Below are positions 1 to 33,423 of a DNA stretch of 33,423 nt, piece by piece. The notes beneath the pieces were generated by a model. It did not search any database. It was given only the letters and a program-made list of their open reading frames with translations, and had not been told where the DNA came from. Made by a program: the position numbers and the translations under genes. The number at the start of each line of letters is the position of its first letter. The first letter of the stretch is position 1. This stretch comes from Gammaproteobacteria bacterium (GTDB lineage: Bacteria > Pseudomonadota > Gammaproteobacteria > GCA-013414725): NCBI GenBank assembly GCA_049678805.1, contig JBAUEV010000228.1, positions 1-33,423 of the forward strand, given 5' to 3'.

Positions 1-9873: not shown

Positions 9874-9985
9874 GACAAGCCGCGGTACGTAGGCAGTGAG
9901 GAGTAGATACCGTGAACAAGCTGCGGTACGTAGGCAGTGAGGAGTAGATACCGTGGACAAGCTGCGGTACGTAGGCAGTGAGGAG
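9874..9985. repeat. Tandem array, 2.7 copies of a 41-bp GC-rich REP-like unit
   Basis: Units at 9874-9914, 9915-9955 and 9956-9985 (partial) differ at only 1-2 positions. Each has a GTAG tetranucleotide and an imperfect hairpin (taccg...cggta) at the unit junction. Confidence 0.85.
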
Positions 9986-10093
9986 CATGTTTTAAATGTG
10001 TTTGCCCTGGCAACTAATACTCTCAATATTACAAATAAAAGAGAAATAGTGTAAAATAACAACTTCCGAGAAACCACATTCTGTTAATTAATC

Positions 10094-11299
10094 ATGAGCC
10101 CTTTACGTAAAGCTCTATTGACCTTCTTATTGATTTTTTTACCAATCAATAGCTCGCTTTGCATTGATATGTATTTGCCAGCTTACCCCGAGATAGCTCA
10201 GTCATTTGCCGTAAAAGAAGGTGATATCAACTTATCTATGAGCTTGTATTTAATAGGCTTAGCGCTTGGTCAACTGATTTATGGCCCATTAGCCGATCGT
10301 TTTGGTCGCAAGAGAGTGCTAATGGTGGGGTTGTTAATTTTCGTTATCTCCAGCTTCGCCTGCACCTTGACTCGAAATCTCGACATTTTTTTATTGGCTC
10401 GCTTATTTCAAGCCCTAGGTGCTTGCAGTTGCATTGTTATCAGTCGTGCGATAGTGACAGATATCTATCCTCCTAAACAACGTGGCACGATTTTGGCCTT
10501 TATTTCTGCTGCGAATATCTTTTCACCAGCCCTAGCGCCGTTGTTTGGGGGATACCTGGTGCAGTGGTTTAGCTGGTTGGCGATTTTTGAGGTGATTGCT
10601 CTGGTGGGAGTATTTATGCTTGTTGCCACACTGTTTTTATTGCCAGAAACCCTGAAAAACCCGGATTATCAAGCCTTACAATTTAAGCATATGGCGAATA
10701 ACTTGTACCGCTTGTTCAGTTATCCCATGTTTGTTGGGTATTCATTAGGCATTGCTTTATTATTTGCTTTAGCATTTATTTGGGTTACTTACTCGCCAAA
10801 TATTTTGTTGAATGAGTTTCAGATACCACCCGATCAGTTTGGTTTATTTTTTCTTGTGCCTGCAACAGGCAGCACCATTGGCGCACTTCTGACTGCATTC
10901 TGCGGTGCGCGAGTGGGAGAAAAACGTTTTATTGGTTTAGGCTATACTTTGGTGCTTTTGGGAGTTGCAATATTGTTATCCCTGATGTTGAGAAATTATA
11001 TTGATACTCCGTTTAAGGTGATAATGCCTATTATGCTCATCTTTTTGGGGATTAATATGGCTCAACCGTTGCAAGTGGCTAGCGCCTTGGCACCATTTAC
11101 CGATATTGCTGGTTTTACTGCAGGAATTATTGGTTTTATTCAAATTTCTGCTGGGGCGTGTGTGGCTTTATTGACCAGTAGTTGGTATCAGGCTGGCAAT
11201 GATACGATGGCTTTTTTAATGTTAAGCGCAGCAGTACTAGCCTTTTTAGGTTTTGGGTATGCGGTTCGTGCTTCTTTAGCACGTGATACAAGCTACTGA
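10094..11299 (+). CDS. MFS transporter, Bcr/CflA-type drug efflux family
   Basis: 401-aa, ~12-TM ORF with MFS motif A (GPLADRFGRKRVLMVG). Confidence 0.8.
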   Translation: MSPLRKALLTFLLIFLPINSSLCIDMYLPAYPEIAQSFAVKEGDINLSMSLYLIGLALGQLIYGPLADRFGRKRVLMVGLLIFVISSFACTLTRNLDIFLLARLFQALGACSCIVISRAIVTDIYPPKQRGTILAFISAANIFSPALAPLFGGYLVQWFSWLAIFEVIALVGVFMLVATLFLLPETLKNPDYQALQFKHMANNLYRLFSYPMFVGYSLGIALLFALAFIWVTYSPNILLNEFQIPPDQFGLFFLVPATGSTIGALLTAFCGARVGEKRFIGLGYTLVLLGVAILLSLMLRNYIDTPFKVIMPIMLIFLGINMAQPLQVASALAPFTDIAGFTAGIIGFIQISAGACVALLTSSWYQAGNDTMAFLMLSAAVLAFLGFGYAVRASLARDTSY

Positions 11300-11333
11300 C
11301 TTAGTTAAGTAGCCTGCTAACGCTGCATCAAGG

Positions 11334-12077
11334 CTACATGATCCATCCGCCCAATGTAAAGATAGCTAGGAATACTAGCACTATAAATAACGTGCGATCT
11401 ACTAATTGTAGAGTCGCTTGTAAGGTTTGTTCGGGTGTTGAATCAGAGGCGAGCTTGCCTAAAGCAGCAAGGCCCGCTTCAGTAATAAAAGTTTTGTTCT
11501 GCGAGGGTTTGCTAAGAATATGTTGTAGGCAATACTCCCAGCAAGCACTGAAATGCCCAGCTAACGCGAAAACAACTGCGACAATGCGTAACGGCGCCCA
11601 GGCTAGAATATTTAATAATTGCTGTGCTGCTGGTCGAAATCGCTCAGTCTCATTAAAATTCTGGCGTGCTAGCAACAGCACTGAATAATAACCAACCGCA
11701 CCTGCTGCACCTAATAACAAATACCAAAATAACACTCCAAATAGTTGCTCTGCGATTTGTAAAAATACCTCATCATCACGTGATTGTAGGTGGTAATCAT
11801 AGGCATTTAAACAAAACCAAACAACTCCAACCTGGAAAAGCAATTGCAGCAAATCAAATAACCAACCTTTCAATAATACATCGATAATTCCTGCCAGGAT
11901 GGGCAATGGTAATAGCAATAATATTATTCCACCTAAGGTATACCAAAAATTGCCTTTTCCCCACAGCGGATGTAATACCATGAGATAAGCTTTCAACCAT
12001 TGGGCGCGAGAAAAACGTAATCCAAGCTGCCAATAGTGTTGCAATGCAAGGCAAATTAGAATCACAATTAAGGCCAT
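11334..12077 (-). CDS. ampE: AmpE-like inner-membrane regulatory protein
   Basis: 247-aa membrane ORF. LAWAPLRIVAVVFALAGH resembles the E. coli AmpE segment LDWVPVRLAGVVYALIGH. It overlaps the ampD stop by 1 nt (TAATG). Confidence 0.7.
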   Translation of the reverse strand: MALIVILICLALQHYWQLGLRFSRAQWLKAYLMVLHPLWGKGNFWYTLGGIILLLLPLPILAGIIDVLLKGWLFDLLQLLFQVGVVWFCLNAYDYHLQSRDDEVFLQIAEQLFGVLFWYLLLGAAGAVGYYSVLLLARQNFNETERFRPAAQQLLNILAWAPLRIVAVVFALAGHFSACWEYCLQHILSKPSQNKTFITEAGLAALGKLASDSTPEQTLQATLQLVDRTLFIVLVFLAIFTLGGWIM

Positions 12078-12643
12078 TACGTTTCCTCTGCAAGTAATTG
12101 ACGATAATAAAACCAGTTAAATGCTGCACCTGGGTCCGTTTTGCGATTGGGCGCAATATCACTGTGTCCTACAATACGATCTGGCTGAATATCAGGATAA
12201 ACTTGCATGAGGGTATGCGTCAATGCTGCGAGCTGCTGATATTGGCGAGTTTCATAGGGGATATCATCAGTACCTTCTAATTCGATGCCAATAGAAAAAT
12301 CATTACATTGCTGTCGTCCATCGTATTGCGAGATTCCCGCATGCCATGCACGTTTGGTAAACGGCACGTATTGAATCACTTGTCCATCACGACGAATCAG
12401 GAGATGCGTTGAAACACGTAAATGCGCAATCTGCTGAAAATAAGGATGGGCAGCGCTGTCTAAACGATTCAGAAATAAAGCATCAATTGCATTACTTCCA
12501 AATTCGCCCGGCGGTAAACTAATCCCATGAATAACAAGTAAATCAATGGTTGTGCCGCTCGGACGAGCATCACAATTGGGTGATGGCCGAAATAGCACCG
12601 AAGGGAGTAAACCGCTTCTAGGATCAAGGATGAATGATGTCAT
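12077..12643 (-). CDS. ampD: 1,6-anhydro-N-acetylmuramyl-L-alanine amidase AmpD
   Basis: 188-aa ORF of the amidase_2 family (VIHGISLPPG, AWHAG, GHSDIAP.RKTDPG). Confidence 0.9.
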   Translation of the reverse strand: MTSFILDPRSGLLPSVLFRPSPNCDARPSGTTIDLLVIHGISLPPGEFGSNAIDALFLNRLDSAAHPYFQQIAHLRVSTHLLIRRDGQVIQYVPFTKRAWHAGISQYDGRQQCNDFSIGIELEGTDDIPYETRQYQQLAALTHTLMQVYPDIQPDRIVGHSDIAPNRKTDPGAAFNWFYYRQLLAEET

Positions 12644-13813
12644 TTAATCACGCCGCATTTTTTCTGAAACCGATACAGGAGTTGGAAAACGCAATACTAC
12701 CCAATAAGATGAAACTATAAATGTCAGCAAAGTGGTTGCTTGAATTAGATAAGAACCTGATGTACTCAGGAGTTTAGTATTTGCGCCCAGGTAGGCAATC
12801 AATAATGAAAATTCGCTAATTTGCCCCAAACGCACCCCTACTTCCCACGCTATATGTTTACTTTCTCCGAAAGACTGTAATAACAAGCGAAAAGTGTAGG
12901 GTTTAATGATGAGCAATGCAGCAGTTAAAATAAGTGCAGGTATGCCTATGATCGGTATATAGTGCGAGTTAAAGCCAGCTCCTACCGAAAAGAAAAACAT
13001 GACCAGAAAAAAATCGCGTACAGGTTTCATGCTTTCAGCGATGTAGAGCGAGATTGGCCCAGTTGCAATCGAAACACCGGCAATAAAAGCCCCTACTTCA
13101 TAAGATAGACCGAGTAATCCAGCAATAAATGACATGGTTAAACACCAAGCAATCGCTAATAAGAAAAGATATTCACGAATACGGTCAAACTGTGAAAATA
13201 ACCGATCGAGTACAAAACGTTCAAACATAAAAGCAAATAGAAACAAACTAGGCAGTGATAAAACGATTTTACCAATTTCTATCACACTAATGTGCCCTAT
13301 GCTGGCTGCGTGCAAAAATAATAGTGCAGCAATTGCGATCAAGTCTTGCATCAGCAGTATCCCAATCATCAATTCGCCGGTATGTTGGTGATGTAAAACG
13401 GTGGTTGGTAGTAGTTTTAAACCGATAATGGTACTAGAAAACATCATGGCAACGCCGATAATAAGGCTTTCAAATTGGCTAAAGCCAAAAGCGATGGCAA
13501 CAATATAACCTACAAAAATGAAAATCAACGAACTAAATAAGGCAATCCAACTTACTTTGCGAAACATCTGTAACAAGTCGCGTGGGTCTAAATGGAGTCC
13601 TAGTAAAAACAACAAAAAGATAATGCCAACATCACCCGTTTCTTGTATGACATTAGAATTGCCTACCAAGCGCAATCCAAATGGGCCAATTAATATCCCT
13701 AACACCATATAAGCCACCAATAAGGATTGGCGAGTATATAATGCAAGTGTAGAAAAAACTGCGGCACCGCAAAAAATTAAAAATAGGGTAGTTACTAAAC
13801 TATTGGGGTGCAT
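12644..13813 (-). CDS. Cation:proton antiporter (CPA2 / Kef-type membrane domain, no RCK domain)
   Basis: 389-aa polytopic ORF with Na+/H+ exchanger family features (GPFGLRLV, FLLFLLGLHLD). Its stop directly abuts the ampD start. Confidence 0.8.
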   Translation of the reverse strand: MHPNSLVTTLFLIFCGAAVFSTLALYTRQSLLVAYMVLGILIGPFGLRLVGNSNVIQETGDVGIIFLLFLLGLHLDPRDLLQMFRKVSWIALFSSLIFIFVGYIVAIAFGFSQFESLIIGVAMMFSSTIIGLKLLPTTVLHHQHTGELMIGILLMQDLIAIAALLFLHAASIGHISVIEIGKIVLSLPSLFLFAFMFERFVLDRLFSQFDRIREYLFLLAIAWCLTMSFIAGLLGLSYEVGAFIAGVSIATGPISLYIAESMKPVRDFFLVMFFFSVGAGFNSHYIPIIGIPALILTAALLIIKPYTFRLLLQSFGESKHIAWEVGVRLGQISEFSLLIAYLGANTKLLSTSGSYLIQATTLLTFIVSSYWVVLRFPTPVSVSEKMRRD

Positions 13814-13852
13814 ATTTGGGTCTCAGAACTTAAAAATTTAGCGAGTTTCCTT

Positions 13853-13861
13853 TGATATAAT
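13853..13861 (+). promoter_or_regulatory. Extended -10 promoter element (TGaTATAAT) upstream of glpD
   Basis: TG at 13853-13854 and a perfect TATAAT at 13856-13861, ~60 nt upstream of the ATG at 13920. No good -35 is present. Confidence 0.4.
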
Positions 13862-13919
13862 GGCATTATTGAGTTTATTTTAACGGGCTGTTGTCTTGGA
13901 TGCTAGGAATAAAATTGGA

Positions 13920-15428
13920 ATGGAAGACCTTTTAATTATAGGTGGTGGTATCAATGGCGTGGGCATCGCAGCAGATGCTGCGGGGCGTGGATTGAAAGTA
14001 ACGTTATGTGAAAAAGCCGATTTAGCCAGTGGTACTTCTTCTGCTAGCAGCAAATTGATTCACGGCGGTTTACGCTATCTGCAACAAGGTGAGTTTCGAT
14101 TAGTAAGAGAAGCTTTAAAAGAACGCGAAATCCTATGGGCTAAAGCGCCGCATATCATCCATCCTGAATTATTTATTCTGCCTTATGTCGAAACATTACA
14201 CCCCTTGTGGCAGATACGCTTGGGTCTGTGGTTGTATGACCATCTCGGCGGAAGGCAACGTTTACCAAAATCACATATGCTTGATTTGATTCAACATCCA
14301 GCGGGTAGCATTTTACAATCTAAATATAACAAGGGTTTTAGTTATATCGATTGTTACGTAGATGATGCGCGCTTGGTAGTGCTTAATGCCATTCAAGCTC
14401 AGCAATTGGGTGCTAAAATTTTGACTTATACTGAAATGCTGCAAGCACAACGCTATGCCGATTATTGGCGAGTGTTAGTACGGAGTAAAAACACTGGTAA
14501 AGAACAATGGCTAGAAACCCGCATTTTAATCAACGCAGCCGGACCTTGGGTACAGGAAGTATTGCATGATCGAATCGGGATTAAACCACACTACCAAACC
14601 ATTTTGGTAAAGGGCAGTCATATTGTGGTACCTAGATTCTTTAAGGAAAATTTTGCTTTCACTTTACAGAATGAAGATGGGCGGGTGATTTTTGTTATTC
14701 CCTTTGACGAGCGCTTTATTCTGATTGGCACTACTGAAGTTGGTTATCAGGGTGATCCCGCTAACGCAACGATTTCACCTGAAGAAATCGCTTATTTGTG
14801 TACTGCAGTAAATCGTTATTTTTCACATCAAATACAAATACAAGATGTAATATGGAGTTATGCGGGCGTACGACCTTTGCAAGGTACTGAGCAACAACAA
14901 CTCGGCAAGGTAAGTCGCGATTACAAACTAGAATTGAATACTGCACAACGGCATGCACCGTTGCTTTCAATATTTGGCGGTAAAATTACCACTTATCGTC
15001 GCTTAGCGGAACATGTCTTAAAACTGCTACAGACTTATTTTCCCCACATGGGACCTGAATGGACGGCAGCAACACCGTTGCCGGGCGGCGATATAAAGGG
15101 TGCAAATTTTGAAAATTTTTGTCAGCAATTTTCTACAAAATATTCTTGGTTGCCGCCCTCGTTGGCGTATCGTTATGCGCATTCCTATGGTACCCGTGCA
15201 GCATTATTTCTAAAAAATGCACAATCAATTGCCGATTTGGGGCAACCTATCGCTATGGGTTTATATCAGCAAGAAATACAATATCTTGTGGAAAATGAGT
15301 GGGCTTTGACTGCTGATGATATTTTATGGCGCCGCACAAAACTAGGCTTATTGTTCTCGAAAACAGATAAAAATAATTTAATTAAATACCTGACACAAAT
15401 GCTGCCAGCCAACACATTTTTGGATTAA
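13920..15428 (+). CDS. glpD: Aerobic glycerol-3-phosphate dehydrogenase
   Basis: The FAD-binding N-terminus MEDLLIIGGGINGVGIAADAAGRGL parallels the E. coli GlpD start. The ORF track extends to a TTG at 13896, so the start is ambiguous. Confidence 0.9.
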   Translation: MEDLLIIGGGINGVGIAADAAGRGLKVTLCEKADLASGTSSASSKLIHGGLRYLQQGEFRLVREALKEREILWAKAPHIIHPELFILPYVETLHPLWQIRLGLWLYDHLGGRQRLPKSHMLDLIQHPAGSILQSKYNKGFSYIDCYVDDARLVVLNAIQAQQLGAKILTYTEMLQAQRYADYWRVLVRSKNTGKEQWLETRILINAAGPWVQEVLHDRIGIKPHYQTILVKGSHIVVPRFFKENFAFTLQNEDGRVIFVIPFDERFILIGTTEVGYQGDPANATISPEEIAYLCTAVNRYFSHQIQIQDVIWSYAGVRPLQGTEQQQLGKVSRDYKLELNTAQRHAPLLSIFGGKITTYRRLAEHVLKLLQTYFPHMGPEWTAATPLPGGDIKGANFENFCQQFSTKYSWLPPSLAYRYAHSYGTRAALFLKNAQSIADLGQPIAMGLYQQEIQYLVENEWALTADDILWRRTKLGLLFSKTDKNNLIKYLTQMLPANTFLD

Positions 15429-15543
15429 TCACAAACTAAAAAAGTTAATTAGCATTTTATCTGCTTGATTTTCCCAATAAACTTGCTATCGTATAACAAC
15501 AAGAAAATACTTTTAACCTTTTACCAAATATGGGAGAGCGAGG

Positions 15544-15912
15544 ATGCCAAGAGGAAGACGAGCTAAAGGGGCTGTTCATCACAAAGCAAGATCTGCAAAG
15601 AAAGGTGATGCCGCTGTTCGCAGAAAATTGCATGCAGCACTATTGAAACATAAAAGATTGAAGAAATTGGTAGCTGCAAAAACAAGAGAATTTCGTAATA
15701 AACTGAAAAAAGCGCAAGCTGCAATATATGGTAAAGCAGTTGCTGCTGCTGTAAAAATACAGGAAAAAAAACACGCTGCAAGGCACAAAATGTTAATGGC
15801 TGCTGAAGCACGTTTTGAGAAGAAATTTGCTAAGAAGGTGGCTAAGCTTGCTGGTAAAAAAGTTCGCGGTAAGAAAGGCAAGCGTGGTCGTCGAACACAT
15901 AAGAAAAAATAA
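15544..15912 (+). CDS. Lys/Ala-rich histone H1-like nucleoid protein
   Basis: 122-aa ORF dominated by K, A and R (e.g. KKFAKKVAKLAGKKVRGKKGKRGRRTHKKK). GAGG SD. Its composition resembles the bacterial H1-like proteins Hc1, Hq1 and AlgP. Confidence 0.7.
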   Translation: MPRGRRAKGAVHHKARSAKKGDAAVRRKLHAALLKHKRLKKLVAAKTREFRNKLKKAQAAIYGKAVAAAVKIQEKKHAARHKMLMAAEARFEKKFAKKVAKLAGKKVRGKKGKRGRRTHKKK

Positions 15913-15923
15913 CTTATCAGTGG

Positions 15924-15971
15924 TAGTTTTGCAGGGTGGGTACACTATTCTTTACCCACCCTGCAAAACTA
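15924..15971. terminator. Long perfect inverted repeat between convergent genes (possible bidirectional terminator)
   Basis: tagttttgcagggtgggta with a 10-nt loop and tacccaccctgcaaaacta forms a 19-bp perfect stem. There is no canonical U-run outside the stem. Confidence 0.4.
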
Positions 15972-15985
15972 TATCCTAGTAACTG

Positions 15986-16026
15986 TAGCCTGGATAAAGC
16001 GTCAACGGAATCCGGGATTCAGCCTC
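15986..16026. repeat. REP-like element (GTAG plus an imperfect palindrome)
   Basis: gtagcctggataaagcgtcaacggaatccggg resembles the classical enterobacterial REP form gtaggccggataaggcg...catccgg. The stem cctggat/atccggg has one G-U pair. Confidence 0.5.
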
Positions 16027-16080
16027 AAAATAGAGATTTTCTTGATTTTGCTAGCGCTACATCAAGACTACAAATTTTAT

Positions 16081-16449
16081 CTATTTCTTCGATTCTTGTT
16101 CGCGAATTTTCTGCTCAATTTGAGCAATGTCTAAAGACTCTGCTTGTCGAATCAAGTTGGCTAATGTGGCAAATGACATAGATCCAGCTTGAGCAAAAAC
16201 CGCTATTCCCCGCCGTAAAATCAACACAAATGGAATAGACAACACATTAAAATCTTTGGCCAATTGGGGTTGTTTATCAATGTCTATATTACCAAAAGCA
16301 GCCTGGGGAAATTCTGTAGCCGCTTTGTCAAATACTTTGGCAAATGATTTACAGGGGCTGCACCATTCGGCACTAAAATCAATAACGATCAGATCATTTT
16401 GCTTGATAAACGCATCAAAATTCTCTTGGTTAACGGTATGAATGGTCAT
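16081..16449 (-). CDS. Thioredoxin-family protein with a CSPC active site
   Basis: The Trx fold motif FSAEWCSPCK is present. AAGGAG SD lies 5 nt upstream of the ATG at 16449 (an adjacent ATG is at 16452). The longer ORF to 16548 overlaps adk and is probably not used. Confidence 0.8.
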   Translation of the reverse strand: MTIHTVNQENFDAFIKQNDLIVIDFSAEWCSPCKSFAKVFDKAATEFPQAAFGNIDIDKQPQLAKDFNVLSIPFVLILRRGIAVFAQAGSMSFATLANLIRQAESLDIAQIEQKIREQESKK

Positions 16450-16480
16450 CATGTCTCCTTGACACAAATGTTTCATAGAT

Positions 16481-17173
16481 TTATAAGGTATTTGGGCTAG
16501 CCGATTTAGTAGCAATAGAATTATCCAATACCGCAAAAATTTTATCACGAATTTCTTGTACAGTTCCTACACCTGAAATGCGGGTAAATTTCGGTGCATT
16601 TGGGTCGCCACTGTTAGCCCATTCGCTAAAGTAGGTTAATAATGGTTTAGTTTGTTGATGGAAAACTTGGAGTCGTTTACGCACAGTTTCTTCTTTGTCA
16701 TCTTCACGGTGGATCAAAGGTTCACCGGTAATATCATCTTTACCCGGTTGTTTAGGTGGGTTATAAATTGTGTGATAAATGCGTCCAGATGCAAGATGAA
16801 TTAATCGGCCACTCATGCGACGCACAATTTCTTCATCATCTACATCAATTTCAATGACGTGGTCAATATTGATGTGTTCCTTACGCAAAGCCTCTGCTTG
16901 AGGTAAGGTGCGGGGAAAACCATCAAAAAGGAACCCTTTTTGACAGTCCGGTTGTTGAATACGCTCTTTAATTACAGCAATGATAATGTCGTCAGGTACT
17001 AAATTTCCTTGTTGCATAATTTGTTGTGCAATTTTCCCAAGAGGTGTTCCGTGGCTAACTGCTTGGCGTAAAATATCGCCTGTAGAAATTTGGGGAATAG
17101 AGTAGCGTTGCGCGATAAATTGAGCTTGGGTTCCTTTGCCGGCGCCGGGGCATCCCAATAAAATAATACGCAT
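16481..17173 (-). CDS. adk: Adenylate kinase
   Basis: 230-aa ORF starting [16 protein letters not shown] (P-loop), with an Adk-type core and lid. Confidence 0.95.
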
Positions 17174-17496
17174 TATCTTTTGCCTACTATCATAGGCGGT
17201 ATAAGACCTAGGACAATCAAAGCTAAGCCAAACACCAACAGCATAAGTGGAGTGCTAAAGGGAATTTCTCGCGGATTATTGCGGTGTGCTTTGTATTTCA
17301 GTAAACTGGCAAGAACTAATCCAACGCCACAAATAAGGCAGATAGTTTCCAATAAATGGGTGGTTTGCATTATAGGGCCTGTAAGTTGTTGGGCGATTTG
17401 CCCTAAACTTTGGTTACTGGCCGCAACTGCGAAGGTGTTGGCACAAAGTAACGATAACCCGAAAAAAGTTTTTTTAAAGCTACTAATTGTTCGCAT
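17173..17496 (-). CDS. Small signal-peptide, two-TM membrane protein, possibly IcmD/DotP-like
   Basis: 107-aa ORF with an N-terminal signal-like segment, TM1, a charged loop [13 protein letters not shown], and TM2. The stop overlaps the adk start (TAATG). The family assignment is from memory of the IcmD loop motif only. Confidence 0.45.
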
Positions 17497-17559
17497 ATTG
17501 ATAAGACCCCTAATTACCTAAGTGTTAATACAACTCTTAATTATAAAGTGTAGTTCAAT

Positions 17560-18738
17560 GTGAAGGCATTCTATCATCATTTGTGGCGAATGAGAAAAGT
17601 CAATCGTGAGGCATTGCTGCGTCTCTCGGGGTTAAACACAACATTTAGGGGAGAAAACCTATCTTCCTTTGCCGAATATGTGCAGCGTATGCGTGATATC
17701 ATCACCCAAGCAAGGGTGGATCTTCAAGAATCTACAGCTCAAATCATTATAGAAGCCAATAGCCCTTTCATGTGGTTGCCAACCTCTGCAAATAGCTTTG
17801 GCCGACCCACTTCACAACGTTGGCAGAAAGGCGTGTTGCTCATTCATGGCTTGTTTGATTCTCCTTTCATGTTGCGCGATATCGGAGCAGCATTATTGCA
17901 GCAGGGATTGTATGTACAATCCTTATTATTGCCTGGGCATGGTACAGTGCCGGGTGATTTATTAAATATTAGCTATACGGAGTGGTTAAAAGCTGTCGAT
18001 TACGGTATTTGTGATTTAGCGCAAAAAGTCGAGGATGTTTATTTGGCAGGTTTTTCCTTAGGTGGCACCTTAGCCATTCACCATGCATTACAAAAACCTT
18101 TTATCAAAGGGTTGCTGTTATTTAGTCCAGCTATCCAGTTAAAAGATCGCTTTGATGCGTTTATGCGCTGGCATCACTGGTTGCGCTGGATAGTACCTCC
18201 TATTCGCTGGTATCGTCGCAATCCACAGCATACTTATGCTAAATATGAATCATTTGCTTTTAATGCAGCCTACCAAATTTATTTGTTGATCCAACATAAT
18301 TACCAATTACTTGCGAAAAAGCGCTTGGAAATGCCATTGTTTGTTGTAGCCAGTCAAGATGATGAAACAATTGCGACTCATGCACTGCAAACATTTTTTA
18401 ACAATCAGCGTCACCCTGATAGCCGCATGATTTATTATGGTAATAAGTCTACGTTGATAGATGATTCACGTATTTTATTACGCCCCAGTGCCTATCCGGA
18501 ATTAAGAATTTTAGATTTCTCACATACGTGTATTCCGATAGCCCCCAGCAATCCTCATTATGGTCAACAAGGTGATTATCAGGATTTTCAGCATTATCAT
18601 TATAAGGTTACCCCAAAAAATCGTGAGATTTATCTAGGTGCAACGCATCGTAATAATTTGCGCCGTCATATTATCCAGCGGTTAAGTTACAATCCGGATT
18701 TCGCATTTATGATGCAAATGGTGCAAGAAGTGATGTAG
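17560..18738 (+). CDS. Alpha/beta-fold hydrolase (esterase/lipase-like)
   Basis: 392-aa ORF with HGLFDSP (oxyanion region) and the nucleophile elbow GFSLGG. The GTG start at 17560 is uncertain; the next Met is at 17590. Confidence 0.7.
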   Translation: MKAFYHHLWRMRKVNREALLRLSGLNTTFRGENLSSFAEYVQRMRDIITQARVDLQESTAQIIIEANSPFMWLPTSANSFGRPTSQRWQKGVLLIHGLFDSPFMLRDIGAALLQQGLYVQSLLLPGHGTVPGDLLNISYTEWLKAVDYGICDLAQKVEDVYLAGFSLGGTLAIHHALQKPFIKGLLLFSPAIQLKDRFDAFMRWHHWLRWIVPPIRWYRRNPQHTYAKYESFAFNAAYQIYLLIQHNYQLLAKKRLEMPLFVVASQDDETIATHALQTFFNNQRHPDSRMIYYGNKSTLIDDSRILLRPSAYPELRILDFSHTCIPIAPSNPHYGQQGDYQDFQHYHYKVTPKNREIYLGATHRNNLRRHIIQRLSYNPDFAFMMQMVQEVM

Positions 18739-18784
18739 CTGAAAACCGCACCCCGACGGGGTTCTAAAACATTTTAACCATTTT
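18739..18784. repeat. Copy 2 of the ~46-nt intergenic repeat; contains a small hairpin that could terminate fimT
   Basis: ~80% identical to 46-91. The hairpin accccgacggggt (18750-18762) is followed on the minus strand by gcggtttt. Confidence 0.5.
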
Positions 18785-18831
18785 AGCTGTGTAGAGGGGT
18801 GATCTCGCATCTTGAGGTGTAATGGGTATAG

Positions 18832-19338
18832 CTATGAGCAACCCTGACTTGAACCGCGTTCCACTCGCGTTCGACCACTTTGCTGCACTACAATGACCCG
18901 TGCATAAGCTGGATTTTTATTCGCGGGGCAATAAAAAAAACTTCCTTGCTGGCCATAAGTAAAACCCGAAGGTGCAAAACGTAAATAATTATTTAGAGCA
19001 AGATTGCTTTTCCAAACGAGCTCATCGCCGGTGGTAAGGGGTTCATAAACTCGTAAAATGCGCCCATCACTGGTGATAATAATCTGCCCAGCACGCCACT
19101 CGCCGCCACAGATTTTATGATCGGTACTTTTACAAAAAGTAACTGTTTGATGGAGTTGAATTGCTTCGCTGCGAGCGTAATGAATAGCAGCAATGATGCG
19201 GTTAGCCGTTTGGGTCGCCCGATCTTGCAATACCAGATGGTGTATGGCAGGTACACCAGCGAGTAATAATAAAACCAACACTACTAAGGCAATTAGTAAT
19301 TCGAGTAATGAGAAAGCGTGCGATTTATTCAGTATCAT
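18832..19338 (-). CDS. fimT: Type IV minor pilin FimT/GspH-family protein with a C-terminal GRxR motif
   Basis: 168-aa ORF with a prepilin-like N-terminus MILNKSHA/FSLLELLIALVVL (Glu at +5). It has GspH-like length and ends in SGRTRVERG. Confidence 0.7.
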   Translation of the reverse strand: MILNKSHAFSLLELLIALVVLVLLLLAGVPAIHHLVLQDRATQTANRIIAAIHYARSEAIQLHQTVTFCKSTDHKICGGEWRAGQIIITSDGRILRVYEPLTTGDELVWKSNLALNNYLRFAPSGFTYGQQGSFFYCPANKNPAYARVIVVQQSGRTRVERGSSQGCS

Positions 19339-20608
19339 TGGCTACTGGTTCAGAGTAGAGTGCTGGCCAAATTTGTGCAGTTTTTACCGTATTTTCTTCA
19401 ATTGTAATAATCTCTAACGGATAACCAGCGATACGTAAACTGATGCCGGTAGCGGGTAAACTTTCTAAATATTCAATAATCAAACCGTTCAATGTTTTTG
19501 GCCCTTCAGTCGGGAATTTGAGGTGCAATAAACGATTTAACTCCCGCACCATGATGCCGCCATCTACTAAATAACTGCCATCTTTTTGCCACTGGATTGC
19601 TTTGTTCATGGCAGGGAGATTGGTGGTAAATTCACCCACGATTTCTTCCAGAATATCTTCTAGTGTGATTAAGCCTTGAATATCGCCGTATTCATCTACG
19701 ACTAGAGCACTACGGTGTTTTTCCTGACGAAATTGGATGAGCTGAACATTTAATGGCGTGCCTTCGGGAACAAAATAAGCTTCATCAGCACATTTAAGTA
19801 GACTCGATTTATCAAGGCGATTTTGCGCTAATAAATTTAAAGCCTTACGTAAATGCAAAATGCCTAACACATTATCAATACTTTCACGATACAAAGGCAA
19901 ACGGGTGTGCTGAATGACAGTCAATTGTTGCAAAATATTTTCCCAAGCATCATTGATATCAATACCAATAACATCTTGCCGCGGAATCATAATGTCTTCC
20001 ACAGTAGCTTTATCTAAATCAAGAATATGTAATAGCATTTCCTGATAGGGTCCCGAAATTTTACCAGTAGCTTCATGCACAATAGTGCGTAATTCTTCAT
20101 GGGTAAGTGATTCGATTTCTTTGGTACGGACTTTAATGCTGAAAAAGCGTAATAAACTATTGGCAATGGTGTTGACCACCCAAACAATGGGATACAATAA
20201 CGCTAATAATACTTTCAATGGCCATGCCGCAATAAAAGCAATCCGTTCAGGATATAAAGCAGCCAGCGTTTTGGGGGTCACTTCTGCCAAAATGAGTATT
20301 ACAAAAGTCAAAATCACTGGACTTAGCGCGACACCGAGTTTGCCAAATTGGCTAGCGGCAATAAGAGTAGCGACTGAAGCTGCCAGGATATTGGCAAAAG
20401 TACTACCAATTAAAATTACCCCGAGTAAACGATCTGGGCGCCTCAGTAATTGCAACACTCTTTTTGCAGCACGGTGTTTTTGGCGGATAAGATGCCGTAA
20501 CCGATAACGGTTAGTCGCCATCATGCTGGTTTCAGCAGCAGAAAAAAATGCAGAGAAAGCGATTAGTATTAATAATAACGCTATAAGTATATGTAGATTT
20601 TCCGTCAT
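19325..20608 (-). CDS. CNNM/CorC-HlyC family transporter (DUF21-CBS pair-CorC_HlyC)
   Basis: 427-aa ORF with an N-terminal 4-TM DUF21, a CBS region and a C-terminal transporter-associated domain. The synteny with ypjD and ffh matches E. coli yfjD. Confidence 0.85.
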   Translation of the reverse strand: MTENLHILIALLLILIAFSAFFSAAETSMMATNRYRLRHLIRQKHRAAKRVLQLLRRPDRLLGVILIGSTFANILAASVATLIAASQFGKLGVALSPVILTFVILILAEVTPKTLAALYPERIAFIAAWPLKVLLALLYPIVWVVNTIANSLLRFFSIKVRTKEIESLTHEELRTIVHEATGKISGPYQEMLLHILDLDKATVEDIMIPRQDVIGIDINDAWENILQQLTVIQHTRLPLYRESIDNVLGILHLRKALNLLAQNRLDKSSLLKCADEAYFVPEGTPLNVQLIQFRQEKHRSALVVDEYGDIQGLITLEDILEEIVGEFTTNLPAMNKAIQWQKDGSYLVDGGIMVRELNRLLHLKFPTEGPKTLNGLIIEYLESLPATGISLRIAGYPLEIITIEENTVKTAQIWPALYSEPVANDTE

Positions 20609-20647
20609 CTGTGAGGCCTCTTGTATAACCTGCTTTTTTCCTTAGAC

Positions 20648-21427
20648 CTAATGAGGTTCCCAAAATAATTGGCTGCCAAAATAAACAATAGCTAATAGTA
20701 ATACGCCGCTTAAGGTGCCGTAAATGGCTTTACGGCCACGCCAACCTAAATAATATCGCCCGCCAAGTAGCCAAGCGAATATCACCCAGGCAACAATGAC
20801 CAGTATCGTTTTTTGCAGCATATTATCGTTTAAAGTAGGATAATAAAAGTACAAACTACTCCCGAGCAATACCGTAAGTAATAAGAAACCTAAGCCAATC
20901 ATCTGAAATAATAATTTTTCCATGGTTTCCAGTGCTGGAAGTTGTTGGATGACATTGGAAGAAGGGCGGGAACGCAATTGGCGTTCGACAAGGGCTAATA
21001 ATATCGCTTGTAATCCGGCTACGCTTAACACACTGAACGTAAGCACTGAGAACAAAATGTGGGTGAGTTGACGAGGATTCGTTTTAGTATCGATAATCTC
21101 TTGGCCAGGGAATAATTGGACTAACAGAATGGAAAATGCTGCCACAGGAAAAATCAGGATAGTTAAATTTGCCACAGGTTTGCGAAACGCTGTTAATACA
21201 ATTAATAAAGCGATTAACCATGCTACCAGCGATAGCATATTAAGAAACGTTAAATTTTGCACCTGTCCTATATCTATCCAATGATATAATAACAAGGTAT
21301 GTAAACCGATCGCTATTAAACCTGTACTAAGCACCCATATTTTGCTAACTTGCCAGTTGCCGAACAACGTTAAGGCTTGCAATAAGGTTGCGATAAGATA
21401 AAAAAATAAGGTAATGATTGAGAGCAT
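20648..21427 (-). CDS. ypjD: Cytochrome c assembly family membrane protein (YpjD-like)
   Basis: 259-aa polytopic ORF, divergent from ffh as in enterobacteria. Confidence 0.7.
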   Translation of the reverse strand: MLSIITLFFYLIATLLQALTLFGNWQVSKIWVLSTGLIAIGLHTLLLYHWIDIGQVQNLTFLNMLSLVAWLIALLIVLTAFRKPVANLTILIFPVAAFSILLVQLFPGQEIIDTKTNPRQLTHILFSVLTFSVLSVAGLQAILLALVERQLRSRPSSNVIQQLPALETMEKLLFQMIGLGFLLLTVLLGSSLYFYYPTLNDNMLQKTILVIVAWVIFAWLLGGRYYLGWRGRKAIYGTLSGVLLLAIVYFGSQLFWEPH

Positions 21428-21454
21428 TTTTAATTTACAGTTGGAAAATAGATC

Positions 21455-22804
21455 ATGTTTGAAACACTCACCGAACGATTAACAAGGACTTTTAAAAATC
21501 TTACCGGGCAAGGACGTCTCACCGAGGATAACATCAAAGATACCTCACGTGAAGTGCAAATAGCTTTGTTAGAAGCGGATGTTGCTTTACCTGTAGTGAA
21601 ACAATTTATTAAAGATGTTAATGAGAAAGCCCTAGGGCAAGAGGTGATGCAAAGCTTACGCCCTGGTGAAGCGCTGATTAAGATTGTTTATGACGAATTG
21701 ATTGCAGTTTTAGGTAATGTGTTGGCTGATATAAACTTGCAAACTCAACCGCCCGCTGTCATTTTAGTTGCAGGTTTGCAGGGTTCAGGTAAAACCACAA
21801 CGGTTGCTAAGTTAGCAAAATGGCTACAGGAAACCAAGCATAAATCAGTATTATTGACAAGTGCTGACGTTTATCGACCTGCCGCTATTGAACAATTAGA
21901 AACGTTAGCAAAACAAGTTGGCAGCCATTATTTTCCAAGTACGCCGCAGCAAAATCCAGTAGAAATTGCCAAAGCAGCAGTGGCGCATGCGCGGGTTCAA
22001 TTTTACGATGTTGTTATCATTGATACTGCTGGTCGCTTGCATATTGATGAAACGATGATGGCGGAAATTCGTGCCGTTCACCAGGCCATTGACCCCATTG
22101 AAACCTTGTTTGTGGTGGACAGTCTTACTGGGCAAGATGCGGCCAATACTGCACGTGCATTTAATGAAGCACTCCCGTTAACGGGGGTTATTCTTACCAA
22201 AACGGATGGTGATGCTCGTGGTGGTGCTGCATTATCCGTGCGTTTAATCACCGGTAAGCCGATTAAATTTATGGGGACTGGTGAAAAGATTGATGCCCTA
22301 GAGCCTTTTTATCCTGATCGAGTTGCTTCGCGTATTTTAGGTATGGGCGATGTTCTGACCTTGGTTGAGGAAGTGCAGCGCAAAGTAGATCAGAAGCAAG
22401 CAAAAAAATTAGAGAAAAAACTGCACAAAGGTGCTTTTGATTTGGAAGATTTTTTAGAGCAATTAGCCCAAATGCGTAATATGGGTGGCATAACCAGCTT
22501 ATTAAGTAAATTGCCGGGCATAGGTTTGCCCACTCAAGCGCTTAAAACGGGGCTGGATGAAAAAATGTTTGTCCGAATGGAGGCGATGATTCGCTCTATG
22601 ACGCGGCAAGAGCGTCGTTTCCCTGCGGTTATCAATGGTTCGCGCAAACGGCGGATTGCCTCTGGTTCAGGTACACAAATTCAAGATGTTAACCGCCTTA
22701 TCAAGCAATTTTTGCAGATGCAAAAGACTATGAAAAAATTTAAAGGTGGCAATATGGTGGGAATGATGCAAAAGCTAAAGGGAATAATGCCGAATAAGTT
22801 TTAA
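21455..22804 (+). CDS. ffh: Signal recognition particle protein Ffh
   Basis: 449-aa ORF with an NG domain (GLQGSGKTTT, DTAGR, TKTDGD) and a Met-rich M domain. Confidence 0.97.
   Translation: MFETLTERLTRTFKNLTGQGRLTEDNIKDTSREVQIALLEADVALPVVKQFIKDVNEKALGQEVMQSLRPGEALIKIVYDELIAVLGNVLADINLQTQPPAVILVAGLQGSGKTTTVAKLAKWLQETKHKSVLLTSADVYRPAAIEQLETLAKQVGSHYFPSTPQQNPVEIAKAAVAHARVQFYDVVIIDTAGRLHIDETMMAEIRAVHQAIDPIETLFVVDSLTGQDAANTARAFNEALPLTGVILTKTDGDARGGAALSVRLITGKPIKFMGTGEKIDALEPFYPDRVASRILGMGDVLTLVEEVQRKVDQKQAKKLEKKLHKGAFDLEDFLEQLAQMRNMGGITSLLSKLPGIGLPTQALKTGLDEKMFVRMEAMIRSMTRQERRFPAVINGSRKRRIASGSGTQIQDVNRLIKQFLQMQKTMKKFKGGNMVGMMQKLKGIMPNKF
22728..22804 (+). repeat. Left 77-bp direct repeat (functional 3' end of ffh)
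   Basis: 73 of 77 positions are identical to 23443-23519 by hand alignment. Confidence 0.85.
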
Positions 22805-22811
22805 ATTTCTC

Positions 22812-22841
22812 TTGACAAATTAATTTATTTGTAACTACAAT
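22812..22841 (+). promoter_or_regulatory. Near-consensus sigma-70 promoter for brnTA
   Basis: TTGACA at 22812-22817, an 18-nt spacer, then TACAAT at 22836-22841. The inverted repeat TTGTA-ac-TACAA overlaps the -10. The brnT ATG is only 7 nt downstream. Confidence 0.5.
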
Positions 22842-22847
22842 TAAAAA

Positions 22848-23123
22848 ATGAAGATTGATTTCGATCCTGAAAAATCTCATAAAAACAAACTTAACCGTGG
22901 ATTGCCATTTGAAAGTGCAGCCGAATTTGATTGGGAAACGGCGATCTATCTCGAAGATACCCGAAATCCTTATCCTGAGCAAAGATTTGTGGCATTAGGT
23001 TTTCTAAATCAGAGATTGCACGTACTTTGTTTTACCCCTATCGTTGATGGGGTTCGAATCATTAGTTTCCGTAAAGCTAACTTACGGGAGATAAAACGTT
23101 ATGAAAAAGAAACCATTAACTAA
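22848..23123 (+). CDS. brnT: BrnT-family toxin (DUF497, RNase-type type II toxin)
   Basis: 91-aa ORF matching the BrnT pattern (F.DP.K...N...G..F, D.R..YPE.R, the central GF, and the C-terminal VRIISFRKA). Confidence 0.8.
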   Translation: MKIDFDPEKSHKNKLNRGLPFESAAEFDWETAIYLEDTRNPYPEQRFVALGFLNQRLHVLCFTPIVDGVRIISFRKANLREIKRYEKETIN

Positions 23124-23409
23124 TAAGTCAGGCCAAGTTCGAGAACTGACACGTCAAGATATTCGTATTATGCAATCTGCTAATAAAGTATTACCATCGA
23201 GCTTACTCGATGTGTTGGCAAAACGTAAACGTGGTCAACGTGGACCGCAAAAACAACCCAAAAAAATATCTATAACATTGCGTTATAGTCCAGAAGTGGT
23301 GAAGTATTTCAGAGCAATTGGCAAGGGTTGGCAAATATGTATGGATGAGGCGTTAAAGGAGTGGGTAAGGAAACATCCACGGCGGGCTAGCAGCTCGAAA
23401 GACCATTGA
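23101..23409 (+). CDS. brnA: BrnA-family antitoxin (DUF4415 / COG3514)
   Basis: 102-aa ORF with the C-terminal pattern ISITLRYSPEVVKYFRAIGKGWQICMDEALKEWV, typical of BrnA. It overlaps brnT by 23 nt and has a GGGAGA SD. Confidence 0.8.
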   Translation: MKKKPLTNKSGQVRELTRQDIRIMQSANKVLPSSLLDVLAKRKRGQRGPQKQPKKISITLRYSPEVVKYFRAIGKGWQICMDEALKEWVRKHPRRASSSKDH

Positions 23410-23442
23410 TATATAAAACCGCACTATAGCCATTATAAATGG

Positions 23443-23519
23443 CTATGAAAAAATTTAAAGGTGGCAATATGGCGGGAATGATGCAAAAACTAAAGGGAAT
23501 AATGCCGAATAGGTTTTAG
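23443..23519 (+). pseudogene. Right 77-bp direct repeat: displaced duplicate of the ffh 3' end
   Basis: It would encode MKKFKGGNMAGMMQKLKGIMPNRF*, versus ...MKKFKGGNMVGMMQKLKGIMPNKF* in ffh. No SD and no upstream ffh sequence are present. Confidence 0.8.
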
Positions 23520-23558
23520 GAATAGAATTTCGCTCTGTTTCATTCGGACTGTTTGCTT

Positions 23559-23712
23559 CAAGCTTGCGTGTAGGCTGCTTAGTTTTGTGCTCCACAGTGC
23601 ATCCATGTACCATCCCGTAAACCCGTTCACCCTGAGGAGCGGCACCAGGTGCCGCGTCTCGAAGGGCCTAAAACTAGTCGCATAAAACTAAGCAGCCTAT
23701 ACCCAAGACTTG
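23559..23712. mobile_element. MITE-like element: ~32-bp imperfect terminal inverted repeats around a GC-rich palindromic core
   Basis: The left arm caagcttgcgtgtaggctgcttagttttgtgc matches the reverse complement of the right arm, caagtcttgggtataggctgcttagttttatgc. The inner 20 bp match at 19 of 20. No ORF is present. Confidence 0.5.
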
Positions 23713-23720
23713 CTTAGTAT

Positions 23721-24173
23721 TTACAATACTAATTTAGACCCTGGCATCGGTGTGCATTGATGGTATTGAGGGTCTTTTACGAATTGAGATAAATCAATGT
23801 TGTAAAATTTAGGTTCTGCTGAATAGGTTCCATTATTGTTGTTAACAATGAATACATCGCTTTCGAGAGATTGACAATTCGTGCCTGTATTATCAGGACA
23901 AATAGAAAAATCAATTTGATTTTTCCCAATAAAATTTGGAGCTTGTTGGGGAGTGATCTCAGTGGTATTAGTGTAGTTTACACAATCCACCATGGAAGCC
24001 CCTTTAAAAGTAAGCTTAATGTATCTTCCATTATCGATGGTCCTTGGTAACCCACTTACATAAGCACAATGGATAGAGTCAGTCATACAATCGCTGGGAT
24101 CTGCATGCGCTGTGACGCTGAATGTTAAGAGAATGGCTGTTACGCCTAATAATGAAGAAATGGAATATTTCAT
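23721..24173 (-). CDS. Small secreted six-cysteine protein of unknown function
   Basis: 150 aa from the ATG at 24173 (AAGGGG SD). Signal peptide MKYSISSLLGVTAILLTFSVTAHA/DP. The mature part has six Cys. The upstream part of the 177-aa track ORF runs into a palindrome and is rejected. Confidence 0.65.
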   Translation of the reverse strand: MKYSISSLLGVTAILLTFSVTAHADPSDCMTDSIHCAYVSGLPRTIDNGRYIKLTFKGASMVDCVNYTNTTEITPQQAPNFIGKNQIDFSICPDNTGTNCQSLESDVFIVNNNNGTYSAEPKFYNIDLSQFVKDPQYHQCTPMPGSKLVL

Positions 24174-24239
24174 ATCTTTACCCCTTGAGTTAGGTTTGTA
24201 AAAAAAATCAATGGAAGCTAGGTAATAGCTCAGTCCCCT

Positions 24240-24270
24240 TGTATCCTCCCCCATGAAGGAGGAGGATACA
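24240..24270. repeat. GC-rich palindrome related to 2852-2880
   Basis: tgtatcctcc-cccatgaagga-ggaggataca has a 10-bp perfect stem plus 2 further pairs. Its core matches ~21 of 27 positions of the dnaK-downstream palindrome. Confidence 0.6.
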
Positions 24271-24415
24271 TTTCTTGATTCAGTACATAACTGAAAAAAG
24301 CATTCTAACTTAACAAATTAAGAAGGCAACTCTTCCTTCTTGGTCCGATTTTGCGTAGAATGCAACATTCATATTTACCTGTAGAAATTTAATAGGCAGA
24401 GAGGAAACAACATCA

Positions 24416-24751
24416 ATGGTTGTAATTCGTTTAGCACGGGGCGGCGCCAAGAAAAAGCCGTTTTATCATGTAGTCATCACCGACCGCCGTAATTCACGCG
24501 ATGGCCGTTATATCGAGCGTGTGGGTATCTTCAGTCCTGTAGCAAAAGGGGCTGATATTTACTTAAGGCTTAACCAAGAACGTATCAAGCATTGGTTAGG
24601 ACAAGGCGCACAACCCAGTTCTCGGGTCACGCAACTTATCGAACAATTTGCTAAAACAGGTGAAATTACCGGCACTGTTTTTACCGCAAATCGGCCGGTT
24701 CGTAAGCGTAAACAGCCTGTAGCTGAAGTGGCTGCGAGTGAAGCTGCATAA
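24416..24751 (+). CDS. rpsP: 30S ribosomal protein S16 (with a C-terminal extension)
   Basis: Starts MVVIRLARGGAKKKPFYHVVITD. At 111 aa it is longer than the ~82-aa enterobacterial form. Confidence 0.97.
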   Translation: MVVIRLARGGAKKKPFYHVVITDRRNSRDGRYIERVGIFSPVAKGADIYLRLNQERIKHWLGQGAQPSSRVTQLIEQFAKTGEITGTVFTANRPVRKRKQPVAEVAASEAA

Positions 24752-24758
24752 AAAAACA

Positions 24759-25253
24759 ATGAATGAGGTAGTTGTAGGACGTTTTGGTGCTCCGCATGGG
24801 CTTAATGGTTTGATTAAAGTTAACTCATTCACTCAGCCCATTAACAATATCTTGCATTATCGTCCTTGGCTTATTCAAACAAATGGCGAGTGGCAACCCT
24901 TAGCGTTGCAGACCGTGGAGCAGCGTGGCCGCAATATTGTTGCTAAACCCGTAGGTTGTAATGACTCTGAAGCTGCCCGCCACTATACCAGTCTGGATAT
25001 TGCTATAACGCGCGATCAATTACCCTCTTTGCCAGCAGGGGAATATTATTGGCATGAGTTAGTTGGTTTACGTGTGGTTAACCAAGAGGGCGTTGAGTTA
25101 GGGGTAGTGGATTCTTTGTTGGCGACTGGCGCTAATGATGTGCTGGTAGTCAAAGGTGAACGTGAACGACTGATTCCCTATTTAAAACAAGTTATTTTGC
25201 GGGTAGATGCAGCGAAAGGGGTAATTAAAGTGGATTGGGATGCAACGTTTTAA
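24759..25253 (+). CDS. rimM: 16S rRNA processing protein RimM
   Basis: [18 protein letters not shown] plus a PRC barrel. The ATG at 24759 avoids overlap with rpsP. The ORF track starts at a GTG at 24738. Confidence 0.9.
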
Positions 25254-25254
25254 A

Positions 25255-25977
25255 ATGTGGGTAGGTATTGTTAGTCTTTTTCCAGAAATGCTTGATGCTC
25301 TTCATTATGGTATCACGGGTCGAGCACTCGAAACAGGATTACTCATCTTGCAACACTGGAATCCACGTGATTATAGTTACGATAAGCATCGTACAGTAGA
25401 CGATCGCCCTTATGGGGGTGGGCCTGGAATGGTGATGAAGGTCCAGCCATTACGTGATGCCATTTACGCTGCCAAAGCAGCAGCAAATGGCGCAGCGCGA
25501 GTAGTCCATCTTTCGCCGCAAGGACGATTACTGACACAGAATAGTGTTGCTGAGCTTGCTCAACGTGAACGCTTAATTTTAATTGCTGGGCGTTATGAAG
25601 GGATTGATGAACGATTGATTGCAGCGGAAGTTGATGAAGAATGGTCAATTGGTGACTACGTCCTCAGTGGTGGTGAATTAGCGGCCATGGTTATGATTGA
25701 TGCTATAACCCGTTTATTGCCTGAAGCATTAGGTGATGACCAATCGGCGCAACAAGATTCATTTACTAATAATTTGTTAGATTATCCGCATTACACACGG
25801 CCAGAGAGTTGTGAAATACCAGCAGTATTGCTCAGTGGCGATCATCAAGCAATTGCACGCTGGCGTTTGCAGCAAGCATTAGGACGCACTTGGTTACGAC
25901 GTCCGGATTTGTTGGCAAAGAGGACATTGACGGACACTGAACAAGCACTACTGGACGAATTTAAAAGTAATCTCTAA
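25255..25977 (+). CDS. trmD: tRNA (guanine37-N1)-methyltransferase TrmD
   Basis: [12 protein letters not shown] parallels the E. coli TrmD N-terminus. An alternative upstream ATG lies at 25240. Confidence 0.93.
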
Positions 25978-26024
25978 AATAGGCTCTTTTTACTAAAAAA
26001 TGCAATTGTTGAGGTATACCCCCT

Positions 26025-26435
26025 ATGGCTAACATCATTGAACAACTTGAAATTGAACAAATCCAAGCAAAAAAGCTGCCTGATTTCCGTACGGGTGATA
26101 CCGTCATTGTACAAGTGAAAGTGAAAGAAGGTAATCGTGAACGTTTGCAAGCGTTTGAAGGTGTGGTGATTGCCATACGCAGTCGTGGATTTAATTCTTC
26201 ATTTACAGTACGTAAAATTTCTCATGGTGAAGGTGTGGAACGTGTTTTTCCATTTTATAGCCCAACAGTTGATAGCGTACAAGTAGTACGCAAAGGCCAT
26301 GTGCGCAAAGCGAAGTTATATCATTTACGTGAACTTTCCGGTCGTCAGGCGCGTATCAAAGAAAAGATTTCTCAAAAAACTCAGGAAAAACTTGAAGAAA
26401 TAAATACAGAAACAAAAGAGGAAGGAGCTCAGTAA
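26025..26435 (+). CDS. rplS: 50S ribosomal protein L19 (with a C-terminal extension)
   Basis: Has the L19 core ([29 protein letters not shown]). It is 136 aa with an acidic/Lys-rich tail. Confidence 0.97.
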
Positions 26436-26575
26436 AAATCTTATATAGCTTGTCTTGTAGCAATAAGCCTTAATGCAGGAGGCACATAAGCCTTAAAAGG
26501 CTCGCTTGAAACTTTTTGTGTAACAAAGATTCCTATTCTTTTATTTATCGCTATCGTTTCCTAACCAGGATCATA

Positions 26576-26603
26576 AAGAAAAGATATATAACTATCTTTT
26601 CTT
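26576..26603. terminator. AT-rich hairpin between convergent rplS and mrcA
   Basis: aagaaaagata-tataac-tatcttttctt has an 11-bp perfect stem. A third direct copy of agaaaagata lies at ~26617-26626. Confidence 0.35.
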
Positions 26604-26642
26604 AGTCAAGAATGAAAAGAAAAGATAGGGGTGAAGACTTGT

Positions 26643-33423: not shown

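What the first reader, a model, noticed from the sequence alone, without database searches (positions are those of the whole stretch)
22728..23519. BrnT/BrnA toxin-antitoxin cassette bracketed by 77-bp direct repeats that duplicate the 3' end of ffh
- The last 77 nt of ffh, including the stop (22728-22804), recur at 23443-23519 with 4 substitutions. Two of these change the encoded residues (V to A, K to R) and one changes TAA to TAG.
- The ~640 bp between the copies contains only a strong promoter and brnT-brnA.
- This is the footprint of integration into the 3' end of a conserved gene: the incoming DNA supplies a replacement gene end, and the displaced native end remains as a relic.
- ffh is not a classical integration target, unlike tRNA or tmRNA genes.
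- No integrase is present, so the mobilising function is missing, degraded or supplied in trans.
Basis: seen in the sequence. Interest (0 to 1): 0.6.

Follow-up and report, generated by a model that had tools for sequence, protein, structure and literature searches.

The report
Toxin-antitoxin insert duplicating ffh's end
A small BrnT/BrnA toxin-antitoxin gene pair was inserted exactly at the stop codon of the essential ffh gene of an uncultured Coxiella-related bacterium, leaving a 76-base copy of the gene's end behind it; this looks like a one-off recombination scar, not the footprint of a new mobile element that targets ffh.

Summary
The last 76-77 nt of ffh (22728-22804) recur at 23443-23519 with 4 differences, and this pair is unique in the 1.83-Mb genome. 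Between the copies lie only a consensus-like promoter, brnT, brnA and 54 nt of unknown origin.

The three closest Ffh lineages (85-91% identity) all have ffh followed by rpsP after 91-98 bp, so the site is empty there.

The "integrative element" reading is weakly supported:
- Eight homologous BrnTA cassettes elsewhere sit at eight unrelated sites, without repeats, integrase or ffh.
- The conserved cassette unit starts within about 3 nt of the ffh stop and ends 2 codons before the normal brnA stop, so there is no room for att arms.
- The contig has no recombinase, and the genome has one distant Xer-like protein.
- The right junction is a 9-bp palindrome with 4-5 nt of microhomology.

I favour an integrase-independent duplicative insertion, either illegitimate or homology-anchored; a comparable single-crossover product is documented in E. 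coli. Copy B would be the displaced native end, since it keeps the ancestral Ala.

The finding is a neat example of a known kind and of modest interest.

The parts
21455..22804 (+). ffh (signal recognition particle protein, 449 aa), intact
   Evidence: Pfam SRP54_N, SRP54 and SRP_SPB. 91%, 87% and 85% identical to the metagenomic relatives P0002-P0004.
22728..22804 (+). Repeat copy A: the last 76 nt of ffh plus the final base of the stop codon. It carries the derived states GTG (Val) and AAG.
22812..22841 (+). brnTA promoter: -35 TTGACA at 22812-22817 and -10 TACAAT at 22836-22841. An inverted-repeat operator candidate, TTGTA-AC-TACAA (22829-22840), overlaps the -10.
   Evidence: Consensus scan, 11 of 12 positions. 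The same sequence is conserved in all close cassettes examined (L039-L042, L055, L056, L058). Conservation starts about 6 nt upstream of the -35, which is within about 3 nt of the ffh stop.
22848..23123 (+). brnT, toxin of the BrnT family (91 aa)
   Evidence: PF04365 at 1.5e-20, matching positions 1-77 of the 77-position profile. Weak match to the PDB toxin 7VD7. Single copy in the genome.
23101..23409 (+). brnA, antitoxin (102 aa), overlapping brnT by 23 nt. Homology to relatives ends at 23388 (...CGGGCT), two codons before the usual stop. The ORF then reads 7 foreign codons (SSSKDH).
   Evidence: PF14384 at 6.8e-16. Protein and DNA alignments with relatives.
23389..23442 (+). 54-nt filler of unknown origin. 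It contains the new brnA end and stop, and the left arm of the junction palindrome.
   Evidence: No other copy in the genome. Not alignable to the downstream regions of relatives.
23426..23446 (.). Perfect 9-bp palindrome ATAGCCATT-ATA-AATGGCTAT spanning the right junction. Its last 4 nt (CTAT) are the first bases of copy B.
   Evidence: Sequence reading. Fold -13.2 kcal/mol, z = -2.2.
23443..23519 (+). Repeat copy B: a relic of the ffh 3' end. It keeps the ancestral GCG (Ala) and AAA, and has the derived AGG (Arg) and a TAG stop. An in-frame ATG at 23439 creates a 26-codon ORF with no obvious ribosome-binding site.
23563..23707 (.). MITE/REP-like element with 28-nt inverted arms, dispersed through the genome. 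It is part of the extra DNA between ffh and rpsP but not of the cassette.
   Evidence: Inverted repeat I1. Tens of partial copies on other contigs.
23721..24176 (-). Orphan secreted-protein ORF (151 aa from the MKYSISS start). It is also absent from the relatives' ffh-rpsP spacer.
   Evidence: no Pfam family; relatives lack it.
24332..24415 (+). Native ffh-rpsP spacer (rpsP leader and promoter region), homologous to the whole spacer of relatives L038 and L034
24416..24751 (+). rpsP (ribosomal protein S16), first gene of the rpsP-rimM-trmD-rplS operon
   Evidence: PF00886 at 2.4e-25. Same synteny in relatives.

Best explanation
A solitary, self-regulated BrnT/BrnA type II toxin-antitoxin operon was captured by an integrase-independent recombination event. 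The captured piece is a conserved unit of about 580 bp (promoter/operator, brnT, brnA) plus 54 nt of unknown DNA. Its left end was joined at the ffh stop codon. Its right end was joined 76 nt further upstream in ffh, so the last 76 nt of ffh now flank the insert as direct repeats. The most parsimonious route is a one-step, microhomology-mediated illegitimate insertion with staggered joins. The alternative within the same class is a homology-anchored event, either homology-facilitated illegitimate recombination (HFIR) or a single crossover of a circularised fragment, from a donor that already had brnTA behind ffh. Copy A completes the functional, essential ffh. Copy B is the displaced, decaying native end. 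Once in place, the cassette would persist as an addiction module: BrnA represses the promoter at the inverted repeat over the -10, and BrnT is an RNase toxin. It would also select against RecA-mediated deletion between the 76-nt repeats. Shown: the structure, the empty site in relatives, the cassette boundaries, the absence of integrases and the absence of repeats at other cassette loci. Inferred: the recombination route, operator function, toxin activity and addiction.
For: (1) Empty site. The Ffh relatives at 91%, 87% and 85% identity all have ffh, then a 91-98 bp spacer, then rpsP-rimM-trmD-rplS, with the same upstream genes. (2) Cassette boundaries. Conservation among homologous cassettes begins about 6 nt upstream of the -35 box, within about 3 nt of the ffh stop. 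It ends at 23388, two codons before the normal brnA stop, so the acquired unit is just the operon and brnA was clipped at the join. (3) Eight other cassettes of this subfamily (73-77% nt identity where measured, 71-75% BrnA identity) lie at eight different sites between housekeeping genes. None has a flanking direct repeat, an adjacent integrase or ffh nearby. (4) There is no tyrosine recombinase on the contig. Genome-wide there is one distant Xer-like protein (38 bits to PF00589; 58 bits against a 335-bit XerC cut-off) and one broken fragment. (5) The right junction is a perfect 9-bp palindrome ending in CTAT, which is shared with ffh (GA-CTATG-AAA). That is 4-5 nt of microhomology. (6) Polarity. 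Copy B has the ancestral Ala and AAA; copy A has a Val unique to this genome. (7) Precedent. In E. coli, a single crossover of circular DNA carrying a partial gene end gave 109-950 bp duplications of that gene end flanking the insert, and this was commoner than HFIR (PMC3240628). HFIR has been proposed for displaced gene 3' ends (PMC5361080). (8) A-B divergence (3 of 76 nt) is far below the 16% divergence from the nearest relative, so this is a lineage-specific event.
Against: No same-species genome or read data could be examined, so neither the polymorphism nor the exact pre-insertion allele is known. The microhomology is short and AT-rich and could be chance. The palindrome could instead be a hairpin brought in from the donor. 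An exact join at the stop codon of an essential gene with a neat gene-end duplication is also what site-specific gene-end-replacing elements produce, and a past integrase could have been deleted. No donor and no source of the 54-nt filler were found. No foreign tract is visible in ffh, which neither supports nor excludes the anchored variants at this resolution.
Confidence: 0.6

Rival explanations
1. The locus is the remnant of a site-specific integrative element (island, satellite or prophage) that used the ffh 3' end as attB and carried a replacement gene end. The integrase and the rest of the element were later deleted, or the mini-element is mobilised in trans.
For: Direct repeats duplicate the 3' end of a conserved gene up to the stop codon, and the gene stays intact, as with e14/phage 21 at icd or SGI1 at trmE (own knowledge; trmE in PMC8409611). 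The differences fall on both sides in a pattern compatible with a crossover between offsets 47 and 70. TA modules are common survivors of decayed islands. A classical tRNA island with a truncated P4-like integrase exists elsewhere in the genome (C187).
Against: There is no integrase on the contig, and only one distant Xer-like recombinase in the genome. There is no room for element DNA other than the operon plus 54 nt. brnA is clipped at the right join, which is unusual for a conservative site-specific event. None of the eight related cassettes is at ffh or has repeats. No ffh-targeting element was found in the literature search; only ffs turned up. Phage records with Ffh hits carry full-length host ffh through contamination.
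Confidence: 0.2
2. Two separate events occurred: a 76-nt tandem duplication of the ffh end arose first by slippage or unequal exchange, and the cassette later landed between the two copies.
For: Short tandem duplications are common, and the genome has many local two-copy repeats.
Against: It needs two independent events at exactly the same base, the stop codon. No relative shows a tandem ffh-end duplication.
Confidence: 0.07
3. The structure is an assembly artefact: a chimeric join of two strain variants in a 300-contig metagenome-assembled genome creates an apparent duplication.
For: The genome is fragmented (300 contigs). The two copies differ like strain alleles. The locus exists in a single assembly only. 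Read-level data could not be consulted.
Against: The join from unique cassette sequence into the middle of the ffh end (23442/23443) must exist in reads. An assembler switching between strains would do so inside shared sequence and would not create that junction. Flanks on both sides are colinear with relatives for more than 10 kb. The cassette is intact, with its own conserved promoter.
Confidence: 0.05

Closest known systems
BrnT/BrnA type II toxin-antitoxin system (Brucella abortus prototype; Pfam PF04365/PF14384)
   Same: Both domains are present at full length. The operon is toxin-first with overlapping genes. The promoter has an inverted repeat over the -10 that is conserved across homologous cassettes. 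The pair is solitary and patchily distributed (9 of 400 genomes of the class), and the family is also found on plasmids.
   Different: BrnA has lost its last two codons and reads 7 foreign codons. No activity has been tested. The nearest relatives are only 64-76% identical.
Gene-end-replacing integrative elements (e14 and phage 21 at icd; SGI1 at trmE; islands at guaA or dusA)
   Same: An intact conserved gene is followed by the insert and then by a displaced partial copy of the gene end as a direct repeat.
   Different: There is no integrase, no further element genes and no recurrence at the same target in other genomes. One cargo gene is clipped at the junction. ffh is not a reported target; only ffs, the SRP RNA gene, is (PMC12540744).
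Single-crossover (Campbell-type) and homology-facilitated illegitimate recombination products
   Same: A duplication of a partial gene end flanks foreign DNA without any site-specific recombinase, as in the 109-950 bp lacZ-end duplications in E. coli (PMC3240628). A short microhomology lies at the non-homologous join.
   Different: Here the duplicated segment is shorter (76 nt). No donor with a pre-existing ffh-brnTA adjacency is known, and the event is inferred from one genome only.
pdif (XerC/XerD) modules carrying TA genes on Acinetobacter plasmids (own knowledge)
   Same: A small discrete TA-only module without its own recombinase.
   Different: The location is chromosomal. There is no dif-like site in the window, the flanks are direct gene-end repeats and not inverted Xer sites, and the genome lacks canonical XerC/XerD.

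Membership tests
BrnT/BrnA type II toxin-antitoxin | Toxin with a BrnT (DUF497) domain | tested here: met
   PF04365 at 1.5e-20, 73.7 bits against a 34.5-bit cut-off, profile positions 1-77 of 77.
BrnT/BrnA type II toxin-antitoxin | Adjacent antitoxin with a BrnA (DUF4415) domain, co-oriented, with the toxin gene first | tested here: met
   PF14384 at 6.8e-16. 23-nt overlap with brnT. The same arrangement occurs in eight related loci.
BrnT/BrnA type II toxin-antitoxin | Autoregulated promoter bound by the antitoxin or the complex | tested here: inconclusive
   A conserved TTGACA-N18-TACAAT promoter with the inverted repeat TTGTA-AC-TACAA is present in homologous cassettes. Binding was not tested.
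BrnT/BrnA type II toxin-antitoxin | RNase toxicity neutralised by the antitoxin | not testable with these tools
   Needs expression of brnT with and without brnA in a laboratory strain.
Site-specific integrative element with gene-end replacement | Direct repeats (attL/attR) that duplicate the target gene's 3' end | tested here: met
   76-77 nt repeat, 94-96% identical, unique in the genome.
Site-specific integrative element with gene-end replacement | An integrase (tyrosine or serine recombinase) encoded in or next to the element | tested here: not met
   No PF00589 match on contig C228. Genome-wide there is one distant Xer-like protein and one broken fragment. Serine recombinases were not searched.
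Site-specific integrative element with gene-end replacement | The same element or target pair recurs in other genomes | tested here: not met
   Eight related cassettes at eight other sites have no repeats. Close ffh relatives are empty. Exact-pattern scans found nothing.
Site-specific integrative element with gene-end replacement | Excision to a circular form and restoration of attB | not testable with these tools
pdif / Xer-dependent module | Flanking XerC-spacer-XerD sites | tested here: not met
   No match to a degenerate dif consensus with up to 3 mismatches in the window. The consensus was taken from my own knowledge.
Recombination-mediated (single-crossover / HFIR / illegitimate) insertion | Duplication or deletion of recipient DNA at the insert, with microhomology at the non-homologous join and no recombinase sites | tested here: inconclusive
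   The duplication is present. There is a CTAT(G) microhomology and a 9-bp palindrome at the right join, and the cargo gene is clipped. However, the microhomology is short and no donor is known.

The most novel reading that the evidence does not exclude
The ffh scar may be the cleanest instance of a genome-wide, integrase-free 'duplicative capture' process in this Coxiella-related bacterium. At least six other loci show a 50-110 nt piece of a conserved gene (tpx, rsmD, nuoN, uvrB, lpxB, a TPR gene) repeated on the far side of an adjacent accessory gene (effector-like, TA-like, or an Rpn nuclease). The genome carries 7 Rpn/YhgA recombination-promoting nuclease genes and almost no integrases. 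If one mechanism makes all of these, it would be an undescribed route by which intracellular bacteria acquire effector and TA genes. Alternatively, ffh could be the attB of an unknown family of TA-only satellites.
Probability: 0.12. Interest if true: 0.65.

Novelty: new member of a known kind. Interest (0 to 1): 0.3.

Why it matters
The locus is a well-resolved natural example of how a selfish TA operon can enter the chromosome at the very end of an essential gene without harming it. Both junctions are definable to within a few bases, and an empty site exists in relatives. It also shows that a gene-end duplication, usually read as an att-site footprint, can plausibly arise without an integrase. 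That is a caution for island-prediction methods that rely on flanking direct repeats. The 76-nt repeats set up a testable conflict between RecA-mediated precise deletion and TA addiction. The side observation of similar gene-fragment repeats around other accessory genes could, if followed up, say something about gene acquisition in integrase-poor intracellular bacteria.

Tried and rejected
- Same-species alleles: exact-pattern scans for the ffh end (A, B or L034 variants) in metagenome and genome collections found nothing. No Ffh above 91% identity and no BrnA above 76% identity exists in the protein collection.
- Operator-signature scans for the cassette in genome and viral collections found nothing. 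The cassette DNA has no plasmid match.
- Donor tract in ffh: sliding-window identity to three relatives shows no anomaly, but the resolution is poor.
- Templated filler: the 54-nt filler and the 43 nt after copy B have no source elsewhere in the genome.
- dif/Xer module idea: no dif-like site and no canonical XerC/XerD.
- Phage-borne ffh 3' fragments: 19 phage records matched. ON470592.1, the only record inspected, carries full-length host ffh as flanking DNA, and its P2-like prophage lies after rplS. The other matches are long (16 of the 19 records cover at least 80% of the query), not short 3' fragments.
- Relation between the secreted ORF next to the cassette and the one beside G050's brnTA: none.
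- Using the other duplicated loci as clean parallels: their relics are internal gene fragments. Only C286 reaches the gene end. The lpxB locus involves a rearrangement, since lpxB and rnhB are on opposite strands in G001 and G006. They were therefore kept only as a side observation.
Full report
**Observation.** The window is a complete 33,423-bp contig (C228) of a 1.83-Mb, 300-contig genome.

The repeat:
- The repeat finder reports one long direct repeat in 21000-25500: 22722-22803 versus 23437-23518, 82 nt at 94% identity.
- A BLAST of the 77-mer against the whole genome finds only these two copies (E 2.8e-30 for the second). The 638-bp interval between them is single-copy.

The genes:
- ffh (21455-22804) has the three SRP54 domains.
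- The 91-aa ORF at 22848-23123 is a full-length BrnT (PF04365, 1.5e-20).
- The 102-aa ORF at 23101-23409 is a BrnA (PF14384, 6.8e-16).
- A TTGACA-18-TACAAT promoter lies at 22812-22841.
- No tRNA, tmRNA or Rfam family is present in the window.

**Empty site in relatives.** The genome has only one same-family representative among 199,900 species genomes. The protein collection, however, holds Ffh proteins of 91%, 87% and 85% identity. Their contigs (L032 to L038) all show CorC, a cytochrome c assembly protein, ffh, a 91-98 bp spacer, then rpsP-rimM-trmD-rplS.

The spacer of L038 and L034 is recognisable in the window only from 24332 onward. So about 1.5 kb (22805-24331) is extra here:
- the cassette,
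- copy B,
- a dispersed MITE/REP-like element (23563-23707, tens of partial copies in the genome),
- an orphan secreted-protein ORF (23721-24176, minus strand).

Copy B is therefore followed by other non-ancestral DNA and not by the native spacer. That block was either already there when the cassette arrived or came later.

**Which copy is native.** At the Val/Ala site the relatives have Ala, Ala and Ser. At the AAG/AAA site they have AAA. At the Lys/Arg site they have Lys. Copy B thus keeps two ancestral states and has one derived state, while copy A has two derived states, including a Val seen in no other Ffh. This fits copy B as the displaced native end, which later picked up one neutral change. 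It does not discriminate between mechanisms. A-B divergence (3 of 76 nt) is far smaller than the 16% nucleotide divergence from the nearest relative, so the event is specific to this lineage.

**Boundaries of the acquired DNA.** BrnA's nearest relatives are 64-76% identical. I fetched eight loci of this subfamily: L039-L042, L055 (genome G050) and L056-L058.
- Alignment shows that conservation begins about 6 nt upstream of the -35 box. It includes the promoter and an inverted repeat, TTGTA-AC-TACAA, over the -10, which is a likely BrnA operator.
- The left junction is therefore within about 3 nt of the ffh stop codon. The TAA/TAG difference may be the junction itself.
- On the right, homology ends at 23388 (...CGGGCT), two codons before the usual brnA stop. 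The ORF then reads seven foreign codons.
- The following 54 nt match nothing in the genome or in the relatives.
- The last bases of this filler form a perfect 9-bp palindrome with the first four bases (CTAT) of copy B. ffh reads GA-CTATG-AAA at the corresponding place.

The acquired unit is thus just the operon, one cargo gene is clipped, and the right join shows a palindrome plus 4-5 nt of microhomology.

**Is it a mobile element that targets ffh?**
- All eight related cassettes are solitary pairs wedged between unrelated genes, mostly housekeeping ones: after uvrA, between pntA and lipB, between an aminotransferase and clpB, next to HipA or restriction genes, and so on. None has a flanking direct repeat at E <= 0.01, none is near ffh, and none has an adjacent integrase.
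- The contig has no tyrosine recombinase. The whole genome has one distant Xer-like protein (38 bits to PF00589; 58 bits against a 335-bit XerC cut-off) and one broken fragment.
- No dif-like site is present in the window.
- A literature search found a phage att site in ffs, the SRP RNA gene (PMC12540744), but nothing for ffh.
- Phage records that match the Ffh C-terminus are host DNA carried along. ON470592.1, the one inspected in detail, has a full-length ffh operon with a P2-like prophage after rplS.

The defining features of a site-specific integrative element, other than the repeat itself, are therefore not met.

**Most likely mechanism.** Integrase-free routes are documented to give this topology.
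- In E. coli, circular DNA carrying a partial lacZ end integrated by a single crossover and produced 109-950 bp duplications of that gene end around the insert. This was more frequent than homology-facilitated illegitimate recombination (PMC3240628).
- HFIR has been invoked for displaced gene 3' ends in Vibrio T6SS clusters (PMC5361080).
- Microhomology-driven double illegitimate recombination is known from Acinetobacter.

I favour a one-step illegitimate insertion whose two joins were staggered by 76 nt, because it needs no hypothetical donor with brnTA already behind ffh. The anchored variants remain possible and would make copy A's Val and AAG donor alleles. No foreign tract is visible in ffh, but the comparators are too distant to tell.

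After insertion, the TA pair probably acts as an addiction module. It would select against RecA-mediated deletion between the repeats. This is inference.

**Rivals.**
- A decayed site-specific element (0.2) cannot be excluded, because a neat gene-end duplication is its hallmark.
- Tandem duplication first, then insertion (0.07), needs two coincident events.
- An assembly artefact (0.05) is unlikely, because the join of unique cassette DNA to the middle of the ffh end must exist in reads.

**Side observation.** A self-BLAST of the genome found further two-copy local repeats in which a 50-110 nt piece of a conserved gene recurs beyond an adjacent accessory gene:
- tpx and a secreted hydrolase (C133, 55 nt, 98%),
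- rsmD and Ada/Ogt (C66),
- a TPR gene and an Rpn/YhgA nuclease (C286),
- nuoN and a U-box-ankyrin protein (C7),
- uvrB and a 786-aa protein (C156),
- lpxB and an LRR protein (C172),
- a DUF4160/DUF2442 pair between 83-nt repeats spaced 718 bp apart (C156).

Most of these relics are internal fragments that abut REP/MITE-like elements. The lpxB locus also involves a rearrangement. I could not establish a common mechanism. These loci suggest that such scars are not special to ffh in this genome, which also has seven Rpn-family nuclease genes.

**Verdict.** This is a real and tidy insertion scar. The TA identification is correct. The 'ffh-specific integrative element' reading is not supported. 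It is a new member of known kinds (BrnTA cassettes; recombination-generated gene-end duplications) and of modest interest.

Noticed in passing
G000 contigs C133:3736-5324, C66:2313-3640, C286:3595-5584, C7:178-2152, C156:14806-17522, C172:11920-13283: Six further loci where a 50-110 nt fragment of a conserved gene (tpx, rsmD, a TPR gene, nuoN, uvrB, lpxB) is repeated on the far side of an adjacent accessory gene (secreted hydrolase, Ada/Ogt, Rpn nuclease, U-box-ankyrin protein, 786-aa protein, LRR protein). Most relics are internal gene pieces that abut REP/MITE-like repeats. The lpxB case also involves a rearrangement relative to G001 and G006.
   Followed up: partly
G000 C156:13994-14800: A DUF4160/DUF2442 gene pair (a candidate TA-like module, minus strand) is bracketed by 83-89 nt direct repeats spaced 718 bp apart. 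That is almost the same geometry as the brnTA cassette. A second 46-nt repeat pair lies outside it (13875-13920 and 14857-14902).
   Followed up: partly
Tens of full or partial copies lie on other contigs, some in tandem arrays (C224, C215, C172). It is probably a cause of the fragmented assembly.
   Followed up: partly
window 23439-23519: The junction creates an in-frame ATG, so copy B could encode a 26-aa peptide (MAMKKFKGGNMAGMMQKLKGIMPNRF) equal to the Ffh C-terminal tail. There is no obvious ribosome-binding site, so it is probably not expressed.
   Followed up: no
G000 C55:3276-4583; whole genome: The genome seems to lack canonical XerC/XerD. The only tyrosine recombinase is a 415-436 aa distant Xer-like protein on a contig that also carries an Rpn-family gene and a 343-nt tandem repeat.
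   Followed up: partly
G000 C239, C121, C289, C286, C55, C247, C112: Seven copies (five full-length) of Rpn/YhgA-like PD-(D/E)XK 'Transposase_31' genes in a 1.83-Mb genome.
   Followed up: no
G000 C187:4062-9397: A classical tRNA-associated islet. 63-nt repeats of a tRNA 3' end (4650-4712 and 9335-9397) flank a 1120-aa gene, and a truncated P4-like integrase N-terminus lies beside it. The neighbouring 709-aa gene has its first ~100 nt repeated downstream (1684-1789 and 3968-4071).
   Followed up: no
protein P0122 (metagenomic BrnA relative, 139 aa): This BrnA homologue carries an internal duplication of its N-terminal ~40 residues.
   Followed up: no
phage collection record ON470592.1 (L063): The record 'Escherichia phage vB_EcoM-613R3, partial genome' includes about 11 kb of host chromosome (recN to rplS, including full-length ffh). 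The P2-like prophage starts after rplS. Several other 'phage' records with Ffh hits also look like host DNA.
   Followed up: partly
window 24320-24341: A hairpin, AAGAAGG-N-CCTTCTT, lies at the boundary between the extra DNA and the native rpsP leader. Its right arm belongs to the conserved native spacer.
   Followed up: no
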